Shown here: positions 1 to 64,000 of the stretch, piece after piece
How positions within the stretch are numbered: the first letter of the stretch is position 1
Layout of the letters: every line of letters starts with the position of its first letter
Sequence record: MK234886
Direction: 5' to 3' (one strand)
DNA: 64,000 nucleotides
Source of the DNA: Escherichia phage AnYang
Program-made: the position numbers and the translations under genes
The notes under the pieces: generated by a model
Seen by the model: only the letters and a program-made list of their open reading frames with translations
The model's database searches: none
What the model was told of the DNA's origin: nothing

Positions 1-1148
<1,148 letters not shown>

Positions 1149-1177
1149 ACAATAAAGCATAACCAAGAGGATTCAAA

Positions 1178-3160
1178 ATGTCTTTATTATCACCGGGCAT
1201 TGAGCTCAAAGAAACGTCCGTACAGAGTACTGTCGTTCGTAACGCAACGGGTCGTGCAGCGCTGGTTGGTAAATTCCAGTGGGGCCCTGCTTTCCAGGTA
1301 ACTCAAATTACTAACGAAGTTGAACTGGTGGATTTGTTTGGAGGTCCTAACAACGAAGTGGCAGATTATTTTATGTCTGGTATGAACTTCCTCCAGTATG
1401 GTAATGACCTTCGTACAGTTCGTGTTGTTAACCGTGAATTCGCTAAAAACGCATCTCCTATTGCAGGCAATATCGAAACCACTATTACTACGGCTGGTTC
1501 TAACTATGCAGTAGGCGATAAAATCAATATTAAATACAACCAAACCGTTGTTGAATCTGAAGGTCGTGTGACTTCTGTAGATACGGATGGTAAAATTCTT
1601 TCCGTGTTTATCCCATCAGCAAAAATTATTGCTTATGCACGTTCTTTAAACCAGTATCCTACCCTGGGTCCGGCTTGGACTGCTGAAGTAACTTCCGCTT
1701 CTTCTGGTGTTTCCGGTACTATTACCGTAGGTAAAATTGTTACGGATTCTGGTATTCTGTTGACTGAAGCAGAGAACAGTGAAGAAGCTATTACTTCCTT
1801 GGAATTCCAAGCATCTCTTAAACAGTTTGCTATGCCAGGCGTAGTTGCTCTTTATCCGGGTGAAATTGGTTCTACTTTGGAAGTTGAAATTGTTTCTAAA
1901 GCAGCTTATGATGCCGGTTCTACTAAAATGTTGGATATTTATCCAAATGGTGGTTCCCGTGCTTCTATTGCCAAGGCAGTATTTAACTACGGCCCACAAA
2001 CAGATGACCAATACGCAATTATTGTTCGTCGTGATGGCGCTATCGTAGAATCCGTCGTACTTTCCACCAAAGAAGGTGAAAAAGACGTTTACGGTAATAA
2101 CATTTATCTCGACGACTATTTCGCTAAAGGTACTTCTAACTATATTTTTGCTACCTCTTTGAACTGGCCTAAAGGCTTCAGTGGTATCATTAATCTGATG
2201 GGTGGTGTTTCTGCCAACGATAAAGTTACCGCAGGCGATTTGATGCAAGGTTGGGATTTGTTTGCCGATCGCGAAGCCCTCCATATTAACCTTTTGATTG
2301 CTGGTGCTGTTGCCGGTGAAGGTGATGAAGTTGCTTCTACCGTCCAGAAACACGTTGTTAGTATTGCTGATGAACGTCAGGATTGCTTAGCCTTTATTTC
2401 TCCTCCTAAGGGTCTTTTGGTTAACGTTCCATTGACTCGCGCAGTAGATAACCTTATTGACTGGCGTACCGGTGCAGGTACTTTCGATGCCAACAATATG
2501 AACATTAGCACCACTTATGCTGCTATTGACGGTAACTATAAATATCAGTATGACAAATATAATGACGTAAACCGTTGGGTGCCTCTGGCAGCCGATATGG
2601 CCGGTTTGTGTGCACGTACAGATGATGTTTCTCAGCCTTGGATGTCTCCGGCTGGTTATAACCGTGGTCAGATTCTTAACGTTCTGAAATTGGCAATTGA
2701 ACCACGCCAAGCTCAACGTGACCGCATGTACCAAGAAGCTATTAACCCAGTTGTCGGTTTTGCTGGTGGTGATGGTTTCGTATTGTTTGGTGATAAGACT
2801 GCAACTAAAGTTCCATCTCCGATGGACCATATTAACGTTCGCCGTCTGTTCAACATGCTTAAGAAAAATATCGGTGATGCCTCTAAATATAAACTGTTTG
2901 AATTGAACGACAACTTCACTCGTTCAAGCTTCCGTATGGAAGTTTCTCAGTACTTAGATGGTATTAAGGCACTTGGTGGGATTTATGAAGGACGTGTGGT
3001 TTGTGATACTACAGTGAACACCCCTGCGGTTATCGACCGTAATGAGTTTATTGCTAATATCTACGTTAAACCTTCTCGTTCTATTAACTACATCACGTTG
3101 AACTTCGTTGCAACGAGCACTGGTGCTGATTTTGATGAATTGATTGGACCTTTAGTATAA
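1178..3160 (+). CDS. 18: Tail sheath protein gp18
   Basis: 660 aa; N-terminus MSLLSPGIELKETSVQSTVV...KFQWGPAF closely matches T4 gp18 (659 aa); AAGAGG RBS upstream. Confidence 0.95.
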   Translation: MSLLSPGIELKETSVQSTVVRNATGRAALVGKFQWGPAFQVTQITNEVELVDLFGGPNNEVADYFMSGMNFLQYGNDLRTVRVVNREFAKNASPIAGNIETTITTAGSNYAVGDKINIKYNQTVVESEGRVTSVDTDGKILSVFIPSAKIIAYARSLNQYPTLGPAWTAEVTSASSGVSGTITVGKIVTDSGILLTEAENSEEAITSLEFQASLKQFAMPGVVALYPGEIGSTLEVEIVSKAAYDAGSTKMLDIYPNGGSRASIAKAVFNYGPQTDDQYAIIVRRDGAIVESVVLSTKEGEKDVYGNNIYLDDYFAKGTSNYIFATSLNWPKGFSGIINLMGGVSANDKVTAGDLMQGWDLFADREALHINLLIAGAVAGEGDEVASTVQKHVVSIADERQDCLAFISPPKGLLVNVPLTRAVDNLIDWRTGAGTFDANNMNISTTYAAIDGNYKYQYDKYNDVNRWVPLAADMAGLCARTDDVSQPWMSPAGYNRGQILNVLKLAIEPRQAQRDRMYQEAINPVVGFAGGDGFVLFGDKTATKVPSPMDHINVRRLFNMLKKNIGDASKYKLFELNDNFTRSSFRMEVSQYLDGIKALGGIYEGRVVCDTTVNTPAVIDRNEFIANIYVKPSRSINYITLNFVATSTGADFDELIGPLV

Positions 3161-3285
3161 TCTATTATCCCAGGCTGTAATATAAAGAACCTAAAACCAT
3201 TATACCATGTGTTTGGTTACAGCGTACATCACGTAGAATTGCGCCTGGGACTGATTATTCTTTAGGAATATGATTTATCAACTGT

Positions 3286-3293
3286 TATAAATA
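3286..3293 (+). promoter_or_regulatory. Late promoter box TATAAATA upstream of gene 19
   Basis: Exact TATAAATA in the 18-19 intergenic region. Confidence 0.55.
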
Positions 3294-3345
3294 AATTAAT
3301 CAGAACGTTCCTGGTGTGTCCAGGAACTGACTTATGAGGCATCCC

Positions 3346-3837
3346 ATGGAGTTGACAGATATCACTCGTGCATTTGAGTCAGGTGACTTTGCACGCCCTA
3401 ACCTTTTCGAAGTGGAAATTCCATTTCTCGGTAAAAACTTTAGCTTTAAATGTAAAGCAGCACCTATGCCGGCAGGCATTGTAGAAAAAGTACCGGTTGG
3501 CTACATGAACCGTAAAATTAACGTAGCTGGTGACCGTACGTTTGATGATTGGACTATTACCATTTATAACGATGATGCACATGACACTCGTCAAGCAATT
3601 GTTGATTGGCAGAATCTCTGTCATGGTATGACCAATGAAATTACGGGTGCAGCACCTGCAGAATATAAGAAACAAGCAGTAGTTCGCCAGTTCCATCGTG
3701 ACGGCAAGACTGTGACCAAAGAAGTTACAATTTACGGCTTATGGCCTACTAACGTTGGTGAAGTCCAGATGGATTGGGACAGTAACAACGAAGTTGAAAC
3801 GTTTGAAAGTACGTTCGCTATCGATTGGTGGGAATGA
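3346..3837 (+). CDS. 19: Tail tube protein gp19
   Basis: TRAFESGDFARPNLFEVEIP...WPTNVGEVQMDWDSNNE matches T4 gp19; start chosen at the second in-frame ATG (3346, GAGG RBS), which aligns with the T4 N-terminus; the ORF opens at 3334. Confidence 0.88.
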   Translation: MELTDITRAFESGDFARPNLFEVEIPFLGKNFSFKCKAAPMPAGIVEKVPVGYMNRKINVAGDRTFDDWTITIYNDDAHDTRQAIVDWQNLCHGMTNEITGAAPAEYKKQAVVRQFHRDGKTVTKEVTIYGLWPTNVGEVQMDWDSNNEVETFESTFAIDWWE

Positions 3838-3838
3838 G

Positions 3839-3846
3839 TATAAATA
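3839..3846 (+). promoter_or_regulatory. Late promoter box TATAAATA upstream of gene 20
   Basis: Exact TATAAATA about 50 nt upstream of the gp20 ATG. Confidence 0.55.
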
Positions 3847-3894
3847 GAATTATCAAGGAGCTTCGGCTCCTTATCCCATTCATCGGAGACTCTA

Positions 3895-5469
3895 ATGGCA
3901 AACTTTAATACAATATTAAGTTTTCTTAAGCCATGGGCTAATGAAGACGAAAAAGAATATAAACAACAAATTAATAACAATTTAGAGTCTGTCACCGCAC
4001 CTAAGCTTGATGATGGCGCTCGCGAAATTGAGACGCAAGAGCAAAATATTCCTTATAATGCTCTTATGCAACAGATGTTTGGTAGTAATGAGCCTGAAGT
4101 TAAAAATACCAGGGAACTTATTGATACCTACCGTAATTTAATGAATAACTATGAAGTCGACAACGCCGTACAGGAAATTGTGTCTGACGCTATTGTCTAT
4201 GAGGATGATAAAGAAGTAGTTGCATTGAATTTAGACGGGACAGAATTTAGTCAAGCAATTAAAGATAAAATCTTGGCCGAATTCAGTGAAGTTTTAAACC
4301 TTTTAAATTTCCAACGTAAAGGCACCGACCATTTCCAACGCTGGTATGTAGACTCAAGAATTTTCTTTCATAAAATTATAAACCCTAAAAAAATGAAAGA
4401 GGGCGTACAAGAGCTTCGTCGCTTAGACCCACGCCAAGTCCAATATATTCGTGAAATCGTTACACGTATGGAAGACGGTGTTAAAATTGTAGACGGATAT
4501 CGTGAGTTTTTCGTTTACGACACAGGTCATGAAAGCTATTGCGCAGATGGACGCGTTTATTCAGCCGGGACTAAAGTTAAAATTCCTCGTGCTGCTGTGG
4601 TTTATGCCCATTCAGGATTATTAGATTGTTGTGGTAAAAACATCATTGGCTATTTGCAACGTGCTATTAAGCCTGCAAACCAGCTTAAATTGATGGAAGA
4701 CGCAATGGTCATTTACCGTATTACCCGTGCTCCTGACCGTCGGGTGTTTTATATCGATACAGGTAATATGCCTTCACGTAAGGCTGCAGCACAAATGCAA
4801 CATATCATGAACACGATGAAAAACCGTGTAGTATATGATGCTTCGACAGGTAAAATTAAAAACCAACAACACAATATGTCCATGACTGAAGACTATTGGT
4901 TGCAACGTCGTGACGGTAAAGCGGTTACAGAAGTTGATACAATGCCAGGTGCTACTGGTATGAGTGATATGGATGACGTTCTTTATTTCCGCACAGCACT
5001 TTATCGTGCGCTGCGTGTTCCTGAATCACGTATCCCTAGCGAGTCTAATTCTGGTGTTATGTTTGATGCCGGTACAGCAATCACTCGTGACGAATTAAAA
5101 TTCTCTAAATGGATTCGTCAACTACAAAACAAATTTGAAGAAATTTTCCTAGACCCGTTAAAAACCAACCTCATTCTTAAAAAGATTATTACAGAAGATG
5201 AGTGGGAAAAGGAAATAAATAATATTAAAGTTACGTTTAACCGTGATAGCTATTTCAGTGAAATGAAAGATGCTGAAATCATGGAACGCAGAATCAATAT
5301 GCTAACGATGGCTGAACCATTTATTGGTAAGTACATTTCACATCAAACGGCTATGAAAGATTTCCTCCAAATGACTGACGAAGAAATTAATCAAGAAGCT
5401 AAGCAAATTGAAGAAGAGTCTAAAGAGGCTCGTTTCCAAAACCCAGATGAAGAAGAAGAGGATTTCTAA
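3895..5469 (+). CDS. 20: Portal vertex protein gp20
   Basis: 524 aa, same length as T4 gp20; long identical stretches ([49 protein letters not shown]). Confidence 0.95.
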
Positions 5470-5735
5470 TGGAAGATTTAATCGAAGCTATTAAATCAAA
5501 CGACCTCGTAGCAGTTCGTAAAGCAGCAGCCCCGCTTATCGAATCTCGAGTAGCCGCTTTGATTGAAGCCCGTAAAGCAGAAATTGCTCGCTCCGTTATG
5601 ATTGAAGGCGAAGAAGCTGACGAAGATGACGAAGACGAAGATAAAGACGAAAAATCCGATAAAGCAGATAAGAAAGACAAAAAAGAATCTGACGATGCGG
5701 ATGAAGGTGATGATGACGACGAGGACGACGAATAA
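5469..5735 (+). CDS. 67: Prohead core protein gp67 with poly-acidic C-terminus
   Basis: [15 protein letters not shown]... followed by an Asp/Glu-rich tail, as in T4 gp67; overlaps the gp20 stop (ATGTAA-type coupling). Confidence 0.85.
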
Positions 5736-6163
5736 TGTTCCTTATCCCTGATGATTACGAATTAACTCTAGAAAGCGTAGAGGCCAAAATTCCAGAAGCA
5801 CAGGGACGTTTTGCTGCTCTTTCTGAAGCGCTCGAGAAAAGCGATATAAATAATCTTGTAGAGAACATGATTGCTGAAGGCGATATCGAATGTGCTATCG
5901 CTCTTGGTTCTTTAAATGAATCAATGGCTCTTAACGAATTTATCGTTAAACACGTTTCCTCTAAAGGTGTGCTTACTCGTACTAAAGATATTAAAACCCG
6001 TCAACGTAACGCATTCCAAACGACCGGGTTATCTAAAGCAAAGCGCCGTCAGATTGCTCGCAAAGCATCTAAAACCAAACGTGCTAATCCATCTACTCAA
6101 GTGCGTGCTGAACGTAAGCGTAAGAAAGCCCGTTCTAAACGTAAAGCTTTTGGACTTAACTAA
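5735..6163 (+). CDS. 68: Prohead core protein gp68
   Basis: [15 protein letters not shown]... matches T4 gp68; basic C-terminus; position between 67 and 21. Confidence 0.85.
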
Positions 6164-6798
6164 TGAAACCTGAATTGCTCATCGAACATTGGGGACAACC
6201 AGGTGAAATTATCGATGGGGTTCCTATGTTGGAATCTCATGATGGAAAAAATTCTGGGCTTGCTCCCGGCCTTTATATAGAAGGCATTTTCATGCAAGCA
6301 GAGGTAGTTAACCGTAATAAACGCCTTTACCCAAAACCTATTTTGGAAAAAGCCGTTGCCGATTATATGGCAGAACAGGTTGCTACTAAACAAGCTTTAG
6401 GAGAATTAAACCACCCACCTCGTGCTAACGTTGACCCTATGCAAGCCGCTATTATTATTGAAGATATGTGGTGGAAAGGTAATGATGTTTATGGACGCGC
6501 ACGTATCATCGAAGGTGACCATGGCCCAGGTGATAAACTAGCTGCAAATATCCGTGCCGGTTGGGTTCCTGGTGTTAGTTCTCGTGGTCTTGGTTCTTTA
6601 ACCGAAACCAACAAAGGATATAAGCGTGTAAACGAAGGTTATAAATTAACCGTCGGTGTTGATGCAGTATGGGGACCATCTGCTCCTGATGCTTATGTAA
6701 CTCCAAAGCAAATTACAGAATCACAAACGGTAGAAACCGATACCAGTGCCGATGACGCCTTTATGGCTCTCGCAGAGGCCATGAAAAAAGCGTTATAA
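6163..6798 (+). CDS. 21: Prohead core scaffold protein and protease gp21
   Basis: LLIEHWGQPGEIIDGVPMLESHDGK...GELNHPPRANVDPMQAAIIIEDMWWKGNDVYGRAR nearly identical to T4 gp21. Confidence 0.95.
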   Translation: MKPELLIEHWGQPGEIIDGVPMLESHDGKNSGLAPGLYIEGIFMQAEVVNRNKRLYPKPILEKAVADYMAEQVATKQALGELNHPPRANVDPMQAAIIIEDMWWKGNDVYGRARIIEGDHGPGDKLAANIRAGWVPGVSSRGLGSLTETNKGYKRVNEGYKLTVGVDAVWGPSAPDAYVTPKQITESQTVETDTSADDAFMALAEAMKKAL

Positions 6799-6801
6799 AT
6801 A
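6794..6801 (+). promoter_or_regulatory. Late promoter box TATAAATA upstream of gene 22
   Basis: Exact TATAAATA overlapping the end of gene 21. Confidence 0.55.
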
Positions 6802-6828
6802 TTATTATCTAAACAACAGGACTACAAA

Positions 6829-7644
6829 ATGCTTAAAGAACAACTGATCGCCGAAGCACAGAATATTGATGCTTCCGTTGCTCTTGACAGTATTTTCGAA
6901 TCAGTTAATATTTCTCCGGAAGCAAAAGAAACTTTCGGCACTGTATTCGAAGCTACCGTCAAGCAACACGCCGTGAAACTGGCTGAATCTCACATCGCTA
7001 AAATCGCTGAAAAAGCGGAAGAAGAAGTCGAGAAAAATAAAGAAGAAGCTGAAGAAAAAGCCGATAAGAAAATCCAAGAAGCTGCCGGTCGTTTCCTTGA
7101 CCACGTTGCTAAAGAATGGATGGCTGAAAACCAGCTGGCTGTTGATAAAGGTATTAAAGCCGAACTGTTCGAATCCATGTTGATGGGTATGAAAGAACTG
7201 TTTGTTGAACACAATGTGGTTGTTCCAGAAGAAGCAGTAGATGTTGTTGCTGAAATGGAAGAAGAACTCCAAGAGCAGAAAGATGAAACCGCTCGTCTGT
7301 TCGAAGAAGTTGGTAAGCGCGACGCGTATATTAATTACGTACAGCGTGAAGTTGCTGTTACGGAAGCAACTAAAGACCTGACTGAATCTCAAAAAGAAAA
7401 AGTTAGTTCTCTGGTAGAAGGCATGGATTATTCCGATGCATTCGGTAAAAAAATTGGCGCTATTGTTGAAATGGTTAAAGGTCAGTCTGACGTTGAAAAC
7501 CCAATCACCGAAGCCGCTATAAATAAAAATGTAGACGATGCTGCGGCACTGAATTACATTTCAGAAGCAGTTGAAGAAAAAGGCGCTAAGCCTACCCTGT
7601 CCTTCGCGGACCTGTCTGCAATCGCAGCATCACGAATTTCTTAA
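6829..7644 (+). CDS. 22: Prohead core scaffold protein gp22
   Basis: 271 aa acidic coiled-coil-like protein in the gp22 position, length close to T4 gp22 (269 aa). Confidence 0.88.
   Translation: MLKEQLIAEAQNIDASVALDSIFESVNISPEAKETFGTVFEATVKQHAVKLAESHIAKIAEKAEEEVEKNKEEAEEKADKKIQEAAGRFLDHVAKEWMAENQLAVDKGIKAELFESMLMGMKELFVEHNVVVPEEAVDVVAEMEEELQEQKDETARLFEEVGKRDAYINYVQREVAVTEATKDLTESQKEKVSSLVEGMDYSDAFGKKIGAIVEMVKGQSDVENPITEAAINKNVDDAAALNYISEAVEEKGAKPTLSFADLSAIAASRIS
7518..7525 (+). promoter_or_regulatory. Late promoter box TATAAATA inside the 3' end of gene 22, upstream of gene 23
   Basis: Exact TATAAATA about 140 nt upstream of the gp23 ATG; T4 has an analogous promoter for gene 23 within gene 22. 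Confidence 0.5.
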
Positions 7645-7665
7645 TTTAATAAGGTTATACAACAC

Positions 7666-9225
7666 ATGAAAAAGAATGCATTAGTTCAAAAATGGTCCGC
7701 TCTGCTGGAAAACGAAGCCCTTCCTGAAATCGTGGGTGCTTCTAAACAAGCTATCATCGCTAAAATTTTCGAAAATCAGGAACAAGACATCCTGACTGCC
7801 CCGGAATACCGTGATGAAAAAATCTCCGAAGCATTTGGTTCTTTCCTGACCGAAGCTGAAATTGGTGGTGACCACGGTTATGATGCTACCAATATCGCAG
7901 CTGGCCAGACTTCTGGTGCTGTAACTCAGATTGGGCCGGCAGTAATGGGTATGGTTCGTCGTGCTATTCCTCATCTGATTGCTTTTGATATTTGTGGTGT
8001 TCAGCCTCTGAATAACCCTACCGGCCAGGTATTTGCCCTTCGTGCAGTTTATGGTAAAGACCCTATCGCTTCTGGCGCTAAAGAAGCTTTCCATCCGATG
8101 TATTCTCCAGACGCTATGTTCTCTGGTCAGGGTGCTGCTGAATCTTTCGAAGCACTGGCTGCAAGCAAAGTTCTGGAAGTTGGTAAAATTTATTCTCACT
8201 TCTTCGAAGCTACCGGTGCTGCACACTTCCAGGCTGTTGAAGCTGTAACCGTTGATGCAGGCGCTACTGATGCCGCTAAACTGGATGCTGCTGTTACCGC
8301 GTTGATTGAAGCTGGTAAGTTGGCTGAATTGGCTGAAGGTATGGCTACTTCTATCGCTGAACTTCAGGAAGGCTTTAACGGTTCTACCGATAACCCGTGG
8401 AACGAAATGGGCTTCCGCATCGACAAACAAGTTATCGAAGCTAAATCCCGTCAGCTGAAAGCAAGCTACTCTATCGAACTGGCACAGGACCTTCGTGCAG
8501 TACACGGTATGGATGCAGATGCTGAACTGTCCGGTATCCTTGCTACCGAAATTATGCTCGAAATCAACCGTGAAGTTATCGATTGGATTAACTACTCTGC
8601 ACAGGTTGGTAAATCTGGTATGACCAACACCGTTGGCGCTAAAGCTGGTGTGTTTGACTTCCAGGACCCGATTGATATCCGTGGTGCTCGTTGGGCCGGT
8701 GAGAGCTTTAAAGCCCTTCTGTTCCAGATTGATAAAGAAGCAGCCGAAATCGCTCGTCAGACCGGTCGTGGTGCTGGTAACTTCATCATCGCTTCCCGTA
8801 ACGTAGTTAACGTACTGGCTGCAGTTGATACTTCTGTAAGTTATGCAGCTCAAGGTCTGGGTCAAGGTTTCAACGTTGACACAACCAAAGCAGTATTTGC
8901 CGGTGTTCTTGGTGGTAAATATCGCGTTTACATCGACCAGTATGCACGTTCCGATTACTTCACCATCGGTTATAAAGGCGCTAACGAAATGGACGCAGGT
9001 ATCTACTATGCTCCGTACGTTGCACTGACCCCGCTGCGTGGTTCCGATCCGAAGAACTTCCAACCGGTAATGGGCTTCAAAACTCGTTACGGTATCGGTA
9101 TCAACCCGTTCGCTGACCCGTCTGCACAGGCTCCTACCAAACGTATTCAGAGCGGTATGCCTGACATCGTTAACAGCCTTGGTCTGAATGGTTACTTCCG
9201 TCGCGTATATGTTAAAGGTATCTAA
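7666..9225 (+). CDS. 23: Major capsid protein gp23
   Basis: 519 aa; long identical runs to T4 gp23 (GSFLTEAEIGGDHGY, TQIGPAVMGMVRRAIP, GSDPKNFQPVMGFKTRYGIGINPFA, FRRVYVKGI). Confidence 0.97.
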   Translation: MKKNALVQKWSALLENEALPEIVGASKQAIIAKIFENQEQDILTAPEYRDEKISEAFGSFLTEAEIGGDHGYDATNIAAGQTSGAVTQIGPAVMGMVRRAIPHLIAFDICGVQPLNNPTGQVFALRAVYGKDPIASGAKEAFHPMYSPDAMFSGQGAAESFEALAASKVLEVGKIYSHFFEATGAAHFQAVEAVTVDAGATDAAKLDAAVTALIEAGKLAELAEGMATSIAELQEGFNGSTDNPWNEMGFRIDKQVIEAKSRQLKASYSIELAQDLRAVHGMDADAELSGILATEIMLEINREVIDWINYSAQVGKSGMTNTVGAKAGVFDFQDPIDIRGARWAGESFKALLFQIDKEAAEIARQTGRGAGNFIIASRNVVNVLAAVDTSVSYAAQGLGQGFNVDTTKAVFAGVLGGKYRVYIDQYARSDYFTIGYKGANEMDAGIYYAPYVALTPLRGSDPKNFQPVMGFKTRYGIGINPFADPSAQAPTKRIQSGMPDIVNSLGLNGYFRRVYVKGI

Positions 9226-9240
9226 GATATAACCTTATTA

Positions 9241-9268
9241 TGGGAGACTTCGGTCTCCCATTCTTGTT
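9241..9268 (+). terminator. Rho-independent terminator after gene 23
   Basis: Hairpin TGGGAGAC-ttcg-GTCTCCCA followed by a T-rich run, directly after the gp23 stop. Confidence 0.7.
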
Positions 9269-9274
9269 TCTGTA

Positions 9275-9541
9275 CTATGCAATCTTAACTCGTCGATTGA
9301 TGATATCACGGAAGTCAATACGATTTTCTTGGATTTTCAGCCAGTTACCAGATTTGTCTTTGGTATGGGTAGAGTATTCACCGTTCCACCAGAAGTCAGT
9401 TTCATAAGCTAGGGCTTCGTATTTCTTAACCAATGCATTAACTGCATTACCGTTAGGATTGGTACCAAATTTTTCTACCAGAGCTTTGATGTCTTTGTCA
9501 AGGTTAGAAAGCGTGGTACGGATAAAGTTTAATTTGTTCAT
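9275..9541 (-). CDS. Hypothetical small protein (about 88 aa) between genes 23 and 24, opposite strand
   Basis: ORF with a GAGGAG RBS 7 nt upstream of the ATG at 9541; Trp-rich; T4 carries an unrelated insert (segD) at this position; no recognised homolog. Confidence 0.5.
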   Translation of the reverse strand: MNKLNFIRTTLSNLDKDIKALVEKFGTNPNGNAVNALVKKYEALAYETDFWWNGEYSTHTKDKSGNWLKIQENRIDFRDIINRRVKIA

Positions 9542-9568
9542 TTTTAATCTCCTCATGTTTTGATAGGT

Positions 9569-9600
9569 CTATAGTAACACGACGCTTTTTGTGTGTAAAC
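9569..9600 (-). promoter_or_regulatory. T4-type early (sigma70-like) promoter for the 9275-9541 ORF
   Basis: On the minus strand: GTTTACA, 14 nt spacer, TGtTACTAT (extended -10); one of six near-identical copies of this motif in the window. Confidence 0.5.
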
Positions 9601-9606
9601 CACTTT

Positions 9607-9614
9607 TATAAATA
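9607..9614 (+). promoter_or_regulatory. Late promoter box TATAAATA upstream of gene 24
   Basis: Exact TATAAATA about 30 nt upstream of the gp24 ATG. Confidence 0.6.
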
Positions 9615-9643
9615 AAATTATATTCTCAATAAGGAAAATAGCA

Positions 9644-10924
9644 ATGGCTAAAATTAACGACCTTTTAAAAGAGTCGACCACTACTTCGAGTTCTTCGATT
9701 GGTCGTCCAAATTTAGTAGCTTTAACCAGAGCTACGACCAAACTGATTTATACCGACCTTGTAGCTCAGCAGCGTACTAACCAACCTTTGGCTGCTCTAT
9801 ATGGTATCAAATATCTTACAGAAAAAAACGAATTATCTTTCCAGACAGGTGCTACTTATTCTGGTGCAGTATCCGCTAAAGACCGTGCCTCTATCCCAGT
9901 TTTCACTGCAGGTGCTGTTTACGCTAAAGATGATTTGTTCCAATTTGAAAACGTAGTTTATAAAGCTTTGGTAGCAACACCATTTGCAGGTGCTACTGGC
10001 GATGAATACGAACAACTTCAAGAAGCTATTGTTAAGTTGACTATTCGTATTATGTCCGAAGCCGCACTGACTGAGCGTTTTGAAGGCCTCCAGGATGTAG
10101 ATGTTTCTGAAGCCAAATTCGTCGTTAATAAATGGAACGCTCCAGTTAAATCCCGTAAGTTGAAGAGTACTGTTACTGTAGAACTGGCTCAAGACCTCGA
10201 AGCAAATGGTTTCGATGCCCCTAATTTCTTGGAAGACCTCCTGGCTACTGAAATGGCTGATGAAATCAACAAAGATATTCTTCAGTCCCTGGTTACGGTT
10301 TCCAAGCGTTATAAAGTTGAAGGTTTGTGTGATGACGGCTTAATTGACCTGAGTTATGCTAACTCACCGGAAGCTTCTCGCAAGCTTTATGAAATAGTTT
10401 GTGAAATGGTTTCTCATATCCAGCGCGCAACCTCTTATACAGCAACTTATGTAGTAGCGAGTACTCGCGTAGCCGCTGTTCTGGCTGGTTCTGGCTGGTT
10501 AAGACATACCCCACAGAACGATAAATATCTTTCTGCAAATGCATACGGATTCCTGGAAAATGGTTTGCCAGTGTATTGTGATACCAACACGCCAATTGAT
10601 TATGTTACTGTAGGTGTTAAAGAGGAATTTGGTGGGAAAGAAGCGGTAGGTTCTTTGTTCTATGCGCCGTATACAGAAGGCCTTGATTTGGCTGACCCTG
10701 AACATGTGGGTACATTTAAAGTGGTCGTTGACCCTGAAAGCCTGCAACCATCTATTGCATTAATGGTTCGTTATGCACTGGCTGCTAACCCTTATACGGT
10801 TACTTCTGATGATAAACAAGCCCGTATTATTGATGCGACTAATATGGATTTGATGGCGGGACGTTCTGATATGTCCGTATTGCTTGGTGTGAAACTTCCT
10901 AAAGTTTTGACTGAATTAAACTAA
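9644..10924 (+). CDS. 24: Capsid vertex protein gp24
   Basis: MAKINDLLKESTTTSSSSIGRPNLVALTRATTKLIY... and ELAQDLEANGFDAPNFLEDLLATEMADEINKDILQS nearly identical to T4 gp24. Confidence 0.95.
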   Translation: MAKINDLLKESTTTSSSSIGRPNLVALTRATTKLIYTDLVAQQRTNQPLAALYGIKYLTEKNELSFQTGATYSGAVSAKDRASIPVFTAGAVYAKDDLFQFENVVYKALVATPFAGATGDEYEQLQEAIVKLTIRIMSEAALTERFEGLQDVDVSEAKFVVNKWNAPVKSRKLKSTVTVELAQDLEANGFDAPNFLEDLLATEMADEINKDILQSLVTVSKRYKVEGLCDDGLIDLSYANSPEASRKLYEIVCEMVSHIQRATSYTATYVVASTRVAAVLAGSGWLRHTPQNDKYLSANAYGFLENGLPVYCDTNTPIDYVTVGVKEEFGGKEAVGSLFYAPYTEGLDLADPEHVGTFKVVVDPESLQPSIALMVRYALAANPYTVTSDDKQARIIDATNMDLMAGRSDMSVLLGVKLPKVLTELN

Positions 10925-10929
10925 CAAAA

Positions 10930-10947
10930 AGGGACCTCACGGTCCCT
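10930..10947. terminator. Bidirectional stem-loop terminator between gene 24 and rnlB
   Basis: AGGGACC-tcac-GGTCCCT hairpin flanked by A-run and T-run, between convergent genes. Confidence 0.65.
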
Positions 10948-10954
10948 TTATCAT

Positions 10955-11962
10955 TTATTTGGATACTAGTTCAATCCAAACATGTCTTAATGTTTCTTTT
11001 ACAGACTCGATGAGTTGCTTTTTAACTTCAACAGGATTTTCAGCGTCAGTTAATTCTAATTCTTCACGGGCGGCTTCTTCTAAGATATCTTGGACTGTCA
11101 AGCCCATTACCTTTCCGAAATCCTTTTTAGATACTTCGCCAATCTTACTGATGACATTGTTAATGCGGTTAACAGTCACATAATCGGTGAATTGCCACAT
11201 CAAATCCATATCGTCTTGGGATAAAACTACCGCAGTCTTGATAGGCTTATCGGACTTTTTCTTCTCGCTGAATTTAGAGTTCTTACATTTAATCGCTACG
11301 CGATTTCCGTTTGGAAGCCAGGTAGGAATATCAGGTTTAAGTACAAAGCCTTCGGCTGTAAATACTTTACCTTCTACCTTAGGAATAAAGTCTGTCGAGT
11401 TTGCAATAGTTAGGCCAGCGTTATCCACTGCAAAATTATAATCAGGAATAACTGAATCAAAGTCGTTAGGTAATTTAATAAGGTCTTCAAAGCTACCGGT
11501 GGCCAGACATGGAGCTACCTTAAACTTATGGATAATACAGAAGGCTTCCATCAATGTATCGGTTAGAACAGATTCTGAGCCATCTTCCTTAGTAACTCGG
11601 ATATCGAACACATAAAAGTCTTTATCGCCGTAGTCCACATTCTTCTGGATACCTGTCCCAGCGAATTCGCCATAAATCTGGTACGACTGATAATTAATCG
11701 ATTCAATTAGATGTTGAACAGATTTAATAGAATCGGCATAGTTCTTAAGTACAATTTCATAACCATAGAAATCTTCAGCAGGGAGGATAGGGCCAGTGCG
11801 CTTGGCGCATGTGACTGCGTCACGTTCTATGATTAAACTAAAGTTGGTTCCATGAATCTTCTCACGTGCCACCCATTCACCACCGGTCAAACCATTAGTA
11901 CGGAGTTTTTCGATAAACTTACTGTTGTAGTGGTTTTCGAGACTGCTATATTTCTTGAACAT
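10955..11962 (-). CDS. rnlB: RNA ligase 2 (Rnl2, gene 24.1)
   Basis: [20 protein letters not shown]...[15 protein letters not shown]...[20 protein letters not shown] matches T4 Rnl2, including the nucleotidyltransferase lysine motif KIHGTN. Confidence 0.92.
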
Positions 11963-12076
11963 AAATCACCATAATAAATATAATTAAATAGAAGAGCTAG
12001 TAGTCTTCTGTCACCAAGCCAAATGGTTTAACGGAAGGACCTAGACCCATTATAACACACCTAAATTTAAAGCATA

Positions 12077-12286
12077 TTACTTTGAACCAGAACGCGCTTT
12101 GCGCCGAACCTTGTTGTTCAATCTTTTACGATAAACAACCTTTTCTTTCGCTTTAAATTTGGCCTTGGCTTGTTCTACATCAACCCATGCTTTGGCCATG
12201 TCCTTAGCGGTCCCGCCCATTTTTTTAGCAATTTCTATAAAATTCAACCCAGATTCGTGTAAAAAATGTACTTTAACCTTATCCAT
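12077..12286 (-). CDS. Small putative helix-turn-helix DNA-binding protein (about 69 aa) with a basic C-terminal tail
   Basis: HTH-like segment SGLNFIEIAKKMGGTAKDMAKAW followed by a Lys/Arg-rich tail; start taken at MDKVKV (RBS GAGAG), the ORF opens earlier at 12325; occupies the T4 24.2/24.3 position. Confidence 0.45.
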   Translation of the reverse strand: MDKVKVHFLHESGLNFIEIAKKMGGTAKDMAKAWVDVEQAKAKFKAKEKVVYRKRLNNKVRRKARSGSK

Positions 12287-12370
12287 AACAATTCTCTCGT
12301 TGAGTTGGTAAACCCATCTTAACATAGGATTTTTAACTTGTAAACAGGAATTTTGTACTTTAATGCAAAA

Positions 12371-12386
12371 TGGGCCTTGCGGCCCA
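12371..12386 (-). terminator. Stem-loop terminator after hoc
   Basis: TGGGCC-ttgc-GGCCCA hairpin followed on the minus strand by TTTTGCATT. Confidence 0.55.
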
Positions 12387-12389
12387 TAA

Positions 12390-13238
12390 TTAGTAAACGT
12401 AATCGTATATAATACCAGCTTCTAAAGCGGTGCGATGAATAATTCGACCATTACGAGATTCTTGTACATCAACCTCTGGATAGTCGGTAATCATTTTTTG
12501 AAGTGTGTATCGGTGCAAATAATACGGGCTATCCGGGCTATCAGTTTTCCAGTCTTGCCCAGCAAGAGTCATTTTCTGAATTTCGTCCATAACCCACCAA
12601 CCGCACCAAATATAAGCTGAATTACGTACTGGCAATGGATGTACATAAGGTAATTCGCCATCTGGAACTGGTGCGACTTTAGCCGTGACTGTTACATTAC
12701 CGGTTTTGGTAACGGTTGCAGGGTTATAATCAGTCGCCGAAACCACAACAGAAACTTCAATAACCTGTGAACCTTCAGCGCTTGTATCGATTGCTAGAGT
12801 ATCCGTGGTGCCAACTACAGGAGAACCGTCTTTCTTCCAAGAATAGGCAAAAGTAGCTCCACTCGGTGCGCCGACGACATCCGCTTTAAAAGAGGCCGGG
12901 GTGTCTTCCGGAACATTAATTGATTCTGGGGTTAATGTCACAGAAACACCAGTCATTGTTTTATTCTGGATAGTTAAAGTTGTTTCGGCTTCAGCTGTTT
13001 CTGGTTCGCCATCCGCCGGTGTAGTTGTTGCAACAACTTTAATAGTCTTGCTGCCTGCTGGACCAACTGCGACATAATCCATTGCTGCAGTCACAGAAGA
13101 TTGAGGAACACCATCAACGGTCCAGACAAATGATTCGGTACCTTCAGCTGCAGCACCGGAACCGGTCGCAGTGAAATTGGTTGTTGCTCCAATAACGGCC
13201 GTAGCCGCCAAAGGAGCAATAGTTACGGTATAAGCCAT
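12390..13238 (-). CDS. hoc: Outer capsid decoration protein Hoc (shorter than T4 Hoc)
   Basis: Ig-like Thr/Val-rich repeats, then a C-terminal capsid-binding region (YVHPLPVRNSAYIW...GQDWKTDSPDSPYYLHRYTLQKM...PEVDVQESRNG) matching the T4 Hoc C-terminus; 282 aa against 376 in T4. Confidence 0.85.
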   Translation of the reverse strand: MAYTVTIAPLAATAVIGATTNFTATGSGAAAEGTESFVWTVDGVPQSSVTAAMDYVAVGPAGSKTIKVVATTTPADGEPETAEAETTLTIQNKTMTGVSVTLTPESINVPEDTPASFKADVVGAPSGATFAYSWKKDGSPVVGTTDTLAIDTSAEGSQVIEVSVVVSATDYNPATVTKTGNVTVTAKVAPVPDGELPYVHPLPVRNSAYIWCGWWVMDEIQKMTLAGQDWKTDSPDSPYYLHRYTLQKMITDYPEVDVQESRNGRIIHRTALEAGIIYDYVY

Positions 13239-13247
13239 AATAAACCC

Positions 13248-13919
13248 TTATTTTAAAGTGACAAAAGATGAGTTACGAGTTTCTCGTATTAGAACAGACC
13301 CATTACGATTGATGTAATAAATCAAGCTGAATAGTGTTTGGTGTGCAGTAGGATGTTGGAAAGCAGTTGGACGTTCTTTCCAATCCGGGGTCTCAGAAAT
13401 CCATTGATAAATCCACCAAGGAACGGTGCAATAGCCAGGGTTCTTACCGATAAGCAAAAGATTAGGACTGAAGTTTTCAGGTAAAGAGAATACAGGTTTT
13501 TCCAATTCAACAACCTTGGCTACAGCTTCTTTGAATTTCTCTTCGTCAAACGGAACATCCTCTTCAATAATCTCTACCTTAGGATGTTCGGCTACCTCAA
13601 CGACTTCAACAACTGCCTCAGGAGCATCGAACAACAGGGTTGCTTCTTCTTTAGCAGGTTCAACACCATCAATAAATTCATTAGAACCTGTAAGTTCGTC
13701 GGCAGCATCAATCAAATCAGAAATGGACAACCCTTCGGTTTCCGGAAGTGGTTCGTCGGCCAAGGCTTTAAGACCTTCAGTGATATCGATAATCAAATTA
13801 TCAAACGAACGGGTTTTCTTAAGTTTTAAACCGAACTGTTCGCCGTATTCGATTAACTTAGCTTTAGCTTCTTTTTTATCTTCGAGTGCACGAAGCTCTT
13901 CAATATATTGAGTATCCAT
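13248..13919 (-). CDS. inh: Inh, inhibitor of the prohead protease
   Basis: 223 aa acidic protein directly downstream of hoc, position and size as T4 Inh (226 aa). Confidence 0.75.
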   Translation of the reverse strand: MDTQYIEELRALEDKKEAKAKLIEYGEQFGLKLKKTRSFDNLIIDITEGLKALADEPLPETEGLSISDLIDAADELTGSNEFIDGVEPAKEEATLLFDAPEAVVEVVEVAEHPKVEIIEEDVPFDEEKFKEAVAKVVELEKPVFSLPENFSPNLLLIGKNPGYCTVPWWIYQWISETPDWKERPTAFQHPTAHQTLFSLIYYINRNGSVLIRETRNSSFVTLK

Positions 13920-13938
13920 AATTAGTCTCTTGTTGGTG

Positions 13939-13946
13939 TATAAATA
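13939..13946 (+). promoter_or_regulatory. Late promoter box TATAAATA upstream of uvsW
   Basis: Exact TATAAATA about 30 nt upstream of the uvsW ATG. Confidence 0.55.
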
Positions 13947-13952
13947 TAACTA

Positions 13953-13960
13953 TATTTATA
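13953..13960 (-). promoter_or_regulatory. Late promoter box (TATAAATA on the minus strand) upstream of inh
   Basis: TATTTATA on the plus strand about 35 nt from the inh start; divergent partner of the uvsW late promoter. Confidence 0.5.
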
Positions 13961-13974
13961 ACTGAGAATTACTT

Positions 13975-15471
13975 ATGCAAATTCAAGTACATTTTGATAA
14001 TTTTAGTCATGTTCGTATTGAATGCGATGAATCTACATTCTACGAACTCAGAGACTATTTTAGCTTTGAAGCTGATGGATATAAATTCAACCCTAAATTT
14101 CGTTATGGGCAATGGGATGGTCGTATTCGTCTTCTGGATTATAACCGTAAACTGCCTTATGGATTGGTCCCTCAAATTAAAAAGTTCGCTGAACAATTTG
14201 AATACTCTCTGTGGATTGACCCACGTATTCTTGAACAGGAAGATATTTCTCGTGAAGATTTTGACTCATGGGTAGCTTCTCAAGAAATTTATTCAGGGTC
14301 TACCAAGATTGAGCCTCATTGGTATCAGAATGAAGCCGTATACAACGGCCTGACAAAACGTCGCGCAATTCTGAATTTACCTACATCCGCAGGTAAATCA
14401 TTAATCCAGGCGCTCCTGAGTCGATATTACGTTGAGAACTATGAAGGTAAAATCCTTATTCTGGTTCCTACTACTGCACTTGTCGACCAGATGATTAATG
14501 ACTTCATCGATTATCGTCTGTTCCCTAAAGCAGCAATGCTTGGTATTCGTTCAGGTACTGCTCGTGATTCTGATGCAATGATTTACGTTTCGACTTATCA
14601 AACTGCTATTAAGCAACCTAAAGAATGGTTTGCTCAGTTTGGTATGTTTATGAACGACGAATGCCATTTGGCTACAGGTAAATCTATTTCTACTATCATC
14701 GAAGGCCTAACCAACTGTATGTTTAAATTTGGTTTGTCTGGTTCTTTAAAAGATGGTAAAGCTAATTTAATGCAATATATGGGTTTGTTTGGTGACGTGT
14801 TTAAACCTGTTTCCACCTCCCAATTGATGGAAGAAGGACAGGTTACAGACCTTAAAATCAACAGTATTTTCCTTCGATACCCAGACGAATTCACAGTTAA
14901 GATGAAAGGTAAAGATTACCAATCAGAAATTAAAGTCATTACTAAGGCTACTCGTCGTAATAAATGGGTTGCTAATTTAGCTGTTAAACTCGCTAAGAAA
15001 GAAGAGAACGTATTCCTGATGTTTAAAAACATCGAACACGGTAAAACTCTTTTTGAAATGGTTAAAGAGCAACATAAAGAAGTTTATTATGTATCAGGTG
15101 AAGTTAATACCGAAACGCGTAATGCTCTGAAAGTAATGGCGGAAAATGGTAAGGGTATTATTGTTGTGGCAAGTTATGGTGTGTTCTCTACTGGTATTTC
15201 CGTTAAGAACCTTCACCACGTTGTATTTGCTCATCCGGTAAAATCTAAAATCATTGTACTCCAGACAATTGGTCGTGTACTCCGTAAACATGCTTCTAAA
15301 TCAACAGCACAAGTATGGGATATCATCGACGACATGGGTGTTAAGCCTAAATCAGCTACGGCTAAAAAGAAATATGTTCATTTGAACTACGCCCTCAAAC
15401 ACGCTTTAGAACGTATTCAACGTTATGCTGATGAGAAATTTAATTACGTAATGAAACAGGTGGATTTATGA
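13975..15471 (+). CDS. uvsW: UvsW ATP-dependent DNA/RNA helicase
   Basis: Near-identity to T4 UvsW over the whole length (HFDNFSHVRIECDESTFYELRDYFSFEADGYKFNP, Walker A LNLPTSAGKS, DEAD-like box NDECH). Confidence 0.95.
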   Translation: MQIQVHFDNFSHVRIECDESTFYELRDYFSFEADGYKFNPKFRYGQWDGRIRLLDYNRKLPYGLVPQIKKFAEQFEYSLWIDPRILEQEDISREDFDSWVASQEIYSGSTKIEPHWYQNEAVYNGLTKRRAILNLPTSAGKSLIQALLSRYYVENYEGKILILVPTTALVDQMINDFIDYRLFPKAAMLGIRSGTARDSDAMIYVSTYQTAIKQPKEWFAQFGMFMNDECHLATGKSISTIIEGLTNCMFKFGLSGSLKDGKANLMQYMGLFGDVFKPVSTSQLMEEGQVTDLKINSIFLRYPDEFTVKMKGKDYQSEIKVITKATRRNKWVANLAVKLAKKEENVFLMFKNIEHGKTLFEMVKEQHKEVYYVSGEVNTETRNALKVMAENGKGIIVVASYGVFSTGISVKNLHHVVFAHPVKSKIIVLQTIGRVLRKHASKSTAQVWDIIDDMGVKPKSATAKKKYVHLNYALKHALERIQRYADEKFNYVMKQVDL

Positions 15472-15695
15472 AAACCTTTAAAGAAGTTATTCAGGAAGCA
15501 TCTATTGAAAGCTTCATGTCTAAAATTAGTTCTTGTCAGACCATGGACGGTCTGGAGGAATTGGAGAAGTATTACAAAACTCGTAGTAAGGAAGCCGAAC
15601 TTCGTGATTCGGATGATATTAGCGTGCGCGATGCATTGGCTGGTAAGAGAGCTGAATTGGAGTCGATGGACGACGAGGAAGAGGAAGATTTCTAA
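15468..15695 (+). CDS. uvsW.1: UvsW.1-like small acidic protein
   Basis: 75 aa ORF overlapping the uvsW stop, acidic C-terminus DDEEEEDF; same position as T4 uvsW.1. Confidence 0.7.
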   Translation: MKTFKEVIQEASIESFMSKISSCQTMDGLEELEKYYKTRSKEAELRDSDDISVRDALAGKRAELESMDDEEEEDF

Positions 15696-15699
15696 ACAA

Positions 15700-15726
15700 A
15701 AAGGGCCCAACCTTTCGGAAGGGCCA
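15700..15726 (+). terminator. Stem-loop terminator after uvsW.1
   Basis: GGGCCC...GGGCC inverted repeat just after the stop, preceded by an A-run. Confidence 0.45.
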
Positions 15727-15755
15727 ATAACCATAAAATGGCTATACACACTAGA

Positions 15756-15923
15756 CTAAATTAATAATTGGGTTTCGTTCAGCTGTTCTTCAGTGTTTTC
15801 CGTAACTGGCAAGCTTTGAACGTAATTATAGCATGGACCCGGGTGAACCGGACCTTTTTCTGTTTCAACAACCAATGCAGCATCGATTGGAGTTTTACAG
15901 ACAACGCAAATCTTATCTGACAT
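15756..15923 (-). CDS. Small Cys-containing protein (55 aa), uvsY.-2-like position
   Basis: ORF MSDKICVVCKTPIDAALVVETEKGPVHPGPCYNYV... with AAGGAGA RBS 6 nt upstream; below the size cut-off of the ORF track. Confidence 0.4.
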   Translation of the reverse strand: MSDKICVVCKTPIDAALVVETEKGPVHPGPCYNYVQSLPVTENTEEQLNETQLLI

Positions 15924-15951
15924 GATTGTCTCCTTAGTTTAACTTACATAT

Positions 15952-16050
15952 CTATTTATTACTTGCTAAAGCGGCATTAATGAATTCTTGGAGAAGTTTC
16001 ATCTTATCGGCATCTACTTTAATGGGTTTGGTATTTTTAGTACGTCTCAT
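15952..16050 (-). CDS. Tiny ORF (32 aa) translationally coupled to the uvsY stop
   Basis: ATG overlaps the uvsY TAA (TAATG); MRRTKNTKPIKVDADKMKLLQEFINAALASNK; speculative. Confidence 0.3.
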   Translation of the reverse strand: MRRTKNTKPIKVDADKMKLLQEFINAALASNK

Positions 16051-16484
16051 TATTTACCTGCCTCAAATTGTCTCATCTCATGCATAGTCTTAAGGTTAAA
16101 ACCACGCGCCTTAATAGCATCAAGTGCCGAACTACAGAAGTCCTGTAATAAAGCCCAATACTGGATTGATGTATCGATTTTAATTACACTAGAATCTGCT
16201 GCCATAACAGTCTTTAATTCAGACTTCTCGTACTGGTCCATACAAACCTCATCACCAGGCTCTCCACGTCCCGTGTAGAAATCTAATCGCTTCTTAAGTG
16301 AGGTCTTTTTCTGGATTTCTAATCTCATTATTTCTTTCTTACAATTCGTATACAGTCTTAGCCATTTGCTGTGCAGCAAAACGTTGTTCTGTACTTCATA
16401 CTGTAAACGAGTCCCATCAATCTTCAAATCTTCATCCAAAGCATCTTGAAACGACTCTAATTTATATTCAATCTCTTTACTCAT
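16050..16484 (-). CDS. uvsY: UvsY recombination mediator
   Basis: LQYEVQNNVLLHSKWLRLY...YEKSELKTVMAADSSVIKIDTSIQYWALLQDFCSSALDAIKARGF matches T4 UvsY; start set at MSKEIEYK (RBS AGGAAA), the ORF opens at 16517. Confidence 0.9.
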   Translation of the reverse strand: MSKEIEYKLESFQDALDEDLKIDGTRLQYEVQNNVLLHSKWLRLYTNCKKEIMRLEIQKKTSLKKRLDFYTGRGEPGDEVCMDQYEKSELKTVMAADSSVIKIDTSIQYWALLQDFCSSALDAIKARGFNLKTMHEMRQFEAGK

Positions 16485-16542
16485 CGCATGTTTCCTGTGT
16501 AATAACCATAGGACCATTATACACTATTCATTTGAACAGCAA

Positions 16543-16932
16543 TTAGCCACTCTGGGAGAGCTGAATTCTAATTTGCTCTAATGTATCCGGGTCATCAACA
16601 ATACTAAACTGAACCGTCACTATAATCGAGTTGTCATCGTACACAGGGGTCACACCTACGGCCAGGGCAGAAATTCTAGGTTCGAAGTTCCGCACAGCGG
16701 AAACTATATTACGCTTAATGGTATCCGTGATTAATGGGGTGATATTTTCAAACAATTGGTTACTGATGTCGCAACCAAATTCCGGCATAAAAGGGCGTGA
16801 ACCTTTGCGAGTAGTAATAATGCCTAACAAACTATTTTTTACTGCACGAGCACCTGTAGCTTTAGCAACGTCTCTATTCCAAGACGTTCTCATCTCAGGG
16901 TCTAAATCCGAATACATTTTATTGATATTCAT
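16543..16932 (-). CDS. 25: Baseplate wedge subunit gp25
   Basis: NINKMYSDLDPEM...SLLGIITTRKGSRPFMPEFGCD...VRNFEPRI closely matches T4 gp25. Confidence 0.93.
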   Translation of the reverse strand: MNINKMYSDLDPEMRTSWNRDVAKATGARAVKNSLLGIITTRKGSRPFMPEFGCDISNQLFENITPLITDTIKRNIVSAVRNFEPRISALAVGVTPVYDDNSIIVTVQFSIVDDPDTLEQIRIQLSQSG

Positions 16933-17555
16933 TACATCACCTTAAAGAACTCTTTAAGTCCCTCAATAACGTGGACGGTATGTTCACCACATTCACAAGA
17001 AATAGGTATGGCCAAAATAGGCTTAGGGGTAACTAGTGCATCATAAACTTCTTTTATATCTTTTTCTGTTATCACAGAATAAAGGTCATCAAGTTCGGCA
17101 TCGCTTAAATCGGAAAGAAAAAGCTTTTCGCCTGCGGAAGTTAAAATATAATCGATACACCCTGCGACCATCATAGCCCTATTTTTATCTTCAAAGAGTT
17201 TAGGGTATCTGAAAACAATTTTAAAGTTGCCAAAGTCTTTAATAACATCAGGCTCTTTACCTAATGTTGCGCGAGTTAGTGTCATAGGGACAACCTGTGA
17301 GCGACCACAACTACAAACCCACTCACGTTCTATATTCACTTCAGCTAATGAATGGGCCCACAGGTTTATCACCAGGAGCTCGGATTCTTGCTTGTTTAAA
17401 TCACGAGCATCTGTGCAATTCGAAATGAGTTCATTGATAAAGGACTCTATTCTGCCTTCTAATTTAGCTTGGAGCAAGTCCTTATACTCTCTGAGGGTAA
17501 ATGCTCTGCATTTTATGGTTTTGTTTTTAATTTTTACGTCAAAAGTATAATTCAT
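16932..17555 (-). CDS. 26: Baseplate hub subunit gp26
   Basis: 207 aa ORF overlapping the gp25 start, size and position of T4 gp26 (208 aa). Confidence 0.8.
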   Translation of the reverse strand: MNYTFDVKIKNKTIKCRAFTLREYKDLLQAKLEGRIESFINELISNCTDARDLNKQESELLVINLWAHSLAEVNIEREWVCSCGRSQVVPMTLTRATLGKEPDVIKDFGNFKIVFRYPKLFEDKNRAMMVAGCIDYILTSAGEKLFLSDLSDAELDDLYSVITEKDIKEVYDALVTPKPILAIPISCECGEHTVHVIEGLKEFFKVM

Positions 17556-17573
17556 TGTCTTCTCCTTTAAGCT

Positions 17574-17585
17574 TATTTATAAATA
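17574..17585. promoter_or_regulatory. Overlapping divergent late promoters (palindromic TATTTATAAATA) for genes 26 and 51
   Basis: The sequence reads TATAAATA on both strands, between the divergent gp26 and gp51 starts. Confidence 0.5.
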
Positions 17586-17605
17586 CATCAATAAGAGGAC
17601 ACCCT

Positions 17606-18358
17606 ATGGCTAATATAGTACGTTGTGAAATGCCTGATGGAGTCCACCGATTTAAACCTTTTACAGTAGCTGATTATCGTGATTTTATTTTGATTCGAAA
17701 TGACATGAATAATAAATCACCTGAAGAGCAAAAACAAATTTTAGATGAGTTACTGGAAGAATACTTCGGTGAATATCCTATGTCATGGCGCCCGTATATG
17801 TTCATTGAACTTTACACGTCATCACTCGGCAAGACCAAAATTCCTATCCGATACACTTGCAGTAAGTGTGAAAAGGATAGACAAGTTTTATTCAATTTGA
17901 AACAGGCCAAGTTAGATAATCCCACAATTGAAGTGGCAGGCTTGAAGCTAACATTCAAATTTCCGGAAATAGAATATCAAGACAAATCTGAATTGATTTT
18001 GAACACCCTCCAAACCGTAGAAGATGAAAACGGAAAATATAATTGGACTGACCTTTCTGAAGAAGACCAATTAGCCGTAATAGATGCTATAGACTTATCC
18101 ACTTTAGAGGATATAGTCAAACAAACCAGCCCTATTAATTTCGAACTCAAATACGGATGTTGTAATCGTAGAACGATTGCGTATACCGATATTTTAGAGG
18201 TGTTTAAGCTTATAGTCAATCCGGATGAGATATTTTTATTTTACCAAATAAACCATTTATTGGTAAAGAACAATTATTCATTAGAAAGCATTATGCAGAT
18301 GATTCCAATCGAACGCGGTATTGCTTTGTCTTTGGTTGAAAAGGACCTTAAGAAATGA
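17606..18358 (+). CDS. 51: Baseplate hub assembly catalyst gp51
   Basis: Position divergent from gene 26 and upstream of gene 27, size about 250 aa as T4 gp51; start set at MANIVRCE (RBS AAGAGGA), the ORF opens at 17555. Confidence 0.78.
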
Positions 18359-19524
18359 GTTCAAAAACTATGCAACGTGAAGGTTTTCCTAATATTAGTA
18401 TACGCCTTTACGAAGATTATGACGCCTGGTTAGAGCATCGTTTTGTTGAACTAGGCGCGACATTTACCACTCTAACAATGCGAGATGGACTTTACGGTAG
18501 TAATGAAGGGTTGCTCCAGTTTTATGATGCAAAAAACCTTCATACTAAAATGGATGGCGAACAGATTATTCAAATTTCTGTTAAGAACGCTAACTCCGAG
18601 CGTACCCAATCAAGAATTTATGGAAGTAAACACTTTGCTGTAGGAGTGGATTCGAAGGGTGACAATATCATAACAATACAACTCGCCCCAATCCACTTTT
18701 TAGAAAATCTTAAATTCGGACGTATGTTCTTCCCTAGTGTTCAAGAAACATTAACAGAAATGATTGGTGTTATTTACCAAGACCGTCCACTTCTTGCACC
18801 TCCATTGAACGGAATAAACGTTTATGTTCCTAATGTTCCTTGGTGCGATTCAATGGACCGTTATATGGAATTTGTACGAGAAGTAGGTATGGCCGTTGAA
18901 TCTGATAAATTTGTATTTGTCTGGGAAGATATAGATGGTATTTCTATCATGGACTACGAATTTATGGTTAATCAAGAGCCAATTAATTTTGTGGTAGGTG
19001 AGCCACGTTTAATAGGCCAATACGTCCAAGATATGGACACTCCTATCGCATTTGATTTTGAATGGTTAACTAAAGCCAACCAGCATTCCAGAAAACCATA
19101 TGAAAACGCTACTGTATACGCCCACTCTTTCTTAGACAAAAATGCCACACGAATTACTTTTGGCGATGGGCAAAACAGTATATTGGTTTCTCGCTCCGGT
19201 GGATATTCTGATTATACCTACAGAAACGGATTTGAAGAAGCCGATAGATTAGTTACTATGGCCCAATACGATGGTTATGCCCATTGTAAGGTATACGGTA
19301 ACTTTGAACTAACTCCAGGCGATAAGATTAATTTCTATGACCCTAAAAACCAATTCCAATACGATTTTTATGTAGACGAAGTTATTCATGAAGTGAGTAA
19401 CAATACATCAATTACAAACCTTTATATGTTTACTAATGGTAAGCCTATTAAGATTGAAGAACCACCGAAGGTTAAAAATGAACTTAAAACTGATACTCCC
19501 GATCAAGAAAATAACGCTGGGTGA
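18355..19524 (+). CDS. 27: Baseplate hub subunit gp27
   Basis: [67 protein letters not shown] matches T4 gp27. Confidence 0.93.
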
Positions 19525-20005
19525 CAAAGAGATTTCTATTCCTAAATTGGGTCTTAAACACCAGAAATTGGTTAAAGATGAAAAGGACCCTTACAAGGCT
19601 CTTCACATATTAATGAATTCCATTTATAAAGGTTTATCCGCGGCAGAGACCGATTTTGCCGCTCTCCACCTTTTAGAATTCAATGGAAGATTAAAAAGTA
19701 AAGTAACCAAAGACGGGTTTACTTATAACCTAAATGACCTTTATATCTGCCAGCGACTTGAATTCCAATTCCAAGGTAAAACGTTTAAATTTAAATCACA
19801 CGAACCATTTCAAACATTTGGACCTGTTGATAGTGTATTACAATCTCTTTACCTTGGTGATGATGTACCAGATTTTCTGGATATGCCTGCCTTTGTTGCT
19901 ACATGGGCCGACGATATAACTTCTACCATAGCTATCCCTGGTCCTAATGGTCCTATCAAAGGATTGCTTAAAATCATGGATATCTTAAATGAAGAACGAA
20001 TCTAA
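19478..20005 (+). CDS. 28: Baseplate hub distal subunit gp28
   Basis: 176 aa from the in-frame ATG at 19478 (about 177 aa in T4), overlapping the end of gene 27. Confidence 0.8.
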
Positions 20006-21725
20006 TCAGAATAGTTTTCGTCGCAATAAACTGATTGAAGAAATGGCTCCTCAGCGTCGTGCTGAGGCGCTAGCCCAAACTCAGAACGACGAATTAGGAA
20101 ATATATCAGATGTTTTATCCGATTCCCAGGCGGCGTCTGAATTGCTCTCTGAAGTGGTTGAGACAAAGTCTAATCAGATTATTAGTTCTGTAGACCGAGT
20201 AGATAAAAGCGTCCAAGATGTTGTCGCTGGAACAGAATTAACAGCCGAAGCCATATCAGAACAAACCCAACAATCTAAAGCTCTTTCGGATGCATTAAAC
20301 GAAAAGATTAGTAAGCTTTCTAATATGTTGGAGGCTAAATTTTCTGGTATTTCTATTCCACCGGAAGGGAGTTCATTAAAGGTTATTGAAGACTCTATTC
20401 CGGAAGAACCCAAGGCTGAAACTCCTAAAGTTCCTGCTGTTATTGAAGATATTCTCCCTCCGGAAGACAATAAACCTGACGCTGAATTTGTGCCTGAGCC
20501 TCCTAAAAATTCGGATGAAGGTAAAGAAGGTGATAAGTCTTCTCTTTCTGATAAAATTGAAGCCCTTACTAAAATAACTGAAAAGGGATTTAAAGCTTCC
20601 GTAAGTGTCGCTGATAGAATTTCAGGTATGCTTTTTAAGTATACTGTTACCGCTGCTGCTGAAGCTGCTAAACTCGCCGCAGGTTTAGTCCTTTTAATAT
20701 TTGGTATAGATGCCATTCGTGTATACTTCCAATATTTCATGGACCAATTCGAGTCAGGGTGGAAAGAATTTAACGATAAGTTTAAAGAGTGGGGACCTGT
20801 ACTTGAAGGATTAATGACATGGGCCAAGAATGCCGAAGCTATGTTTAGTGAAGGGAACTGGTTAGGTCTGGCCGAAGCCATTATTCGCGGTATGGTTAAT
20901 CTTACTAAAAATATGGCCCAGCTTTTAATGCTCGGTATTTCTAAGTTGATTTCTGCTATTTTAAGTAAAATACCTGGTATGGGTGAGTTGGCTGAAAACG
21001 TAGAGGCTTCCGCTTTAATGTCGTATCAACAAAATACCGGAGCCACTTTAGATGACGAAGACCAAACTAAAGTGGCCAAGTACCATGATAGACGTTCTGC
21101 TGAGGCTTTAGAAACAGCCGAGAAAATGAATAAGAAGTATAAGGGTAAACCTGAGCTTATAAACCAGGCAGAGAAATACGGTAATCTTACTAAAGAACAG
21201 GCTGACCAATTACGCGCGGGTGGAATTGACACAAGCTTCCGTGACCTCCCTGAAGAAGAACGTTTAGAGTATTTCAAGAAACGTGATAAAGCCCAGGCCG
21301 ATATTATTCGTTTGACCCAAACTGCCGATAATATAATGAAGCCTGATTCTAAAGATATCGAAAATGCTAAAGCATATAAAGCTGATATCGAGAAACAATT
21401 GGCTGACCCTATTATGGCTAAAGGTGGAGCACCGAAGGACCTTAATATCCAGCAATTACTTGATAAGATGAATAAATCTTTAGAGAAATTTAACGAAGCT
21501 GAAAAGCCTAAACCTGCTTCTGTAGCTGAATCCCCTGAAAATACCCAGGTTAAAAAGGTTGATGAGCAAATGAGAGCAAAGGAAAATGCTAAATATAGTC
21601 AGCAGGCTCCAACACAAATAAATCAGCAAACGAATATCAAGAAAACGAGTAAGACTAGTTATAATTTACCTCCACAGTCTTCTACTCCGGCTCCTGGTAT
21701 GCGTCAAGCTACTAAAGTTAATTAG
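19989..21725 (+). CDS. 29: Baseplate hub subunit and tail length determinator gp29
   Basis: 578 aa, low-complexity central region, position between 28 and 48 as T4 gp29 (590 aa). Confidence 0.88.
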   Translation: MKNESNQNSFRRNKLIEEMAPQRRAEALAQTQNDELGNISDVLSDSQAASELLSEVVETKSNQIISSVDRVDKSVQDVVAGTELTAEAISEQTQQSKALSDALNEKISKLSNMLEAKFSGISIPPEGSSLKVIEDSIPEEPKAETPKVPAVIEDILPPEDNKPDAEFVPEPPKNSDEGKEGDKSSLSDKIEALTKITEKGFKASVSVADRISGMLFKYTVTAAAEAAKLAAGLVLLIFGIDAIRVYFQYFMDQFESGWKEFNDKFKEWGPVLEGLMTWAKNAEAMFSEGNWLGLAEAIIRGMVNLTKNMAQLLMLGISKLISAILSKIPGMGELAENVEASALMSYQQNTGATLDDEDQTKVAKYHDRRSAEALETAEKMNKKYKGKPELINQAEKYGNLTKEQADQLRAGGIDTSFRDLPEEERLEYFKKRDKAQADIIRLTQTADNIMKPDSKDIENAKAYKADIEKQLADPIMAKGGAPKDLNIQQLLDKMNKSLEKFNEAEKPKPASVAESPENTQVKKVDEQMRAKENAKYSQQAPTQINQQTNIKKTSKTSYNLPPQSSTPAPGMRQATKVN

Positions 21726-21733
21726 GATTAATA

Positions 21734-22822
21734 ATGAAAGCAAAAGAACTTGACTTTGATGTAGCCTCCTTGTTTAAAGGAGGTTCAAAGACCTCCGCCG
21801 GGCAGTCTAAAGCTAAACCGATCCAAACTACAGTAACGGCCCAATACCCGGCAGAAAGGGCCTCCGGCAATGACACCTCTACAGATATGGTGTTAAGCGA
21901 TTTATATAAAAATGGCTTACTTTTTACGGCATATAATTTTAGCTCTCGTGTATCACCTGATTTGCGTAATGACCGATCAAGTCAAATGACTAAAAAGTTT
22001 TCAAAAGCCTCTAGTAAACTTACTGGTAATACCGGAGGATTCAGCGCGGTTAAAAACTTGTTCAGTAATAACTCTAAAGGAGTAAAATTTGACAACCAAG
22101 CTTTGGCAAATATTTTACTCCCACGTTCTAAATCTGACGTAGATTCGGTATCGCATAAATTTAATGATGTCGGTGAATCATTAATTACTAAAGGTGGTGG
22201 TACTGCTACAGGTATTTTAAGTAACATTGCAAGTACTGCTGTATTTGGTGCATTGGAATCTGTAACTAACGGCGTAATGGCTGATTCAGGTGAACAGATA
22301 TACACCACCGCCCGTAGTATGTACGCCGGCCCGGATAACCGTACTAAGGTATTCACTTGGGAAATGACTCCACGAAACGCTCAAGACCTTATCCAGATTA
22401 TTAAAATATACGAAATCTTTAATTACTATTCTTATGGTGAAACCGGCAACTCAGCCTTCGCTGGTGAATTAAAAGAGAAGATTGATACTTGGTATCGTTC
22501 TACGTTTAAAAAAGAAGCTATTGACAAGTTTGACGGTAAGCTATTAGTGGAAAGTATTACAAGCTTCCTTTCTAATGTTATTGTGGTAAGTAACCCGACC
22601 ATTTGGTATATCCGAAACTTTGGCGATAGCAGTTCATATGATGGTCGTGAAGATATTTTTGGCCCATGCCAAATCCAGAGTATACGATTTGATAAAACTC
22701 CGGACGGGCATTTTAACGGATTGGCTATTGCTCCTAACTTACCATCTACATTTAGTTTAGAAGTTACTTTCCGTGAAATCATTACTTTAAACCGTGGCTC
22801 ACTTTATACGGAAGGATTCTAA
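21734..22822 (+). CDS. 48: Baseplate tail-tube cap gp48
   Basis: 362 aa, position and size of T4 gp48 (364 aa). Confidence 0.88.
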   Translation: MKAKELDFDVASLFKGGSKTSAGQSKAKPIQTTVTAQYPAERASGNDTSTDMVLSDLYKNGLLFTAYNFSSRVSPDLRNDRSSQMTKKFSKASSKLTGNTGGFSAVKNLFSNNSKGVKFDNQALANILLPRSKSDVDSVSHKFNDVGESLITKGGGTATGILSNIASTAVFGALESVTNGVMADSGEQIYTTARSMYAGPDNRTKVFTWEMTPRNAQDLIQIIKIYEIFNYYSYGETGNSAFAGELKEKIDTWYRSTFKKEAIDKFDGKLLVESITSFLSNVIVVSNPTIWYIRNFGDSSSYDGREDIFGPCQIQSIRFDKTPDGHFNGLAIAPNLPSTFSLEVTFREIITLNRGSLYTEGF

Positions 22823-23775
22823 TGTATACTTTACAAGAATTTCAGAATCAGGCAATTAATATTGACCTACAAAGGAATAACCTGTTTAGTGTAGTATTTG
22901 CTACAGTTCCTTCTTCTAAATCTCAAGCGCTCCTCGACCAGTTCGGTGGAGCTTTATTTAACAATATCCCATTGAATACCGATTTGTTTGGTATTACACA
23001 AGGAGAGTTGACCCAAGGTGTTACGACATTAGTGACAGCGGGCACTCAGAAGTTGATTCGTAAGTCAGGCATAAGTAAATATCTGATTGGAGCTATGTCA
23101 TCCAGGGTTGTGCAGAGCTTACTAGGAGAGTTTGAAGTAGGTACATATCTGATGGATTTTTTCAATATGGCTTATCCTACCGCAGGTCTTTTAGTCCACG
23201 CTGTTAAAATCCCGGATAATACTTTGAATTATGAAATGGATTTGAACCACAACTCGCCTAATATCAAAATTACCGGAAGAGAATATTCTCCTCTGGTATT
23301 AAGCTTCCGTATGGATTCTGAAGCTGCTAACTACCGTGCTTTTAATGATTGGGTCAATAGTGTTCAAGACCCTATCACACAATTAAGAGCATTACCTGAG
23401 GATGTTGAAGCTGACATTCAAGTCAACCTTCATTCTCGTAATGGATTACCCCATACAGTAGTAATGCTTAACGGGTGTGTTCCTGTGGGTGTTTCATCGC
23501 CTGAATTATCTTATGATGGCGATAACCAAATTGCTTCGTTTGATGTTACATTTGCTTATAGAAGTGTGCAGACGGGTGCAGTTGGTAAACAGGCTGCTTA
23601 TGAATGGCTGGAAGATAAAGTCCTTAAAGGAGTGGCGGGTATAAGTGAGAGTAATTCATTGAGTTCTTCAGTAGCTAAATTAAGCCGACTTTCAGGAGCT
23701 TCTAGTGGATTGACTGGATTGGTTAATACATTTGGTGGGCGTGCTATTAATAATGGAATATCGAGGTTGTTATAA
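22822..23775 (+). CDS. 54: Baseplate tail-tube initiator gp54
   Basis: 317 aa, start overlaps the gp48 stop, position and size of T4 gp54 (320 aa). Confidence 0.88.
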   Translation: MYTLQEFQNQAINIDLQRNNLFSVVFATVPSSKSQALLDQFGGALFNNIPLNTDLFGITQGELTQGVTTLVTAGTQKLIRKSGISKYLIGAMSSRVVQSLLGEFEVGTYLMDFFNMAYPTAGLLVHAVKIPDNTLNYEMDLNHNSPNIKITGREYSPLVLSFRMDSEAANYRAFNDWVNSVQDPITQLRALPEDVEADIQVNLHSRNGLPHTVVMLNGCVPVGVSSPELSYDGDNQIASFDVTFAYRSVQTGAVGKQAAYEWLEDKVLKGVAGISESNSLSSSVAKLSRLSGASSGLTGLVNTFGGRAINNGISRLL

Positions 23776-23782
23776 CAAAAAA

Positions 23783-23803
23783 GGAGAGCGTATGCTCTCC
23801 TTT
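23783..23803 (+). terminator. Rho-independent terminator after gene 54
   Basis: GGAGAGC-gtat-GCTCTCC hairpin followed by a T-rich stretch. Confidence 0.65.
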
Positions 23804-23810
23804 AGGGGGT

Positions 23811-24101
23811 TTATTTACGGAACGAAATGAAACCTGCAGCAGTCATTAATGGTTGCTTTTTAACAAATACCGTAACTGAAATAGGAGCTTCGGATTCAAG
23901 CTGACCGGTCACTACACCATTAAAAATGTTTTCGGTTTGTTCCGGCTGAGAAAAGTTCTCAACAGGTCGGATATCAAATTGCTTATCTTCACCGAAAACT
24001 CGACGCAATTCATTACCAACTGCACTGTCAAACTCTTCGGAAGCAGGGATAACGTTTTCAACTACCAGTTCTTGACCGTTAAAGCGGAATGCAGATTTCA
24101 T
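23811..24101 (-). CDS. Hypothetical protein (96 aa) downstream of the alt array
   Basis: ORF with RBS-like GAGGAG upstream; same position as the T4 alt.-1/-2/-3 small ORFs; no recognised domain. Confidence 0.5.
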   Translation of the reverse strand: MKSAFRFNGQELVVENVIPASEEFDSAVGNELRRVFGEDKQFDIRPVENFSQPEQTENIFNGVVTGQLESEAPISVTVFVKKQPLMTAAGFISFRK

Positions 24102-24158
24102 AATGTTCTCCTCATGTTTGTGTAAGGTAATAGTACCACATCCTTGTGGTGTTGTAAA

Positions 24159-26282
24159 CTACATTTTGAATTTATTTGGTAGAGCAGAGATATCCAAAGA
24201 TGCCGCTAAGATTTCCATAGCCTCGTTGCTTTCAGAAACAGATTCACTAACCAAGAACTGTTTAAAGCCATCCATCGGACGAACTTCACCGGTTTCCATC
24301 AAATGGTCGCCATCGTAAACAGATTCACTGAGCTCTGAAGGAGACATCACTGTAGCTTCCATAAGGTATTTGTGAGATACCCTATCATTCATAGCAAAAG
24401 CCGCTACTTTATCGACCTTCATCAATAATCCGCGCGGAAGGATAATTTCTGCTTCTTCAGCGTATTCTGTAAGGTCACCTGGAGCGATAACTTTAACTGC
24501 TTCAGCACCTCGAATAACCATACCAATTTCAGCAATTCTATCCGCAGGGCCTTCAGGTGCAATTGGATTACCAAACTCGTCTTCTTCCCATTCTACCTCT
24601 TCGTCATCGACTTCACCCACATCAGATGAACTACCACTAGCCAATTTAAACAACTCATCAGCGGAGGATAAAGAACCTTCACCACCAACAAAAACGGCTT
24701 GGTTGTCGAGGGCCATATAATTTTTACCGAATTCACCAAAGATGTTAGGTTTTAGTGAGGCAGATACAAAGTTCTTAAAGTAAAATGTTTTGTTATCAAT
24801 ATTATGGCGCAGAATTTTGTATGGCAAATCCTGACCACGATACAAAATAGTACCCTTAGGAAGTTTAATACCCTTAGTAAATGCTGAGTCTAAATCCTTA
24901 ATCAATTTAATAGCCGTTGTATTGTTTTCGGATTCAGGTTTACCTAAAAGGAATAAGTTCATAGGAGCATATTCAGCAGCGCAATATTCAATAATAGCAT
25001 TGCTTTCATCTTTGGTTAGGTCCTTAGGTTTAATGAGCTCACCTGAATAAGCATATGCATCACTAATAGAATCGTTAATTAGTTTATAAACGGCTTCCAT
25101 AGCGAAAGCAATTCGGGATGCTTTCTCTGAAGGGGAGCCTTTAAAACGGGTACTCAGGTTATTAACAATTTTCTTAATAATATCCAGACTATTGGTTGTA
25201 TTGATTTGCGAAAGGCCGCTTAAAAGTCTATCGACTTCTGTATTAAAAAATGCCATATTTTTAGAGTAAATTTCAAACCCTTGTTTATCTCTATTAGCAT
25301 AATTTAGTTTAAATTTACTATCAGTCATTAAAGCGTGCGTGAGAGCAATGGTGTATCTAAAGTTGGCAAGGTCCTCGCTCTTAGATTTAAACTGAGAAGC
25401 CTGGCGCATTTTGGTAATAGCACCTTTTTTAAAGTTCTGACTAATCTGCTCAATACCTTCGTTCTCAGGGCCTTCGGCAGTGTGAACCGGCACAGAAGCT
25501 TCAAACTCATTATAAACCTGCAATTCTTTAGGGGACAAAGTTTCAGGCTCAGCAGTAGAATACTGTGCGGCTGCTGCCATACGACGGGAAATCTTAGTAC
25601 GAGTAATAACAGCCTTATCAGTACGTTTCTCTTCAACCTTAGCAATACTTGCCGAGACGGCTTCGACCTTACTTACAGACTGACCTGTTTTCTTGGATAC
25701 ATAAACTTCGCCGACTTTAGAATCGACTTTGGTATAAAGGTCAGCATCAATTTCGGGCATACCTTTGATATCTTCAATATTAGTACCACGACGTACTAAA
25801 AGAACGTAGGTATGTTTACCACTGAATTGGAACATATCATCGACAACTTTAAACTTACCACCGGTACGGGCCATCGCCAAACGTGCCAATACCCGCTGAA
25901 CAGTAGGGCCTTTACCTTTCATTTTCTTGGTAGGAAAACGGAATAAAACCGCATCCATTTTAAGTTTGTTTACTTGTTCGTATGCAGTATCAAAAATGGT
26001 ATTCAGCGTACCGAGTGGATCGGTACCCAAACCACCTTTGAGTTCTGCCGGAGCGCCTTTAGCAGACAAACTCATTAAGATGACATGGACGTACTTATCG
26101 CCTGGCTTAACCATTTTAATAGCATCGCCTTCAGACGCGTATGAAACCATACGCGCCACTAAATTGTCATTACCAGGAGCATGAACCGCAAAAATCTGCG
26201 GTATGCCCGAGCCAGGTTTAAGATTTGTTACTGGGTAATTTTTTTTATCACTTTTATCAAAAACTTCGTTTAAATTTTCCAT
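24159..26282 (-). CDS. alt: Alt-like ADP-ribosyltransferase, paralog 1 (most downstream)
   Basis: 707 aa; conserved Alt N-terminal region and C-terminal ART motifs (YRGQ, FYFKNFVSASL, EIILPRGLLMKVDKV); N-terminal ~240 aa nearly identical to paralog 2. Confidence 0.85.
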   Translation of the reverse strand: MENLNEVFDKSDKKNYPVTNLKPGSGIPQIFAVHAPGNDNLVARMVSYASEGDAIKMVKPGDKYVHVILMSLSAKGAPAELKGGLGTDPLGTLNTIFDTAYEQVNKLKMDAVLFRFPTKKMKGKGPTVQRVLARLAMARTGGKFKVVDDMFQFSGKHTYVLLVRRGTNIEDIKGMPEIDADLYTKVDSKVGEVYVSKKTGQSVSKVEAVSASIAKVEEKRTDKAVITRTKISRRMAAAAQYSTAEPETLSPKELQVYNEFEASVPVHTAEGPENEGIEQISQNFKKGAITKMRQASQFKSKSEDLANFRYTIALTHALMTDSKFKLNYANRDKQGFEIYSKNMAFFNTEVDRLLSGLSQINTTNSLDIIKKIVNNLSTRFKGSPSEKASRIAFAMEAVYKLINDSISDAYAYSGELIKPKDLTKDESNAIIEYCAAEYAPMNLFLLGKPESENNTTAIKLIKDLDSAFTKGIKLPKGTILYRGQDLPYKILRHNIDNKTFYFKNFVSASLKPNIFGEFGKNYMALDNQAVFVGGEGSLSSADELFKLASGSSSDVGEVDDEEVEWEEDEFGNPIAPEGPADRIAEIGMVIRGAEAVKVIAPGDLTEYAEEAEIILPRGLLMKVDKVAAFAMNDRVSHKYLMEATVMSPSELSESVYDGDHLMETGEVRPMDGFKQFLVSESVSESNEAMEILAASLDISALPNKFKM

Positions 26283-26285
26283 TAT

Positions 26286-28331
26286 TTACCCTTGGATGAA
26301 TTTTTCTGGGATTTCGTCAAAATTAATACATGAAGCTAAAATAGGCATTATATCCACTTTGGTCGATTTGACAAATGAATCAAAAGACACAGGGTTGTCG
26401 GTCTCTGTTTCTACACCTTGGTAAACAACCAATTCGCCTGTTTCCATCAATGCATCACCATCATAGATAACCGCATTTTCTGCTAGTTGGTCTGTGGTCT
26501 GGATATCTGCTTCCAATAATTTGGTGTTGTAGTTTCCTTTATATGAAGCATCAGTAATTTTAGTAATCTTAACTGTAGTTCCACGTGGAAGAATAACCTC
26601 TTGTTCTGTTGGAGAACCTGACAATTCACCAGGCATAATTACGTTAATAGAGTCTGCACCAGAAATTTTCCAGCCGATGTTCATCATTGTATTTTCGGAA
26701 CTCGTCAGCATACTTGGAAGAACAATTTCATTATCGCCTTGGAAAGATGTCCCAGCGCGATAGTCTTGATGTACTGCTGCCATTGCGACGTTTGATACCC
26801 AGCCGCCAAAGATAATCGGCTTAAGGGACGTTGATACATAGTTCCTGAAATAAAACAATTTTGAGTGCTTGATTTTATCAAAAGTGTTAACATTTAAATA
26901 TTGGCCACGCCAAAGTGTAATATCAGGTGGCAATTTATGACCAATTTCAAATGCCGCATCCATATCATTAATTACTTCAATTACACGCTGACTATCAATG
27001 AATTCTGCATCCTCTTCATAATAATTACCCAACAAATAATTATTAACATCGGTATAATATTGGCCGCAATAAGAAGAAATAGCCTCACGCTGCTCATACT
27101 CAAATCGATTATCGCTATAACCTGCTGTAAAATGCATAAGACTTTCTGATGCTTCATTAGCAAAGTCGGTAACAGCAGCACTTATACGTTGAGCATACTC
27201 TTGTTCCCAAAGCTCTGCTGCATATTCTGACGCATCCATATTAGGAGGGGCCTCATTCATTTTTCTTTCGATAAATGCAGCTTTGCGAAGGTTAAGAATC
27301 TCTGCACATGATTCGGCAAAAATCTGCATCTGCTTCATACTGCCGACAGGAGCACGTTTAAGTTCACGATGCATACGGTTAAAAATTGGGTCAGAGTCTT
27401 CGACTCGAATTTCTTCTTTCCAAACACCATTTGCTCGCATAGCCGTATCTGCCGCGCGCATACGGTCCATAGTATTCGTTTCAGAAGGTCGAACAAAAAT
27501 TTCCAGTTCTTCATAATCATCGATAAGTTCTGCCGTAGCCGGTCGACTAAACTTAGCAGCTTCTGCATCAATTTCGTCCCAACCTTCCGGAACTTCATCT
27601 CGAGGAGAATATTGGGCTGCGGCTACAGCACGCCTAGAAATCTTGGTAGTAGTAATGACAGCCTTATCAGTACGTTTTTCTTCGACTGCCGCTATACTAG
27701 CAGATAGTGCTTCTATTTTGGTTACTGATTGGCCTGTTTTCTTAGAAACATAAACCTCACCAACTTTAGAATCGACTTTAGTATAAAGGTCAGCATCAAT
27801 TTCGGGCATACCTTTTATGTCCTCAATATTAGCTTGTTTACGAACCAGTAAAACATATGTATGTTTGCCTGTAAATTGATACAGGCCATCAACAACTTTA
27901 AACTTACCGCCAGTACGAGCCATAGCCAAACGAGCTAATACGCGCTGAATAGTGGGACCCTTACCTTTCATTTTCTTAGTAGGGAAACGGAAAAGAACTG
28001 CATCCATTTTAAGTTTATTTACTTGTTCATATACCGTATCGAAAATGGTATTCAATGTACCAAGTGGGTCAGAACCTAACCCACCTTTCAACTCGGCTGG
28101 GGTACCCTTAGCAGACAAACTCATCAAAATAACATGAACATATTTGTCGCCCGGCTTAACCATTTTAATAGCGTCTCCTTGAGACGCATAAGATACCATA
28201 CGAGCGACCAAGTTATCATTACCTGGTGCTTGGATAGAGAAAATCTGTGGAATACCGGAACCTGGTTTAAGATTTATTACTGGATAGTTTTTAGCGGAAT
28301 CACTATCAAAAACTTCGTTTAAATTTTCCAT
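26286..28331 (-). CDS. alt: Alt-like ADP-ribosyltransferase, paralog 2
   Basis: 681 aa; Alt N-terminal region, divergent centre, ART motifs WRGQ, FYFRNYVSTSL, EVILPRG. Confidence 0.85.
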   Translation of the reverse strand: MENLNEVFDSDSAKNYPVINLKPGSGIPQIFSIQAPGNDNLVARMVSYASQGDAIKMVKPGDKYVHVILMSLSAKGTPAELKGGLGSDPLGTLNTIFDTVYEQVNKLKMDAVLFRFPTKKMKGKGPTIQRVLARLAMARTGGKFKVVDGLYQFTGKHTYVLLVRKQANIEDIKGMPEIDADLYTKVDSKVGEVYVSKKTGQSVTKIEALSASIAAVEEKRTDKAVITTTKISRRAVAAAQYSPRDEVPEGWDEIDAEAAKFSRPATAELIDDYEELEIFVRPSETNTMDRMRAADTAMRANGVWKEEIRVEDSDPIFNRMHRELKRAPVGSMKQMQIFAESCAEILNLRKAAFIERKMNEAPPNMDASEYAAELWEQEYAQRISAAVTDFANEASESLMHFTAGYSDNRFEYEQREAISSYCGQYYTDVNNYLLGNYYEEDAEFIDSQRVIEVINDMDAAFEIGHKLPPDITLWRGQYLNVNTFDKIKHSKLFYFRNYVSTSLKPIIFGGWVSNVAMAAVHQDYRAGTSFQGDNEIVLPSMLTSSENTMMNIGWKISGADSINVIMPGELSGSPTEQEVILPRGTTVKITKITDASYKGNYNTKLLEADIQTTDQLAENAVIYDGDALMETGELVVYQGVETETDNPVSFDSFVKSTKVDIMPILASCINFDEIPEKFIQG

Positions 28332-28334
28332 TAT

Positions 28335-30419
28335 TTACCCTTGGATGAATTTTTCTGGGATGTCATAGAGGTCTATGCATGAAGCCAAAAGAGACAGCAC
28401 ATCAACCCGTGTAGATTTAACAAATGAATCAAAAGATACGGGGCTTTCGGAAGTATCGAAATCATCTTGATATACGACCAACTCGCCGGTTTCCATTAGT
28501 ACGTCACCATCATACACCACAGATTCTTGAAGCTCATCTGTTGTCATAACTTCAGCTTGGATGAGTTTTGTATTATTAGATGTTCTTCCATCATTATTAG
28601 ACGCATCTGTTATTTTATTAACTTTGACCATTAATCCACGCGGTAGAATAACTTCAGCTTCAGTTGCTATTCCGAGATTTCCTGGATATACAACATTAAC
28701 TTTATGAGCCCCATCAATCGCCCATCCTATTTGAACTTTAACGTAATCAGGATTTTCTTTATATGCTCTTATTTCATTAGGATTAATAGTTATTCCTTCT
28801 TCATTTTTATCGACCGTCAATTCATTACGAACTTCCGGTTCTAAAAGACCGATACCGGCGTGCGTAACACCAAAACGACCAAAAATGATAGGAGTTAAAG
28901 AAGTAGATACAAAATTTCTGAAATAGAACACTTTATTTTTAACTAGTGCTTCGTATATAGGAGCAGTCATACTCTGTGCACGATAAACTGTGATGCCTTC
29001 TGGTATACGGTCGCCATTTTCGAAAGCAGAATCCAAATTATTAACTGCAGATTCGATATCTTTTTCACTCATAATCTCATAGTTCTGAGGATTGTAACGA
29101 CCTAAAAGAAGGTTATTTATATCGCCGTATCCAGAGCCACAATATTCTCTGATGCCACGCTTTTGTGATGGGGTGTATTTAGAACCCTCACGAGCAATAG
29201 TAATATCAATCATTGAACCACCACCCACACCAGCAAAACTATACACGCGTTTTTTAATGAATTTGGTCTTGGATGCTTTCCACTTGGACTCGGTCAATTC
29301 ATTCCAGAGGTCGTCAGGTTGGCCTTTACGAGTTTTGTTATGCGTAGCCAACCATTCGCCTTTGTATTCTTCGAAAACGGTATTAATAGCAGAGGCATAT
29401 TTTTCTAGAGCTTTAACAGATGTCAAAGGTTCGTTTTTGATGGCTGATAGGATTTTCTCTTTAATTTTCTCTTTGATTTCACCTATACCGTGAAGAGGAA
29501 ACATTTTATAATCGTAATGCAATTCTTCAGCAGTGCCTTCAGCTACTATATTAGCAACCTTATTTTTAGCCGCAGGAGAATTGTTATTAGTAACCATTTC
29601 CTGGGCCTCAGGGATTAATGGAGCTGTTGCAGGTTTATTAAAATCTACGGCATTTGCTTCATATTTCTTAAACAGTTCACTTTCATTACGATAAGATTCT
29701 AACGATTGACTTGCTGCAATGGCACGACGAGAAATCTTAGTCTTGGTTATAACCATTTTATCAGTGCGACGTTCTTCAACTTTAGCAATACTGCCGGCAA
29801 TAGCAGTTTCTTTAGTAACCTGCACACCTTCTTTTTTAGAAATATAAACTTCACCGACATCAGAATCTACCTTAGTATATAATTCAGCATTAATTCCTGG
29901 CATACCTTTGATATCTTCGATATCGGCCTGTTTACGAACTACTAGGATATAAGTATGCTTGCCTGTAAATTGGTACATAGCTGGAATTACTTTGAAGCGC
30001 CCACCAGTTTTTTGAGTTACTAAACGTTGGATAATTCTCTGGACAATAGGGCCTTGTCCTTTCATTTTCTTGGTAGGAAAACGGAACATCACGGCATCCA
30101 TACGAAGCTTTTTAACTTGTTCGAATACTGCGTCGAAAATGGTATTAATAGCATCAATAGGAGTGGGACCAAGGCCACCCTTAAGTTCGGCTGGAGTACC
30201 TTTAGCTGATAAACTCATCAAAATAACGTGGGCATATTTATCACCCAATTTAACTTGTTTAATGGCGTCGCCTTCAGAGGCATAGGATACCATACGAGCA
30301 ACCAATTGGGATTCTGCGTCGCCTATCTTCCAAATCTGGGGTACTTTAAGTTTAGGGTTCAAGTTTACTGTAGGCAGTGTGCCTTCGGACTCAAACACTT
30401 CATTTAATTGTTCGGTCAT
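28335..30419 (-). CDS. alt: Alt ADP-ribosyltransferase, paralog 3 (closest to T4 Alt)
   Basis: 694 aa; extensive identity to T4 Alt (682 aa) incl. ISRRAIAASQSLES, TPSQKRGIREYCGSGY, FYFRNFVSTSL, EVILPRGLMVKVNKITDAS. Confidence 0.92.
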   Translation of the reverse strand: MTEQLNEVFESEGTLPTVNLNPKLKVPQIWKIGDAESQLVARMVSYASEGDAIKQVKLGDKYAHVILMSLSAKGTPAELKGGLGPTPIDAINTIFDAVFEQVKKLRMDAVMFRFPTKKMKGQGPIVQRIIQRLVTQKTGGRFKVIPAMYQFTGKHTYILVVRKQADIEDIKGMPGINAELYTKVDSDVGEVYISKKEGVQVTKETAIAGSIAKVEERRTDKMVITKTKISRRAIAASQSLESYRNESELFKKYEANAVDFNKPATAPLIPEAQEMVTNNNSPAAKNKVANIVAEGTAEELHYDYKMFPLHGIGEIKEKIKEKILSAIKNEPLTSVKALEKYASAINTVFEEYKGEWLATHNKTRKGQPDDLWNELTESKWKASKTKFIKKRVYSFAGVGGGSMIDITIAREGSKYTPSQKRGIREYCGSGYGDINNLLLGRYNPQNYEIMSEKDIESAVNNLDSAFENGDRIPEGITVYRAQSMTAPIYEALVKNKVFYFRNFVSTSLTPIIFGRFGVTHAGIGLLEPEVRNELTVDKNEEGITINPNEIRAYKENPDYVKVQIGWAIDGAHKVNVVYPGNLGIATEAEVILPRGLMVKVNKITDASNNDGRTSNNTKLIQAEVMTTDELQESVVYDGDVLMETGELVVYQDDFDTSESPVSFDSFVKSTRVDVLSLLASCIDLYDIPEKFIQG

Positions 30420-30455
30420 AATAATTCCTCTTTAATAACCTTATTTATGCCAGAA

Positions 30456-30471
30456 AAGGCCCGAAGGCCTT
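30456..30471 (-). terminator. Stem-loop terminator upstream of the alt array (minus strand)
   Basis: AAGGCC-cgaa-GGCCTT hairpin followed on the minus strand by TTTTCTGG. Confidence 0.55.
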
Positions 30472-30473
30472 TA

Positions 30474-30698
30474 TTAAAGTACTAACAGCGTACGGTATAC
30501 TTCAAATTTAGGACCCTTTTCATAGCGGTCAAAATTATCTTTAAAATCGGCGAACGCGATTTCATTTTCAAATTCAAGGACAATTTGGGACACTGCAGTG
30601 GAGACATCGCCACCTTCTTTATATCCAATAACCACGGTTTCTAAATAAGCTTTCATATTATAGTCCAGTTTGAGACCAATCACCGAATACATCTTCAA
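30474..30698 (-). CDS. Hypothetical small protein between ligase and alt
   Basis: ORF overlapping the ligase 3' end; a start at MKAYLE (30656) would be coupled to the ligase stop; no recognised domain. Confidence 0.4.
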   Translation of the reverse strand: MKMYSVIGLKLDYNMKAYLETVVIGYKEGGDVSTAVSQIVLEFENEIAFADFKDNFDRYEKGPKFEVYRTLLVL

Positions 30699-32181
30699 AT
30701 GTATCAGCTTCTGTTTTATCGAAACGCCAACCTTTAATGATTGGAAGGAAAATACCTACAGTATCAGTACGTCCTTTAGAATGAACCCAACCATTACATT
30801 CACAGTCAGCAATACGTCCAATCAACTTACCTTCACGAGCTTGTTTCATAAGAAGTTCACGGTCTAAATCAGGACGGTCTTCCAATGGAATCAATACCTT
30901 TTTACCTGATTTATCTTTCTTATGGGTAGTATCTTTAAAGCCTGAACCACAGTCACTTGTAATTCGACGACAACGCGATACCAATTCAACACCACCAAGT
31001 TTGTTAGGGTCCTTCGAGTGTTCATAATAACCTACCACTTCTAAAGCAATATCGATTACTTCTTTGAACTTGATAAGATTCTTAGAACGGCGGTTTTCCC
31101 AGTAGGAGTCCATGTTCTTAAGGATAATGCCTTCCAAACCTTGGTCGACATATTTCTTATAAACGACTTTAGCTTCTTCAAGATTATTAACCCACTGGTT
31201 TTCGATAGCTTCAACACGCGTTGTACCATGCAATACGACATTATGAGCAACCATAAGTTCTAAGGCAGTAAAGCGTACATCGTACTTATCGCCTTTAATT
31301 TTACCTTCGGAATATACGACATCTAATGGGACATAATCCCATGCCTGCAATACCATACCTGCTGCTTCGGTTGAAGTAATAGTTCCTTGAAGAGCTTTGT
31401 TAGCCAAGCCATTTGAAGTGGAACGATCGGCTACGGTTTGGAATTCCTTAGCTTTACTTAATTCAGGAAGTTCCTCATCAAACATACTAAACAAATCATT
31501 AGATGCTTTAGGTTCTACTTTAGGAGTATGGTAAACTAATTCGCCGTCAATCATAACACCATTAGGATGGCGTTGTCGAGCTTCTTCGGTCATAGCCATT
31601 AATTCGGCAGCCAAAAGATTAAGCCCTTGATATTCGTTACCACCACGAGTAAGGAATGTCACACCATCATTACGAACTTCAGCAAAACAACGAGCACCGT
31701 CAGCTTTTAATTGAGCAAACGCAGGCCATTTAATATTTTTCTTAATCAAATCTTCATCATAAGAACTAGCCAACATCTGTGGTTGTTCAGGGATTAAACC
31801 TTTCCAAACCTTGTTAGCAATAGAAATCGATGCACCGCATTCAAGGTCACGCATCATTACACGACGTAATACCTCCGCATCCGGGGCCTTAGCATCGGCA
31901 ATGATTTGAGCCAGTTCTTCAATAGCTGCATTACCCGTAATCTTACGAGTGGCTAATGTGAATTCAGCGAAATCAAGAAGGTCTTCAAGAGTAATCATAC
32001 CAAAGGATTGAGACGTAAATCCAGGTTCTGGCCACTTTTTAATACCGTAGTTCAAACGACGAGTATAAGCCATATGATATACACGTTTCAGAAGCTCGTT
32101 ATCCTTTTCACGAGCAATAATAGCTTCTTTAGCTTTAGTAGAATCAATAGCAGCAATTTCGTTTAAAATATCTAAAATCAT
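30658..32181 (-). CDS. 30: ATP-dependent DNA ligase gp30
   Basis: ILDILNEIAAIDSTK...NIKWPAFAQLKADGARCFAEVR (adenylation lysine motif KADG)...GLEGIILKN...ECNGW matches T4 DNA ligase; start set at MILDIL (RBS GAGGTG), the ORF opens at 32220. Confidence 0.93.
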   Translation of the reverse strand: MILDILNEIAAIDSTKAKEAIIAREKDNELLKRVYHMAYTRRLNYGIKKWPEPGFTSQSFGMITLEDLLDFAEFTLATRKITGNAAIEELAQIIADAKAPDAEVLRRVMMRDLECGASISIANKVWKGLIPEQPQMLASSYDEDLIKKNIKWPAFAQLKADGARCFAEVRNDGVTFLTRGGNEYQGLNLLAAELMAMTEEARQRHPNGVMIDGELVYHTPKVEPKASNDLFSMFDEELPELSKAKEFQTVADRSTSNGLANKALQGTITSTEAAGMVLQAWDYVPLDVVYSEGKIKGDKYDVRFTALELMVAHNVVLHGTTRVEAIENQWVNNLEEAKVVYKKYVDQGLEGIILKNMDSYWENRRSKNLIKFKEVIDIALEVVGYYEHSKDPNKLGGVELVSRCRRITSDCGSGFKDTTHKKDKSGKKVLIPLEDRPDLDRELLMKQAREGKLIGRIADCECNGWVHSKGRTDTVGIFLPIIKGWRFDKTEADTFEDVFGDWSQTGL

Positions 32182-32191
32182 AATCACCTCA

Positions 32192-32470
32192 TTAGTCATG
32201 GATTCTATTATAAGCCACATCAGCCAAAAGCAAGTCTAATCGCTTATGATAAGAGAACACAAATCTCATTCGCCCGTCGGATTTGAACTTGGACATAAAG
32301 TGGACATAAATGAATCCCTGTTCGACGCATTCACGCCAAACAGGATGGTCTTTAGCCGGATTTACATCAAATGAGTAATTATGATTCACATGACGAATAA
32401 ACTGGTTTACATGACCATAATCCATTGTAGTGGTAGGACCATAGTCTGAAATTGTATGAACTACAAACAT
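32192..32470 (-). CDS. Hypothetical protein (92 aa)
   Basis: ORF with GAGGT RBS, start overlaps the stop of the upstream HAD-like gene; His-rich; in the T4 30.x region. Confidence 0.5.
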   Translation of the reverse strand: MFVVHTISDYGPTTTMDYGHVNQFIRHVNHNYSFDVNPAKDHPVWRECVEQGFIYVHFMSKFKSDGRMRFVFSYHKRLDLLLADVAYNRIHD

Positions 32471-32471
32471 A

Positions 32472-33110
32472 TTAACCTCGAGCAATCCATTCAACTGCGG
32501 CATTATTACGAAGGGATTCAATTGCTGCGATATCGTCCCATGAATTAACCTTTACGGCCAAATTAGGTTTAAAGTCGCGTTCACCACGAGCTAACCAATA
32601 AACTTGGATATCCATGAGAACATTAGATGCGGCATCACAGTGGTGAGCCAAATCATCAACATAAAACTTAATACGTTTACCGTACGTATTTTTAGCTCTT
32701 ATGAAGAGGTCTTCTTTTGATTCTGAATGACCGCACATCAGAATCTCCTTGAATGCGCCAGGGAACAAAGCATTCAAATTGAATTGTCTATTCAGCAGAG
32801 CATCAATTGAGTCGCCTAGCGCAGTCACGGCTACAAAATCGAAGTCTTTTTTGAGCTTGTTGATATGTTTTAATGCGTCCATGTAAGGAGACAGATAACG
32901 AATAAAATCCGACTGATTATATTTCTCGATTAAACGAGCGCCCAATTCATTATCGCAATTAAACAGCTCGCCTGGAGATAAGAAACGTTCGTCCTGAATC
33001 ATATTCAAAATATGTTCTAAAGGCAAATTATATTTCTGTGCGAAATAAGGCAAGCCGGACTGCCAACTTAAACATACTCCATCGATATCTGTTAAGATAA
33101 CTGGTTTCAT
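32472..33110 (-). CDS. HAD-superfamily hydrolase-like protein (putative nucleotidase/phosphatase)
   Basis: N-terminal ILTDIDGV motif (HAD motif I, DxDG) and a later acidic motif FYVDDLAHH; family assignment is by motif only. Confidence 0.5.
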   Translation of the reverse strand: MKPVILTDIDGVCLSWQSGLPYFAQKYNLPLEHILNMIQDERFLSPGELFNCDNELGARLIEKYNQSDFIRYLSPYMDALKHINKLKKDFDFVAVTALGDSIDALLNRQFNLNALFPGAFKEILMCGHSESKEDLFIRAKNTYGKRIKFYVDDLAHHCDAASNVLMDIQVYWLARGERDFKPNLAVKVNSWDDIAAIESLRNNAAVEWIARG

Positions 33111-33559
33111 AATAAATCTCTCAATTTGTTTAGGATGTCGATAAACTCTTTTTCAGTTAGTATTGTATCACATTCTGTAAGGTGGCTTGCCATCGAATGC
33201 TTTAAAACTTTACCTTTAGTGGATTGTAACGCATCGCGGAATCCTTTGTTCTGGAGCGCTGCTTCAAAATACGCACTTTCGTAAAGCTCTTTCCACGCTG
33301 TGGAGTATCTTGAAAACGGAGTTCCAAGCCAGAACAACGTGCCACGGTCCTGAGCCCTAGCATAAGCTCGTCCAGCTTTTTGCGCGTCCAACCCAGACAT
33401 CTCAAATATACGTCTTTGCTGTTCAACATTTTTCACCTTACACCCTTGGAGGAATCCTTCGAGTCCACCAAATTGGATACCGTCCATAACGAAAGGCCAT
33501 TTGGCAAAGTTACTTAATGCACATGATGGCCATGGGAAGTTGCTTCTGATTTCAATCAT
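33107..33559 (-). CDS. NADAR (YbiA-like, DUF1768) domain protein, putative ADP-ribose-processing hydrolase
   Basis: SNFAKWPFVMDGIQFGGLEGFLQGCKV resembles the conserved SNFxxWP...DG...E...Q..K core of E. coli YbiA; about 150 aa, the size of a NADAR domain. Confidence 0.5.
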   Translation of the reverse strand: MIEIRSNFPWPSCALSNFAKWPFVMDGIQFGGLEGFLQGCKVKNVEQQRRIFEMSGLDAQKAGRAYARAQDRGTLFWLGTPFSRYSTAWKELYESAYFEAALQNKGFRDALQSTKGKVLKHSMASHLTECDTILTEKEFIDILNKLRDLL

Positions 33560-33750
33560 AGTCTTTTAAGGCTTTTGATAACTTCTAATTCAGACCCAAT
33601 ACGAACATCTTCAGTTCCATCGACCCATAGGACGGTGTAGGCTTCTTTAATAGTAACATTACCTAATTTAAAAGCAGGTAGAACCTTGGAAATCATACCA
33701 GGAATACCTATACCCTTTAATTGGACTGTTTGCGATAAGAATAGTTGCAT
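33556..33750 (-). CDS. Hypothetical small protein (64 aa)
   Basis: ORF in operon-like overlap with flanking genes; no recognised domain. Confidence 0.4.
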   Translation of the reverse strand: MQLFLSQTVQLKGIGIPGMISKVLPAFKLGNVTIKEAYTVLWVDGTEDVRIGSELEVIKSLKRL

Positions 33751-34037
33751 TAGAACCTCATCTGAAAGCCGTGCGATTTAACATTGCCACCATAGATGTC
33801 AGAGGTATTGACTTCACGTGCAGCGCTTGGGTCGATATTGATGTCGTGGTTGAGCTTAGTGATTGCTAGGGTATCACGACCATTAACAGTACGGAATTCT
33901 ACAGGGCATACAACATCGGCATAAGCCTTAATAGATTCACGAGTAGGTTGTTTGTCGGCAGGAACGTCTTTACCTGCTTTAGAGAAAACAACTTCACAGA
34001 AATTTTTACGAGTATCGAAATAAGTGGTCATAAACAT
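33750..34037 (-). CDS. Hypothetical protein (about 95 aa)
   Basis: Start set at MFMTTYF (RBS GAGG); the ORF opens with GTG at 34097 inside the predicted promoter. Confidence 0.5.
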   Translation of the reverse strand: MFMTTYFDTRKNFCEVVFSKAGKDVPADKQPTRESIKAYADVVCPVEFRTVNGRDTLAITKLNHDINIDPSAAREVNTSDIYGGNVKSHGFQMRF

Positions 34038-34055
34038 AATATTTTCCTCATCATT

Positions 34056-34097
34056 AGTTGATAAATCTATAGTATCATGCCTACCGGAGATGTACAC
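34056..34097 (-). promoter_or_regulatory. T4-type early promoter for the 33750-34037 gene
   Basis: Minus strand: GTGTACA, spacer, TGaTACTATAG, followed by TATCAACTAATGATGAGG and the ATG. Confidence 0.5.
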
Positions 34098-34112
34098 CCT
34101 TTTTTTAAAGAT

Positions 34113-34145
34113 TTAGAAACAAAAATGGGACTCCGAAGAGTCCCA
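34113..34145 (-). terminator. Rho-independent terminator after the small basic protein gene
   Basis: TGGGACTC-ttcg-GAGTCCCA hairpin followed by TTTTTGTTT on the minus strand, 5 nt after the stop. Confidence 0.7.
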
Positions 34146-34149
34146 TAAC

Positions 34150-34311
34150 TTATGCCTGAGGCTTACCAAAGCAAGCAGCATCTGCACGCAATACCGCACG
34201 AGCACGAGCTTGAAGCTTATCAACTACCTGATCGATACGCTTGTTGGACGCACGCTTGTAACCAGCGCGTTTAGAGGTACCGTCAACTACTTTAACTTCT
34301 TTCTTAGCCAT
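34150..34311 (-). CDS. Small basic protein (53 aa), unknown function
   Basis: ORF MAKKEVKVVDGTSKRAGYKRASNKRIDQVVDKLQARARAVLRADAACFGKPQA; codons typical of highly expressed genes; own terminator; below the ORF-track size cut-off. Confidence 0.45.
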   Translation of the reverse strand: MAKKEVKVVDGTSKRAGYKRASNKRIDQVVDKLQARARAVLRADAACFGKPQA

Positions 34312-34466
34312 TTTAAATCTCTTAAATTAGAATGCAGGACTTATTGGCGTTGCCTGCGCAAGCCCTCAAGGGGAACATAGGTTTCAAATATTTAACGACA
34401 GGATAACCGTAAACCTCGTCATCATACCGACCACGACTTAGACAGATAACCTTTTTCTGACGCGTG

Positions 34467-34495
34467 ATAGTACAAAATACATTCAAGAGGTACAC
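34467..34495 (-). promoter_or_regulatory. Early-type promoter within the rIII-downstream intergenic region
   Basis: Minus strand: GTGTACC, 15 nt, TTGTACTAT; would give a leader of about 150 nt for the small basic protein gene. Confidence 0.4.
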
Positions 34496-34578
34496 CGTAA
34501 AATTGTCGGGGCGGTACTTCTAAAATATACCGATTCGTAAATCGGTAATCAGACAATTCGACGGCTCCTCGATTTAAT

Positions 34579-34827
34579 TTACTTCAGGGTAATAATAAAA
34601 TGACGTACTGCTTTACGAGCCGCTGAAGCCAAAGGCTTAGCAAATTTCAGTTCATCTTTAGCTTCCAGTTCAGCAGCCAGAGTAGCCTGAGCCGGATTAA
34701 GATGTTTGAAATAACGCAGGATTTCCAGTGCTTCGGCTTCAACATCAATAGATGCGCCATAGTTTTCGTGACCGTTGTTCCAAGCGTTGCGTTGCAGTTC
34801 AAGAGCGTGATTCAGTTGTTTGTTCAT
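34579..34827 (-). CDS. rIII: rIII lysis-inhibition accessory protein
   Basis: 82 aa, same length and position (just downstream of gene 31) as T4 rIII. Confidence 0.75.
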   Translation of the reverse strand: MNKQLNHALELQRNAWNNGHENYGASIDVEAEALEILRYFKHLNPAQATLAAELEAKDELKFAKPLASAARKAVRHFIITLK

Positions 34828-34965
34828 TTTAGTTTCTCAATTCGAGATAAAGATTGGCGAGCACGTTCGTCTCAGTATTTCCAGCTGAGTTGTATCTCGC
34901 CGTATGGAAGAGGCTAACCCCATACACCAACCGAAGTTCTGTATGACATCAACCTCTTCGTAATT

Positions 34966-35289
34966 TTATTTATACAAGCAAGGAATTGCTTTATAATGAC
35001 AGGTAACGAATTTTTGTTTAATTTCTTTAGGCTGCTTAATACCTAGAGCAACTAAAGGATGAGGCACGTTAGCAATCTTACCAACAGGAAGTGGAGTCAA
35101 ATCACCTACTTCACAAAAATCTTCAGGGACATCAGGTCCCACAGAATAAATTTCACAAAGTTCAGGGATTTCGCCTTGATGGAGTTTGCCAATAACGATA
35201 CCAGATGCAGTAGTTTCTTCATCACCAGCTTGTTTTGGTTCGGAAACGAGAATAACATATTCTCCGACCGCTTTAATAGGAAGTTCCAT
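34966..35289 (-). CDS. 31: gp31 co-chaperonin (GroES analogue) for capsid folding
   Basis: [28 protein letters not shown]...[23 protein letters not shown] nearly identical to T4 gp31. Confidence 0.93.
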
Positions 35290-35347
35290 ATTTAATCCAT
35301 ATTGTTTTGTTGATAGATTAATAATAACACGCTATTCTTAAAGCATA

Positions 35348-35644
35348 TTACAGGACAAGCAGAGTTTCGGTCTGAAGGCCGTTAACAGAAATCAGCTTAT
35401 CGAAACGGAATGAACGCCATTGTTGAAGGTCGACATCAAAAACATATAGAGAATTACGTGGACCCTGTTTACCTGTTTGAGATTTGAAGTCTTCCTTTTT
35501 AGGAAGAAGGTCTAAGTCACGAGTGCATTTAAGACGACGGATATTACCATTAATCTTTTCAAACACCACTTCGTGAGTACCCACAGACAAAATAGTCTTG
35601 ACTTTTTCACGGAGACGAATAGTTTCTTGTTCAGTTAAAATCAT
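35348..35644 (-). CDS. Hypothetical protein (98 aa), 31.1-like position
   Basis: ORF between gene 31 and cd; no recognised domain. Confidence 0.5.
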   Translation of the reverse strand: MILTEQETIRLREKVKTILSVGTHEVVFEKINGNIRRLKCTRDLDLLPKKEDFKSQTGKQGPRNSLYVFDVDLQQWRSFRFDKLISVNGLQTETLLVL

Positions 35645-35646
35645 AA

Positions 35647-35880
35647 TTATTCCAGAATAGTTTTGATAGTGGTTGCGTTACGCTCTTTTAGAGCTCTTAA
35701 TAGGTTATGACAATTTTCAAGAATAGGCACCGTTTTGTAGTTCATGTTGGCATAAACCCACTCGGATTTATAGTACGATTTCCAACGAGAGAAAAAGTAC
35801 TTTTTATATTCTACTGAATAGGCTATCAGGTTTTCACCTTTTGAGTTCAGACCTGAAAACTTAACTAAACGAAATTTCAT
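35647..35880 (-). CDS. Hypothetical protein (77 aa), 31.2-like position
   Basis: Lys/Tyr-rich ORF, stop overlaps the start of cd. Confidence 0.45.
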   Translation of the reverse strand: MKFRLVKFSGLNSKGENLIAYSVEYKKYFFSRWKSYYKSEWVYANMNYKTVPILENCHNLLRALKERNATTIKTILE

Positions 35881-36425
35881 TATTCACCACAATAGTTTTG
35901 AATTGATTCCCAGTTCAAAGAACGGAGACCTGTACGGTTATACTGGATAACTTCGATGCCTGATTCACGGAGGATATCGTCCCAACCTTCAGGATTTCGG
36001 TCATAGAGCTCAGCATAAACCAATGTTTTAATTCCTGACTGCGCAATAGACTTAGCACAATCAGCGCACGGAGATAATGTCACGTACATCGTAGCGCCAT
36101 CAATAGAACTTCCGGTACGAGCTGCAAACAAAATAGCATTCAGTTCAGCATGGATTTCATTTTTAGATGACCATGCAGCGTGAGCCATACGGTGTTCTTT
36201 AAGAAGAACGGATTTATGCGACATCCGTGTCGGGTCATACACAACACGAGTCCAGTCCTGTTCCACAGCATGGTCGCAACAGTTAACACCACCAGACGGT
36301 GAACCGTTATAGCCTGTAGAGATAATGCGACCATTCTTTTCGATAACCGCACCCACTTTCCATGAACAACATTTTGATTCTTGAGAAATCAGATATGCAA
36401 TCTGAAGGTATGTGCTTGCTTTCAT
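35880..36425 (-). CDS. cd: dCMP deaminase
   Basis: Cytidine/dCMP deaminase zinc motifs HAELNAI and SPCADCAK; position as T4 cd. Confidence 0.9.
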   Translation of the reverse strand: MKASTYLQIAYLISQESKCCSWKVGAVIEKNGRIISTGYNGSPSGGVNCCDHAVEQDWTRVVYDPTRMSHKSVLLKEHRMAHAAWSSKNEIHAELNAILFAARTGSSIDGATMYVTLSPCADCAKSIAQSGIKTLVYAELYDRNPEGWDDILRESGIEVIQYNRTGLRSLNWESIQNYCGE

Positions 36426-36763
36426 TACATCACCACTAGATAAGCTGTATTATTGGTTTCGACACGATATAAATCGGTACGAAGTTTAGTGATAGATTTC
36501 ACACGTGAGGTTAATATACTATAACCGTCTGGGAAGCGTTTTTGTTTATCGAAAAATACCGCCGCCGGAATTCGATCACCAATTTCAACCGGAAGAACAG
36601 TAGCCAGCACAGCATCATATGTTGAAGTATGGATGCTTTGGAAATCTTCACTCAGTTTAAAAAGGTCTTTGATGTACTGAGTAGCCTTTTCAGAGAGACC
36701 TCGATGGTCTCCGTCTTCGTCAGAATGTAAGGTGGCATTAACTGCCAGTTTTAAATTAAGCAT
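36425..36763 (-). CDS. Hypothetical protein (cd.x position)
   Basis: Start set at MLNLKL, 8 nt overlap with the upstream stop; the ORF opens at 36796. Confidence 0.45.
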   Translation of the reverse strand: MLNLKLAVNATLHSDEDGDHRGLSEKATQYIKDLFKLSEDFQSIHTSTYDAVLATVLPVEIGDRIPAAVFFDKQKRFPDGYSILTSRVKSITKLRTDLYRVETNNTAYLVVM

Positions 36764-36992
36764 CAATATACACCCGCTGCGCTTCGACCAAACCATCTGA
36801 ACCGAGTTTCAACTGGGTAATCTGGTCGCCATTTTTAGGATTAACGATAACCAATACCGCACGTGGTGATTCCTGAATTACTCGCAGAGTTGCGTCAGGA
36901 AAACGTATAGAAACCTTATTAATCAGGGCCTGAGCAAATTCTTTAACTTTAACTTGGAATTGCTCTACAGTAATAGGTTGTTCGCTCAGCAT
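36756..36992 (-). CDS. Hypothetical protein (78 aa)
   Basis: ORF in an overlapping gene chain; no recognised domain. Confidence 0.45.
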   Translation of the reverse strand: MLSEQPITVEQFQVKVKEFAQALINKVSIRFPDATLRVIQESPRAVLVIVNPKNGDQITQLKLGSDGLVEAQRVYIDA

Positions 36993-37546
36993 TAGATTGT
37001 CTCCAACTTAAGTTGTTTGGTAGTGGTAGCTTGGGTAACGTCGCCTTTAACAATATAACACACTTGTTGGAACGAACCGGTCAAAAGCTCTTCAGCCTGT
37101 CGATCCGCTTGTTCCTTTGTGTTATGGCGAGAATGAACTTCAATCTTACCATTTTTAACAATAAGCACTTTCCAATCGGCCGGAGTTTTAATAGGTTTGA
37201 TTTCAGGGTTCTGGAAAACTAACTGCAATTCTTTAGGGTCTACCACTTCAATAAAGTATTCGAATTCATGGCTAAAAAAGCCCGCTGAATTAAAAAGAAC
37301 ACTATTTGCATCATCAGGATTACCTGTCATTTTGCTCGGGTCGACAAACATCATCTCGTCATATACACGAATTCGGCTTACGCGTTCACGCCCATTATGA
37401 TAATCAATTTCAACTTCAAACGGATTCATACCCACATACTTAGCAAAAGCTGTATTGAGGCCATAAGCACCGTTATTAGTGAATTTGTTTTTAGTGTATT
37501 CACCAACGAACTTGTAAAACTTACGCTCTTCAAAGAACTTACTCAT
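36992..37546 (-). CDS. Hypothetical protein (184 aa)
   Basis: ORF with coding-like composition; no recognised domain. Confidence 0.5.
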   Translation of the reverse strand: MSKFFEERKFYKFVGEYTKNKFTNNGAYGLNTAFAKYVGMNPFEVEIDYHNGRERVSRIRVYDEMMFVDPSKMTGNPDDANSVLFNSAGFFSHEFEYFIEVVDPKELQLVFQNPEIKPIKTPADWKVLIVKNGKIEVHSRHNTKEQADRQAEELLTGSFQQVCYIVKGDVTQATTTKQLKLETI

Positions 37547-37613
37547 TTCGATTTCCTCATTTGTTTCGGTAAGGTCATCATATCACCGTCCTTGGTGAAA
37601 GTAAACACCTTTT

Positions 37614-37892
37614 TTAAATAGCTTCGACAACTACCGTTTGTTTCTGGAAGTCCATTTTGCATGAAATAGCCAAAATGTGGTTATCAATTTTAAATGGAAC
37701 AATTGCAAATGCTGCACCAGGCGTGAGTTGAACAGTGATTGCATCAACTGCATCTGGGAACATGATTTCCAGAATAGCAGACAAACGACCGTGCACTTTT
37801 AGTTCAGTCGACACGTCGACAGTTTCGTATAGATAATCAGATACAATCTGACTAAAAACTACTTTAACAATTTCAGAATAAGTAGGGAACAT
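37614..37892 (-). CDS. Hypothetical protein (92 aa)
   Basis: ORF; no recognised domain. Confidence 0.45.
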   Translation of the reverse strand: MFPTYSEIVKVVFSQIVSDYLYETVDVSTELKVHGRLSAILEIMFPDAVDAITVQLTPGAAFAIVPFKIDNHILAISCKMDFQKQTVVVEAI

Positions 37893-37899
37893 AATTACC

Positions 37900-38115
37900 T
37901 CAGTGTACGGTATGGACCTTCACGTTAACAATAAACCGGTCAACGACTTCAGTCAGAGGAACAAACTCAACATAGTACTCGCCTTTGTAACGTTCATTGA
38001 GGTCATTACGAAGGGCCGCTAGTGAGTTAATGAGGGTAGGAGACATATTCTGACCTACCAGTTTCTGAAGCTCTTTATAAGCTTCTTCTTCAACTTCATG
38101 GTGTTTGTTATACAT
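37900..38115 (-). CDS. Hypothetical protein (about 71 aa)
   Basis: Start set at MYNKHHEV (ATG overlaps the upstream TAA); the ORF opens at 38220. Confidence 0.4.
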   Translation of the reverse strand: MYNKHHEVEEEAYKELQKLVGQNMSPTLINSLAALRNDLNERYKGEYYVEFVPLTEVVDRFIVNVKVHTVH

Positions 38116-38304
38116 AATGTTCTTCCAAGAAGGCAAGGAGTTCAGGAGCGGATTTAAAAATACCACCATCGACCTTGTCTTCATCTTTATAGTCCATAAC
38201 ATCCAGGCCAATACGTCCATCAGTTAAAGGCCATACGCCGAAGAAAAAGCATTTACGTTTTTCAATTTCTTCGATTGTACGAAAAATCTTTTCGATATTA
38301 TTCA

Positions 38305-38305
<1 letters not shown>
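38108..38305 (-). CDS. Hypothetical protein (about 65 aa), coupled to the pseT stop
   Basis: Start set at MNNIEKIF (TAATG overlap with the pseT stop); the ORF opens at 38335. Confidence 0.4.
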
Positions 38306-39509
<1,204 letters not shown>

Positions 39510-39572
39510 AATAATTTCCTCAATTTTTATAATCCGTAGGAGCATTATACTCTGCTCCCAAGAGTTTGTAAA

Positions 39573-39680
39573 CTACTTTCCAAAAATACCATTCATACAC
39601 AGGCTGAACACGATACCAAAGCAAAAGAATGCAGCGCCAAATCTAACGGCATCCCAACCGCAAACACATGTCTCAATCAT
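39573..39680 (-). CDS. Possible small hydrophobic peptide (35 aa) coupled to the o-spanin stop
   Basis: ATG overlaps the o-spanin TGA (ATGA); MIETCVCGWDAVRFGAAFFCFGIVFSLCMNGIFGK; speculative. Confidence 0.25.
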   Translation of the reverse strand: MIETCVCGWDAVRFGAAFFCFGIVFSLCMNGIFGK

Positions 39681-39967
39681 TTGCACTTCTCCTCTTTTAG
39701 GCCGGAACGATAATAACATAACATAGATTTCTGGTCTTGTACATATCTTTTTACGTCATTCAACCAAATACGATGTTCTTGGGAATCTTCAAATGGCATT
39801 CCAACCCAAGCTTTACCATCGATTACCTTAACCTGCCATTTAACATTATGTTCGGCGATAGGTTGTGGCCATGAAGGATGCAGTTGTTGCTTAGGCACTA
39901 CAGGGATGTCCTGGGCACATCCAACTAACAAGCCAATAGATAATACTACCACAGATAATTTAATCAT
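39677..39967 (-). CDS. Outer-membrane spanin (Rz1-like lipoprotein; T4 pseT.2 equivalent)
   Basis: Lipoprotein signal with lipobox LLVGC (MIKLSVVVLSIGLLVGCAQD); adjacent to the i-spanin gene with a 4-nt overlap. Confidence 0.7.
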   Translation of the reverse strand: MIKLSVVVLSIGLLVGCAQDIPVVPKQQLHPSWPQPIAEHNVKWQVKVIDGKAWVGMPFEDSQEHRIWLNDVKRYVQDQKSMLCYYRSGLKEEKCK

Positions 39968-40317
39968 TCTGTAATGCTCCTGAAGTCTTCTGTAAAGGAA
40001 TCGAAGGACTTGTTGATTTGTTTTTCGACCAGTCCTGGCTTACTTGCCACCACGTGCGCCTTCTTCGAATCTTTACGGAGCTTTTCATTTTCTACCTTAA
40101 TTTTATCCATTCGGGCATTCATTTCAGTAGTACGGAATTCAATATCCGAGTATTGGCCACGAAGGTCATCCACGGCTTCGGCGTTCTGTTTGGCCGTTTG
40201 CTGGGTTGTTTTCAGTTCTTCGGTTAATGTATCAATACGGCTTGATTGATACGAAATAAAACCGTAAGCACCTACTGCAATGGCTCCAGCTAAAAGGTAA
40301 ATACTTAATTTAGACAT
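39964..40317 (-). CDS. Inner-membrane spanin (Rz-like; T4 pseT.3 equivalent)
   Basis: N-terminal transmembrane helix (IYLLAGAIAVGAYGFI) then charged coiled-coil-like region; upstream of the lipoprotein gene. Confidence 0.7.
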   Translation of the reverse strand: MSKLSIYLLAGAIAVGAYGFISYQSSRIDTLTEELKTTQQTAKQNAEAVDDLRGQYSDIEFRTTEMNARMDKIKVENEKLRKDSKKAHVVASKPGLVEKQINKSFDSFTEDFRSITE

Positions 40318-40805
40318 TTGGTAATAATCTCGATGATGTCATCACGTGACAGGGAATTAATAAGAACTGTTTTAGGATTTTCACACTGAATTTTATATGT
40401 TTCAAACATAAAACAGAGTTCTTCAGCGGTATGGTAAGGACTTGAAATACCAAGGCGATTAAACTTGTCGCTTAATGGGTCACAAATCAAATAGAAAGTG
40501 ATGCCTGAGATTTTAACATTAGGTTGGCTAATATTAATGAACACCTCGGCATCGTACTTGGAAAGGTTATTTTGGAGAAACTCAACCATAGAGTTGACAG
40601 CTTCAGGCATAGCCTCGCGCTTTTCTTCCGCATAACGGGTAGAGTATTCTTTTTGCTTGATTTTCTTTTTAGCATTTTTAGCTAAAGTAACACGAAGATC
40701 GGTCAGGTAACCTACTGCACGAGAACCTTTAAAAACTTGGATACCGTCAGTAGAGTCACCAAAAGCCTTAACAACCATTTCGTTAGTAATCATCTGCATA
40801 TTCAT
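40305..40805 (-). CDS. alc: Alc-like protein (inhibitor of host transcription on cytosine-containing DNA)
   Basis: About 166 aa ORF between the spanins and rnlA, as T4 alc; start set at MNMQMITNE (RBS GAGGAG); assigned by synteny and size. Confidence 0.65.
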   Translation of the reverse strand: MNMQMITNEMVVKAFGDSTDGIQVFKGSRAVGYLTDLRVTLAKNAKKKIKQKEYSTRYAEEKREAMPEAVNSMVEFLQNNLSKYDAEVFINISQPNVKISGITFYLICDPLSDKFNRLGISSPYHTAEELCFMFETYKIQCENPKTVLINSLSRDDIIEIITKCLN

Positions 40806-40829
40806 TTGTTTTCTCCTCATTAGTTGGTA

Positions 40830-40862
40830 AGTCTATACTAACACATCATGAGGAGATGTAAA
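40830..40862 (-). promoter_or_regulatory. T4-type early promoter upstream of alc
   Basis: Minus strand: GTTTACA, spacer, TGtTAGTATAG, then TTACCAACTAATGAGGAG and the ATG. Confidence 0.5.
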
Positions 40863-42011
40863 CTACTCTACCACAATTTCTTTCAAATATTTTTCAGGGA
40901 TTTGGGCTTTATGGTTTTTCAAGAACACAGAGTTAATCTGGTCTACAACCGTATCATAATTAATACCACCCACGTACGCCTGCATAAGAATAGAGAACAA
41001 CCCTGGGAAATCCTTAAGGATTAGCTGTCCGGTAACGGCGTAGTCTTTACGGTCGCGGCCTTTGAGTTGAGAGTAAGCTGCTTCCAACAAAGCCAATGAT
41101 TGTTCTAGGTAATCTAAATGGGTACGTTCAAAGGCATCGATTTTCTCAATAGCAAACGAATCTGTACTGAACAGACCACGAAGGTCATCAGTTCCACCTG
41201 CCACTACAACTTCAAACAACCGTTCGTTATTGTTAATGGAATCTTTGGTATGATGTAGTGCACTGTACCAGGCGGTTTTGAGTTTAAAGAACGTACCATC
41301 TTTCAGTACAAAGATGAAACCTTCAATACCCTCTTGTTTACGGATGTTTTCTACGAAATCACCCTCAGCGAGCTCATAGCTTTCAACCAAATGCTTACGC
41401 AGCGCGCCGTCCTTAAACAATTCAGCATACGGAATATACTCACCTGTTTCATTATTACGAACGTTCAACAGGATGAGGTTTGTTTCTTGGTAAGCCAGCA
41501 CGATACGGTTGGTAGGTGCAACATATTCAAGGTTGCAGGTATACCCAGCTTTGGTGATTTCTTCTAGACGTGCGGCAAAAGCCTCATTCTCAGGGAGACG
41601 AAGGAAACGTAAAGAATCATATACCATCGATGAATGGATAGAGCCTTTAGATTTAACAGAAAGATACTGACGGTCCATGAATGTAGAAATCAGAGAACCA
41701 TCTTCCTTAGCCATTACGAGGTCGATATTTTCTGGCGACAAATCCAGACCGATAGTCAGTGGGTTTTCGTCAAGGTTAAAGAACTTTTGCATAGGACGAG
41801 CAGCAATACGTACCGGACCGTTCTCGTCCATTTCAAACATAATGCCTCGGCACTCTAGTGCTCCGTCCTCCAACCAATCAGAGTATGATGCATAGTTATA
41901 ACTAAAGATGCGATAGTTGACTCCTAGCGCACTCTGAAAGTCTTTAAAGAAGAACTTAGATTTAGTCGAGTTTTTAACCAGGGCCATCAAGTTATCATAT
42001 AATTCAATCAT
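40863..42011 (-). CDS. rnlA: RNA ligase 1
   Basis: YRIFSYNYASYSDWL...ALECRGIMFEMD...KEDGSL (adenylation lysine)...FVAPTNRIVLAYQE matches T4 Rnl1. Confidence 0.93.
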   Translation of the reverse strand: MIELYDNLMALVKNSTKSKFFFKDFQSALGVNYRIFSYNYASYSDWLEDGALECRGIMFEMDENGPVRIAARPMQKFFNLDENPLTIGLDLSPENIDLVMAKEDGSLISTFMDRQYLSVKSKGSIHSSMVYDSLRFLRLPENEAFAARLEEITKAGYTCNLEYVAPTNRIVLAYQETNLILLNVRNNETGEYIPYAELFKDGALRKHLVESYELAEGDFVENIRKQEGIEGFIFVLKDGTFFKLKTAWYSALHHTKDSINNNERLFEVVVAGGTDDLRGLFSTDSFAIEKIDAFERTHLDYLEQSLALLEAAYSQLKGRDRKDYAVTGQLILKDFPGLFSILMQAYVGGINYDTVVDQINSVFLKNHKAQIPEKYLKEIVVE

Positions 42012-42015
42012 TGCT

Positions 42016-42429
42016 TTATCCTTTTAATCGGTGTTGGGTATTCCAAGGTGGATTAAATTTCTTTATGAACATTGGCTCTTCAAGAGACATGGTCTCAACT
42101 GACATAGTTCCAAGTTCGTTAGTCATCGACAGATTAAAGCACTGCCGTGCATAGAACTCTACCTTTTTACCTGCCATTAATGCTTCATGAATCAGAATGG
42201 ACTTAGTCGAATCCGACGTTTGGTCCTTACGATTAATAGCGGTTCGGTAGTAGTTGATGCGCTTACGAAGATTTTTAGTCTTCCCGATGTAGACTAGTAT
42301 ATCATCAACCGCTATAGCATATATGACATTTTGTTTATTTGGTGCTGTGAGTGGAGCAATGCTGGCGTCATCTTGGAGTTCTAGGGTGACGTACTTGATA
42401 AAGCTAAATTCGTCTGCGATTTCTTTCAT
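42016..42429 (-). CDS. denA: Endonuclease II (GIY-YIG-type nicking endonuclease)
   Basis: 137 aa (136 in T4); GIY-YIG-like core VIYAIAVDDILVYIGKT...YY; position between rnlA and nrdB. Confidence 0.85.
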   Translation of the reverse strand: MKEIADEFSFIKYVTLELQDDASIAPLTAPNKQNVIYAIAVDDILVYIGKTKNLRKRINYYRTAINRKDQTSDSTKSILIHEALMAGKKVEFYARQCFNLSMTNELGTMSVETMSLEEPMFIKKFNPPWNTQHRLKG

Positions 42430-42455
42430 AGCAATAAGGGGCCGAAGCCCCGTCC

Positions 42456-43634
42456 TTAAAAATATTTCTTGTATGATGTCATTACCTTTTCATCAACATC
42501 ATTATCAATTTGTGCTACAAGGTAAGAACTGATTTCCACTTCCTGAGGAGCAGCCTGTACAGCATCAGAGTTCAGGTATTCGCGAATCCAAGGATATGGA
42601 TGGCGGGTAGGAGCATCAGTAATAGGACATGGTAAGCCACACTGCTTCATACGAGAAACTGTCAGGTAATCGACAAAAGCACCCATGTTCTGAGTATTTA
42701 ATCCAGGGCAAGTGCCATCTTTGAACAGGTGAGCGGCCCATTCTTTTTCTTGGCGGTTAACTTCCATGAAAATATCAACTGCTTCTTGTTCACACTCTTG
42801 GGCAATTTTAACCCATTCGTCGCCATCAGTACCAAGTTGAAGCTGACGAATAATGTACTGGGTACCTTTAAGGTGGAGCTGTTCATCACGTGCAATGAAC
42901 TTCATAATCTTGGCATTACCTTCCATGATTTCCATGTTTTTATGGAAGTTAAAGGTACATGCGAAAGATACATAAAAACGAATAGCTTCCAATGCGTTGA
43001 TTACGTGCAGGCAGAGGTAAAGAGAACGCATCAGTTCACGTTTCCAATACATCTCATGCTCTATGGCATCTTCAATATCATCTTCGTCTGCGTTAATTTC
43101 TTTTTGGTACTCAATATCAGCTTTAGCATTCTGCCAATATCTAGTTTTCTTTAAAACATCGTCATAATAACGACCAATGGATTCGGCACGTTTCATGATG
43201 GCGTCATCTAACAGAATTTCATCAAATACCTTAGATGGGTCTGTATAGAGGTTACGCATTATATGGGTATACGAACGTGAGTGAATAGTCTCACTAAAGG
43301 TCCATGTAGCAACCCATGTATCAAGGCTAGGGTCAGAAATCAATGCTTGGAGAGCAGCAGAAGGAGCCCGTCCCTGGATACTATCCAGAAGTGATTGATA
43401 CTTCAGGTTATTGGTAAAAATATTTTGCTGGAATTGTGGAAGCTTATTAAACTGGGCAGCATCCATCATCAAGTTAACTTCTTCTGGTCGCCAGAAAAAA
43501 CTCAACTGCTTTTCACAAAGCTCTTCGAATACTTTATGGCGTTGGATATCATAACGAGCAATACCCAATCCTGAACCAAAGAACATCGGTTCGACTAAAA
43601 CATCAACTGGGGTGGTATTAAAAACTGTAGACAT
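42456..43634 (-). CDS. nrdB: Ribonucleotide reductase small subunit
   Basis: Near-identity to T4 NrdB (MSTVFNT..., FFWRPEEVNLMMDAAQFNKLP, iron-binding LCLHVINALEAIRFYVSFACTFNF); uninterrupted ORF; start at MSTVFNT, the ORF opens at 43664. Confidence 0.94.
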   Translation of the reverse strand: MSTVFNTTPVDVLVEPMFFGSGLGIARYDIQRHKVFEELCEKQLSFFWRPEEVNLMMDAAQFNKLPQFQQNIFTNNLKYQSLLDSIQGRAPSAALQALISDPSLDTWVATWTFSETIHSRSYTHIMRNLYTDPSKVFDEILLDDAIMKRAESIGRYYDDVLKKTRYWQNAKADIEYQKEINADEDDIEDAIEHEMYWKRELMRSLYLCLHVINALEAIRFYVSFACTFNFHKNMEIMEGNAKIMKFIARDEQLHLKGTQYIIRQLQLGTDGDEWVKIAQECEQEAVDIFMEVNRQEKEWAAHLFKDGTCPGLNTQNMGAFVDYLTVSRMKQCGLPCPITDAPTRHPYPWIREYLNSDAVQAAPQEVEISSYLVAQIDNDVDEKVMTSYKKYF

Positions 43635-43687
43635 ATTATTCTCATTTGTTAGTGACTCATCCATGAGTCAATTATAATCAGATTTTA

Positions 43688-45943
43688 TTAAAGCTTACAT
43701 GCTGCACAATCGTCGGCTTTAGGAGTTTCGATTTCGTAATCGTCAGTACCAGAACCATCACGGGTATTGTGATAATAGAGATTTTTTCCGCCATAATACC
43801 AGAAATATAGCAGGTCATCAAGCATTACAGACATCGGAACTTTTCCTTTTGGAAAAATCTGCGGGTCATAATAAGTGTTTGCTGATGCCGATTGACAAAC
43901 CCATTTCAACATAATCGCCACCTGCGTAAGATAAGGTTTATTACCTTTCTTAGCGAGGGTCCAAGCGTAATCGTAGAGCCCTTGATTATGTTCTACATTA
44001 GGAACTACCTGCCGGAAGTTACCTTCTTTAGATTCTTTAATACTTACTGGGCCACGCGGAGGTTCGATACCGTTTGTAGAGTTGGAAACCTGGCTGCTTG
44101 ATTCACACGGCATAAGTGCTGATAATGTGCTATTACGGATGCCATGTTTAGCCAAGTCTTCCCGCAACGACGTCCAGTCGCAAACATAGTTAGGGGCTGC
44201 GATTTGGTCAATCTTTTTATTGTACCAGTCGATAGGTAATTCGCCTCGAGACCATTTAGTGTCTGAATAATACTCGCAAGGTCCTTTTTCTTCGGCCAGC
44301 TTGATGGATGCTCGGATAAGTCCATATTGTAATCTCTCAAACAGTTCGTGAGTTAAATCGTTAGCGTCTTCATAAGAAGCAAAGTTGCTTGCCAACCAAG
44401 CAGCGTAGTTCGTAACACCTACACCCAGGTTACGACGTTTCTTAGCCTTAAGAGCTTCAGGAACAGGATAATCTTGGTAGTCCAACAGGTTATCAAGTGC
44501 ACGTACTTGTACTTCAGCCAGCTCATTGATTTTGTCTTGGTCTTGCCAATCGAAGTTATCCAGCACAAATGCAGACAACGTACACAATCCGATTTCAGCG
44601 TCCGGACTATTCACGTCAGTAGTCGGGATAGCAATTTCACAACACAAGTTGCTCTGGCGAATAGGAGCTTTCTCACGAATAAATGGTGTGAAGTTGTTAG
44701 TGTTATCAACGAACTGAGGATAAATTCGTGCAGTGCCTGAACGTTCAGTCATGAACAATTCAAAAAGGTCACGTGCTTTAATACGTTTCTTACGAATACT
44801 AGGGTCTTTTTCAGCAGCTTCATACAATTCACGGAAACGGTCTTGGTCTTCGAAATAAGAATGGTAAAGCTCACCACTCATTTCATGAGGACTAAACAGG
44901 GTAATGTAATCATTTTTGCCGAAACGTTCCATCATAAGGTCATTCAACTGGATTCCGTAGTCCATATGACGAATACGGTTCTCATCGACACCCTTGTTGT
45001 TTTTCAGAACGAGCAGATTCTCAACTTCCAAATGCCAAATAGGATAATAAGCAGTAGCAGCGCCGCCACGGATTCCACCTTGTGAACATGATTTAACAGC
45101 AGTCTGGAAATGTTTCCAGAATGGAATAACACCAGTATGTTTGACTTCGCCCATGCCAATACGAGAACCTTCAGCACGAATCATACCAACGTTGATACCA
45201 ATACCTGCACGTTTAGAAATGTATTCAATTATTGAGTTAGCAGTTTTGTTAATAGATTTCAGTGAGTCGCCTGCTTCAATAACCACACAAGAACTAAATT
45301 GACGGGTTGGTGTACGTGCTCCGGCCATAATAGGAGTAGGCAACGAAACCTGACGAGTACTTACAGCATCATAAAAACGGATAATATGCGCTAAACGATT
45401 ACCCGGCTCTTCTTGGTGCAACGCCATACCAATGCACATAATAGCGAACTGAGGAGTTTCGTAGATTTTACCGGTTGTTTTATCTTTAACCAAATATTTC
45501 TCTTTCAGCTGCATTGCGCCTGCATAGGTCAATTCAAAGTCACGTTCATGCTTGATATGAGATTCTAAGAAAGTAATTTCTTCTGCAGAATATCGAGACA
45601 GCAATTCGGGGTCATATTTACCTTCGTTAACACAATAGGAAATATGGTCGATAAAACTACGTGGTTCAAACTGGCCGTAAACTTCTTTACGCAGTGCAAA
45701 CATCAATTGCTTTGCAGCAACATATTGGTAATCAGGCTCTTCAACCGAAATAAGGTTGGCTGCTACCTTAACAGTCAGATTCTGGATATCTTTGGTAGTC
45801 ATACCATCACGAAGATGAGATTTGATTTCTTCGTATAATTCATAGGGGTCGATTTGGGTTCCTTCACAGCCCCAAGTCAGAACTTTAATAATTTTTTGTG
45901 CGTCAAAATCTTGGGATACACCACTACTTTTTTGTACTTGCAT
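43688..45943 (-). CDS. nrdA: Ribonucleotide reductase large subunit
   Basis: 751 aa (754 in T4); contains the class I RNR motif NLCCEI and a C-terminal CAACKL tail. Confidence 0.95.
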   Translation of the reverse strand: MQVQKSSGVSQDFDAQKIIKVLTWGCEGTQIDPYELYEEIKSHLRDGMTTKDIQNLTVKVAANLISVEEPDYQYVAAKQLMFALRKEVYGQFEPRSFIDHISYCVNEGKYDPELLSRYSAEEITFLESHIKHERDFELTYAGAMQLKEKYLVKDKTTGKIYETPQFAIMCIGMALHQEEPGNRLAHIIRFYDAVSTRQVSLPTPIMAGARTPTRQFSSCVVIEAGDSLKSINKTANSIIEYISKRAGIGINVGMIRAEGSRIGMGEVKHTGVIPFWKHFQTAVKSCSQGGIRGGAATAYYPIWHLEVENLLVLKNNKGVDENRIRHMDYGIQLNDLMMERFGKNDYITLFSPHEMSGELYHSYFEDQDRFRELYEAAEKDPSIRKKRIKARDLFELFMTERSGTARIYPQFVDNTNNFTPFIREKAPIRQSNLCCEIAIPTTDVNSPDAEIGLCTLSAFVLDNFDWQDQDKINELAEVQVRALDNLLDYQDYPVPEALKAKKRRNLGVGVTNYAAWLASNFASYEDANDLTHELFERLQYGLIRASIKLAEEKGPCEYYSDTKWSRGELPIDWYNKKIDQIAAPNYVCDWTSLREDLAKHGIRNSTLSALMPCESSSQVSNSTNGIEPPRGPVSIKESKEGNFRQVVPNVEHNQGLYDYAWTLAKKGNKPYLTQVAIMLKWVCQSASANTYYDPQIFPKGKVPMSVMLDDLLYFWYYGGKNLYYHNTRDGSGTDDYEIETPKADDCAACKL

Positions 45944-45989
45944 AATTTCCTCAATATGTTAGGTTCTATAATTATTCTATCATAGAACC

Positions 45990-46025
45990 TGTTAAGCATG
46001 GACTGATATTTATAGAATGAAATTC
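45990..46025 (-). promoter_or_regulatory. Possible T4 middle promoter (MotA box) upstream of nrdA
   Basis: Minus strand: TGCTTAA, 12 nt, TAGAAT; flanked by two inverted repeats; weak call. Confidence 0.3.
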
Positions 46026-46071
46026 AGTCCGACCATAATAACCAAAAACAGAGTACAGATTATTTGAATTT

Positions 46072-47760
<1,689 letters not shown>

Positions 47761-47783
47761 TTTATTCTCCTTAGTTGATAAGG

Positions 47784-47815
47784 CTATAGTATCACTACCA
47801 TAGCCTGGTGTAAAC
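47784..47815 (-). promoter_or_regulatory. T4-type early promoter upstream of the frd.1-like gene
   Basis: Minus strand: GTTTACA, spacer, TGaTACTATAG, then TTATCAACTAAGGAG and the ATG. Confidence 0.5.
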
Positions 47816-48043
47816 TTATTTTTGAATTAAGCCCATATAAAATTTAGCGTCTTCCGGGTGCATACCGTCACAATACTCGTCAGCCATAAAGCGGGTAAGG
47901 TCTTCAAGAGGACCTTGGACTTCAATTTGCATACTGCAGAATTGCGTATCTTTAATATAGGTCATAACTAAAGAAGGATAACGATTACGGATAACTTCGT
48001 AAGTGTATTCAAAATCAACGATATCAATATTAACCTTAGCCAT
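47816..48043 (-). CDS. Hypothetical protein, frd.2-like position
   Basis: 75 aa ORF with GAGG RBS and its own early promoter. Confidence 0.5.
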
Positions 48044-48071
48044 TTTATTTTCCTCATGTAGTTGATAGGTT

Positions 48072-48102
48072 CTATAGTATCATGTTTAAAGGCATTGTAA
48101 AC
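48072..48102 (-). promoter_or_regulatory. T4-type early promoter upstream of the frd.2-like gene
   Basis: Minus strand: GTTTACA, spacer, TGaTACTATAG, then TATCAACTACATGAGG and the ATG. Confidence 0.5.
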
Positions 48103-48110
48103 CATTAAAT

Positions 48111-48138
48111 GCCAAAAAGGGAAGACCGAAGTCTTCCC
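48111..48138 (-). terminator. Rho-independent terminator after gene 32
   Basis: GGGAAGAC-ttcg-GTCTTCCC hairpin followed by TTTTTGG on the minus strand, about 17 nt after the gp32 stop. Confidence 0.7.
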
Positions 48139-48154
48139 ATTATAAATCAATAAC

Positions 48155-49066
48155 TTATAGACCAGCTAACAGGTCGTCCAGACCATCGTCATCAGAAGGA
48201 CTTACTGACGGCTCAGGAGTAGTGGAACGAGCAGGTGTAGACGGTTTGGAATCATATGCATCAAGGTCTGCACTGAATGCGTCCAGGTCATCACCAATCT
48301 TATCAGCGGCTGCAGATGCGACAGCGGCAGCACCACCAAGAGCAGCTGTACCAACAACTTTCTTAAACTTAGCTTCGTTAGTTTCGAATGATTTGAACTC
48401 GAGCAGTTTAGAAAGGTCGTGCATTTCTTCCATCAATTTAGCTTGGTAAGCTTCATCATTGATGTTAGGAATTTCAGACTGACCCATGAATTTGGAATCG
48501 TCATAGTTCTTGAAGTCGCCAACTTTCTTAGATTTCAGTACGAAGTTCGCACCATCAAACGGACATGTTACGTCAACCGGCACTTCACCGATATCAGTAT
48601 CAACTTCAACCATCTGGTTGATTTTATCCATAATTTTCTGACCGAAACGGAATTTAAACACTTTACCTTCGTTAGCAGGCACTGCACTATCCTTAATAAC
48701 AAGGATGTTAGCCCAGAAGGAAGTTTTACGTTTCATCAGTTTGTATTCGGCATTATTAGTATTAAAGGTATCATTCTGGTTCATGTATTTACATACAGGA
48801 CATGAATCGAAATCACCATGAGTAGACGTACATGATTCGATATACCACTGACCATTTTTCTTAAAACCATGGTTAACAAGCTTAACGAATGGGGATGGAT
48901 TAGCTTCGTTTTTCGAAGGAAGGAATCGAATAACTGCGGTTCCTACGCCATTGTCATCTTTCAATTTCCATTCGGATTTGTCATCAGACGAGAAAGAAGA
49001 GCCACCTTTCATTGCAGACAGTTGAGCAGCAAGTTCAGCAGGATTACGGCGTTTAAACATAGACAT
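48155..49066 (-). CDS. 32: Single-stranded DNA-binding protein gp32
   Basis: Extensive identity to T4 gp32 ([21 protein letters not shown], zinc ligands in [25 protein letters not shown]); acidic C-terminal tail. Confidence 0.95.
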
Positions 49067-49135
49067 ATTATTTACCTTATTTGATATATTTAATAAATTT
49101 ATTAACAGTTGTTGTTATCACGTTTACCTTGATAA
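49067..49135 (-). promoter_or_regulatory. AU-rich 5' leader of gene 32, candidate translational autoregulation operator
   Basis: Long A/T-rich unstructured-looking stretch directly 5' of the gp32 start; T4 gp32 autoregulates through such a leader. Confidence 0.4.
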
Positions 49136-49164
49136 CTAGGTTTTGAAGATGAAGTAATTATATA

Positions 49165-49809
49165 TCACTTCGAATAAAGCATTTTTAACTTAATGAATTC
49201 AGGGTCATCATTAGGAACCCAACCCTCATTAAATTGTTTAATCATACTCTTTGATGTAGTTTCACTAACATTTATACCAGAGTTAATGAGACGCCTCCAT
49301 CCACAAGCTCTTCCACTAGAATTAATTATACAATAATTAGTATAAGCAATATCACTAAGCATCCAATCTAAAGGGTTTGCTCTAGAAGTTTTCCAAGGAC
49401 GGTAATCGGGTTGATTCATATAGTTAGCAGCTTTCATATGGGCTCTAACTTCAGGACGTTTGGCTGGGTGAGTGCATCCAAAGACTCCAAATCCGCCACC
49501 GGCATAAACCAAATTAAAATAATCATCATTATCTCTAGCTTGAACTTCCAATTGTTCTGAACGTTCAATATTAATAACAATATCAAATGGCGTTATAGCC
49601 AAAATTTCAACAATAGGTTTTTCTTCTTCGAGGGCCTCTTTAAATCTTGATTGCTCGCAAGAGGTCCAATACTCTTTACCTTTACAGTCAATAATCACGC
49701 CATTTTCAAAAGTACAATTAGTTTTAGAACCTATGTACGAAAACGGCTTAATATTATTAGCCTGACGATTAAGCCAAGTCATTTTATAAACTATATTCAA
49801 AATTGACAA
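49165..49809 (-). CDS. GIY-YIG homing endonuclease-like protein (Seg / I-TevI-like), between genes 59 and 32
   Basis: N-terminal GIY-YIG-like core (NIVYKMT...PFSYIGSKT) and I-TevI-like segments IERSEQLEVQ and FGCTHPAKRPEVRAHMKAA; T4 carries segG at this locus. Confidence 0.6.
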   Translation of the reverse strand: MSILNIVYKMTWLNRQANNIKPFSYIGSKTNCTFENGVIIDCKGKEYWTSCEQSRFKEALEEEKPIVEILAITPFDIVINIERSEQLEVQARDNDDYFNLVYAGGGFGVFGCTHPAKRPEVRAHMKAANYMNQPDYRPWKTSRANPLDWMLSDIAYTNYCIINSSGRACGWRRLINSGINVSETTSKSMIKQFNEGWVPNDDPEFIKLKMLYSK

Positions 49810-50450
49810 CTCTTAATAGTCTCAATGAATAATTTTCTTGCCTCTACAGCATCTATTATAAGAATTTTTTTGTAAGCATTTAATTTAGTCGAATACTTAG
49901 ACCACACTAAATCGTTAGTCTTTTCATCGTGCTTATCAATTATACCCATAAATGAATCAAGCAAAATAAACGTTTCGAATGAAATCACATTTGATTGAAG
50001 GAGCTTAAAAATATAGCTCGAGTTAACTTTTTTATTATAATCAAAAATTTCAGAAAGCGCTTGAACTTCCACTTTCTTACTAAAATAATAAATGTTTTTG
50101 ATATCATCCTCAAAAACTTGTTTTATTCTTTTAAGTCTACCGATATATTCTCGGTAAAAGACTAAGGCGTCAGCATCACTGATGTCGCCAATCCATGCGT
50201 CTTGGTTAGCCACCAAGTTACTCATGAAGATAAGAGCAAGCTCTTTCAAAGTGTATTTATCACTCAATTTCTCAAAGAAATATTTGTCACGACGTTTTTG
50301 ATAAGCCGTATCAGAGATTCGCATGACCCAGTTATATTTTATAACGTCGTATTTGGCATTGAAGTGATGTTTAAGTTGCAAATATAAAGAATACACGCTC
50401 TTACCATTCACCATACGATTGCTGTTTGGTGGCATACGAATCTTAATCAT
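49797..50450 (-). CDS. 59: gp59 helicase-loading protein
   Basis: 217 aa, near-identity to T4 gp59 (KYDVIKYNW, SDTAYQKRRDKYFF, LVANQDAWIGDISDADALVFYREYIGRLK). Confidence 0.94.
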   Translation of the reverse strand: MIKIRMPPNSNRMVNGKSVYSLYLQLKHHFNAKYDVIKYNWVMRISDTAYQKRRDKYFFEKLSDKYTLKELALIFMSNLVANQDAWIGDISDADALVFYREYIGRLKRIKQVFEDDIKNIYYFSKKVEVQALSEIFDYNKKVNSSYIFKLLQSNVISFETFILLDSFMGIIDKHDEKTNDLVWSKYSTKLNAYKKILIIDAVEARKLFIETIKSCQF

Positions 50451-51129
50451 GATATTTCCATCCGGTCCACTTATCGCTTTTTAATCTGTAACTAACCAAA
50501 CTATTAGATATTCCGAATTTGGAAGCCACTTCAGAACATGAATCATAACATATTCCATCGATAAGCAATTTCTTTTTGTATAAGTCTTTAAAAGATTGTG
50601 GCCTAGGTCCTGTATTTGCCTTAAGAAGAGCAGCTCTTGTACTATCAGGCATTTTAGGTCCTTTCTTACCTGCTCTGGATTTACTTAGAGCTTTTCGATG
50701 TGCATCGGTAAGATTAATACCTTTATTTGGTGAAGGTATATTTCTAAGTCTTCTTGTTATAGAAACTTTTTTACAAACACTATCAGGTCGTGGAATACCT
50801 AATTTAGATTTACTTATAGCAAGTTTATGTTCTTCAGATATTTTCTTACCAAGTCCACCTTTACCGCCAACAACCAAATTATAAGTATTCGGGTCTGAAA
50901 CAAATTCTTCGTTAACGAGTTCTCGCTCTTTATCAAAGGCCTCCTCTTGGGAATCCATAACAAAGAGAATTTCTTTTTCAAAATTCTCTATACCATGTTT
51001 TAATATAGCCTTCTTAATTAACTTACCTGAACCCATATAATGGTCATGGCGTTTGGTTTCTTTATGCACACCGATATAAATTTTACCATTCAATTTATTG
51101 GTTACTTTATATACGGTGTGTTTAATCAT
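50443..51129 (-). CDS. GIY-YIG homing endonuclease (Seg-like) with NUMOD3-type repeats, between genes 33 and 59
   Basis: Canonical GIY-YIG core VYKVTNKLNGKIYIGVHKETKRHDHYMGSG; repeats EEHKLAISKSKLG and DAHRKALSKSRAG; C-terminal HTH-like VASKFGISNSLVSYRLKS; no gene at this position in T4. Confidence 0.8.
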   Translation of the reverse strand: MIKHTVYKVTNKLNGKIYIGVHKETKRHDHYMGSGKLIKKAILKHGIENFEKEILFVMDSQEEAFDKERELVNEEFVSDPNTYNLVVGGKGGLGKKISEEHKLAISKSKLGIPRPDSVCKKVSITRRLRNIPSPNKGINLTDAHRKALSKSRAGKKGPKMPDSTRAALLKANTGPRPQSFKDLYKKKLLIDGICYDSCSEVASKFGISNSLVSYRLKSDKWTGWKYHD

Positions 51130-51428
51130 AACAAGAAATCCAGAGTATTAGTCTTTTGCGTTCTGGCCATTGAAGGTCGAAGCAAGTTATCATCAATGGC
51201 TTCGTTCATAATTTTATCAATAATTCCTGCAGGCAAATAACGAGCAAAGTTACCTTCAGGGATGCTGTTCTCTTCCAACCATGCGGTAGCCGCTTCGAGG
51301 TAACTACAACCTTCAGCCTCAACAAAGGCCTCAATATCAAGGCCATTCTGTTGTTTGTTTACCAATACATGGACGGGTTCGGAAGCGGTATTAACCGCTC
51401 CATCAAAATCATTCAAAGATTGTGTCAT
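51126..51428 (-). CDS. 33: gp33 late-transcription co-activator
   Basis: 100 aa acidic ORF between dsbA and gene 59, as T4 gene 33; assigned mainly by synteny and size. Confidence 0.75.
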   Translation of the reverse strand: MTQSLNDFDGAVNTASEPVHVLVNKQQNGLDIEAFVEAEGCSYLEAATAWLEENSIPEGNFARYLPAGIIDKIMNEAIDDNLLRPSMARTQKTNTLDFLL

Positions 51429-51687
51429 ACAGTTCTACCACTTCAGTTTTTTCGTCTTCGAAACGTTCACGAGTGCCTTTATGGTACAAGGAGAACAGCT
51501 GGTTAAACATTTTACCATCTACACCAAGTTCAGTCTTAGCACGGTCTTTGATATCTTTAATTTCGTCACCGTAAGCTTCCATTTTTAATTTAGTATCGGA
51601 AGCCGACTTAATCAGTTGTGCCAATGTGTTACCATGTTCTTCTTGATTGAATTCAACTTTCACTTTTTCTTTAGCCATTATATTCAC
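51409..51687 (-). CDS. dsbA: DsbA double-stranded DNA-binding protein
   Basis: 92 aa ORF between rnh and gene 33 (T4 DsbA about 89 aa); assigned by synteny and size. Confidence 0.75.
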   Translation of the reverse strand: MNIMAKEKVKVEFNQEEHGNTLAQLIKSASDTKLKMEAYGDEIKDIKDRAKTELGVDGKMFNQLFSLYHKGTRERFEDEKTEVVELYDTIFE

Positions 51688-51688
51688 C

Positions 51689-52636
51689 TTAATAAAAATC
51701 AGCTACTGTAGCGGTTAGTTTAGACAAACCGGATTTAACGAAATAAGGATAAACTTTAGATTTCGAAGGTTTGTTATACGTATTATATCTTTCAGTAATT
51801 AAAGCAACAATATCATCTGGAATAAAGTCCATATCAATTAAGATTTGGTTTTCACAGAAACGTTCATATTGTTCTTCAGTAAGAAGTGTTTTAATTATAT
51901 CATGGTCATAATAATTAAGAGCAATTGCTTCAAGTTCCTTGGCACGAGTGCTAGGAGTACGTTCGCCTTCAACCATTGTCAACCAGTAATCACCACGAAC
52001 TTTAATACTCGCAACGTTATCTTTACGGTCGCCTTTAACTACTTTAGTTACACAATCAAGCAAGGCATCGCCAGATTTCGTTTTGACGAATTTTTTCTGC
52101 ATTGGAGACCATTGTTTTACCCCAGGGAATTTATGAAGTTGGGTAAAGTCACCATCCGAAGAACCGATCATAACAGGATGGCCTAAAGCCGTGAGGATGC
52201 GAGTCAATACAGCAATATGGTCATCAGCTTCGATTGTATCGATATTCATAACAATATAAGGCATGTTTTGTTCCAGTTCATCAACAATAATATGCATTGC
52301 AGTGAATAAACCTTCCCAATCAAATGGTGATTCGTCACGTGCCTTAGCACGGTTTTTCTTATAATAAGAAGAATAACGACGACGCCAATAACCTGATTTA
52401 GAGTTATCGACACAAATGATTAATTGGTTGTAACCTTGTTTTTTAAAGTCTTTAATGTTTTTCTTAATTGAATTCAACACGAGATGTCGAAGCATTGCTG
52501 TAGTTACTTTAGGAAATCCAGCATTTTCACCAAATTCTTGGAAAGCCGCAGCCATAATGATTTGGCTGAAGTCTAACAACAAGAATCCATCTTTTTGTTG
52601 GTCTTCTTCAGGAAGTAAAAAATCTAAATCGTTCAT
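51689..52636 (-). CDS. rnh: RNase H (5'-3' exonuclease / flap endonuclease)
   Basis: Extensive identity to T4 RNase H (SKSGYWRR, DEADDHIAVL, SSDGDFTQLHK, KQWSPM); start set at MNDLDF (RBS AGAGGT), the ORF opens at 52669. Confidence 0.93.
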   Translation of the reverse strand: MNDLDFLLPEEDQQKDGFLLLDFSQIIMAAAFQEFGENAGFPKVTTAMLRHLVLNSIKKNIKDFKKQGYNQLIICVDNSKSGYWRRRYSSYYKKNRAKARDESPFDWEGLFTAMHIIVDELEQNMPYIVMNIDTIEADDHIAVLTRILTALGHPVMIGSSDGDFTQLHKFPGVKQWSPMQKKFVKTKSGDALLDCVTKVVKGDRKDNVASIKVRGDYWLTMVEGERTPSTRAKELEAIALNYYDHDIIKTLLTEEQYERFCENQILIDMDFIPDDIVALITERYNTYNKPSKSKVYPYFVKSGLSKLTATVADFY

Positions 52637-52638
52637 AT

Positions 52639-52667
52639 GAACCTCTGTCCAATTAGTGTAGAGGTTC
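52639..52667 (-). promoter_or_regulatory. Stem-loop overlapping the rnh ribosome-binding site
   Basis: GAACCTCT...AGAGGTTC inverted repeat (8-bp stem); the 3' arm contains the rnh Shine-Dalgarno AGAGGT, ending 2 nt before the ATG. Confidence 0.45.
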
Positions 52668-52668
52668 A

Positions 52669-52696
52669 TTATATCATGACCCTAGAAGAAGTAAAC
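52669..52696 (-). promoter_or_regulatory. Early-type promoter upstream of rnh
   Basis: Minus strand: GTTTAC, 14 nt, TGaTATAAT. Confidence 0.5.
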
Positions 52697-52703
52697 ACTT
52701 TGC

Positions 52704-52711
52704 TATAAATA
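52704..52711 (+). promoter_or_regulatory. Late promoter box TATAAATA upstream of gene 34
   Basis: Exact TATAAATA about 33 nt upstream of the gp34 ATG. Confidence 0.6.
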
Positions 52712-52743
52712 GTTCTATACCCTGAAAACGAAAAGGAAATAAA

Positions 52744-55700
52744 ATGGCTGATATTTTAAAACCTGCATTCCGTGCTACATCCGGACTCGATGCTGCGGGC
52801 GAGAAAGTTATCAATGTTGCCAAAGCCGATTACAATGTATTAGATGATGGCGTCAACGTTGAATTCTTTATAGATGAGAACACCATCCAGGCGTACGACG
52901 AGACGCGCGGATATAAGAAAGGGTTTGCAGTAATCCATGACCAACGTATCTGGGTTTCTCAACGTGATATCGATGCTCCTGCAGGAACTTTTACTCCGGG
53001 CTATTGGACCGCTACCCGTACCGACCCTAAATGGATTACCGTAGCATCTCCTACACGCCAGCTGGCTTCCGGTGAATATATTGCGGTGGATTCCGCTGCT
53101 AGCTTTACTACATTTACCCTGCCTCCGAACCCTACTGATGGCGATACCGTTGTAATTAAAGATATTGGTGGACGTGTTGGTTATAACGAAATCAAGGTCC
53201 AATCTAGTTCTGCTCCTGGCGGCGGTAACCAGAAAATTGTTCGTTTTGGTAATCAGTTTACTGAGACCTTAATTACGAAGCCTTTTTCTTATAACATGAT
53301 TATCTTTGCTAACCGTCTTTGGCATTTCTGGGAAGCCGGTAATGAAGAACGTGGTATTCGGGTAGAACCGAACATGGCCCAGTTCCAATCACAAGCAGGT
53401 GATAACGTTCTTCGTCGTTATACTTCAGGTGCAGTAATTAAGTTTACCCTTCCTAAGTATGCGAACCAAGGCGATATGATTAAAACCGTTGATATTGATG
53501 GTTTAGGAAGTAAATTCCACTTAATCGTTGAAACGTTTGATGCTTCGTCTGCATTAGGTAAACCTGGTCAGCATAGCATGGAATTCCGTACCTCCGGTGA
53601 TGGATTCTTTGTTTATAACTCTACCGAAAAATTATGGTATGTTTGGGACGGCGACCGTCAAACTCGTTTACGTGTAATTCGTGACGATGTTGAGCTCTTG
53701 GCTAATGAAAGTGTTATTGTTTTTGGCCCTAATAATACAACGCCGCAGACGATTAATATCACATTACCCACAAGCGTAGCGCAGGGCGATACAATTAAAA
53801 TAGCGTTGAACTATCTTCGTAAAGCCCAGACAGTAAATATTAAGGCTGCTGTAGGAGACAAAATAGCTTCTTCGGTTCAATTGCTCCAGTTCCCTAAACG
53901 CTCTGAATATCCGCCGGATACTGAATGGGTTCTGAATGATGTGCTGACCTTCAATGGTAACTTGAGTTATACTCCTGTTATTGAGCTTAGCTATATTGAA
54001 GATTCTACTACAGATGCCAAATATTGGGTTGTGGCTCAGAACGTTCCTACTGTAGAACGTGTGGATTCTAAGGATGATTTAACCCGTGCTCGTCTTGGTG
54101 TTATTGCTCTAGCGTCACAGACCCAAGCAAACGTAGACCATGAAAATAATCCTGAAAAAGAACTGGCTATCACTCCACAGACTTTAGCCAATCGTGTAGC
54201 GACTGAATCACGTCGTGGTATTGCTCGTATTGCTACAACTGCTCAGGTAAACCAGAATACTGGATTTGCATTCCAGGACGATTTGATTATTTCTCCTAAG
54301 AAATTAAACGAACGTACTGCTACCGAAACTCGTCGTGGTGTAGCTGAAATTGCTACGCAACAGGAAACTGATGCAGGTGTTGATGATACAACCATTATCA
54401 CTCCTAAGAAGCTACAGACGCGCCAGGGAACTGAAACCCTGTCCGGTATAGTAAAATACGTATCCACCACAGGAACCACTCCTGCGACTTCTAGAGCAAC
54501 TGTAGGTACTAACGTTTATAATAAGAACACAACTACTTTGGTTATTTCTCCTAAAGCTTTAGACCAATATAAAGCTAACTACGAGAACCAAGGCGCTGTA
54601 TATCTTGCAACTGCCCCGGAAGTTAATGCTGGTACTACTAATCCTGGATTCCAGAATGCTGTAGTTACTCCTGAAATGTTACACCAACGTGTGGCCCTTG
54701 ATAGTCGTACAGGTTTAATTGAAATTGCTACGCAAGCAGAAACTGATACTGGAACTGATTATACTCGTGCGGTAACGCCTAAGACGTTAAATGATAGAAA
54801 GGCTACAGAGACTTTAACGGGTATTGCTCGTATTGGTACTCAAGTAGAATTTGATGCAGGTGTATTAGATAATGTTATTTCAACTCCGTTGAAAGTTAAA
54901 ACAAGATTTAATGATACTGCTAGAACTTCTGTCTCAGCAGCCAGTGGTTTGATTGAATCAGGAACCTTATGGAACCATTATACACTAGATATCCGTGAAG
55001 CAAGTAATACTCAACGTGGTACGGCTCGTTTGGCTACCCAAACTGAAGTTAATACTGGTACTGATGACAAAACAATCATCACTCCACTTAAGCTTCAAGC
55101 TAAAAAGGCTACCGAAAACGCTGAAGGTATTATCCAACTCGCTACTCAGGCCGAAGTTATTGATGGTACGGTAAGTAATAAAGCGTTTAGTCCTAAGCAT
55201 TACAAATATATCGTCCAACAGGAAAAATCCTGGGAAGCTACTTCTGCTCGTAGAGGATATGTTAAATTAACCACAGGTACAGCCACTTGGGAAGGTGACG
55301 ATACTAATGGTTCTGTTGCTAACCTAGCTAAATTTGAAGATAACGGCTTTGCTATTTCCCCTCTTCAAATGAACACTGCTTTAACTCATTATCTTCCGAT
55401 TAAAGGTAAGGCTTTTGACAGTGATAAATTAGATGGATTTGATTCTACGCAGTTTATTCGTCGTGATATAGCACAAGATATTAATGCTAATATGACATTT
55501 AAACAGCCTGTAAGAATTGAAAACACTTTAGCGGTCACCGGTGCGGTTAATTTGAGTGGCTCTGTTATTTCAAATAATACTACATTAACCGGTTCTACTA
55601 CAGTCAATAGCAATTCTACTATGGGTGCTTTGAATTACATTGAGTTCACTTCAGAATCTCAAGGTGCGGGTACTTGGAACTCTCAACACAATAGTAATGT

Positions 55701-56622
55701 TAAAGCTCCTGTATTTTTAAATATAACTACAGGTCCAGGCTCTTCTAAATACGTTCCTATCGTAAAGCAACGGTATAAAACTGGGACATTTAGTTTTGGT
55801 ACTTTAATAAATGAGTCCGAAGCAAGTCCGGACGAAGGTTCATTTGTATTGCATTATATTGATGAAGCCCAGACACAAAGAAGATGGACCTTCCGTAGAG
55901 ACGGTTCCCTACTTTTATCAGCAGGTGACTTAACTCTATACAATGGTAATGCTACTATTAATGGCGGGTTAAGTGTAACTAAAGCATCCGGTATTACTAC
56001 TACGGGATTGGTTGCTTCCTCTTCATCAAGATTTGATGGCAGTGTTGCAATTAATAATACATTAACTGTTCGAGACCCTTTGACAGCTAATGGTGGTTTA
56101 ACGGTTAATTCAAGAATTCGTTCACAAGGTACTAAACCTGCCGACCTTTATTCCAGAAAACCTAATGCAGATAATACCGGTTTCTGGTCCGTTGACGTTA
56201 ATGATTCAGCTACATATAATCAGTTCCCAGGTTATTTTAAAATGGTTGAAAAAACTAACGAAGTAACAGGACTGCCGTATTTGGTTCGTGGTGAAGAAGT
56301 TAAATCGCCTGGTACGTTAACTCAGTTCGGTAACACTCTGAATTCGCTTTACCAAGATTGGATTACCTATCCAAATACTGCAGACGGAAGCACTACTCGT
56401 TGGACTCGTACTTGGCAGCAAAATAAAAATGCTTGGTCTGGATTTGTTCAGGTATTTGATGGCGGTAACCCACCACAACCGTCCGATATCGGTGCTTTGC
56501 CTTCTGACAACGCTTCAATGAGTAACTTGACCATTCGTGATTGGTTACGTATCGGTAACGTACGTATGGTTCCGGACCCGGTAACTCGTTCTGTTAAATT
56601 CGAATGGATTGATACACCATAA
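52744..56622 (+). CDS. 34: Long tail fibre proximal subunit gp34
   Basis: 1292 aa (1289 in T4); long identical blocks (VQLLQFPKRSEYPP, NVPTVERVDS, ATETRRGVAEIATQQET, SDIGALPSDNA). Confidence 0.95.
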   Translation: MADILKPAFRATSGLDAAGEKVINVAKADYNVLDDGVNVEFFIDENTIQAYDETRGYKKGFAVIHDQRIWVSQRDIDAPAGTFTPGYWTATRTDPKWITVASPTRQLASGEYIAVDSAASFTTFTLPPNPTDGDTVVIKDIGGRVGYNEIKVQSSSAPGGGNQKIVRFGNQFTETLITKPFSYNMIIFANRLWHFWEAGNEERGIRVEPNMAQFQSQAGDNVLRRYTSGAVIKFTLPKYANQGDMIKTVDIDGLGSKFHLIVETFDASSALGKPGQHSMEFRTSGDGFFVYNSTEKLWYVWDGDRQTRLRVIRDDVELLANESVIVFGPNNTTPQTINITLPTSVAQGDTIKIALNYLRKAQTVNIKAAVGDKIASSVQLLQFPKRSEYPPDTEWVLNDVLTFNGNLSYTPVIELSYIEDSTTDAKYWVVAQNVPTVERVDSKDDLTRARLGVIALASQTQANVDHENNPEKELAITPQTLANRVATESRRGIARIATTAQVNQNTGFAFQDDLIISPKKLNERTATETRRGVAEIATQQETDAGVDDTTIITPKKLQTRQGTETLSGIVKYVSTTGTTPATSRATVGTNVYNKNTTTLVISPKALDQYKANYENQGAVYLATAPEVNAGTTNPGFQNAVVTPEMLHQRVALDSRTGLIEIATQAETDTGTDYTRAVTPKTLNDRKATETLTGIARIGTQVEFDAGVLDNVISTPLKVKTRFNDTARTSVSAASGLIESGTLWNHYTLDIREASNTQRGTARLATQTEVNTGTDDKTIITPLKLQAKKATENAEGIIQLATQAEVIDGTVSNKAFSPKHYKYIVQQEKSWEATSARRGYVKLTTGTATWEGDDTNGSVANLAKFEDNGFAISPLQMNTALTHYLPIKGKAFDSDKLDGFDSTQFIRRDIAQDINANMTFKQPVRIENTLAVTGAVNLSGSVISNNTTLTGSTTVNSNSTMGALNYIEFTSESQGAGTWNSQHNSNVKAPVFLNITTGPGSSKYVPIVKQRYKTGTFSFGTLINESEASPDEGSFVLHYIDEAQTQRRWTFRRDGSLLLSAGDLTLYNGNATINGGLSVTKASGITTTGLVASSSSRFDGSVAINNTLTVRDPLTANGGLTVNSRIRSQGTKPADLYSRKPNADNTGFWSVDVNDSATYNQFPGYFKMVEKTNEVTGLPYLVRGEEVKSPGTLTQFGNTLNSLYQDWITYPNTADGSTTRWTRTWQQNKNAWSGFVQVFDGGNPPQPSDIGALPSDNASMSNLTIRDWLRIGNVRMVPDPVTRSVKFEWIDTP

Positions 56623-56630
56623 GAGGTAAT

Positions 56631-57755
56631 ATGGAAAGATTTATGGCTGAATTTGGACAAGATTATGTTCAAATTCCTGTACTATCTGAAAATAATGCCG
56701 TTAGTTATAAACTTAGTATAGCAGGGAGCTGTACTAAGTCCACTAAAAAGGCTTATATCAAATTTCAAGATGAGGACTTCGGTCCTCAGAATTTCCAATC
56801 TGGCCTAAATTTGGTTGAAATAGACCCGACAAATAACACAATAGTAACTACAAAATCATACGCATTTACCAAAGACCATGATGTTATTTCCCAAGCGTTT
56901 ATAACTTATATTTCGTCTATACCTGCCGGTAGAATTGTTTGCTTTATTTCTTCCGGTAAATTAAACGCCTCACAGATATTAATTGATTGGTTTAGAGCTT
57001 CCGGTTCTGCAGCGTTTCCAGATAAATGGCTTATTGATAAAGTGGATACTTCTTATTCAGCTTTTTATGTTTCAGGAAGAAATGCTATTGTAATGGAACA
57101 TGTGCTTTATAACGATGGCGTTTTGGTAGAAGACGTTTCCACCCCATTAGAAGTCGTTTATGACAACTTTAATGATGTAGGAGGAACTGGGTTCCCTGTT
57201 AGAGTCGTTGAAGATGAAAACACTTACTATAGTGGAGCTACTCAAGAAATTAAAAGGTTTCCTACCGAATCCACTATAACTCCTTGTGCCGGTTATAATA
57301 TGGTTCCTGGAGATTTCTTTTATCTTAAATTCCAAATGACCTATGACCAGGCTTTAAAAGATTTAGGGACGACCCAGATGTCCATACGTTTTTTTAATGG
57401 TCAGGAAATGCTTCAATCCACTGATATCAATATTCCTGTAGGAGCGGGCTCTCCACCTGCAGGCGCATGGATGTCTTTTGAGCGCGTAATAGAAGTTCCG
57501 CCGAATGCTAATGGTTTTACATTATATTGTAGAAAAACTGTCTCAGGCGGAGTAGGAGGTGTTAGGAATGTTATGTTTGGTGAAATAGCTAGACCTGAAG
57601 ATACACCTAAATCCGCTGAAATTGGTGTTAATGGTATTCGTATGAGCTATGGTACCGAAACCCGTTCAATGGGTAATGTTATTGCACAATTGAATGATAA
57701 ATCATCTGGTAATGCAGGTAAAGTATTTGTTCAAGAATTTAAAGAAAAATATTAA
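56631..57755 (+). CDS. 35: Long tail fibre hinge connector gp35
   Basis: 374 aa ORF between 34 and 36 (372 in T4); assigned by synteny and size. Confidence 0.85.
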   Translation: MERFMAEFGQDYVQIPVLSENNAVSYKLSIAGSCTKSTKKAYIKFQDEDFGPQNFQSGLNLVEIDPTNNTIVTTKSYAFTKDHDVISQAFITYISSIPAGRIVCFISSGKLNASQILIDWFRASGSAAFPDKWLIDKVDTSYSAFYVSGRNAIVMEHVLYNDGVLVEDVSTPLEVVYDNFNDVGGTGFPVRVVEDENTYYSGATQEIKRFPTESTITPCAGYNMVPGDFFYLKFQMTYDQALKDLGTTQMSIRFFNGQEMLQSTDINIPVGAGSPPAGAWMSFERVIEVPPNANGFTLYCRKTVSGGVGGVRNVMFGEIARPEDTPKSAEIGVNGIRMSYGTETRSMGNVIAQLNDKSSGNAGKVFVQEFKEKY

Positions 57756-57777
57756 GGGACCTTACGGTCCCTTTTTG
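57756..57777 (+). terminator. Stem-loop terminator after gene 35
   Basis: GGGACC-ttac-GGTCCC hairpin followed by TTTTTG, directly after the gp35 stop. Confidence 0.65.
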
Positions 57778-57778
57778 C

Positions 57779-57786
57779 TATAAATA
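57779..57786 (+). promoter_or_regulatory. Late promoter box TATAAATA upstream of gene 36
   Basis: Exact TATAAATA about 26 nt upstream of the gp36 ATG. Confidence 0.6.
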
Positions 57787-57811
57787 CGTTATCTAATAAA
57801 GAGGAATAACT

Positions 57812-58459
57812 ATGGCTGATTTAAAATTAGGCTCAACTGCTGGAGGTTCCGTTATATGGCACCAAGGTAACTTTCCGTTGACGCCGGTATCAAATGATAT
57901 TTTATATAAGACCTACAAAATCTATACCGAATTTAATAAGCCTCAAGCCGCAGATAACGACTTTGTTTCTAAAGCAGCAGGTGGTTCTTACAAAGGGACT
58001 GTTAACTTTGAAAAGGGATTAATGTTTAATGATTCCACTGGTTATGGAATCAAACTTGGTGCAAGAAATGGCGGACAACCTTTTACTGCTTCATTTAAGA
58101 TTAAAGGGCCTTTTGGCTTTGAAACTGAAACAGGAACCCCGTTTGTAATCTTTGACCCAACCACTACGGTAGGAGCTAACCGACTTACTGTAATGGGTGA
58201 TATCCTAGGTCGTCAAATTAAAGACGAATCTGGAAGAGTATTTTCTCCAGGGAATACTCCTACTAAGGCCCAGGTGGGTTTAAGCGATGTAGATAACGCA
58301 AAACAGGTCCAAATAAATAATAGTAACATACAATCCATGGCTGGTGTTCTTTCAGCCCCGAATTTCATATCTAGGAACCCAGGAACATTGAACGAACACG
58401 TTCCTCGTATTGACCAGGTTGTTCTTAGAGGTACATCTGAAGATTTTGGATATTATTAA
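57812..58459 (+). CDS. 36: Long tail fibre distal connector gp36
   Basis: 215 aa ORF (221 in T4) between 35 and 37; MADLKLGSTAGGSVIWHQGNFPL is a gp36-type N-terminus. Confidence 0.88.
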   Translation: MADLKLGSTAGGSVIWHQGNFPLTPVSNDILYKTYKIYTEFNKPQAADNDFVSKAAGGSYKGTVNFEKGLMFNDSTGYGIKLGARNGGQPFTASFKIKGPFGFETETGTPFVIFDPTTTVGANRLTVMGDILGRQIKDESGRVFSPGNTPTKAQVGLSDVDNAKQVQINNSNIQSMAGVLSAPNFISRNPGTLNEHVPRIDQVVLRGTSEDFGYY

Positions 58460-58467
58460 GAGGCATT

Positions 58468-61400
58468 ATGGCTACTTTAAAATCGATACAATTTAAAAGA
58501 AGTAAAATAGCAGGAGCCAAGCCTACTGCAGCTCAGTTAGATGAAGGCGAACTGGCTATTAACTTGCGTGACCGCACTATTTTTACCAAGTCAGACCAGG
58601 GACAGATTATTGATTTAGGTTTTGCGAAGGGTGGAACTATTGATGGGGATGTTCTTCAAAACGGGACATTTAACCTTAACGGTAACCAATTTGTTTATGC
58701 CGGTAAATATATTGAATTTTTACCTAAGACTGCCGGTAACGGTGCCTGGGCTAACCAACATCTGAATAAAGCCCCTATCTTTACAGATTTGAGTTCAACT
58801 ACTTCAACTTCTGAATACCACCCTTTGATTAAGCAACGTTATAAAGACGGCACTTTTTCAGCAGGTACATTAGTAAGCGAAGGCAGTTTTAAATTCCATT
58901 ATATCAATGAAACGGGTGATTCAAAATATTGGACGTTTAATCGTAATGGTAGTTTTATTGTAGATAATGGCAATATTGAGGTCCGCGCAGGTAATATTAA
59001 CTCGGCCAATGGTGTTATCACTGGTCCTGAAATTGTTACTAAAAATATTAATTTCAGTACAAAACCCTTTGTAGCTAATGCCAACATCGGCTATGACTGG
59101 GTTTCTTTGCCCACCTGGGTTTATAACCCACCAGCTGATGGTTCTGATGATACTACTAACGGTTTAAACTATTTGCGTAAATTACGCGCATCAAGTGCAT
59201 CAAGTATTTTCCATGAAATTGCTGATTGTCGCAAAGGTAAGCCACAAGAAATTTCTTGGTGGACTGGTGTCGGTCCTTCGTCTTTCCAATGGGCTTTTGA
59301 TAACTCTGGACGTATTACTGCAGGTAAATCTATTTCTGTCGGTCTTCCTGATAATGGTGCAAATGGACGTTATCCACTTGAGTCTGCAATTTCTATTGGT
59401 ATTGCAATTGGTGATAACGATACTGGTATTAAATGGGTCCGTGACGGTGTTTATGACCTGATGGCTAATGGTATTTCATCTGCTACCATTTTGAATAACG
59501 GTATTAATAGCACTAAGAAATTGATGGTTGGTTATAGCCGTGATTCGGGTACTACATGGGATTTCCCAAATACCAACCAGGCTATGTTCACTGCACGTAC
59601 TGATGTTGATGGCAATAATAACGGTGATGGTCAGACTCATATCGGTTATAGCAGCAATGCCAAGATGTATCACTATTTCCGTGGCACGGGTCGTATGTCT
59701 GTTAGCATGGGTGATGGACTTCTTGTTGAGCCAGGTATTTTAGATATTAAAACCGGTACTAATACGTTATCTTTCCGCGCCGATGGTACCGTAGCTTCAA
59801 CACAAAGAACAAAATTTGATAATGGCCTAATGCTTAACTCTAATACCAGAAATGACGGTATTACATTTACTGCTGCTTCATCCATTGACGGCACTAAACA
59901 GATTTTATGGGAAGGCGGTACTCGAGCAGGTCAGAATAAGAGTTATGTAACTGTTAAAGCATGGGGTAATTCATTTAACGCCACTGGCGATAAATATCGT
60001 GAAACTGTATTTGAAGTTAGTGACGGGCAAGGATACCATTTTTATTCTCAACGGGGCGCGCCTACAAATGATGAAACTGTTGGCCCTGTATTAATGCAAA
60101 TTGCAGGTTCTTTAAATGCAAGAGGAACATTAAACACTGATAGCAATCTTTATGTGAAAGGATTAAGTACACATGAAGGTACCGTAACCATGAATAACGG
60201 CCTTCGCTTAACAGGCGGCGCTAATATAAGTGGCCAAGTTAAAATTGGCGGTGTTAATGATGCATTGAGAATTTGGAACGACCGATATGGTGCCGTTTTC
60301 CGTCGCTCAGAAACATCATTACATATTATCCCAACCAATGAAAATGAAGGGGAAAACGGTCCGATAAGCAACCTTCGTCCGTTTAGTATTGAATTAGGTA
60401 CCGGTGCCATTAATATAGGCCATTCTTTAATGATAGGCAACTCGGCACGCGCCGATGGCCTGTTGAATATTGATACCAAAGCATTCTTGATTACAATTAA
60501 CAGTCATTCGAAAATTAACCCTAACTATCGTATGGACCTGGAAAACGGTGCTTATATAAATGCTTTGATGGATTCAAATGGTCGTTCAGCTGGTGCAGGT
60601 TCATTTGCTTCCCAGAATAACGAAAACGTCCGCGCGCCATTTTATATGAATATCGACCGTGATGATACCAGCACTTATGTTCCTATGATAAAACAACGTT
60701 ATGTTCAGGGCAATGGTTGTTTTTCGATAGGTACTTTGCTTAATAACGGTAATTTCCGTGTTCATTACCATGCAGGCGGCGATGGTGGTTCTACCGGTGC
60801 TCAGATTGCTGATTACGGTTGGGAATTCACTAAATCCGGTGATTTTGTATCCCCTAAACGCGTTTCTGCTGGTGGTACAGTTTATCTTGGCACCGATGGT
60901 AATATTACGGGTGGTTCATTACCTAACTTTGCTAACTTGAACTTGACATTAGACCGTAAAGTCAATACCCGAATGGTTTCTTATTCAGGTACTGGCGGTT
61001 GGTATAAATTAGCCACTGTAACAATGCCACAATCCACTTCAACCGTCACATTCGAAATTGCTGGTGGAAATGGTTATAATATTAACACTCCACACCAATG
61101 CGTTACTTCGAAAATTGTTTTAAGAACTTCGAATAACAATCCGAAAGGTGTTAACGCGGTTGTTTGGTCGATGGATGTTGCTCAAGGTATTAAAAATGTC
61201 GCAACTGTTAATACATCAGGTGATGTTTATGACATTTATGTAAATGTAGGTACATATGCTCAGGCTCTAGCAGTTTCTTATTATGCTACTCCTAATGCAA
61301 CCATCAACCAGATATTTGCTTCAGATTCATCCGGCGCAACAGAAACTGCAGTTGAACTTCCAGCCGAGGCTATCCAAGGGGTGGTTGCTAGTGTTCTGAA

Positions 61401-62439
61401 TAACTTGGCTCCTACCCCGACCGGCGTGAAGCGTTATGAAGCTGATTCCGAAATAGCTATTAACAACCAAACCGGTATTCGTATCAGAAGTAACTACGAT
61501 AAAGCGGGTTCTAATGCTTTAATGATGCGAAATGATGGTGGAAGTTTTTATATTCTTATAACTGATAAAAACGCAACCGATGGCGCTGCAACAGTTAACG
61601 GTGATTGGAACTCATTGCGTCCTTTTACAATAAGCATGACTACCGGTGAAGTATCAATGAATAATGGTACAATTCATCGTGGTTCCTCTTTGTTCTACAA
61701 TGGCATAAACGTCAAAGATAACGGTTCGATTAACTTTGATAAATCAGGCGCAAACCCGAGAAACATGCGTATATTCCATGCTGGTGATGGCACACGCGGA
61801 AACCGTATTGAAATTGCTGATGACTCAAGCTATATTGTTTATTTCGAAAAAACTCCGGCCGGAGCAAACCGTTCTTCATATAATAGCTGCGAAGTTAACG
61901 GTATAACTACCCTTAGCGTCGGAACTAAGATTAACACCCCACAAATTGGAGCATTTGGTGTCAATACAACAAATGGATGGGGTGGTAACTCCATTGCAAT
62001 TGGTGATAGCGATACAGGTTTCAGACAAGTTGGTGATGGTCTTTTAGAAGCTTGGGCTAACAACGTTAAAGTTGTACGTTTTACTTCTAGTGAAGTATAC
62101 TCCGAGAAAAACGTCAATGCTCCTAACGTTTATATTCGTTCTGATATCAGATTGAAATCAAACTTCAAGCCTATTGAAAATGCTCTTGAAAAGGTTGAAC
62201 AGCTCGACGGTTTAATCTATGATAAAGCAGAGTATATTGGCGGTGAAGCGGTTCAAACTGAAGCAGGTGTTATTGCTCAGAAACTTAAAGAAGTATTACC
62301 TGAAGCAGTGCATGAATCTTTAGATTCGCAGGAAAATATGGTTCTGACAGTTTCGACTCAGGCACAAGTTGCTCTGTTAATTGAAGCAGTTAAAACCCTG
62401 TCGGCTAAAGTTAGAGAACTTGAAGCTAAATTAAATTAA
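58468..62439 (+). CDS. 37: Long tail fibre distal subunit gp37 with a C-terminal intramolecular-chaperone-like domain
   Basis: 1323 aa; conserved gp37 N-terminus (MATLKSIQFKRSKIAGAKPTAAQLDEGELAINLRDRTIFTK); C-terminal about 100 aa carry SDIRLK and a coiled-coil tail typical of the auto-cleaving chaperone domain of tail spikes/fibres. Confidence 0.92.
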   Translation: MATLKSIQFKRSKIAGAKPTAAQLDEGELAINLRDRTIFTKSDQGQIIDLGFAKGGTIDGDVLQNGTFNLNGNQFVYAGKYIEFLPKTAGNGAWANQHLNKAPIFTDLSSTTSTSEYHPLIKQRYKDGTFSAGTLVSEGSFKFHYINETGDSKYWTFNRNGSFIVDNGNIEVRAGNINSANGVITGPEIVTKNINFSTKPFVANANIGYDWVSLPTWVYNPPADGSDDTTNGLNYLRKLRASSASSIFHEIADCRKGKPQEISWWTGVGPSSFQWAFDNSGRITAGKSISVGLPDNGANGRYPLESAISIGIAIGDNDTGIKWVRDGVYDLMANGISSATILNNGINSTKKLMVGYSRDSGTTWDFPNTNQAMFTARTDVDGNNNGDGQTHIGYSSNAKMYHYFRGTGRMSVSMGDGLLVEPGILDIKTGTNTLSFRADGTVASTQRTKFDNGLMLNSNTRNDGITFTAASSIDGTKQILWEGGTRAGQNKSYVTVKAWGNSFNATGDKYRETVFEVSDGQGYHFYSQRGAPTNDETVGPVLMQIAGSLNARGTLNTDSNLYVKGLSTHEGTVTMNNGLRLTGGANISGQVKIGGVNDALRIWNDRYGAVFRRSETSLHIIPTNENEGENGPISNLRPFSIELGTGAINIGHSLMIGNSARADGLLNIDTKAFLITINSHSKINPNYRMDLENGAYINALMDSNGRSAGAGSFASQNNENVRAPFYMNIDRDDTSTYVPMIKQRYVQGNGCFSIGTLLNNGNFRVHYHAGGDGGSTGAQIADYGWEFTKSGDFVSPKRVSAGGTVYLGTDGNITGGSLPNFANLNLTLDRKVNTRMVSYSGTGGWYKLATVTMPQSTSTVTFEIAGGNGYNINTPHQCVTSKIVLRTSNNNPKGVNAVVWSMDVAQGIKNVATVNTSGDVYDIYVNVGTYAQALAVSYYATPNATINQIFASDSSGATETAVELPAEAIQGVVASVLNNLAPTPTGVKRYEADSEIAINNQTGIRIRSNYDKAGSNALMMRNDGGSFYILITDKNATDGAATVNGDWNSLRPFTISMTTGEVSMNNGTIHRGSSLFYNGINVKDNGSINFDKSGANPRNMRIFHAGDGTRGNRIEIADDSSYIVYFEKTPAGANRSSYNSCEVNGITTLSVGTKINTPQIGAFGVNTTNGWGGNSIAIGDSDTGFRQVGDGLLEAWANNVKVVRFTSSEVYSEKNVNAPNVYIRSDIRLKSNFKPIENALEKVEQLDGLIYDKAEYIGGEAVQTEAGVIAQKLKEVLPEAVHESLDSQENMVLTVSTQAQVALLIEAVKTLSAKVRELEAKLN

Positions 62440-62443
62440 GAAA

Positions 62444-62465
62444 AGGGCCTTCGGCCCTCTAAGGA
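62444..62465 (+). terminator. Stem-loop (partial terminator or attenuator) between genes 37 and 38
   Basis: GGGCC-ttc-GGCCC hairpin followed by a T-run, just before the gp38 start. Confidence 0.45.
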
Positions 62466-62472
62466 TTTTTTA

Positions 62473-63261
62473 ATGGCAATTGTAGGAATACCTGGTTGGA
62501 TTGGTGAATCTGCAGTGAATGAAACTGGACAACGCTGGATGGATGCTGCTATGCGTGATGTGCGAGTTGCAGTACCGGGTTGGATGGGTTCGATGGCTAA
62601 CCAATCAAAAGAAATTTACTTATCTATAGGGGCTAATAACTCTTATGACAGAAATACGCTAATTAATTGGATGAGAGCCCAAGGCGGTGCGCCTGTGGTT
62701 ATTACTATAACCGGGAATATAGTATCAAATAGCCGTGGAAACCCGTGTCTGGAATTCCCTAGCAACTTACCTAATGCTTATATACAACTTAATATTAATA
62801 GTGGTGTAACCGTTTATGGTCGAGGAGGTAATGGTTCTACTAATGGTACTGCAGGCCAAGCAGGCGGTACAGCAATCCATAACGCCGCTGGAACCAAATT
62901 GCGTATTCGAAACAATGGTGCTATCGCTGGCGGTGGCGGCGGTGGCGGTGCTGTATCGTTACAGAACAGCTATCCGACTAACGGTACCTGTGGCGGCGGT
63001 GGTGGTAGACCATTCGGCGTCGGTGGGAAAATAGGGTCTGATGCCATATTGTCCGGTGCAAACGCATCTCTAACTGCCGCTGGCTCAGGTGGTACCACGG
63101 TCCAATACGGTGCAGGTAACGGCGGTAATGTTGGTGCTGGCGGTGGACGAGGATGGGGCAAAAACGTTTATACCTCTGCAGGCGGTTCAGCTGGTGCAGC
63201 CGTTACAGGCAATGCTCCTTCTTGGCAGAACGTAGGAACCATCTACGGAAGCCGTGTGTAA
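62473..63261 (+). CDS. 38: gp38 receptor-binding adhesin of the T2 type, with glycine-rich motifs
   Basis: 262 aa; N-terminus MAIVGIPGWIGESAVNETGQRWM and C-terminus GTIYGSRV as in T2-type gp38; poly-Gly motifs (GGGGGGGA, CGGGGGRPFG) separating variable segments. Confidence 0.88.
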   Translation: MAIVGIPGWIGESAVNETGQRWMDAAMRDVRVAVPGWMGSMANQSKEIYLSIGANNSYDRNTLINWMRAQGGAPVVITITGNIVSNSRGNPCLEFPSNLPNAYIQLNINSGVTVYGRGGNGSTNGTAGQAGGTAIHNAAGTKLRIRNNGAIAGGGGGGGAVSLQNSYPTNGTCGGGGGRPFGVGGKIGSDAILSGANASLTAAGSGGTTVQYGAGNGGNVGAGGGRGWGKNVYTSAGGSAGAAVTGNAPSWQNVGTIYGSRV

Positions 63262-63272
63262 TACTTCTGTAT

Positions 63273-63280
63273 TATAAATA
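63273..63280 (+). promoter_or_regulatory. Late promoter box TATAAATA upstream of holin gene t
   Basis: Exact TATAAATA about 19 nt upstream of the ATG. Confidence 0.6.
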
Positions 63281-63298
63281 TCTTTAAAGGAGAAAAGT

Positions 63299-63952
63299 AT
63301 GGAACCAAAAGTAGGATTTTCATTATCAGACCTACTTTTTGGACTTCTTGATAGAATTTTTAAAGATACTTCTTCCGGGAAAGTAGTTTTTTCCCGGGTC
63401 CTAGTCGTGGTATTATTGTTCTTTATGGCACTGGTTTGGTATAAAGGCGAGTATATTCTAAACTTTTACAAAGAGACAACTTATGCCTCTTATACTGAAA
63501 TGATTAGACAAGACCAGGACAATAGATTTAAAATTGCGGCTATCGAGCAGCTCCGAATAGTGCATTCTTCTTCAGGCGCAGACTTCACAGCAATATATTC
63601 TTTTAGACCAACCAACATGAATTATTTTGTGGATATGGTGGCTTACGAGGGTAAATTACCGGAAACGGTAGACGCAAAAAACACGGGAGGGTTTCCAATT
63701 GACAAAACGTCAATAGAATATATGGCGGGAGTTAACGGGAACTATTTTGAATCAAGTACTGAAACTGTATTTCTTCCTACAAAGAAGAAAACACAATTCA
63801 CGTATATGTTTTCGTGCCCGTTTTTTAATTTGGATAACGTCTACGCCGGCTCGATATCGTTGTACTGGTATGATATCAAACCGGATTTAGGATTTCCTAG
63901 ACTTTCGTCTATGTGCGGTCAAGCCGGAAGGACATTAGGTCGAACACGTTAG
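63299..63952 (+). CDS. t: Holin T
   Basis: 217 aa; FGLLDRIFKD, transmembrane segment VLVVVLLFFMALVWY, FAIYSFRP, FVDMVAYEGKLP and YMFSCPFFNLDNVYAG match T4 holin T (218 aa). Confidence 0.93.
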   Translation: MEPKVGFSLSDLLFGLLDRIFKDTSSGKVVFSRVLVVVLLFFMALVWYKGEYILNFYKETTYASYTEMIRQDQDNRFKIAAIEQLRIVHSSSGADFTAIYSFRPTNMNYFVDMVAYEGKLPETVDAKNTGGFPIDKTSIEYMAGVNGNYFESSTETVFLPTKKKTQFTYMFSCPFFNLDNVYAGSISLYWYDIKPDLGFPRLSSMCGQAGRTLGRTR

Positions 63953-64000
63953 AAATTGGAGGTATACATCATTAAATAACGGTGTATATCTTCATACCCT

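Follow-up and report, generated by a model that had tools for sequence, protein, structure and literature searches.

A minus-strand accessory gene with a putative early promoter in the gene 23–24 slot of Dhakavirus and related T-even phages

The 64,000-nt stretch of the Escherichia phage AnYang record MK234886 that we analysed as a whole (hereafter the window) comes from a Dhakavirus (Tevenvirinae) with Escherichia phage C6 and JS10 as nearest relatives; between genes 23 and 24 its sequence is 99.3% identical to that of phage C6, likewise a Dhakavirus of the Tevenvirinae. On the plus strand the genes for gp21, gp22, gp23 and gp24 follow one another (ORF listing, C6 annotation), and the minus-strand genes of the neighbourhood are rnlB, a 24.2/24.3-like ORF and hoc. 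For the spacer between gp23 and gp24, an earlier note made from the sequence alone had described a minus-strand ORF of 88 aa with a strong ribosome binding site, GAGGAG. Both are present: the ORF is found in the sequence as well as in the ORF listing, and the GAGGAG motif was confirmed 7 nt 5' of its ATG. Table 1 lists the features of the region. Downstream of the slot the window has a single gp24 gene, as does C6. Its allele recurs in phage 005 (L009) with 99.8% amino acid identity, and the gp24 proteins of other Dhakavirus, Mosigvirus and Gaprivervirus phages are only about 68–70% identical to it; gp23, by contrast, is 96–99% identical within Dhakavirus and Gaprivervirus. Two tandem gp24 paralogues occur in IME08, VR7 and two metagenomic relatives (L007, L004, L018, L022).

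Table 1. Features between and around genes 23 and 24, in positions of the window
Feature	Position	Strand	Basis or remark
gp23, major capsid protein (left flank, late gene)	7666..9225	+	ORF listing, C6 annotation
9-bp GC-rich hairpin, common to both converging units	9240..9261	both	Terminator scan and RNA fold
3' end of the ORF and bases just beyond	9263..9289	-	Place of the segD-type insertion in relatives (junction alignment)
88-aa ORF (PHROG 6003)	9275..9541	-	ATG 9541-9539, stop TAG 9277-9275
Shine-Dalgarno sequence GAGGAG	9549..9554	-	7 nt upstream of the ATG; direct reading
Putative T4-type early (sigma-70) promoter	9571..9600	-	GTTTACA 9600-9594, 14-nt spacer, extended -10 TGTTACTAT 9579-9571
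gp24 late promoter TATAAATA	9607..9614	+	Direct reading; back to back with the early -35 element
gp24, capsid vertex protein (right flank, late gene, single copy)	9644..10924	+	ORF listing, C6 annotation

As judged from its conservation, the ORF is almost certainly a real protein gene. The earlier note had named its absence from all related genomes as grounds for giving the gene up; a tblastn search found it in 129 phage records. The translated protein matches PHROG 6003 over its entire length (E = 2.2e-49, 166 bits, residues 1–88 against profile positions 1–88 of 90) and is 100% identical to JS10 EpJS10_0170, C6 QVW28328.1 and the KIT01 and MX01 proteins, every one of them entered as 'hypothetical protein'. 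JS98 ORF173c, VR7ORF190c and IME08 gp166, like EpJS10_0170, represent the same PHROG 6003 gene in the same slot, on the same strand and of the same length. Since the family already exists and over 100 genomes have its gene entered as hypothetical, the ORF is not newly seen; gene, family and, in the case of RB69, promoter are in the public records as hypothetical or predicted entries. In all 15 loci of the alignment used for dN/dS the frame is intact, and the Nei-Gojobori ratios are 0.04–0.09 in five close pairs and 0.08–0.31 in the more distant pairs with estimable dS. From these substitution ratios we conclude that strong purifying selection acts on the protein within lineages; between lineages keeping the same slot, protein identity falls to 28–35%. 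The start codon is conserved across the lineages aligned, and in all of them GGAG is kept ahead of it. A 93-aa product, which the ORF listing gives from the in-frame ATG at 9556, was considered and rejected: divergent homologues have no such ATG, and in the window it overlaps with the Shine-Dalgarno motif; the 88-aa form is therefore taken as the real product.

The predicted protein of about 10.3 kDa is basic (pI 9.5) and hydrophilic (GRAVY -0.71). AlphaFold2, supplied with an alignment of 10 sequences, gave a model with a pLDDT of 93 and a pTM of 0.78, consisting of a helix (residues 3–25), a second helix (31–48), a beta-hairpin (52–61 and 67–71) and a C-terminal helix (77–87); the residues invariant in the family are K3, F6, L21, N30-G31-N32, N35, A45 and Q71. 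The BFVD model of a 41%-identical homologue from ABPH49 superposes on it at TM 0.91, and apart from this member of the protein's own family the BFVD structure search returned no match. The statement of the earlier note that no domain can be recognised stands: Pfam yielded nothing save DUF5380 at E = 0.12, below the family cut-off and with near-identical family members only; NCBIfam gave noise; and the PDB sequence profile search found de novo three-helix designs at E 0.1 or worse and nothing else. With a first model (pLDDT 75), Foldseek against the PDB gave nothing below E = 0.8. The profile and structure searches that the note had proposed thus led back to the protein's own family. A word-indexed search of 5.8 billion proteins produced seven matches, all of them close family, and a profile search of 1.84 billion representatives produced 12 proteins at E <= 0.001, four of which are further full-length family members. 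The remaining profile matches comprise a truncated copy, an apparent chimera and long proteins matched in multiple stretches, which we read as low-complexity matches. In the apparent chimera, a 160-aa metagenomic protein (P0010), residues 122–155 are a near-exact fragment of the family fused to an unrelated N-terminal sequence; it is most likely an assembly artefact of this kind rather than a real fusion. IMG/VR contributed 9 loci, and the source names of six clusters read 'hypothetical', except for one evidently spurious automatic 'curcumin reductase'. Within the 64-kb window the ORF has no paralogue. On these searches the protein is an orphan, its confident model having no informative relative in structure or sequence. 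Its shortness (88 aa) and the missing domain match are what one would also expect of an open frame that arose by chance in an AT-rich spacer, a reading to which we assign next to no probability: it is refuted by the conservation data (the low dN/dS of the close pairs, the PHROG match at E = 2e-49, the 129 records) and is likewise at odds with a confident fold that is reproduced independently in the model of a distant homologue.

Upstream of the ORF, the element GTTTACA-N14-TGTTACTAT was found exactly as the earlier note had given it. In the promoter scan it appears as TTTACA-N17-TACTAT with a TG extension; its 3' edge lies 29 nt ahead of the ORF ATG, and transcription is predicted to start near 9564. 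We aligned this element across ten lineages (the window, KAW3E185, IME08, L009, L013, AV112, two metagenomic T4-likes, VR7 and T4). Nine of the ten have TTTACA and nine of the ten have TG, with a -10 consensus of TA.TAT, whereas the spacer varies freely, no consensus base reaching 7/10 at any of its first 12 positions. The sequence agrees with the GTTTAC early-promoter consensus of Nolan et al. 2006 (PMC1524935), and at the homologous position of RB69 the same authors predicted an early promoter on the minus strand, Pe:109605 (score 29.9), beside the plus-strand late promoter Pl:109573. A search of the whole window for GTTTAC-N15-TGNTANNAT, allowing up to one mismatch, gave five matches, four of them exact and all on the minus strand; 0.66 would be expected, and none of 100 shuffles reached five. 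The other four matches (three exact) lie at 12316-12345, 24130-24159, 37577-37606 and 47786-47815 of the minus strand, that at 12345-12316 immediately preceding the 24.2-like small ORF and rnlB. In the Tequatrovirus fPS-2, whose slot is empty, the element was not found, and there the late promoter leads straight into the terminator hairpin. The conserved hexamers, the variable spacer and the RB69 prediction support the note's view of an early-promoter-driven minus-strand gene. The element looks functional on these comparative grounds, and it is very likely that the ORF has its own early promoter. Early transcription is suggested by the type of promoter and, by analogy, by the expression of T4 segD described below.

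The gp24 late promoter is kept as TATTTATA (read on the ORF-sense strand) in all lineages aligned. The note's claim that it overlaps the early-promoter region is true of the upstream A-rich part only; the late promoter abuts the core of the early promoter, because it lies 6 nt beyond the -35 element. At its other end the cassette runs into the hairpin that it shares with gp23. On the plus strand, the only one on which the terminator scan scored it, this hairpin is a canonical gp23 terminator with a T-rich tail. The minus-strand hairpin also forms (-20 kcal/mol, z = -3.3 in the RNA fold), and its tail, AUAAUAAGG, has no U-tract; read-through antisense to gene 23 would therefore be possible in the window. 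In the VR7-type phages of Gaprivervirus (L004, L015–L017) an A-run precedes the hairpin and a T-run follows it, and for this reason the hairpin could be a bidirectional terminator there. An arrangement with converging units and two promoters back to back, 6 nt apart, might suggest that the unit acts at the RNA level, by interference with the gp24 late promoter or as antisense to the 3' end of gene 23, so as to time capsid expression with the peptide being incidental; the absence of a U-tract after the minus-strand hairpin of the window fits such a scheme. We nevertheless hold it to be very improbable. The low dN/dS together with the conserved Shine-Dalgarno sequence and start codon indicates that the protein is under selection; a VR7-type hairpin with T-runs on both sides would stop the read-through; in most Tequatroviruses genes 23 and 24 are expressed although the slot between them is empty and has no such promoter; and no Rfam family matches the region.

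The cassette does not follow its surroundings. When the window was compared with the Mosigvirus KAW3E185 in 100-nt bins, the ORF and promoter (9300-9599) were 97–99% identical at the nucleotide level, and the flanks 68–92% (gp23) and 50–83% (gp24). Conversely, the Mosigvirus AV112 has a gp23 with about 84% amino acid identity to that of the window, yet its ORF allele in the same slot is only 32% identical at the amino acid level; identities of 57% and 28% were measured for the alleles that occupy the 23–24 slot of two metagenomic T4-likes. Cassette identity set against flank identity, together with divergent alleles in one slot, argues for exchange independent of the flanks. More distant homologues (34–41% identity) are found in Vequintavirinae-like phages, where their neighbours are small genes of the same strand, grouped in blocks; no capsid gene lies within about 4 kb of them and no endonuclease gene was found beside them. 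One of these homologues has a TTGAAT-N17-TATTAT element of its own, and a hairpin follows both homologues. The gene is not kept everywhere. It is absent from Tequatrovirus, phage 310Ecol104PP has a frameshifted copy of 64 aa, and in RB69, where the homologous promoter also abuts the gene 24 late promoter, a copy of the AV112 type, about 32% identical to the intact window copy of the other class, is split by frameshifts in the same slot and on the same strand into RB69ORF188c and RB69ORF189c of 29 and 41 aa (RB69 109291-109531; 8292-8532 of locus L024). The RB69 halves are either a pseudogene or a product of sequencing errors in the 2003 record. Because of this absence and of the frameshifts in RB69 and 310Ecol104PP we regard the ORF as dispensable, and very likely it is a mobile accessory cassette, as far as the comparison of genomes can tell.

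These observations also bear on a possible role of the protein in head morphogenesis, e.g. as a factor made early that helps gp23 or gp24 to assemble or fold. Such a role would account for the retention of one slot, that between genes 23 and 24, in Dhakavirus, Mosigvirus, Gaprivervirus and the metagenomic T4-likes, even where the alleles are 28–57% identical. The chances of this explanation are slim, though, as the strand of the gene is opposite to that of its capsid-gene neighbours and its promoter is of the early type, Tequatrovirus lacks it, and the long-propagated laboratory phage RB69 has a frameshifted copy; moreover, the Vequintavirinae-like homologues sit among small same-strand genes at a distance from any capsid gene, and the ORF allele tracks neither the gp23 nor the gp24 allele.

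The earlier note had further proposed that T4 carries segD, unrelated to the ORF, at this position and that the slot accepts accessory genes. The first point is correct, the strand also being the same, and for the second our comparison of genomes revealed four states. Most Tequatrovirus and Klebsiella T4-likes have an empty slot (a span of 373 bp against 1102 bp in T4); the slot holds segD alone in T4, which lacks the small ORF (of 809 records matching the T4 query, only 53 cover at least 80% of it); the small ORF alone in the window, C6, JS98, VR7 and AV112; and the small ORF plus segD in KAW3E185 (Mosigvirus), IME08 (Dhakavirus), L009 and L012. Seg-type GIY-YIG endonucleases are proteins of ~220 aa with a GIY-YIG domain, and T4 SegD, with 224 aa and such a domain, is unrelated to the orphan, which has 88 aa and no Pfam match above the E = 0.1 cut-off. 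The SegD proteins of the relatives are separate ORFs: in some genomes of Mosigvirus and Dhakavirus the homologue stands downstream of the small ORF and not in its place as in T4. The SegD-like proteins of KAW3E185 (L002 2539-3198) and IME08 (L007 2771-3442) are 91% identical to each other, against only 57–59% when either is compared with T4 SegD. Both begin with MNYLIYK, which lines up with the second ATG of the T4 gene as annotated (MFKMKYLIYQ); this suggests that the start given for T4 segD may lie 3 codons too far 5'.

T4 segD has the same antisense orientation, and a strong promoter-like element homologous to that of the window lies upstream of it. This element, TTTACA-N17-TATTAT with TG, is located at 107281-107253 of the T4 minus strand (L026 854-882) and matches 10 of 12 consensus positions. 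Edgell et al. 2010 (PMC2988022) could not identify a segD-specific promoter in T4; in time-resolved omics data (PMC9697503, supplements 4–6), segD RNA is classed as early and SegD protein was detected. The conserved sigma-70 element is thus a candidate for the promoter of T4 segD.

Where ORF and segD occur together, segD starts 3 nt after the ORF stop on the same strand (…GCGTAAAATATG…), and in KAW3E185, IME08, L009 and L012 alike it has neither a promoter of its own nor a good Shine-Dalgarno sequence; it would therefore be co-transcribed with the ORF and weakly translated by coupling. Judging from this layout, segD is probably a second cistron of the ORF in some Mosigvirus and Dhakavirus phages. 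The last codons of the ORF are recoded in all four loci with segD, reading GTCAAAGCAGCGTAA instead of GTTAAGATTGCATAG. All seven segD-free loci of the same allele group lack this change, most of them ending in GTTAAGATTGCATAG and two having single-base variants; six further segD-free loci (VR7 type, AV112, P0008, P0017) have unrelated 3' ends. A recoded end of this kind is what one would expect if a homing endonuclease gene had inserted here and the flanking bases had been altered by co-conversion or for protection.

Taken to its extreme, this pattern would make the ORF mainly a leader cistron or landing site of a SegD homing unit, devoid of any host-directed function. The tight junction, with a segD lacking a promoter or good Shine-Dalgarno sequence of its own, and the recoded end common to all alleles with segD agree with such a reading, movement of the cassette between genera would be expected from co-conversion around an endonuclease gene, and T4 retains the promoter with segD alone. 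We consider it improbable, if less so than the RNA-level and head-assembly explanations above. In 13 of the 17 loci examined the ORF is present without segD, and it is intact throughout the dN/dS alignment; purifying selection covers the whole protein also between segD-free phages (window against L013 and L014); the Vequintavirinae-like homologues have no adjoining endonuclease gene; and T4 segD works in a slot that lacks the ORF.

We therefore return to the cassette as a gene unit in its own right. The classical definition of morons comes from temperate lambdoid phages, where they are expressed from the prophage. Like morons and like the small early accessory genes of T-even phages, the cassette has its own host-type promoter, is placed between conserved genes, evolves fast between lineages and is exchanged horizontally; patchy distribution, dispensability and flank-independent exchange were all found for it. 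Unlike classical morons, it belongs to a virulent phage and its expression presumably falls in the early part of lytic growth, and the terminator of its own strand is non-canonical in the window.

The likely overall explanation, in our view, is a self-contained antisense accessory cassette in the gp23–gp24 slot, with early expression and a host-directed function. It would consist of the early promoter, the Shine-Dalgarno sequence and the 88-codon ORF, and would end at the hairpin that also terminates gp23. Host RNA polymerase with unmodified sigma-70 would fire the promoter in the first minutes of infection, and the short mRNA starting near 9564 would yield a basic, soluble 10-kDa protein of three helices and a beta-hairpin. 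The unit of ORF plus promoter, roughly 300 bp in size, passes between phage genera. The protein itself may be a non-enzymatic, host-directed binder, active in host takeover or anti-defence and helpful on some hosts only. This part of the explanation is tentative and somewhat less than an even bet: it is argued by exclusion, from the lack of a catalytic signature and of relatives outside phages, and from the way in which small early T-even genes generally behave. In a secondary role the cassette would serve as landing site and expression unit for a SegD-type homing endonuclease, which the junction comparison shows in part. A bolder version, which we regard as rather doubtful, is that the ORF encodes an early effector of new fold that counteracts a host defence or subverts a host factor, that its alleles (28–99% identity) are turned over in an arms race, that co-conversion with SegD spreads them, and that the same conserved promoter is the one that could not be identified for T4 segD.

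For specialists the gene and its promoter come as no surprise, since both were already annotated or predicted. T-even phages keep their host-takeover and anti-defence functions chiefly in small early genes, most of which are uncharacterised. Among them this one offers a favourable experimental case, being a single, dispensable gene with what appears to be its own promoter and with natural knock-outs, and two very divergent allele classes occupy one fixed slot. The most useful by-products of the analysis are the candidate promoter of T4 segD and the ORF–segD junction as a possible homing site; the conserved sigma-70 element provides a testable explanation for the transcription of segD in the 23/24 slot. 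The data further suggest a way in which an accessory gene may be taken from one phage genus to another by an adjacent homing endonuclease. If the bolder version were true, favourable alleles would pass among T-even genera during co-infection with the help of SegD-type endonucleases.

Follow-up and report, generated by a model that had tools for sequence, protein, structure and literature searches.

In bacteriophage T4, the interval between hoc and rnlB holds two genes, 24.3 and 24.2. The family of 24.3 is already catalogued as a conserved hypothetical (T4 24.3, DUF2774, PHROG 1566) and is therefore not new, but a literature search found no mention of DUF2774, gp24.3, P39492, PF11242 or phrog_1566 in the main text of papers. 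Supplementary files 4 and 6 of a time-resolved T4 omics study (PMC9697503) place T4 24.3 in the 'early-RNA_middle-Protein' class, an assignment which implies that both its transcript and its protein were detected. In the supplements of the CRISPRi-ART study (PMC11879866), knock-down of 24.3 is scored 'Not Fit', i.e. without effect on fitness, and Extended Data Table 6 of the HIDEN-SEQ study (bioRxiv 10.1101/2025.11.20.689424) gives insertions at 14 of 14 TA sites and the call 'Non-essential'. By these two genome-wide screens, T4 24.3 is dispensable in the laboratory. The HIDEN-SEQ tables also compare a reference with a delta-rnlA host library; for 24.3 the log2FC was -0.38 and was not significant (p 0.61; bioRxiv 10.1101/2025.11.20.689424).

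The deposited T4 sequences display one oddity. The RefSeq gene (L001, NC_000866.4, 1416-1586) differs from the gene for a 67-aa form (L024, L026, L027 and L033, 4001-4204) by an in-frame gap of 33 nt, and its 56-aa product is without 11 residues of the long helix described below. The gap is bounded exactly by a pair of CTCGAG (XhoI) sites, GGGCTCGAG[CTATGACTGCTAAGAATAAATTTGAGACTCGAG]AAAAAG; it looks as if the historical sequence had missed an XhoI fragment of 33 bp, or as if the stretch between the two 6-bp repeats had been deleted. The 67-aa form has 406 matching records with an identity of 99% or more, and the annotation used for HIDEN-SEQ (AF158101.6) already has a 24.3 gene of 204 nt.

A 24.3 orthologue in phage AnYang

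The DNA analysed here (the window) is a stretch of 64,000 nt from Escherichia phage AnYang (MK234886). Its closest DNA match is phage C6 (96.9% over 2.4 kb), followed by MX01, WG01, Bp7 and JS98; by sequence, it is a Dhakavirus-type T4-like phage. An earlier note, made from the letters of the window, had drawn attention to an ORF of about 69 codons in the hoc-rnlB gap, which might encode a small DNA-binding regulator. The ORF runs on the minus strand from the ATG at 12286 to the TAA at 12079-12077, and its product is MDKVKVHFLHESGLNFIEIAKKMGGTAKDMAKAWVDVEQAKAKFKAKEKVVYRKRLNNKVRRKARSGSK.

12077-12286, minus strand: coding sequence of the 69-aa protein, orthologue of T4 24.3, DUF2774, PHROG 1566 (stop codon counted)
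12294-12298, minus strand: Shine-Dalgarno-like GAGAG, 7 nt 5' of the ATG (read from the sequence)

A longer form of 82 aa, starting from an ATG at 12325, appeared in the program-made ORF list and was rejected. That ATG falls inside a -10 hexamer (see below), homologues of the protein begin at the MDK position and a Shine-Dalgarno sequence precedes the ATG at 12286; for these reasons the 69-aa form is the right one.

The gene order is inh-hoc-ORF-rnlB-gp24, with uvsW, like inh, lying beyond hoc. The upstream neighbour is hoc (12390-13238, minus strand) and the downstream one is rnlB, the gene for RNA ligase 2 (10955-11962, minus strand). Between the stop codon of the ORF and rnlB there is a non-coding gap of 114 nt: no ORF was found in the window between 12077 and 11962. 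No paralogue turned up in the window when all its six-frame ORFs were searched by HMM, and an identical protein (100%) is already deposited for Escherichia phage fDHCT2.

The 69-aa protein matches Pfam DUF2774 (PF11242) with an E-value of 5e-30 and 103.8 bits against a cut-off of 29.2, over model positions 1-62 of 63, and PHROG 1566 (phrog_1566) with an E-value of 3.5e-31. The DUF2774 match is also present in all 34 aligned relatives. T4 gp24.3 (NP_049792; UniProt P39492; 24.3) is of similar size and is likewise encoded by the gene that comes next after hoc, on the strand of rnlB; its forms align with the AnYang protein over the full length, at 47-51% identity, and share with it an invariant EKVVYRKR motif and the predicted architecture. 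Since the two genes occupy a common slot and their products align from end to end, it is near certain that the AnYang gene is the positional orthologue of T4 24.3. The two loci also differ: the AnYang protein has a longer and more basic tail (RRKARSGSK), AnYang has no 24.2, which in T4 directly follows 24.3, and the promoter of the AnYang gene is of the early sigma-70 type.

On some homologues GenBank carries quite another name, 'DNA primase-helicase subunit', and that the protein is one deserves next to no credence. The name is found in Yersinia phage vB_YenM_P8 and in several Klebsiella and Enterobacter phages (e.g. L002, 2501-2728), as well as on a 243-aa KPP95 entry, Q0MUT0. The latter is its apparent source, and the name looks as if it had spread from a single old ORF that was fused or mis-called. 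At 69 residues, the protein contains no catalytic motif, and no primase (Toprim or zinc-binding) or DnaB-type helicase domain was found in Pfam, NCBIfam or PHROGs, so that domain searches refute this identity. Furthermore, T4 24.3 is non-essential, in contrast to the replication genes 41 and 61, which are the primase-helicase genes of T4. The present analysis thus corrects an unsupported name that is spreading through annotations.

Selection on the reading frame and its most conserved motif

Comparison of the AnYang ORF with relatives whose proteins are 80-90% identical shows changes at 21-32 of about 34 synonymous sites, against only 9-17 of about 143 non-synonymous sites; dN/dS is about 0.03-0.05 where computable. 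Purifying selection on the ORF is thus strong, which marks it as a genuine coding gene, and a spurious ORF is excluded by this analysis. Together with the Pfam match, it confirms the gene that the earlier note had proposed in the gap.

The most conserved stretch of the family is the following:

12122-12145, minus strand: motif EKVVYRKR, residues 48-55

In the form (E/P)K(V/I)VYRKR, the motif shows little or no variation among 31-34 family members. Among the 31 distinct genes, residues G13, F16, A20, V51, Y52, R53 and K54 are invariant, and E11, I19, E48, K49 and R55 nearly so. Their codons are not: three to six different ones are used at each of G13, A20, V51, R53 and R55, and the invariant Val and Arg positions show four to six, with both CGN and AGR for arginine. 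Given this free use of synonymous codons, EK(V/I)VYRKR is conserved as protein and not as an overlapping DNA signal.

Distribution and synteny

A tblastn search with the 69-aa protein returned 476 phage records at E <= 1e-5. The 67-aa T4 form matched 1,074 records at E <= 1e-3, in phages of Escherichia, Klebsiella, Shigella, Enterobacter, Yersinia, Salmonella, Serratia, Citrobacter, Aeromonas and other hosts; as a comparison, RnlB matched 1,388. The survey of related phages that had been suggested for this gene revealed strong conservation. Word-indexed homologue searches found close relatives only, and a profile search run exhaustively against 1.84 billion representative proteins yielded no more than 52 clusters at E <= 1e-3, from which we conclude that the family is abundant but narrow, being essentially confined to T4-like phages. 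That search showed no informative domain fusion; the few long matches with multiple matching stretches that it returned resemble helical repeat proteins. The only hint of a DUF2774-like module outside T4-like phages is P0073, a protein of 156 aa, Arg-rich and of high-GC style, with two tandem DUF2774-like helix-turn-helix (HTH) units and a marginal match (E 3.4e-4).

In each of the 33 loci examined, the homologue lies within the interval from hoc/inh to gp24, on the rnlB strand. The region had been described as variable among T4-like phages: this holds for the genes between the ORF and rnlB, not for the ORF itself, which is a conserved anchor in the 33 loci. The intervening ORFs vary by genus: 24.2-like ones were detected in about one third of the loci and unrelated ones in others, and the window has none. 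Two side observations concern individual loci. In L018 (Enterobacter phage CC31-type, 4001-4582), the 24.3 homologue and the downstream ORF are joined in frame into one protein of 193 aa (UniProt E5DIJ3, 'Uncharacterized protein 24.3'); the fusion may be genuine or may stem from a frameshift in the sequence as deposited. Many relatives (L005, L007-L013 and others; about 5370-8170) have two tandem gp24-like vertex genes, with about 52% and 68% identity to the gp24 of the window; the window and L006 have a single gp24 adjoining rnlB.

The synteny bears on two explanations of the gene. One is that its product is an RNA-binding helper of RnlB, whose basic helix, rich in Tyr, Arg and Lys, would bind RNA, for instance damaged tRNA or mRNA, and assist the ligase encoded downstream in RNA repair. 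The protein is indeed strongly basic, its basic motif contains an invariant aromatic residue, and in about 28 of the 33 loci rnlB follows the homologue at 0.1-1.3 kb on the same strand. Yet the association is not strict: rnlB lies upstream of the homologue in L023 and was not found within 4 kb downstream in L028, L029 and L031, while the genes between the two vary freely. In the window, a separate promoter-like element for rnlB follows the stop of the ORF, and the fold predicted below is typical of proteins that bind duplex DNA. We consider a role in RNA repair quite unlikely.

The other explanation makes the protein the HTH partner, antitoxin-like or autoregulatory, of an overlapping downstream gene, as 24.3 might be for 24.2 in T4. 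It draws on the overlap of the stop codon with the start of the next small ORF in T4 and in Klebsiella, Pectobacterium and Proteus-type phages. Such an arrangement is very improbable: the partner ORFs are unrelated to one another, homologues of 24.2 were detected downstream in about one third of the loci, and PADLOC gave no match. For AnYang the antitoxin-like reading is largely refuted, the window and its close relatives having no downstream partner ORF.

Transcription signals around the gene

Three elements flank the ORF, all on its strand:

12366-12387, minus strand: intrinsic terminator of hoc, with a 7-bp GC-rich stem, a GCAA loop and a T-run (from the sequence)
12316-12345, minus strand: sigma-70 promoter of the T4 early type, GTTTACA, 17-nt spacer, TG-n-TAAGAT (scan and conservation in relatives)
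12049-12074, minus strand: middle-promoter-like element after the stop codon, TGCTTTA (MotA-box-like), 13 nt, TATAAT (conservation in relatives)

The hairpin of the terminator, ATGGGCCGCAAGGCCCAT, stands just past the stop codon of hoc and, with the T-run that follows, is placed at 12387-12370; the late transcript of hoc is thereby kept apart from the 69-aa gene. The promoter-like sequence, TTTACA-17-TAAGAT with a TG ahead of the -10, occupies 12344-12316. When the -35 is shifted by one base it reads GTTTAC, the form of T4 early promoters. A scan with the promoter consensus gave three sites where 1.8 were expected, which is weak evidence taken alone. However, the block cctGTTTACaagttaaaaat.c.atgTTAAGAT has been kept in relatives L009-L013, whose upstream gene and sequence are wholly different, and its retention there argues that the early-type promoter is probably functional. 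The conservation covers Dhakavirus and Gaprivervirus-type relatives. Both the terminator and the early-promoter-like element noticed earlier upstream of the ORF are thus real.

The class of promoter ahead of 24.3 homologues varies by genus. In many genera (L003, L016, L020, L022 and L030) the hoc terminator is followed by a MotA-box-like GCTT(T) and a -10, about 60-100 nt upstream of position 4001 (2501 in L003); the Dhakavirus and Gaprivervirus types have the early-type GTTTAC-17-TAAGAT instead. As a promoter of either early or middle type precedes the homologues across genera, prereplicative expression seems to be a family trait despite the differing promoter class. A search of the promoter regions of the different genera for a conserved operator-like repeat found none.

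The element located after the stop codon contains TGCTTTA, which resembles the MotA box, and is laid out like a MotA-dependent middle promoter of T4. Relatives L005, L008, L009 and L012 have kept it and L018 has a similar one; judging by its sequence it would give rnlB its own promoter. The cassette is conserved together with an 85-nt leader in L005, L008 and L012, and in L009 it precedes a different gene. Folding of the 87-nt rnlB leader was no better than that of shuffled sequences (z = 0.01), and there was no Rfam match in 11800-12500.

Predicted fold of the 69-aa protein

AlphaFold2, supplied with a 17-sequence alignment, modelled the protein as three helices (residues 2-11, 16-23 and 27-67) with a mean pLDDT of 87.1. 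With the 67-aa T4 form as target, the same three-helix architecture was obtained (pLDDT 87.3). The model divides the protein into two parts:

12185-12253, minus strand: HTH core, residues 12-34, i.e. the end of helix 1, helix 2 (16-23) and the start of helix 3 (27 on); neutral (AlphaFold2)
12080-12166, minus strand: basic C-terminal half, residues 41-69, net charge +13, with helix 3 continuing to about residue 67 (AlphaFold2, charge count)

The first part is predicted to be a neutral three-helix HTH of the kind found in sigma region 4, LuxR and resolvase. In the second, helix 3 is predicted to run about 30 residues further as a highly basic helix which bears EK(V/I)VYRKR. A helix of 40 residues exposed to solvent is unlikely to be stable alone, so the protein probably oligomerises or folds when it binds, and the modelled C-terminal half may be valid only within a complex or an oligomer.

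The segment that the earlier note had called HTH-like, SGLNFIEIAKKMGGTAKDMAKAW, corresponds to residues 12-34. As a predicted fold this assignment is upheld, given the pLDDT of 87, the similar model for the T4 orthologue and the recurrence of sub-threshold HTH matches among the relatives. Profile searches, another check envisaged at the time, did not yield a significant HTH family. In the 69-aa protein, Pfam gave DUF2774 only, with none of Sigma70_r4, Sigma70_r4_2 and GerE at E-values up to 10, and neither NCBIfam nor PADLOC had a match. Sub-threshold Pfam matches among the 34 relatives were to HTH_38 (6 members), Sigma70_r4_2 (5), HTH_40 (4), GerE (3), HTH_7 (3) and Sigma70_r4 (1), the best HTH E-values, 0.003-0.05, being reached in 3-6 of the 34. 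None of Sigma70_r4, Sigma70_r4_2 and GerE was significant (best E-values in relatives 0.023, 0.023 and 0.0029, respectively), nor was there a significant profile match to HTH_7, HTH_38 or HTH_psq, which were sub-threshold in 3-6 of the 34.

Searches of the PDB gave a similar picture. With the single protein or the 34-member profile as query, no significant natural match was obtained at the sequence level. The profile gave weak matches to VirB, IstA and RpoE (E 0.03 or worse); the best sequence matches were designed repeat proteins, which were discarded as chance hits because they arise through repeated weak stretches. An hhalign comparison with the HTH of Hin brought helix 1 and helix 2 into the expected register, with a probability of 1.5%. 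The predicted HTH can be superposed on solved members of the sigma-70 region 4 and LuxR-GerE groups, and Foldseek against the PDB matched three-helix HTH domains with E-values above 1, as expected with so short a query. This likeness is generic: LuxR, resolvase, IS21 and MarR domains score as well as sigma region 4. Against BFVD, Foldseek ranked family members on top, then small phage HTH proteins; the Aeh1 homologue appears there as 'HTH psq-type domain-containing protein'. Taking the models and searches together, the HTH is well supported as a predicted fold, though not as a member of a particular HTH family.

Charge distribution and the putative recognition helix

The protein has a pI of 10.5, with 20 Lys and Arg residues against 7 Asp and Glu. 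The net charge is 0 for residues 1-40 and +13 for residues 41-69, in agreement with the Lys/Arg-rich C-terminus reported before. Throughout the family the N-terminal part carries a net charge between -3 and +2 and the C-terminal part between +6 and +15, the strongly basic region beginning about 12 residues before the YRK motif.

The helix expected to lie in the major groove and read DNA in an HTH, here TAKDMAKAWVDVEQ, is neutral, has an acidic residue at a conserved position (D/E29) and otherwise differs among genera, its pattern across the family being T/S-A-K-D/E-x-A-x-x-W. The strongest constraint, on EK(V/I)VYRKR, lies 15-25 residues beyond it. A conserved sequence-specific reading head is unlikely, the putative recognition helix being neutral, acidic at one position and variable. 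For the family as a whole, the sequences of this helix argue against a conserved specific DNA site.

These properties of the helix invite an explanation in which the HTH binds protein. The 69-aa protein would then mimic region 4 of a sigma factor, or be some other factor associated with RNA polymerase: the HTH would serve as a protein-interaction surface, for instance with the beta-flap, AsiA, an activator or an anti-sigma factor, and the basic helix would tether the protein to DNA or RNA, making up a T4-type device that redirects the host RNA polymerase. T4 encodes proposed sigma look-alikes (srd and srh) and binders of region 4 (AsiA, MotA and gp33). Such a role would suit a would-be DNA-reading helix that is neutral and variable, and expression before replication, at the time when T4 remodels RNA polymerase. 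Against it, the likeness of fold is generic to three-helix HTHs and the sequence similarity to sigma-70 region 4 is not above noise; we regard the mimicry as unlikely, if worth bearing in mind. Only a slim chance attaches to its full-blown form, in which DUF2774 proteins in general are free-standing mimics of sigma region 4, with the neutral HTH engaging a region-4 partner (the beta-flap tip, AsiA/MotA, or a host anti-sigma factor or activator) and the YRKR helix anchoring on nucleic acid. If true, the protein would be an unrecognised player in the takeover of RNA polymerase by T4-type phages, relevant only in some hosts, and a protein directed at RNA polymerase in this way would be of interest to the phage transcription field.

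Most probable function

On balance, and with moderate confidence, we infer that the gene encodes a dispensable prereplicative accessory protein of about 8 kDa that binds nucleic acid, most likely DNA, by means of an HTH and a basic helix. The ligand would most probably be double-stranded DNA. The HTH would dock on the duplex and set the geometry of docking, and the basic helix with its Tyr-Arg-Lys-Arg motif would provide most of the affinity through contacts with the backbone or a groove; alternatively, this helix with its invariant Tyr and Arg/Lys residues may be a partner-binding site. During the early phase of infection, binding would modulate transcription or some other DNA transaction, with an effect that would count only in certain hosts or conditions.

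An accessory protein of this generic kind, small and DNA-binding, would be routine, and little is added to a gene family catalogued since the annotation of the T4 genome. What the analysis offers is a structural hypothesis for a conserved hypothetical protein that over 1,000 T4-like genomes encode: a neutral HTH of the sigma-4/LuxR kind joined to a long basic helix, with an invariant motif selected at the protein level.

Comparison with known helix-turn-helix systems

The solved structures of the sigma region 4 and LuxR-GerE groups (EsrB, 7vim; sigma-28, 1rp3; sigma-E region 4, 2h27; RcsB, 6zj2) have no significant sequence similarity with the 69-aa protein. Their HTHs are domains of larger proteins, whereas the 69-aa protein is free-standing. 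In sigma region 4 and LuxR a fourth helix folds back; in the AnYang model there is none, and helix 3 runs on as a basic helix. The surface of the recognition helix is neutral, unlike that of the sigma region 4 and LuxR-GerE domains.

The sequence pattern of the 69-aa protein, h..h.E.G.sF.eIA..hG.s..e, belongs to the type of the simple HTHs of resolvase/Hin, IS30 (HTH_38), IS21 IstA and psq proteins. The matches of DUF2774 proteins to the resolvase, IS30 and IS21 type, i.e. to HTH_38 (6 members), HTH_7 (3 members) and IstA, are all non-significant. Basic residues flank the HTH in Hin, as they do in the 69-aa protein, but the basic extension of the latter is predicted to be a long helix, against a short minor-groove arm in the Hin type. 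There is also no recombinase or transposase domain, unlike in the resolvase/Hin, IS30 and IS21 proteins.

The last systems compared were small phage HTHs, namely the GcrA-like ones and the N-terminal HTH of the small terminase subunit, which matched with E-values of 0.36 or worse. The 69-aa protein does not have the GcrA signature sequence, and a terminase subunit, in contrast to the product of this gene, is neither early nor dispensable.

Follow-up and report, generated by a model that had tools for sequence, protein, structure and literature searches.

The alt locus of Escherichia phage AnYang (Dhakavirus) contains three genes of the T4 Alt family that, from their sequences, are predicted to be functional and to encode arginine-specific mono-ADP-ribosyltransferases (ARTs). 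We consider it probable that this is an old three-gene locus with swapped modules, the products of which are expressed late, packaged, injected and directed at separate targets. The genes (p1, p2 and p3; Table 1) follow one another in the same orientation, head to tail, along the minus strand of the window, the 64-kb stretch of DNA analysed; each begins with ATG, and neighbours are separated by 3 nt with no ORFs between them. An earlier note had described three full-length Alt paralogues of 707, 681 and 694 aa, in exact agreement with these ORFs, and the proteins match the consecutive RefSeq entries YP_010100336-338 exactly, each of them already annotated as Alt-like. As for T4 Alt, the array is located between gene 30/alt.1 and alt.-3/gene 54, and an alt.1-like ORF (60 aa in the MX01 annotation) is found between the DNA ligase gene (gene 30) and the first alt gene. 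Scans of the 64-kb window for tRNAs and Rfam families gave no matches, nor did NCBIfam for p1, p2, p3 or alt.-3. The three-gene array is already known: its genes stand annotated in public records, mentions of alt paralogy go back to 2003-2006, and tandem alt paralogues were reported in 2006 for T4, RB49 and 44RR. The contrast drawn earlier with a T4 carrying just one alt gene is too simple, since T4 retains codons 1-116 of another copy, which its close relatives have entire; the case for calling the array unusual is likewise weak, two- and three-gene alt arrays being common and annotated already.

Membership of the Alt family is indicated by several profiles. All three proteins match Pfam PF03496 (ADPrib_exo_Tox; E 8e-18 to 6.5e-36; scores of 64.9, 76.6 and 124 bits against a gathering cut-off of 23.4) and, end to end, the Alt family phrog_802 (E 1e-250 to 1e-262; from position 1-2 to 674 of 674 in each), and PF26846 is precomputed on their homologues. 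The catalytic residues are R482, S507-x-S and E610-x-E612 in p1, R475, S500 and E576-x-E578 in p2, and R480, S505 and E587-x-E589 in p3, homologous in position to R478, S503 and E574-E576 of T4 Alt, a member of the arginine-specific R-S-E clade. The catalytic residues of the C-terminal R-S-E motifs described in the earlier note are intact in all three copies, but the wording of the motifs needs amendment, as p3 has VYRAQ rather than Y/WRGQ and p2 has YVSTSL. In p1 the motif is S-A-S instead of S-T-S; ARTs of this clade generally have S-x-S with the first serine intact. Predicted models (mean pLDDT 79-81) have the C3/VIP2-type ART fold. A PDB sequence search with p3 matched no solved structure, and the predicted model of the helical domain gave no diagnostic structural match.

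Each protein can be divided into four parts: an N-propeptide of 6-7 residues with L-N-E at its end; an alpha/beta N-domain of roughly 225 aa that tracks phage lineage; an exchangeable effector module made up of a helical bundle (roughly 160 aa) and a C3/Vis/iota-type ART domain; and a C-propeptide of 54-63 aa beginning after L-x-E. T4 Alt is cleaved at ITE-6 and LTE-619 (PMC5694885), and L-x-E motifs homologous to these sites end at residues 6 and 653 of p1, 6 and 618 of p2, and 7 and 632 of p3, so that predicted gp21 cleavage sites are kept near both termini of all three proteins. The pattern of conservation suggests that the N-domain is a delivery domain. Its use as a general carrier fused to other cargo was considered and rejected as a rule: the N-domain occurs in only 71 clusters among 1.84 billion representatives and nearly always with an ART module. 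Ten N-domain proteins of atypical length were scanned, and a Pfam ART was clear in five and weak and below threshold in one; three of the remaining four were read by eye, two having divergent ART-like motifs and one (P0265) looking non-ART.

Table 1. Features of the AnYang alt locus (window positions; residues refer to the encoded protein)
Feature	Position	Strand	Basis
alt.1-like small ORF, upstream of array	30474..30698	-	same position as T4/JS98 alt.1
Terminator-like hairpin AGGCC-TTCG-GGCCT then TTTCT	30452..30470	-	read from sequence; putative function
Late-promoter-like CATAAATA, 22 nt upstream of p3 ATG	30442..30449	-	sequence; predicted
GAGG Shine-Dalgarno of p3	30427-30430	-	sequence
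p3, alta-slot gene, 694 aa, YP_010100338	28335..30419	-	ORF, Pfam, phrog_802
p3 N-propeptide, ending LNE-7		-	sequence
p3 N-domain, aa 8-232	29724-30398	-	segment comparison
p3 helical domain, aa 245-410	29190-29687	-	segment comparison
p3 ART, aa 411-632	28524-29189	-	segment comparison
p3 C-propeptide, aa 633-694	28338-28523	-	L-x-E position
Junction repeat copy B	28304..28361	-	last 8 codons of p3, TAA, ATA, first 9 codons of p2
p2, middle gene, 681 aa, YP_010100337, mosaic	26286..28331	-	ORF, segment comparisons
p2 altb-type N-domain, aa 7-235	27627-28313	-	segment comparison
p2 Gaprivervirus-type helical + ART module, aa 236-618	26478-27626	-	segment comparison
p2 alta-type C-propeptide, aa 619-681	26289-26477	-	segment comparison
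Junction repeat copy A	26255..26312	-	end of p2, TAA, ATA, start of p1
p1, altb-slot gene, 707 aa, YP_010100336	24159..26282	-	ORF, Pfam, phrog_802
p1 N-domain, aa 7-235	25578-26264	-	segment comparison
p1 altb/alt.-2-class helical + ART module, aa 236-653	24324-25577	-	segment comparison
p1 disordered acidic insert, aa 551-578	24549-24632	-	inside p1 module
p1 C-propeptide, aa 654-707	24162-24323	-	L-x-E position
Early-type promoter-like site (TTTACA, 17 nt spacer, TACTAT, with TG)	24130..24158	-	consensus match only
alt.-3 homologue, 96 aa, downstream neighbour	23811..24101	-	ORF and comparison with relatives
10-bp GC-rich hairpin, bidirectional terminator-like	23780..23803	.	between alt.-3 and gene 54

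The central regions of the three proteins are, as the earlier note had it, little alike (12-21% identity): that of p1 has no BLASTP or HHalign match to those of p2 or p3 (probability 1.4%), and those of p2 and p3 are weakly collinear (21% over 168 aa, E 7e-4). Divergence is not restricted to the centres, however, as pairwise identity among the ART domains is only 34-38%, and both the loop before E-x-E and the segment from S-x-S to E-x-E are completely different between copies. Closer relatives of each module are found in other genera. The p1 protein is homologous over its whole length to Tequatrovirus alt.-2, also its positional counterpart (48% identity to that of RB14 in the centre and 57% in the ART, against 12% and 35% to p3), so two alt copies predate the split between Dhakavirus and Tequatrovirus; on these comparisons alta/alt and altb/alt.-2 are two paralogue classes older than that split. 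The p2 centre and ART are 89% and 75% identical in amino acids to those of Gaprivervirus TH40, against 18-21% and 34-38% to p1 and p3; the module reaches 95% nucleotide identity in 40-column windows to the single Alt of Gaprivervirus phages, and a p2-type centre was found only in 10 three-copy Dhakavirus and 32 Gaprivervirus records. Segment comparison shows p2 to be a mosaic, with its N-domain of altb type, its module of Gaprivervirus type and its tail of alta type. The p3 ART is 94% identical to that of Tequatrovirus RB14 alt and 60% to that of JS98 alta, whereas in the N-domain and tail its identity to JS98 alta is 95-100%, so that p3 has an RB14-type module set between a Dhakavirus N-domain and tail.

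This pattern extends beyond AnYang. N-domains are 66-69% identical within a genus and 41-46% between positional counterparts across genera, and modules show the reverse; among 175 Alt representatives surveyed, one alta-type N-domain cluster occurs with four module clusters and the altb-type cluster with three, and in Bp7 a T4-type module carries an altb-type N-domain. Such combinations show, at the level of sequence, that modules have been swapped between genera since the split through recombination in the conserved flanks. The locus thus behaves as a cassette array, in which a lineage-specific N-domain and C-propeptide flank exchangeable helical-plus-ART modules. Two-gene arrays (alta and altb in JS98, JS10 and IME08; alt and alt.-2 in Tequatrovirus RB14 and T6) have their genes joined by the same junction sequence as in AnYang, with p3 in the alta slot and p1 equivalent to altb; AnYang differs in its extra middle gene with the Gaprivervirus-type module and in the p3 module, which is of RB14 rather than JS98 type. 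In all five two-copy phages the altb N-domain has a p2-like 5' end and a p1-like 3' end (157 informative sites), from which two-copy and three-copy arrays are shown to lie one crossover apart, inside the repeated N-domain coding sequence; the breakpoint pattern is the same whether the event was a deletion or an insertion.

The earlier note had instead proposed a tandem triplication in which one or more of the duplications looked recent, and a single alt gene triplicated not long ago, with central domains that then diverged very rapidly, might be read from the head-to-tail layout, from the 89% protein identity of the p1 and p2 N-domains and from the stop/start junction, rightly said to recur near 26280 and 28330, where a 58-nt block is exactly repeated (flanks about 75-80% identical). 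The N-domains are nearly identical in protein only, DNA identity being about 78%, and their dS of about 1.7 is saturated (dN/dS 0.05); every module is closer to one in another genus than to its own array, that of p2 deriving from neither neighbour; and the junction sequence is also found in two-copy JS98. By its sequence the repeat is the ancestral alta-stop/altb-start junction; its two copies go back to the recombination, within the repeated N-domain coding sequence, by which two-copy and three-copy arrays differ. We therefore regard recent triplication as very improbable. There is even less reason to suspect a repeat collapsed or expanded during assembly, for which the tandem layout offers the sole pointer and to which we give practically no credence: the copies differ throughout, DNA identity nowhere exceeding 80% over any long stretch, and at least 10 related phages, each sequenced independently, have this array, as do seven metagenome/SRA assemblies (the CUA3 record, with 415 N within its alt locus, was excluded from the comparison).

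The three genes would be expressed as one late transcript starting from CATAAATA upstream of p3. This motif has a single mismatch, at the first base, to the T4 late consensus TATAAATA, and among T4 relatives conservation of this first T is poor (Nolan 2006, PMC1524935). Translation may be coupled over the TAA-ATA-ATG junctions; the Shine-Dalgarno-like AAGGG of junction copy B lies within the coding end of p3. The hairpin upstream of p3 directly follows the alt.1 stop and is too short for the scanner's listed matches. Promoter-like sites of sigma-70 type are in no excess in the region (20 found, 20.0 expected from shuffles), and a promoter scan of the region revealed no early promoter that would serve p2 or p1 separately, the only early-type site being that directly after the p1 stop; the alt transcription unit would end there, and the site would serve alt.-3. 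A perfect TATAAATA inside p3 (29114-29121) was rejected as a p2/p1 promoter, being confined to AnYang and MX01 and overlapping the conserved DINN codons.

Our working model is that the Alt proteins enter the prohead core, lose both of their ends to the gp21 protease in the manner of T4 Alt, and are injected along with the DNA, whereupon each would ADP-ribosylate its own set of host proteins, with specificity set by three parts of the enzyme: the helical domain, the stretch that links S-x-S to E-x-E, and the loop that precedes E-x-E. That the three enzymes act on different host targets is plausible because these substrate-facing parts differ while the N-domain and both gp21 motifs of packaged Alt are kept. 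A literature search found no Dhakavirus virion proteomics and no study of Alt paralogue function. The shared catalytic residues and overall architecture, together with the non-essentiality of alt in T4 (PMC9026906), could also fit three redundant enzymes that mainly modify RNA polymerase alpha like T4 Alt, their diversity reflecting escape from host factors recognising or inhibiting Alt, or mere drift, with no new targets gained. We think this rather unlikely, given that two or three intact copies have long been retained in many lineages under purifying selection (dN/dS 0.03-0.22 throughout the three genes), that the split between the altb/alt.-2 and alta/alt classes is conserved across genera, and that the putative specificity segments are wholly different between copies. 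It is more doubtful still that one copy alone is packaged and injected, the others being intracellular like ModA/ModB or catalytically dead scaffolds. The T4 head holds only about 40 Alt molecules (PMC9958956), for whose sites three paralogues would compete, and p1 combines S-A-S with a long acidic insert; set against this, the N-domain, both L-x-E motifs and the conserved C-propeptide are kept in all three proteins, p2 and p1 have no early promoters of their own, and S-A-S conforms to the general motif of the clade.

Among known systems, T4 Alt (gpAlt, UniProt P12726) agrees with the AnYang proteins in locus, length, collinear architecture, catalytic residues and positions of the gp21 motifs, and the C-propeptide motif YDGDxLMETGE is common to both. 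N-domains are 41-45% identical to that of T4 Alt, and identities in the centre and ART are 33% and 63% for p3, 21% and 38% for p2, and 14% and 37% for p1; since none of the three has a T4-type module, the biochemistry of T4 Alt (RNA polymerase alpha Arg265, MazF) is not simply transferable. ModA and ModB belong to the same ART clade, but these are early proteins of about 200 aa that are not packaged and lack the N-domain and propeptides, whereas the AnYang proteins are 681-707 aa with both. The C3-like and binary-toxin ARTs (Vis, C3bot, CPILE-a/iota, VIP2, Certhrax) are toxins that bacteria secrete; their delivery domains are different, and they have no Alt N-domain, helical bundle or protease-removed propeptides. 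[quoted passage not shown] An analogy may also be drawn with the Rhs/CDI polymorphic toxins, in which a constant delivery part carries a variable enzymatic tip swapped at a conserved boundary, with alternative tips in tandem. The alt locus likewise joins a conserved region to variable enzymatic modules exchanged by recombination, but with genes 3 nt apart it has no adjoining immunity gene, all copies are full length with no orphan tips, and delivery is by ejection from the phage head.

It is tempting, if tentative, to speculate that the T-even alt locus is a polymorphic array of injected effectors, with constant arms and traded ART modules that each have a different set of host targets, where the N-domain and C-propeptide would double as virion-delivery parts and recombination arms and modules would be stacked two or three deep. 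If so, the targets possibly include defence proteins, such as MazF-like toxins, and the composition of the array would help decide which hosts a phage can take over. Alt is the textbook case of an enzyme injected with phage DNA for host takeover and, to our knowledge, its biochemistry has been studied for the T4 version only; the AnYang locus places three different, apparently working versions in one phage, none with the T4-type module. Should the targets of the modules differ, such arrays would serve as a compact natural panel for studying how specificity is written into ARTs and for asking whether injected ARTs counter host defences, matters of relevance to the host range of T4-like phages used in therapy.

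The three Alt genes, here called p1 (in the altb position), p2 (the middle gene) and p3 (in the alta position), are a real and intact array, as an earlier note had proposed: each scores above the Pfam ADPrib_exo_Tox gathering threshold, matches the PHROG Alt family end to end (E 1e-250 to 1e-262) and is letter-identical to a RefSeq protein of Escherichia phage AnYang (169,215 bp) labelled 'Alt-like RNA polymerase ADP-ribosyltransferase'. The array is thus already annotated in the public record; it is flanked upstream by the DNA ligase gene and alt.1, and downstream by alt.-3 with baseplate genes 54 and 48. A second Pfam family, PF26846, is listed in precomputed annotations on nearly all full-length Alt homologues, where it would presumably cover the N-terminal or central part, and was not reported for p1, p2 or p3 by our local Pfam scan.

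Features of the Alt array and of related loci (nucleotides for genes and sites, residues where stated)
Feature	Position	Strand	Remarks
p1	24159-26282	minus	uninterrupted ORF, 707 aa; YP_010100336
p2	26286-28331	minus	uninterrupted ORF, 681 aa; YP_010100337
p3	28335-30419	minus	uninterrupted ORF, 694 aa; YP_010100338
alt.-3 homologue	23811-24101	minus	96 aa; directly downstream of p1
Early-type promoter-like site	24130-24158		past p1, ahead of alt.-3
58-nt exact repeat	26255-26312 = 28304-28361		across stop/start junctions
TATAAATA in p3	29114-29121	minus	perfect late consensus
WG01 631-aa gene (locus L011)	7076-8971		first array position
T4 GT7 alt.-1/alt.-2 ORFs (locus L003)	4556-4902		
vB_EcoM_CUA3 alt locus (L013)	4198-6293		
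N-domain	residues about 17-218		alpha/beta; p1 and p3 models
Linker			conserved TKISRR boundary; pLDDT roughly 50-70; p1 and p3 models
Helical bundle, p3	residues 248-410		confident, pLDDT above 90
Helical bundle, p1	residues 251-417		confident
ART core			after helical bundle; p1 and p3 models
C-terminal tail			after ART core; low confidence; p1 and p3 models
Acidic insert, p1 only	residues 551-578		disordered in model

The DNA is 95.5% identical to that of Dhakavirus MX01, and the annotations of MX01, QL01, C6, fDHCT2, KIT01, UGJNEcP3/4 and LHE83 show the same arrangement of three genes. Two genes, named alta and altb, are found in JS98, JS10, IME08, IME341 and others. The KIT01 array combines JS98-type, TH40-type and altb genes; WG01 and PSD9 also have three annotated Alt-like genes, the composition of WG01 being different (a novel 631-aa copy, an RB14-type gene and altb). 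The N-domain of this 631-aa copy shares just 62-66% identity with the others, its module (helical bundle plus ART) is unlike all others compared (centre at most 21%) and the conserved C-terminal propeptide is lacking (17%). The alt locus of vB_EcoM_CUA3 contains 415 N alongside a 213-nt fragment labelled 'ADP-ribosyltransferase'; this is a gap in the assembly, and natural truncation was rejected.

The earlier note had taken at least one duplication to be recent, but the array is no recent triplication. The most similar parts of p1 and p2, their first 235 residues, had been called nearly identical; identity is 89% in protein and just about 78% in DNA. With dS = 1.7 and dN/dS = 0.05 (Nei-Gojobori), synonymous sites are saturated and purifying selection is strong. 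Direct-repeat detection gave no long stretches above about 80% identity among the repeats, and the sole exact repeat is the 58-nt block. The alta-altb junction of two-copy JS98 has the same sequence with three substitutions, and a related junction joins RB14 alt to alt.-2; the block is an inherited junction occurring twice and no sign of fresh duplication.

The origin of each gene was examined by aligning p1, p2 and p3 with JS98 alta and altb, T4 alt, RB14 alt and alt.-2 and the single Alt of Gaprivervirus TH40, and then with ten further Dhakavirus genes. Along its entire length p1 is altb (89-100% to JS98 altb), and it is collinear with Tequatrovirus alt.-2 (centre 48%, ART 57%, tail 65%), compared with 12% (centre) and 35% (ART) to its neighbour p3. 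Because p1 is closer to alt.-2 than to p3, the two-gene array (alt/alta plus alt.-2/altb) is older than the split of the two genera. The statement that T4 has one alt gene needs correction, as T4 keeps a remnant of alt.-2, limited to its first 116 codons, which carries a frameshift and is 96-98% identical to RB14, in agreement with the T4 GenBank note; the T4 alt.-1/alt.-2 ORFs are this RB14-type start, split by the frameshift. Duplicates of alt, both partial and full-length, have been described in T4, RB49 and 44RR (Nolan et al., 2006; PMC1524935). In p3, a Dhakavirus alta N-domain (98%) and tail (95%) flank an ART 94% identical to that of RB14 alt (up to 96% in nucleotides) and just 60% to that of JS98 alta. 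Three sources are seen in p2: an altb-type N-domain, a TH40-like centre and ART, and an alta-type tail. Its centre is 89% identical to TH40 Alt in protein and up to 95% in nucleotides (40-column windows), with dS 0.40 over aa 240-368, and its ART is 75% identical; this centre type is confined to 10 three-copy Dhakavirus and 32 Gaprivervirus records.

When 175 representative Alt proteins were grouped by single linkage, a method that is indicative only, a single N-domain cluster (at least 85% identity) paired with as many as four module clusters, and the converse also held. N-domain identity is 66-69% within a genus and 41-46% between positional counterparts of different genera, whereas modules reverse this pattern. 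The array is built from old paralog classes, and modules are swapped from one genus to another while the flanking N-domain and propeptide stay constant and specific to the lineage. A Bp7 copy (P0073) is another cassette combination, with an altb-type N-domain (91-92% to p1 and p2) on a T4-type module, the latter 70% identical to T4 Alt. In a few metagenomic proteins the remainder beyond an Alt N-domain has no Pfam or PHROG match (P0265, 541 aa; P0262, 1142 aa; P0260; P0261); by eye, P0262 and P0260 have divergent ART-like motifs, P0260 with K at the catalytic R position, and none were seen in P0265, which may carry non-ART cargo.

At the 157 sites at which the p1 and p2 N-domain coding sequences differ, altb in WG01 and in each of the five two-copy phages resembles p2 at its 5' end and p1 from about nt 190-340 onward. 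A single crossover between tandem N-domain repeats interconverts the two- and three-copy forms, and the breakpoint pattern fits deletion and insertion equally well. We found no paper stating the assembly from old classes, the cross-genus exchange or this interconversion, which together are what the analysis adds, an incremental evolutionary point.

AlphaFold models of p3 (pLDDT 80.6) and p1 (79.0) have a common layout, with similar helix number and order. The helical bundle of p1 has no detectable sequence relation to those of p2 and p3 (HHalign probability 1.4%); p2 and p3 are weakly collinear with each other.

T4 Alt is trimmed by the gp21 prohead protease, which removes 6 residues at ITE-6 and 63 at LTE-619 (PMC5694885; PMC9026906). 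The L-x-E cleavage motif is kept at both homologous positions (p1 LNE-6/LSE-653, p2 LNE-6/LAE-618, p3 LNE-7/LQE-632), as is the YDGDxLMETGE tail. Upstream of p3 lie, in order, a short hairpin with a T-run, CATAAATA (one mismatch from the T4 late consensus), GAGG and ATG; p2 and p1 start after TAA-ATA, with AAGGG within the end of the preceding gene, and the only early-type promoter-like site is past p1. This layout suggests that p3-p2-p1 would form one late, translationally coupled operon, its products presumably packaged, trimmed and injected. The TATAAATA inside p3 is present in AnYang and MX01 only, overlaps conserved DINN codons and is probably due to chance. The window holds 19 such motifs against 7.2 expected from shuffles, 10 of them on the plus strand between 1 and 14 kb, which fits a cluster of late structural genes there. 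Scans of the 64 kb gave neither tRNA genes nor Rfam matches. T4 Alt.-3 C-terminal extension mutants escape the CmdTAC defence system (PMC11618068); the AnYang homologue has the same 96-aa length.

Targets of T4 Alt include RNA polymerase and MazF (PMC10468400; PMC10286901). None of the three genes has a T4-type module, centre/ART identity to T4 Alt being 33%/63% for p3, 21%/38% for p2 and 14%/37% for p1. An E-x-E motif is characteristic of arginine-specific transferases in this ART clade, and in C3-like enzymes the ARTT region, the loop before E-x-E, reads the substrate. This loop, the S-x-S to E-x-E segment and the helical bundle differ completely among the copies, and all three parts are under purifying selection. 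The main rival explanation is that the enzymes are redundant and have diversified to escape host recognition; the most economical reading of the sequences is that p1, p2 and p3 would have different target sets, and the biologically interesting point is what each module modifies.

What the first reader, a model, noticed from the sequence alone, without database searches (positions are those of the whole stretch)
32472..33559. NADAR-like hydrolase and HAD-like hydrolase pair next to the ADP-ribosyltransferase array
The 150-aa ORF at 33107-33559 has the YbiA/NADAR-type core (SNFAKWPFVMDGIQFGGLEGFLQGCKV); NADAR proteins process ADP-ribose-linked substrates and some reverse ADP-ribosylation of nucleic-acid bases. 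The adjacent ORF carries the HAD motif I (ILTDIDGV). A putative ADP-ribose hydrolase and a phosphatase about 3 kb upstream of three injected ARTs suggests a linked module, either counter-defence against host DNA/RNA ADP-ribosylating toxins or regulation of the phage's own ARTs.
Basis: inference. Interest (0 to 1): 0.65.

Follow-up and report, generated by a model that had tools for sequence, protein, structure and literature searches.

The report
T4-type AdfN NADAR and HAD phosphatase
The two genes are the T4 gene 30.3 and 30.2 counterparts in a T4-like coliphage: the first is the already published AdfN enzyme, which strips ADP-ribose off phage DNA to defeat the bacterial DarTG1 defence, and the second is an uncharacterised HAD-type phosphatase that travels with the DNA ligase gene, so the finding is correct but largely ordinary.

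Summary
Both ORFs exist as described, on the minus strand of a Dhakavirus-type (IME08/JS98-like) T4 relative.

**The 150-aa ORF** is the ortholog of T4 gp30.3.
- It matches Pfam Phage_30_3 at 3e-65 and is 85% identical to the T4 protein.
- Its profile matches E. coli YbiA (hhalign 95.8%).
- Its AlphaFold model (pLDDT 95.5) hits only the three solved NADAR structures.
- The catalytic Glu34, Lys41 and phage-type His121, and the C-terminal helix, are all intact.
- T4 gp30.3 is published as AdfN, a guanine-ADP-ribose DNA glycohydrolase that defeats DarTG1 (Nat Commun 2025; Toxins 2024).

**The 212-aa ORF** is gp30.2.
- It is a C1-capped HAD phosphatase with all four motifs conserved. Its substrate is unknown and it is weakly NT5C-like.

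**The "linked module" reading is not supported.**
- 68 of 72 gp30.2 loci sit beside DNA ligase, but only 33 sit near a NADAR.
- Only 25 of 80 NADAR loci have the HAD nearby.
- In five genomes the two genes lie 54-64 kb apart.
- The nearness to the Alt genes is inherited T4 gene order.

One open point remains. AdfN is reported to need an unidentified T-even factor in vivo, and gp30.2 is a low-probability candidate.

The parts
33107..33559 (-). Gene 30.3 ortholog (adfN): 150-aa NADAR-family DNA ADP-ribosylglycohydrolase. Catalytic Glu34 and Lys41 in the LEGFLQGCK motif, phage-type His121 in the last strand, and an intact C-terminal helix (136-149).
   Evidence: PF08010 at 3e-65. 85% identity to T4 gp30.3. 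E34 and H121 invariant and K41 at least 90% conserved in a 75-sequence alignment. hhalign to E. coli YbiA 95.8%, E=7.7e-9. AF2 pLDDT 95.5. Foldseek top hits 2b3w, 8bau and 8bat only.
32472..33110 (-). Gene 30.2 ortholog: 212-aa HAD-superfamily phosphatase with a C1 helical cap. Motif I D8-x-D10-G-V, motif II T96, motif III K132, motif IV D152-D153.
32192..32470 (-). Context: gene 30.1 ortholog (DUF3045). The likely start is the ATG at 32470, 1 nt after the 30.2 stop.
   Evidence: PF11243 at 6.1e-16, with the match starting at residue 18 of the listed ORF. Sequence read.
30658..32220 (-). Context: ATP-dependent DNA ligase (gp30). This is the gene with which gp30.2 is consistently adjacent across Straboviridae.
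   Evidence: PF01068 at 1.3e-23. Ligase lies next to the gp30.2 homologue in 68 of 72 viral loci.
24159..30419 (-). Context: three tandem Alt-type ADP-ribosyltransferase paralogs (30419..28335, 28331..26286, 26282..24159), transcriptionally downstream of the pair.
   Evidence: PF03496 at 6.5e-36, 2e-21 and 7.8e-18. ORFs listed. T4 has the same order with one alt gene.

Best explanation
The window comes from a Dhakavirus-type T4-like coliphage, and the two ORFs are the orthologs of T4 genes 30.3 and 30.2.

gp30.3 is AdfN, a stand-alone NADAR enzyme. By homology to the tested T4 protein, it hydrolyses the N-glycosidic bond between ADP-ribose and guanine in phage DNA that the host toxin DarT1 has modified. 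This releases ADP-ribose, restores the base and lets replication proceed in DarTG1-carrying hosts. Glu34 and Lys41 (T4 Glu36 and Lys43) are the residues whose mutation abolishes activity in T4. His121 takes the place of the Glu or Asp found in other NADARs.

gp30.2 is an independent Mg2+-dependent HAD phosphomonoesterase. Asp8 is the nucleophile and Asp10 the acid/base. Thr96 and Lys132 bind the phosphate, and Asp152/Asp153 bind the metal. Its closing helical cap points to a small phosphorylated substrate, most probably a (deoxy)nucleoside monophosphate, and so to a role in nucleotide or DNA metabolism alongside DNA ligase.

Shown here: homology, fold, conserved catalytic residues and gene-order statistics. 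Taken from the literature: the activity and anti-DarTG1 role of the T4 ortholog. Inferred: that this copy has the same activity, and the substrate class of gp30.2.
For: Phage identity: about 97% nucleotide identity to phage IME08, with the same gene names.

gp30.3:
- PF08010 at 3e-65.
- 85% identical to T4 gp30.3, with E34, K41 and H121 aligned to T4 E36, K43 and H123 and a full C-terminus.
- These residues are conserved in 75 homologues.
- The family profile hits only YbiA among PDB sequences (E=0.0026).
- hhalign to YbiA gives 95.8% probability, E=7.7e-9.
- Several relatives carry both PF08010 and PF08719.
- The AF2 model has pLDDT 95.5. Its only significant PDB neighbours are YbiA 2b3w, Phytophthora NADAR 8bau and Geobacter NADAR 8bat.

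Literature on the T4 ortholog:
- T4 gp30.3 (AdfN) is necessary and sufficient for DarTG1 resistance.
- E36A and K43A abolish its activity.
- The purified protein removes ADP-ribose from DNA.
- The RB69 allele, truncated by 15 residues, is defective (PMC11825919).
- T4 gp30.3 hydrolyses guanosine-ADPr but not thymidine-ADPr in vitro (PMC11125620).

gp30.2:
- All four HAD motifs are conserved.
- HAD fold with a C1 cap.
- Weak but recurrent NT5C matches.
- Next to the ligase gene in 68/72 loci.
- Intact in RB69, and in phages whose 30.3 is truncated.
Against: - No assay exists for this particular protein. It is 15% diverged from the T4 enzyme, and its first residues differ because gene 30.4 is missing upstream.
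- AdfN-T4 does not rescue DarT1 toxicity in uninfected E. coli and only weakly rescues T5 and Bas25, so the in vivo mechanism is incomplete.
- For gp30.2, no Pfam or NCBIfam model reaches its cut-off.
- The gp30.2 family profile finds nothing among PDB sequences.
- Structural neighbours of gp30.2 are spread over many HAD subfamilies with no single nearest one, so the nucleotidase assignment is weak.
Confidence: 0.85

Rival explanations
1. NADAR and HAD form a two-enzyme functional unit. gp30.2 is either the unidentified T-even factor that AdfN needs for full activity in cells, or it processes a phosphorylated product of de-ADP-ribosylation.
For: - The 30.3 stop and the 30.2 start overlap in an ATGA, here and in T4.
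- The order NADAR - HAD - ligase recurs in distant T4-like lineages where the proteins are only 41-51% identical to those of the window.
- PMC11825919 states that AdfN-T4 probably needs an additional T-even-encoded protein.
- RB69, in which ectopic AdfN works fully, carries gp30.2.
Against: - Only 25/80 NADAR loci have the HAD within 4 kb, and only 33/72 HAD loci have a NADAR.
- In five complete T4-like genomes the two genes are 54-64 kb apart. In Klebsiella phage Roth16 the NADAR sits in the tRNA cluster.
- gp30.2 stays intact where 30.3 is truncated or frameshifted.
- Purified AdfN works alone in vitro.
- Any of some 100-200 T-even-specific proteins would fit the RB69 versus T5 result equally well.
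Confidence: 0.06
2. The NADAR moderates or reverses ADP-ribosylation made by the phage's own three Alt transferases.
For: The genes lie 2-3 kb apart on the same strand. PMC9503650 notes that T4-like NADARs are expressed early along with ARTs.
Against: - The order alt - 30 - 30.1 - 30.2 - 30.3 is inherited T4 synteny.
- Most NADAR loci have no alt within 4 kb.
- The T4 record describes Alt as a mono-ADP-ribosyltransferase targeting host RNA polymerase, whereas the tested NADAR substrate is guanine-ADPr in DNA.
- The AdfN deletion phenotype in T4 is explained by DarTG1 alone.
Confidence: 0.03
3. gp30.2 is a DNA-end phosphatase that prepares nicks for the adjacent DNA ligase, like the HAD phosphatase domain of T4 polynucleotide kinase, rather than a small-molecule nucleotidase.
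Against: - The model has a roughly 70-residue helical C1 cap between motifs I and II. In HAD enzymes this typically encloses small substrates (established knowledge of the family).
- Cap residues W16, S18, Y64, N65, S67, Y76 and D78 are invariant, as expected for a defined small-ligand pocket.
Confidence: 0.1
4. The NADAR acts mainly on soluble ADP-ribose derivatives or riboflavin-pathway intermediates, like YbiA, rather than on DNA.
For: Closest PDB neighbour by Foldseek is YbiA. There is a weak TIGR02464 match at E=0.035. PMC9503650 predicted soluble ADPr substrates for phage NADARs.
Against: Direct experiments on the 85%-identical T4 protein show DNA de-ADP-ribosylation and an anti-DarTG1 phenotype that depends on the catalytic residues. 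The strand residue is the phage-type His, not the YbiA-type Glu.
Confidence: 0.04

Closest known systems
T4 gp30.3 = AdfN (anti-DarT factor NADAR), Pfam PF08010 Phage_30_3
   Same: 85% identical, with the same length class (150 vs 152 aa). Same catalytic Glu, Lys and His and the same C-terminal helix. Same position upstream of 30.2 - 30.1 - ligase - alt.
   Different: The N-terminal residues differ (MIEIRS vs MSELEIRS), because gene 30.4 is absent and 30.3 abuts the 30.5 homologue. This copy has not been assayed.
DarG1-type (BC4488 family) NADAR antitoxins of DarT1-NADAR operons, e.g. Geobacter lovleyi NADAR 8bat
   Same: Same fold (Foldseek prob 0.98, TMq 0.62). Same Glu/Lys catalytic pair. 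Same reaction on guanine-ADPr according to the literature.
   Different: It has no N-terminal extension and no adjacent DarT toxin. It has His instead of Asp in the last strand. The T4 ortholog cannot replace DarG1 in uninfected cells.
E. coli YbiA (N-glycosidase, 2b3w), Pfam PF08719 NADAR
   Same: Best structural match (E=1.9e-4, TMq 0.69). Profile homology at 95.8%. The SNFA...E..Q..K core aligns.
   Different: About 18-23% identity. YbiA has Glu in the last strand. The window protein alone gives no PF08719 hit. The physiological roles differ.
T4 gp30.2 (hypothetical protein, 278 aa), phrog_420
   Same: 72-74% identical over the HAD domain. Same position between 30.3 and 30.1.
   Different: The window protein is 212 aa and lacks the roughly 65-residue C-terminal tail of T4 gp30.2. 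No function is published for either protein, and a search for 'gp30.2' found no paper.
5'(3')-deoxyribonucleotidases cdN/mdN and bacterial NT5C-like proteins (Pfam PF06941; 2jao, 4mum, 6g2n, 3bwv)
   Different: All sequence matches fall below the Pfam cut-off (13.4 bits against 24.8). Other HAD-IA enzymes score just as well structurally. The substrate is untested.

Membership tests
NADAR superfamily (YbiA fold) | [quoted passage not shown] | tested here: met
   AF2 model with pLDDT 95.5 and helices and strand pairs as expected. The only PDB matches with probability of 0.98 or more are 2b3w, 8bau and 8bat.
NADAR superfamily (YbiA fold) | Sequence homology to NADAR/DUF1768 (PF08719) | tested here: met
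   hhalign of the family profile against E. coli YbiA gives 95.8%, E=7.7e-9. The profile against PDB sequences hits only YbiA. Relatives carry both PF08010 and PF08719. The single sequence alone gives no PF08719 hit.
NADAR superfamily (YbiA fold) | Catalytic Glu and Lys of the E-x-x-x-Q-x-x-K motif | tested here: met
   E34 is invariant and K41 at least 90% conserved in 75 sequences. They align to T4 E36 and K43 and to YbiA SEHYFQAQK.
Phage gp30.3/AdfN clade of NADARs | Histidine in place of Glu or Asp in the last strand | tested here: met
   H121, in the sequence LKHS, is invariant in 75 sequences. The feature is defined in PMC11125620.
Phage gp30.3/AdfN clade of NADARs | Intact C-terminal helix (its loss inactivates the RB69 allele) | tested here: met
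   The full-length C-terminus TILTEKEFIDILNKLRDLL forms helix 136-149 at pLDDT 95-97. The requirement comes from PMC11825919.
Phage gp30.3/AdfN clade of NADARs | Guanine-ADP-ribose DNA glycohydrolase activity and anti-DarTG1 phenotype | not testable with these tools
   Shown for the T4 ortholog only (PMC11825919, PMC11125620).
DarT-NADAR toxin-antitoxin system | NADAR encoded next to a DarT1 toxin gene | tested here: not met
   The neighbours are the 30.5 homologue and gp30.2, with no DarT. This is an orphan antitoxin-like gene, as described in PMC11825919.
HAD superfamily phosphatases | Motif I DxDx(T/V) with a nucleophile Asp and an Asp+2 acid/base | tested here: met
   D8-I-D10-G-V, with D8, D10 and G11 invariant in 62 sequences.
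HAD superfamily phosphatases | Motif II Ser/Thr, motif III Lys/Arg and motif IV acidic pair | tested here: met
   T96 is at least 90% conserved (Ser in one member). K132, D152 and D153 are invariant.
HAD superfamily phosphatases | Rossmann-like HAD core fold | tested here: met
HAD superfamily phosphatases | Curated family model above threshold (Pfam/NCBIfam) | tested here: not met
   Best Pfam hit is NT5C at 13.4 bits against a cut-off of 24.8. There is no NCBIfam hit. The clade has no curated model.
NT5C 5'(3')-deoxyribonucleotidase family (PF06941) | Family-level sequence match and nucleotidase substrate pocket | tested here: inconclusive
   Hits are below threshold in 17/62 members, the best at E=0.0029. 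The structural match is no better than to other HAD-IA enzymes. The substrate cannot be tested here.

The most novel reading that the evidence does not exclude
gp30.2, whose start codon overlaps the adfN stop codon in T-even phages, is the unidentified T-even-encoded factor that AdfN needs for full activity inside cells. That factor is an open question stated in PMC11825919. If this were true, the NADAR and HAD genes would form a true two-component anti-DarT unit in the phages where they are adjacent.
Probability: 0.05. Interest if true: 0.55.

Novelty: already known. Interest (0 to 1): 0.15.

Why it matters
The NADAR gene is a known enzymatic anti-defence factor. Finding an intact copy mainly predicts that this phage resists DarTG1-type DNA ADP-ribosylation, which is useful for annotation and host-range prediction but is not new biology.

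Two points carry modest value:
- gp30.2 is a widespread phage-restricted HAD phosphatase clade. It occurs in 1446 phage records, and a search for 'gp30.2' in the paper library found no paper. It is tied to the DNA ligase gene, so it deserves a substrate screen.
- The published requirement of AdfN for an unknown T-even co-factor is still open. Its immediate downstream neighbour is a cheap candidate to test.

Tried and rejected
- **Single-sequence phmmer against PDB sequences** gave only chance-level hits for both proteins.
- **The gp30.2 family profile against PDB sequences** found nothing.
- **NCBIfam** gave no usable hit for either protein, nor for distant gp30.2 relatives.
- **Fusion proteins as function clues.** Pfam scans of long or fused gp30.2 relatives (P0300, P0342, P0245, P0289, P0109) showed no informative second domain.
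- **Cluster look-up** of distant gp30.2 relatives returned unnamed metagenomic or phage proteins.
- **Contexts of the few gp30.2 homologues without a ligase** (L149, L154) showed unrelated neighbours (PD-(D/E)XK nuclease, patatin, clamp-loader ATPase) and gave no functional hint.
- **A NADAR-looking ORF in L152** (LSNFAYSPFKH) near ligase and HAD was not confirmed by the family profile or by Pfam, and was dropped.
- **Genome-level co-occurrence** of 30.2 and 30.3 is uninformative. Both occur in about 1450-1500 T4-like records with the same host distribution.
- **Literature search for gp30.2** found nothing.
- **The promoter scan** was no better than shuffles (13 found against 15.8 expected), so no promoter is claimed.

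Full report
**Observation.** The two ORFs are present exactly where stated, both on the minus strand: 33559..33107 (150 aa) and 33110..32472 (212 aa). The quoted peptide strings are there. The genes are tightly packed. The upstream 64-aa ORF and 30.3 share an ATGA, 30.3 and 30.2 share an ATGA, and the probable 30.1 start follows the 30.2 stop by one base. Three Alt-type ADP-ribosyltransferase paralogs lie in tandem at 30419..24159 on the same strand. They are transcriptionally downstream of the pair, separated from it by 30.1, DNA ligase and an alt.1 homologue.

**Origin of the window.** The region is about 97% identical to Escherichia phage IME08 and 95% to Bp7, WG01, QL01 and related phages. 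IME08 is classified in Straboviridae, Tevenvirinae, Dhakavirus, and its record names the genes 30.2 and 30.3. Phage T4 has the same order: alt, alt.1, 30, 30.1, 30.2, 30.3, 30.3', 30.4 and onward.

**The 150-aa protein.**
- It matches Pfam PF08010 (Phage_30_3) at 3e-65 over its whole length.
- It is 85% identical to T4 gp30.3.
- A word-indexed search with a family alignment found 2604 relatives. Several carry both PF08010 and PF08719 (NADAR), or are named YbiA/DUF1768 by JGI.
- An 8-sequence family profile hits one sequence in the whole PDB, E. coli YbiA. The alignment covers the SNFA...E..Q..K core (E=0.0026).
- Profile comparison of the 75-sequence alignment with YbiA gives 95.8% probability, E=7.7e-9.
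- The AlphaFold2 model is confident (pLDDT 95.5, pTM 0.90).
- Its only meaningful PDB neighbours are the three solved NADAR structures: YbiA 2b3w, Phytophthora NADAR 8bau and Geobacter lovleyi NADAR 8bat. All other hits have probability of 0.02 or less.
- Glu34 and His121 are invariant and Lys41 is at least 90% conserved across 75 homologues. They align with T4 Glu36, Lys43 and His123.
- The C-terminal helix is complete.

**What is already published.** T4 gene 30.3 was renamed adfN.
- It is necessary and sufficient for resistance of T-even phages to the DarTG1 toxin-antitoxin defence.
- E36A and K43A abolish its function.
- The purified protein removes ADP-ribose from DarT1-modified DNA.
- RB69 is sensitive because a frameshift removes the last 15 residues (PMC11825919).
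- An independent study showed that the T4 protein hydrolyses guanosine-ADPr but not thymidine-ADPr. It described the phage clade as having His where other NADARs have Glu or Asp (PMC11125620).
- The presence of NADARs in T4-like phages, expressed early together with ARTs, was noted in 2022 (PMC9503650).

The window copy passes every sequence and structure criterion of the AdfN clade. Only its activity is untested.

**The 212-aa protein.**
- It is the gp30.2 ortholog: phrog_420 at 1.5e-70, and 72-74% identical to T4 gp30.2 over the HAD domain.
- T4 gp30.2 is 278 aa. The window protein lacks its C-terminal tail.
- In 62 homologues, D8, D10, G11, K132, D152 and D153 are invariant and T96 is nearly so. 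Together these make a complete set of HAD motifs I-IV of the phosphatase (DxD) type.
- The model (pLDDT 92.5) has a Rossmann-like core with a helical insertion between motifs I and II, which is a C1 cap.
- There is no unique nearest subfamily. 5'(3')-deoxyribonucleotidase-like proteins are among the best and most completely aligned matches (3bwv, 2jao, 4mum, 6g2n).
- 17 of 62 family members give sub-threshold NT5C hits.
- No curated Pfam or NCBIfam model covers the clade.
- An exhaustive profile search finds 1201 cluster representatives, mostly unnamed phage or metagenome proteins.
- A search for 'gp30.2' in the paper library found nothing.

I conclude that it is an active, capped HAD phosphomonoesterase, probably acting on a nucleotide. 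The substrate class is an inference.

**Is it a linked module?**
- I fetched 80 viral loci seeded on the NADAR and 72 seeded on the HAD. I scored neighbours by tblastn and by profile HMMs.
- Only 25 of 80 NADAR loci have a gp30.2 homologue within 4 kb.
- 33 of 72 HAD loci have a NADAR.
- 68 of 72 HAD loci have the DNA ligase gene next door.
- In five complete T4-like genomes both genes are present but 54-64 kb apart (contig ranges).
- In Klebsiella phage Roth16 the NADAR sits inside the tRNA cluster.
- gp30.2 is intact in RB69 and in phages whose 30.3 is truncated or frameshifted.
- Most NADAR loci have no alt gene nearby.

The adjacency in this window is therefore inherited T-even gene order. 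The HAD gene's stable partner is the ligase, and there is no comparative support for an obligate NADAR-HAD-ART unit. The order NADAR - HAD - ligase does recur in some distant lineages, such as Acinetobacter- and Cronobacter-type phages, so it may be ancestral. It has nonetheless been broken repeatedly without loss of either gene.

**Residual open point.** The published work reports three things:
- AdfN-T4 does not neutralise DarT1 in uninfected E. coli.
- It only weakly rescues T5 and Bas25.
- Unmodified T4 DNA does not change this.

The authors conclude that an additional T-even protein is probably needed. gp30.2 overlaps adfN by an ATGA and is a cheap candidate, but nothing here singles it out from the many T-even-specific proteins. 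I give this 5%.

**Verdict.** The NADAR part is already known, the HAD part is a routine member of a known superfamily with an unknown substrate, and the proposed module is not supported. Interest is low.

Noticed in passing
window 33202-33429 (-), inside gene 30.3: A 75-aa ORF in the +1 frame of 30.3 corresponds to T4 gene 30.3', which the T4 record annotates as an internal translation in a different frame. Judging from two frameshifted relatives, Pfam PF11097 seems to correspond to this frame. The frame stays open for about 76 codons in 14 of 15 close T-even relatives. It is not consistently open in homologues at 38-46% identity: the mean longest open stretch is about 51 codons, against about 42 in the other frame.
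   Followed up: partly
window 33556-34150 compared with L001 (IME08) 4559-6116: Relative to IME08, the window lacks about 1.07 kb, corresponding to genes 30.4, 30.7 and 30.8. The order here is 30.9, 30.6 homologue (34097..33750), 30.5 homologue (33750..33556), then 30.3. The 30.3 start sits at the 30.4 deletion junction, which explains its altered N-terminus (MIEIRS against MSELEIRS).
   Followed up: partly
relatives of window 33107-33559: P0013-P0018, P0021, P0022; L015/L084: Many natural isolates carry truncated, frameshifted or chimeric 30.3 genes, among them phages NR1, UGJNEcP4, SV76, RPN226 and vB_EcoM_005. Two of these switch between the 30.3 and 30.3' frames. In UGJNEcP4 and vB_EcoM_005, where it was checked, gp30.2 stays intact (99-100% identical). 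This suggests recurrent loss of AdfN like the published RB69 case, although some could be gene-calling artefacts.
   Followed up: partly
L083-L154 (gp30.2-seeded loci): The gp30.2 HAD gene lies next to the ATP-dependent DNA ligase gene in 68 of 72 viral loci, even where 30.1 and the NADAR are absent. This is a far more stable pairing than NADAR with HAD. It may hint at a role for gp30.2 in DNA or nucleotide metabolism.
   Followed up: partly
window 24159-30419 (-): There are three full-length tandem Alt paralogs (707, 681 and 694 aa). Their N-terminal regions of about 230 residues are highly similar, and their central and C-terminal regions diverge. T4 has one alt gene plus the remnants alt.-1 and alt.-2 of an old duplication.
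   Followed up: no
L155 3501-3950 (Klebsiella phage Roth16, PQ657790.1): The gp30.3/NADAR homologue of this phage lies inside the tRNA gene cluster and is annotated as 'anti-CBASS protein acb1'. That label looks like a mis-annotation, because the protein matches the NADAR query over 99% of its length.
   Followed up: no
window 34125-34146 (-): A strong terminator-like hairpin lies between the 30.9 homologue and the 30.6 homologue: 9 base pairs with a GC-rich stem, followed by TTTTTGTTT. It may mark the start of the transcription unit that contains 30.6 - 30.5 - 30.3 - 30.2 - 30.1.
   Followed up: no
gp30.2 homologues, alignment A2: gp30.2 homologues fall into a short class (about 200-220 aa, as here) and a long class (260-340 aa, as in T4). 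The long class has poorly conserved C-terminal tails of unknown role.
   Followed up: no
literature, PMC11125620 methods: The Toxins 2024 paper lists its T4 gp30.3 construct as residues 1-208, whereas the annotated T4 gp30.3 is 152 aa. Some metagenomic homologues are 214-236 aa, so the construct may not be the T4 reference protein, or it may include tag residues.
   Followed up: no

Follow-up and report, generated by a model that had tools for sequence, protein, structure and literature searches.

What is the role of the 267-nt stretch without a gene that separates rIII from the small gene that follows it in a T4-type phage? The window analysed here (64,000 nt of Escherichia phage AnYang, record MK234886) comes from a Dhakavirus-like T4-type phage with 97.8% identity to IME341 across this stretch. 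An initial annotation, made from the sequence, had read the locus as an autonomous regulatory cassette with no counterpart in T4, consisting of an early-promoter-like element, a structured leader, an ORF for a small basic protein and a dedicated terminator. The gap itself was confirmed at 34312-34578 on the minus strand, and in the window its modules, labelled here with letters, follow in the order A-B-C-D-E. The parts of the locus are as follows.

34966-35289, minus strand: gene 31, co-chaperonin
34579-34827, minus strand: rIII, lysis-inhibition accessory protein of 82 aa, upstream of the gap (phrog_1457, E = 5.5e-43)
34312-34578, minus strand: non-coding gap from rIII to 30.9, 267 nt
34480-34575, minus strand: module A, rod-like RNA domain of 25 bp (RNAalifold)
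34502-34497 and 34479-34474, minus strand: early-promoter-like match at the A/B junction, TTTTAC and TATTTT with a 17-nt spacer (by eye)
34426-34471, minus strand: module B, hairpin with a conserved internal ...UAAGU motif (covariation, 11 variants)
34376-34425, minus strand: module C, H-type pseudoknot of ~50 nt (covariation, nhmmer)
34359-34376, minus strand: module D, short hairpin GU(A/U)-CCC-loop-GGG-CUUG (by eye)
34334-34357, minus strand: module E, hairpin GCAGG...CCUGC with the conserved loop CAAYGYCAAUAAGU (by eye)
34319-34332, minus strand: weak hairpin UUCU-AAUUUA-AGAG covering the 30.9 Shine-Dalgarno sequence (AAGAG) (by eye)
34150-34311, minus strand: gene 30.9 homologue, a Lys/Arg-rich ORF of 53 aa beginning MAKKEVKVVDGTSKRAGYKRASNKR (phrog_1427)
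34115-34146, minus strand: intrinsic terminator with its U-run, hairpin at 34125-34146 (terminator scan)
Beyond the terminator: homologue of gene 30.8

Gene 30.9, its protein and its signals

The 53-aa ORF matched phrog_1427 over residues 1-53 (E = 4.8e-27), is annotated as 30.9 in IME08, and shares 64-72% identity with the 30.9 products of T4, JD18 and Mosigvirus. Its surroundings agree with this assignment, as 30.9 lies downstream of gene 31 (and of rIII where that gene is present) and upstream of 30.8, with an intrinsic terminator; the rIII label is likewise found in the annotations of relatives. Differences between 30.9 sequences were distributed over the three codon positions as 105/77/172, and this excess at the third position marks 30.9, as expected, as a real coding sequence. 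At 90% identity the homologues formed 94 clusters, all of them from phages, and at 50% they came down to 23 representatives in a set of 1.84 billion proteins; the motif G-x-SKRAGYKR-x-SN-x-R is invariant. The phrog match, the clusters and the codon-position pattern together bear out the proposed small basic protein: its ORF is a genuine gene and is conserved. This protein is already known as a hypothetical one, and the gene arrangement is annotated in many genomes. No Pfam domain was present in gp30.9 or across its 94 clusters, and no relative was found in the PDB. A search for the peptide in phage and host proteomes, ribosomal proteins included, had been proposed as a check; its homologues are confined to phages and it bears no resemblance to a ribosomal protein. 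In the low-confidence AF2 model (mean pLDDT 67.5), a Lys-rich tail is disordered and one helix comes after it (residues 24-46), a predicted shape that would suit a nucleic-acid-binding peptide and proves nothing.

The statement that T4 has no counterpart was wrong, because T4 has the same layout (NC_000866, 130364-130784): gene 31, rIII, a gap of 244 nt, 30.9 (58 aa), a terminator and 30.8, with a homologous protein. The T4 gap shares modules A, C, D and E with the window at high identity and differs by having a module H and lacking module B, while T4 30.9 carries five extra N-terminal residues. Across the searchable literature, no function was found described for T4 gp30.9 or for the rIII-30.9 intergenic RNA.

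A terminator scan found the strong, dedicated terminator that had been proposed after the ORF, with the hairpin ATGGGACTC-TTCG-GAGTCCCAT (a 9-bp stem with 5 GC pairs and a UUCG loop) and then TTTTTGTTT. The stem begins 3-5 nt past the 30.9 stop codon, giving the GC-rich hairpin and U-run directly after a stop that typify Rho-independent termination, and the same hairpin lies 3′ of 30.9 in T4 and in distant T4-types (GGGACC-UUCG-GGUCCC in the latter). The proposed early-promoter-like element fared less well and is the weakest and most doubtful part of the locus: its hexamers can be seen by eye and recur wherever B or K follows A, but a sigma-70 consensus scan gave no site in the gap on the minus strand, and T4 lacks the element because it lacks module B. 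Directly upstream of 30.9, a hairpin that pairs an anti-Shine-Dalgarno strand with the Shine-Dalgarno sequence was seen (by eye) at the same position in all architectures, with covarying stems (AUUUUC/GAGAAU in T4, UCUCC/GGAAGA in Klebsiella types, CCUC/GAGG in locus L165). Such conserved masking makes some cis control of 30.9 translation likely.

The gap had been described as free of ORFs; its two frames, of 44 aa (TTG start) and 57 aa (GTG start), had no PHROG match. Coding potential in the gap was rejected, as the frames also lacked Pfam matches and are broken in relatives. A scan for tRNA and tmRNA found nothing. Rfam 15 at the gathering threshold gave no match in the window (within the gap only noise, with E above 1) and nothing on 20 related loci; in a control, genuine ToxI was missed by Rfam as well, so these negatives are uninformative about type III antitoxins.

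Structured RNA modules in the gap

A structured RNA upstream of the ORF, as had been postulated, was supported by covariation in modules A, B and C. The folding energy of the whole gap was unremarkable (MFE z = -0.65), so the support for structure rests on covariation and not on stability. In addition, G-U pairs fall on the mRNA-sense strand, which implies that the selected structure is in the sense RNA.

Working inwards, the helices of module A are GAGG/CCUC, GCCGU/ACGGU, GAAUUGUC/GACAAUUU and an apical hairpin UACCGAUU-UACG-AAUCGGUA (34528-34547). RNAalifold on 15 distinct, very similar sequences gave 25 pairs, five of them with compensatory double changes and almost none broken (for example CCGU/ACGG to CCAU/AUGG and AUGAUU/AAUCAU to CCGAUU/AAUCGG), and the single-sequence MFE returned the same helices. 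The inverted repeats that had first drawn attention to the gap, CCGATT/AATCGG (34528-34547) within the larger GAATTGTC/GACAATTT, whose arms lie at 34552-34559 and 34500-34507, were both conserved and both showed compensatory changes. Among the 11 variants of module B, both sides had changed in four of the six pairs predicted for the outer stem; this module is missing in T4, and in JS98-type Dhakaviruses module K stands in its place. Module D, present in most gaps, either adjoins E or directly follows the rIII stop codon, and its stem of 3-4 bp covaries (CCC/GGG, CCUC/GAGG, GCC/GGC) as judged by eye only. The stem of module E also varies by eye while its loop is kept (CAGG/CCUG versus AACUGG/CCAGUU in loci L153 and L156). 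By eye, the loops of A, B, E and K share a recurrent motif, UAAG(U/A)C, on their 3′ side.

Module C is the sole module present in every gap, with exactly one copy in 44/44 gaps, and is present in phage phi92 too. Its first stem (S1) consists of GAC(G)AGG/CCUGUC, 6 pairs around a bulged G; its second (S2) is UUUACGGUU/AACC(U)AUG in the window, where a private U-to-C change weakens it, and reaches up to 9 pairs elsewhere (for example UUAGUAGUU/AACUACUAA, UUGUGAG/CUCACAA and UUGUUGGUU/AACCAACGG). The third loop (L3) is A-rich, GUUAAAUAUUUGA, and the linker (C)GUUAAAUAUNCAAAA is conserved. When 29 distinct sequences were aligned, 80.6% of cells could pair versus 67.6% in shuffles, and the covariation score was 0.381 versus 0.172, values that were reached by 0/500 shuffles. 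Sliding the partners by 1-3 columns, as a control, lowered pairing to 31-48%, and eight pairs were altered on both sides. An nhmmer search with module C found a single match in the window (34427-34377, E = 5e-14). On this comparative evidence, the modules are structured RNAs under selection, whose loops stay constant while their stems covary.

GenBank phages and IMG/VR contigs supplied 44 distinct gaps between rIII and 30.9 for the comparison, and Logan assemblies four more. Conservation of both the ORF and the region upstream had been expected, and a non-coding gap of 120-416 nt was indeed found in 44/44 T4-type enterobacterial loci and in the four from Logan; between the window and T4, the gap is more conserved than the flanking coding sequence. 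Each gap is a mosaic drawn from a limited set of modules, with order and content varying between genera and between close relatives, as in the following examples.

Window and RB69: A-B-C-D-E
T4: H-A-C-D-E
JS98-type Dhakavirus: A-K-C-D-E
Klebsiella phage JD18: T-C-H-K-D-E
Locus L148: K-C-D-E
Locus L149: D-C-B′
Locus L153: C-H-D-E

Loci L166 and L167 are alike except for a 135-nt module K, and B and K swap for each other within Dhakavirus. No further copies of C, K or H were found elsewhere in the window, and the K and D motifs were not found outside T4-type contigs in IMG/VR. The ATK47 record also marks an 'ori type 2 repeat'; this is an annotation of a 10-nt pattern, to which no weight was given.

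T4 is among the most studied of viruses, and the rIII-30.9 region, better conserved than its neighbours, has no described RNA in Rfam or in the searchable literature. The covarying modules, the combinatorial way in which they are shuffled, the ToxI mimic that shares the array in many T4-type phages and the capture of the array by phi92-like phages, the last two described below, appear to be undescribed.

Separation of the array from gene 30.9

Array and gene also occur apart. In distant T4-types, gene 31 is followed by a spacer of 45-100 nt, a 30.9 homologue and a terminator, with neither rIII nor any module. In one of these (L315) the spacer holds a canonical early promoter, GTTTAC-17-TATTAT, directly before the 30.9 homologue. 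Conversely, phi92 and at least 16 other phi92-like records carry the T4-type array inside a tRNA gene cluster without 30.9, at 96.8-100% identity. This array reads H-A-C-D-E, with B too in some copies, and is oriented like the tRNAs. In phi92 the copy shows circular permutation: it stops at the 30.9 ATG, and the final 26 codons of rIII come immediately after. On either side of this copy is a 13-nt direct repeat, overlapping the 5′ end of tRNA-Gln, and the copy differs from T4 by a compensatory pair.

These arrangements divide the idea of an autonomous regulatory cassette in two. The distant relatives, with an early promoter directly before the ORF, indicate that 30.9 can stand as an autonomous unit of promoter, ORF and terminator. 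A dedicated cis-acting leader, the other half of the idea, is argued against by modules without 30.9 in at least 17 phi92-like records and by 30.9 without modules in the distant T4-types: because array and ORF are separable, the array looks more like a self-contained RNA element.

Among the alternatives to a trans-acting role, a cis-acting 5′ leader of 30.9 nevertheless survives best, although we consider it rather improbable. According to this explanation, gp30.9 or another factor would bind module C or other modules, in addition to control by the Shine-Dalgarno hairpin. Module C lies upstream of 30.9 in 44/44 enterobacterial T4-type loci, every architecture keeps a hairpin over the Shine-Dalgarno sequence, and gp30.9 is small and basic with an invariant Arg/Lys motif. 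Among the autogenous translational repressors of T4, gp32 uses a pseudoknot operator in the leader, and the array resembles the gene 32 operator in that a T4-type gene for a (predicted) nucleic-acid-binding protein has a pseudoknot in its leader. It differs from that operator in that its distance to the start codon varies, other modules intervene, and RNA and gene can be separated. An autogenous operator would be expected at a fixed position beside the ribosome-binding site and to co-occur with its gene, whereas here module C lies at a distance of anywhere from ~45 to 280 nt from the 30.9 start codon and stands before or after K, H and D, so that spacing and order both vary; nor would one operator need 5-6 interchangeable modules. 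If the modules do regulate 30.9, they would constitute a new and unusually modular kind of leader, and either way they are well-defined RNAs supported by covariation, one of them a pseudoknot of ~50 nt.

ToxI-like module H and possible roles of the array

The reading that we tentatively prefer, while holding it to be somewhat less than probable, is that the modules are trans-acting decoy RNAs against RNA-binding defence proteins of the host. Of the modules, H alone has a recognisable identity. When the JD18 gap was run against 72,556 plasmids in an unbiased blastn search, the match was confined to this module, which hit toxI arrays on 65 plasmids (93.5% identity over 30 nt). The matched arrays sit on small plasmids. 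In pECA1039, copies of the ToxI repeat that match at 100% stand in tandem upstream of ToxN. The experimentally validated pseudo-ToxI of phage phiTE has 84% identity to ToxI, and module H of the relatives is closer, at 91-93%; the Mosigvirus module departs from ToxI in one compensatory pair, a single-base deletion in the loop and one further base. ToxI-like units were found in at least 200 phage records, phiTE included, of which 163 are Klebsiella T4-types, and in T5-like phages one such unit lies with a tRNA gene on either side. Among relatives of the window, ToxI-like H occurs in JD18, Mosigvirus ATK47 and WFbE185, and in diverged form in T4; Klebsiella Jiaodavirus and Slopekvirus are among its carriers.

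In such a scheme, the array would be transcribed with rIII and 30.9 from the rIII promoters, perhaps also from a weak internal promoter, and its modules would act in trans as protein-binding decoys that titrate host effectors such as the endoribonucleases that belong to toxin-antitoxin systems of type III. This is the established mode of action of the phiTE pseudo-ToxI, and the ToxI-like H of relatives would act alike. The last hairpin would mask the 30.9 Shine-Dalgarno sequence, damping or gating translation, and gp30.9 is predicted to bind nucleic acid; the array thereby gives a testable context to this conserved protein. Decoys fit best with the independence of the units, their invariant loops, the shuffling of cassettes, the one antitoxin mimic and the transfer of the whole array to tRNA clusters in an unrelated phage family. 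Were they confirmed as decoys, the T-even phages would possess a compact counter-defence locus made of RNA alone; what is so far one known case, the phiTE pseudo-ToxI, would widen to a combinatorial array, and differences in host range between therapeutic T4-type phages would be easier to explain.

Module C invites comparison with the known antitoxins as well. It has the compact pseudoknot fold with an A-rich loop that characterises type III antitoxins, and shares the H-type architecture of the CptI and TenpI antitoxins, in which two stems are combined with an A-rich third loop (PMC12283969). It differs from them in that it neither adjoins a toxin gene nor is repeated, and its sequence is unlike the one tenpIN plasmid compared, a Klebsiella plasmid (NZ_CP056218) in which the stretch before the putative toxin showed nothing like the modules. 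In natural type III antitoxins, the repeats stand in tandem, bounded by toxin cleavage sites. The gap contains no repeat, and each module occurs once per genome. Likewise, the array resembles the phiTE pseudo-ToxI as a non-coding, structured RNA encoded by a phage in an intergenic region or near tRNA genes; unlike it, the window carries no ToxI-like unit, and the units of the array are single-copy, unlike each other and not an expandable tandem repeat. The wild-type phiTE pseudo-ToxI has 1.5 repeats and is a weak antitoxin (record annotation).

Several results count against decoys. When the 64-kb window was searched by nhmmer with a profile of ToxI plus module H, the best match had only E = 3 or worse, so the window has no ToxI-like module, and for modules A-E the searches, insensitive or confined to the matches listed, brought up no bacterial or plasmid cognate. 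Blastn of the window gap against the plasmids gave no match; a composite query of the modules, insensitive below ~35 nt, found nothing in E. coli genomes; and a degenerate pattern for module C had at least 120 matches in GTDB, of which all those among the matches listed were judged to be chance once S1/S2 pairing was checked. The modules are also single-copy, the folding energy of the whole gap is not exceptional, and the Shine-Dalgarno hairpin argues for some role in cis. Moreover, T4 is restricted by toxIN despite its diverged H (PMC9391042). Module H was considered as the source of the tolerance of RB69 to toxIN and rejected, as RB69 has no H. RB69 is more tolerant of toxIN than T4, yet without this module. 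A ToxI-like element in T4-type phages was not mentioned in the literature searched.

A bolder form of the decoy reading, which we regard as doubtful, makes the rIII-30.9 gap a multivalent anti-defence RNA island, rapidly reshuffled, in which A, B, C, D, E, H, K and T would each be a decoy or antitoxin mimic for a different RNA-binding immune effector of the host. H, with its likeness to ToxI, would then simply have been recognised before the others, the whole array would pass between unrelated phage families, as with the tRNA clusters of phi92-like phages, and module C, found in every gap, would target a defence widespread in Enterobacterales.

The same structures and the same independence of the units could instead belong to trans-acting RNAs for host takeover, unrelated to defence, that might sponge or recruit host RNA-binding proteins such as S1, Hfq, ProQ, CsrA or RNase E. 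The product of the neighbouring gene, RIII, binds ribosomal protein S1 (PMC9409239), and the recurrent UAAG(U/A)C motif in the loops also speaks for this reading. We think this unlikely, as no known motif for a host RNA-binding protein was identified, modules are gained and lost at a speed more often seen in arms-race loci than in core takeover functions, and H, the sole recognisable module, points to defence.

Also to be weighed against decoys are passive roles in the mRNA, with the modules as 3′ stabilisers of rIII, 5′ protectors of 30.9, RNase processing sites or attenuators. Structured ends stabilise T4 mRNAs, the gap lies between two genes that are probably co-transcribed, and a terminator-like score was given to the apical hairpin and U-rich tail of module A. 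Generic stabilisers would, however, have no need of invariant loops, of a pseudoknot with a conserved 13-nt loop or of conservation across genera above that of the flanking coding sequence, and retention inside the tRNA array of phi92-like phages fits no role in an rIII or 30.9 mRNA, which leaves this explanation decidedly unlikely.

Finally, shuffling of DNA cassettes at a recombination hot spot without RNA function is highly improbable: the locus is mosaic, the permuted phi92 copy with its 13-nt direct repeat looks as if it came from a circular or tandem recombination intermediate, and 30.9 is followed by a terminator and then an early promoter, as in the PeSL layout, but compensatory changes and one-strand G-U pairs indicate selection on RNA structure, and recombination would explain how modules move and not why their helices are preserved. 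Such promoter-early stem-loop (PeSL) cassettes were reportedly described in T4-type phages by Arbiol and colleagues in 2010, the PeSLs being regulatory motifs of ~50 nt. The rIII-30.9 locus resembles them in its small accessory gene, stem-loop terminator, early promoter for the next gene and mosaic content, and differs in that the array comprises several longer RNAs with covarying helices and a pseudoknot.

Promoter-like elements bracketing rIII, the array and 30.9

Two promoter-like elements were identified around the RNA array:
34966-34973, minus strand: T4 late-promoter consensus TATAAATA, in the last bases of gene 31 and ahead of rIII
34069-34097, minus strand: early-promoter-like GTGTAC-17 nt-TACTAT for the 30.8 homologue, just past the 30.9 terminator

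With the late-promoter consensus lying upstream of rIII, late transcripts may read through rIII and across the RNA array. T4 carries GTTTACA...TAGTAT at the position before 30.8 equivalent to that of the early-promoter-like element, and the terminator-then-promoter order that follows 30.9 in the window is like that of the promoter-early stem-loop (PeSL) cassettes of T4-type phages. The older UniProt entry for T4 30.9 (P0028, 97 aa) names it 'Uncharacterized 11.1 kDa protein in Gp30-rIII intergenic region' and adds 39 codons upstream that reach into modules D and E. This extension is probably an over-call, because its reading frame is not open in the window.

A recurrent motif and variable segments

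By-eye comparison of modules A, B and E (within window 34334-34575), and of module K in relatives, revealed UAAG(U/A)C repeated directly 5' of the closing 3' strand in several different modules. The motif may be a recognition element common to these modules.

Occurrences of the UAAG(U/A)C motif
Module B: CUAAGUCG
Module E: AAUAAGUCC
T4's module A: UUUUAAGACC
Module K of relatives: GAUAAGAG

Module K, an RNA of several helices whose 3' end (GCUAACGGUGUGCAACAGAUAAGAG) does not vary, was met in IMG/VR at the rIII-30.9 locus only. Upstream of position 1501, the gaps of two Logan contigs (L166 and L167) are near-identical except for the whole 135-nt module K. From the rIII stop codon to module A, IME08 holds ~60 nt of additional sequence (L001 1822-1895; GTTTTAAGTGGATGTTGGCAGGTACCTCCACTATAATATGATACCTGC...), a segment that the window does not have and that bears no module letter.

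Array, 30.9 and ToxI-like sequences beside tRNA genes

A T4-type rIII-30.9 RNA array is inserted between the tRNA-Gly and tRNA-Gln genes of phi92 (L006 2455-2815; FR775895.2 ~53480-53840). The inserted array is circularly permuted: it ends at the 30.9 ATG, where the final 26 codons of rIII take over. A 13-nt direct repeat, TTTATTGGAGATT, flanks the insertion and overlaps the acceptor stem of tRNA-Gln. The insertion is kept in at least 17 phi92-like records, with module B additionally present in some. A 64-aa 30.9 homologue also follows directly on two tRNA genes in a non-T4-type phage (L311 1301-1495, on an 89,916-bp contig).

At least 200 phage records contain ToxI-like sequence, that of the Pectobacterium phage phiTE being the only one to annotate it. 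In T5-like phages, single ToxI-like units are bracketed by two tRNA genes; given this placement, tRNA processing could release a one-repeat antitoxin mimic.

ToxI-like units in T5-like phages
L187 801-839: Salmonella phage Kenya-K36
L188 801-839: Vibrio phage JSF10

The Salmonella phage 7-11 record (L186) also contains a ToxI-like unit.
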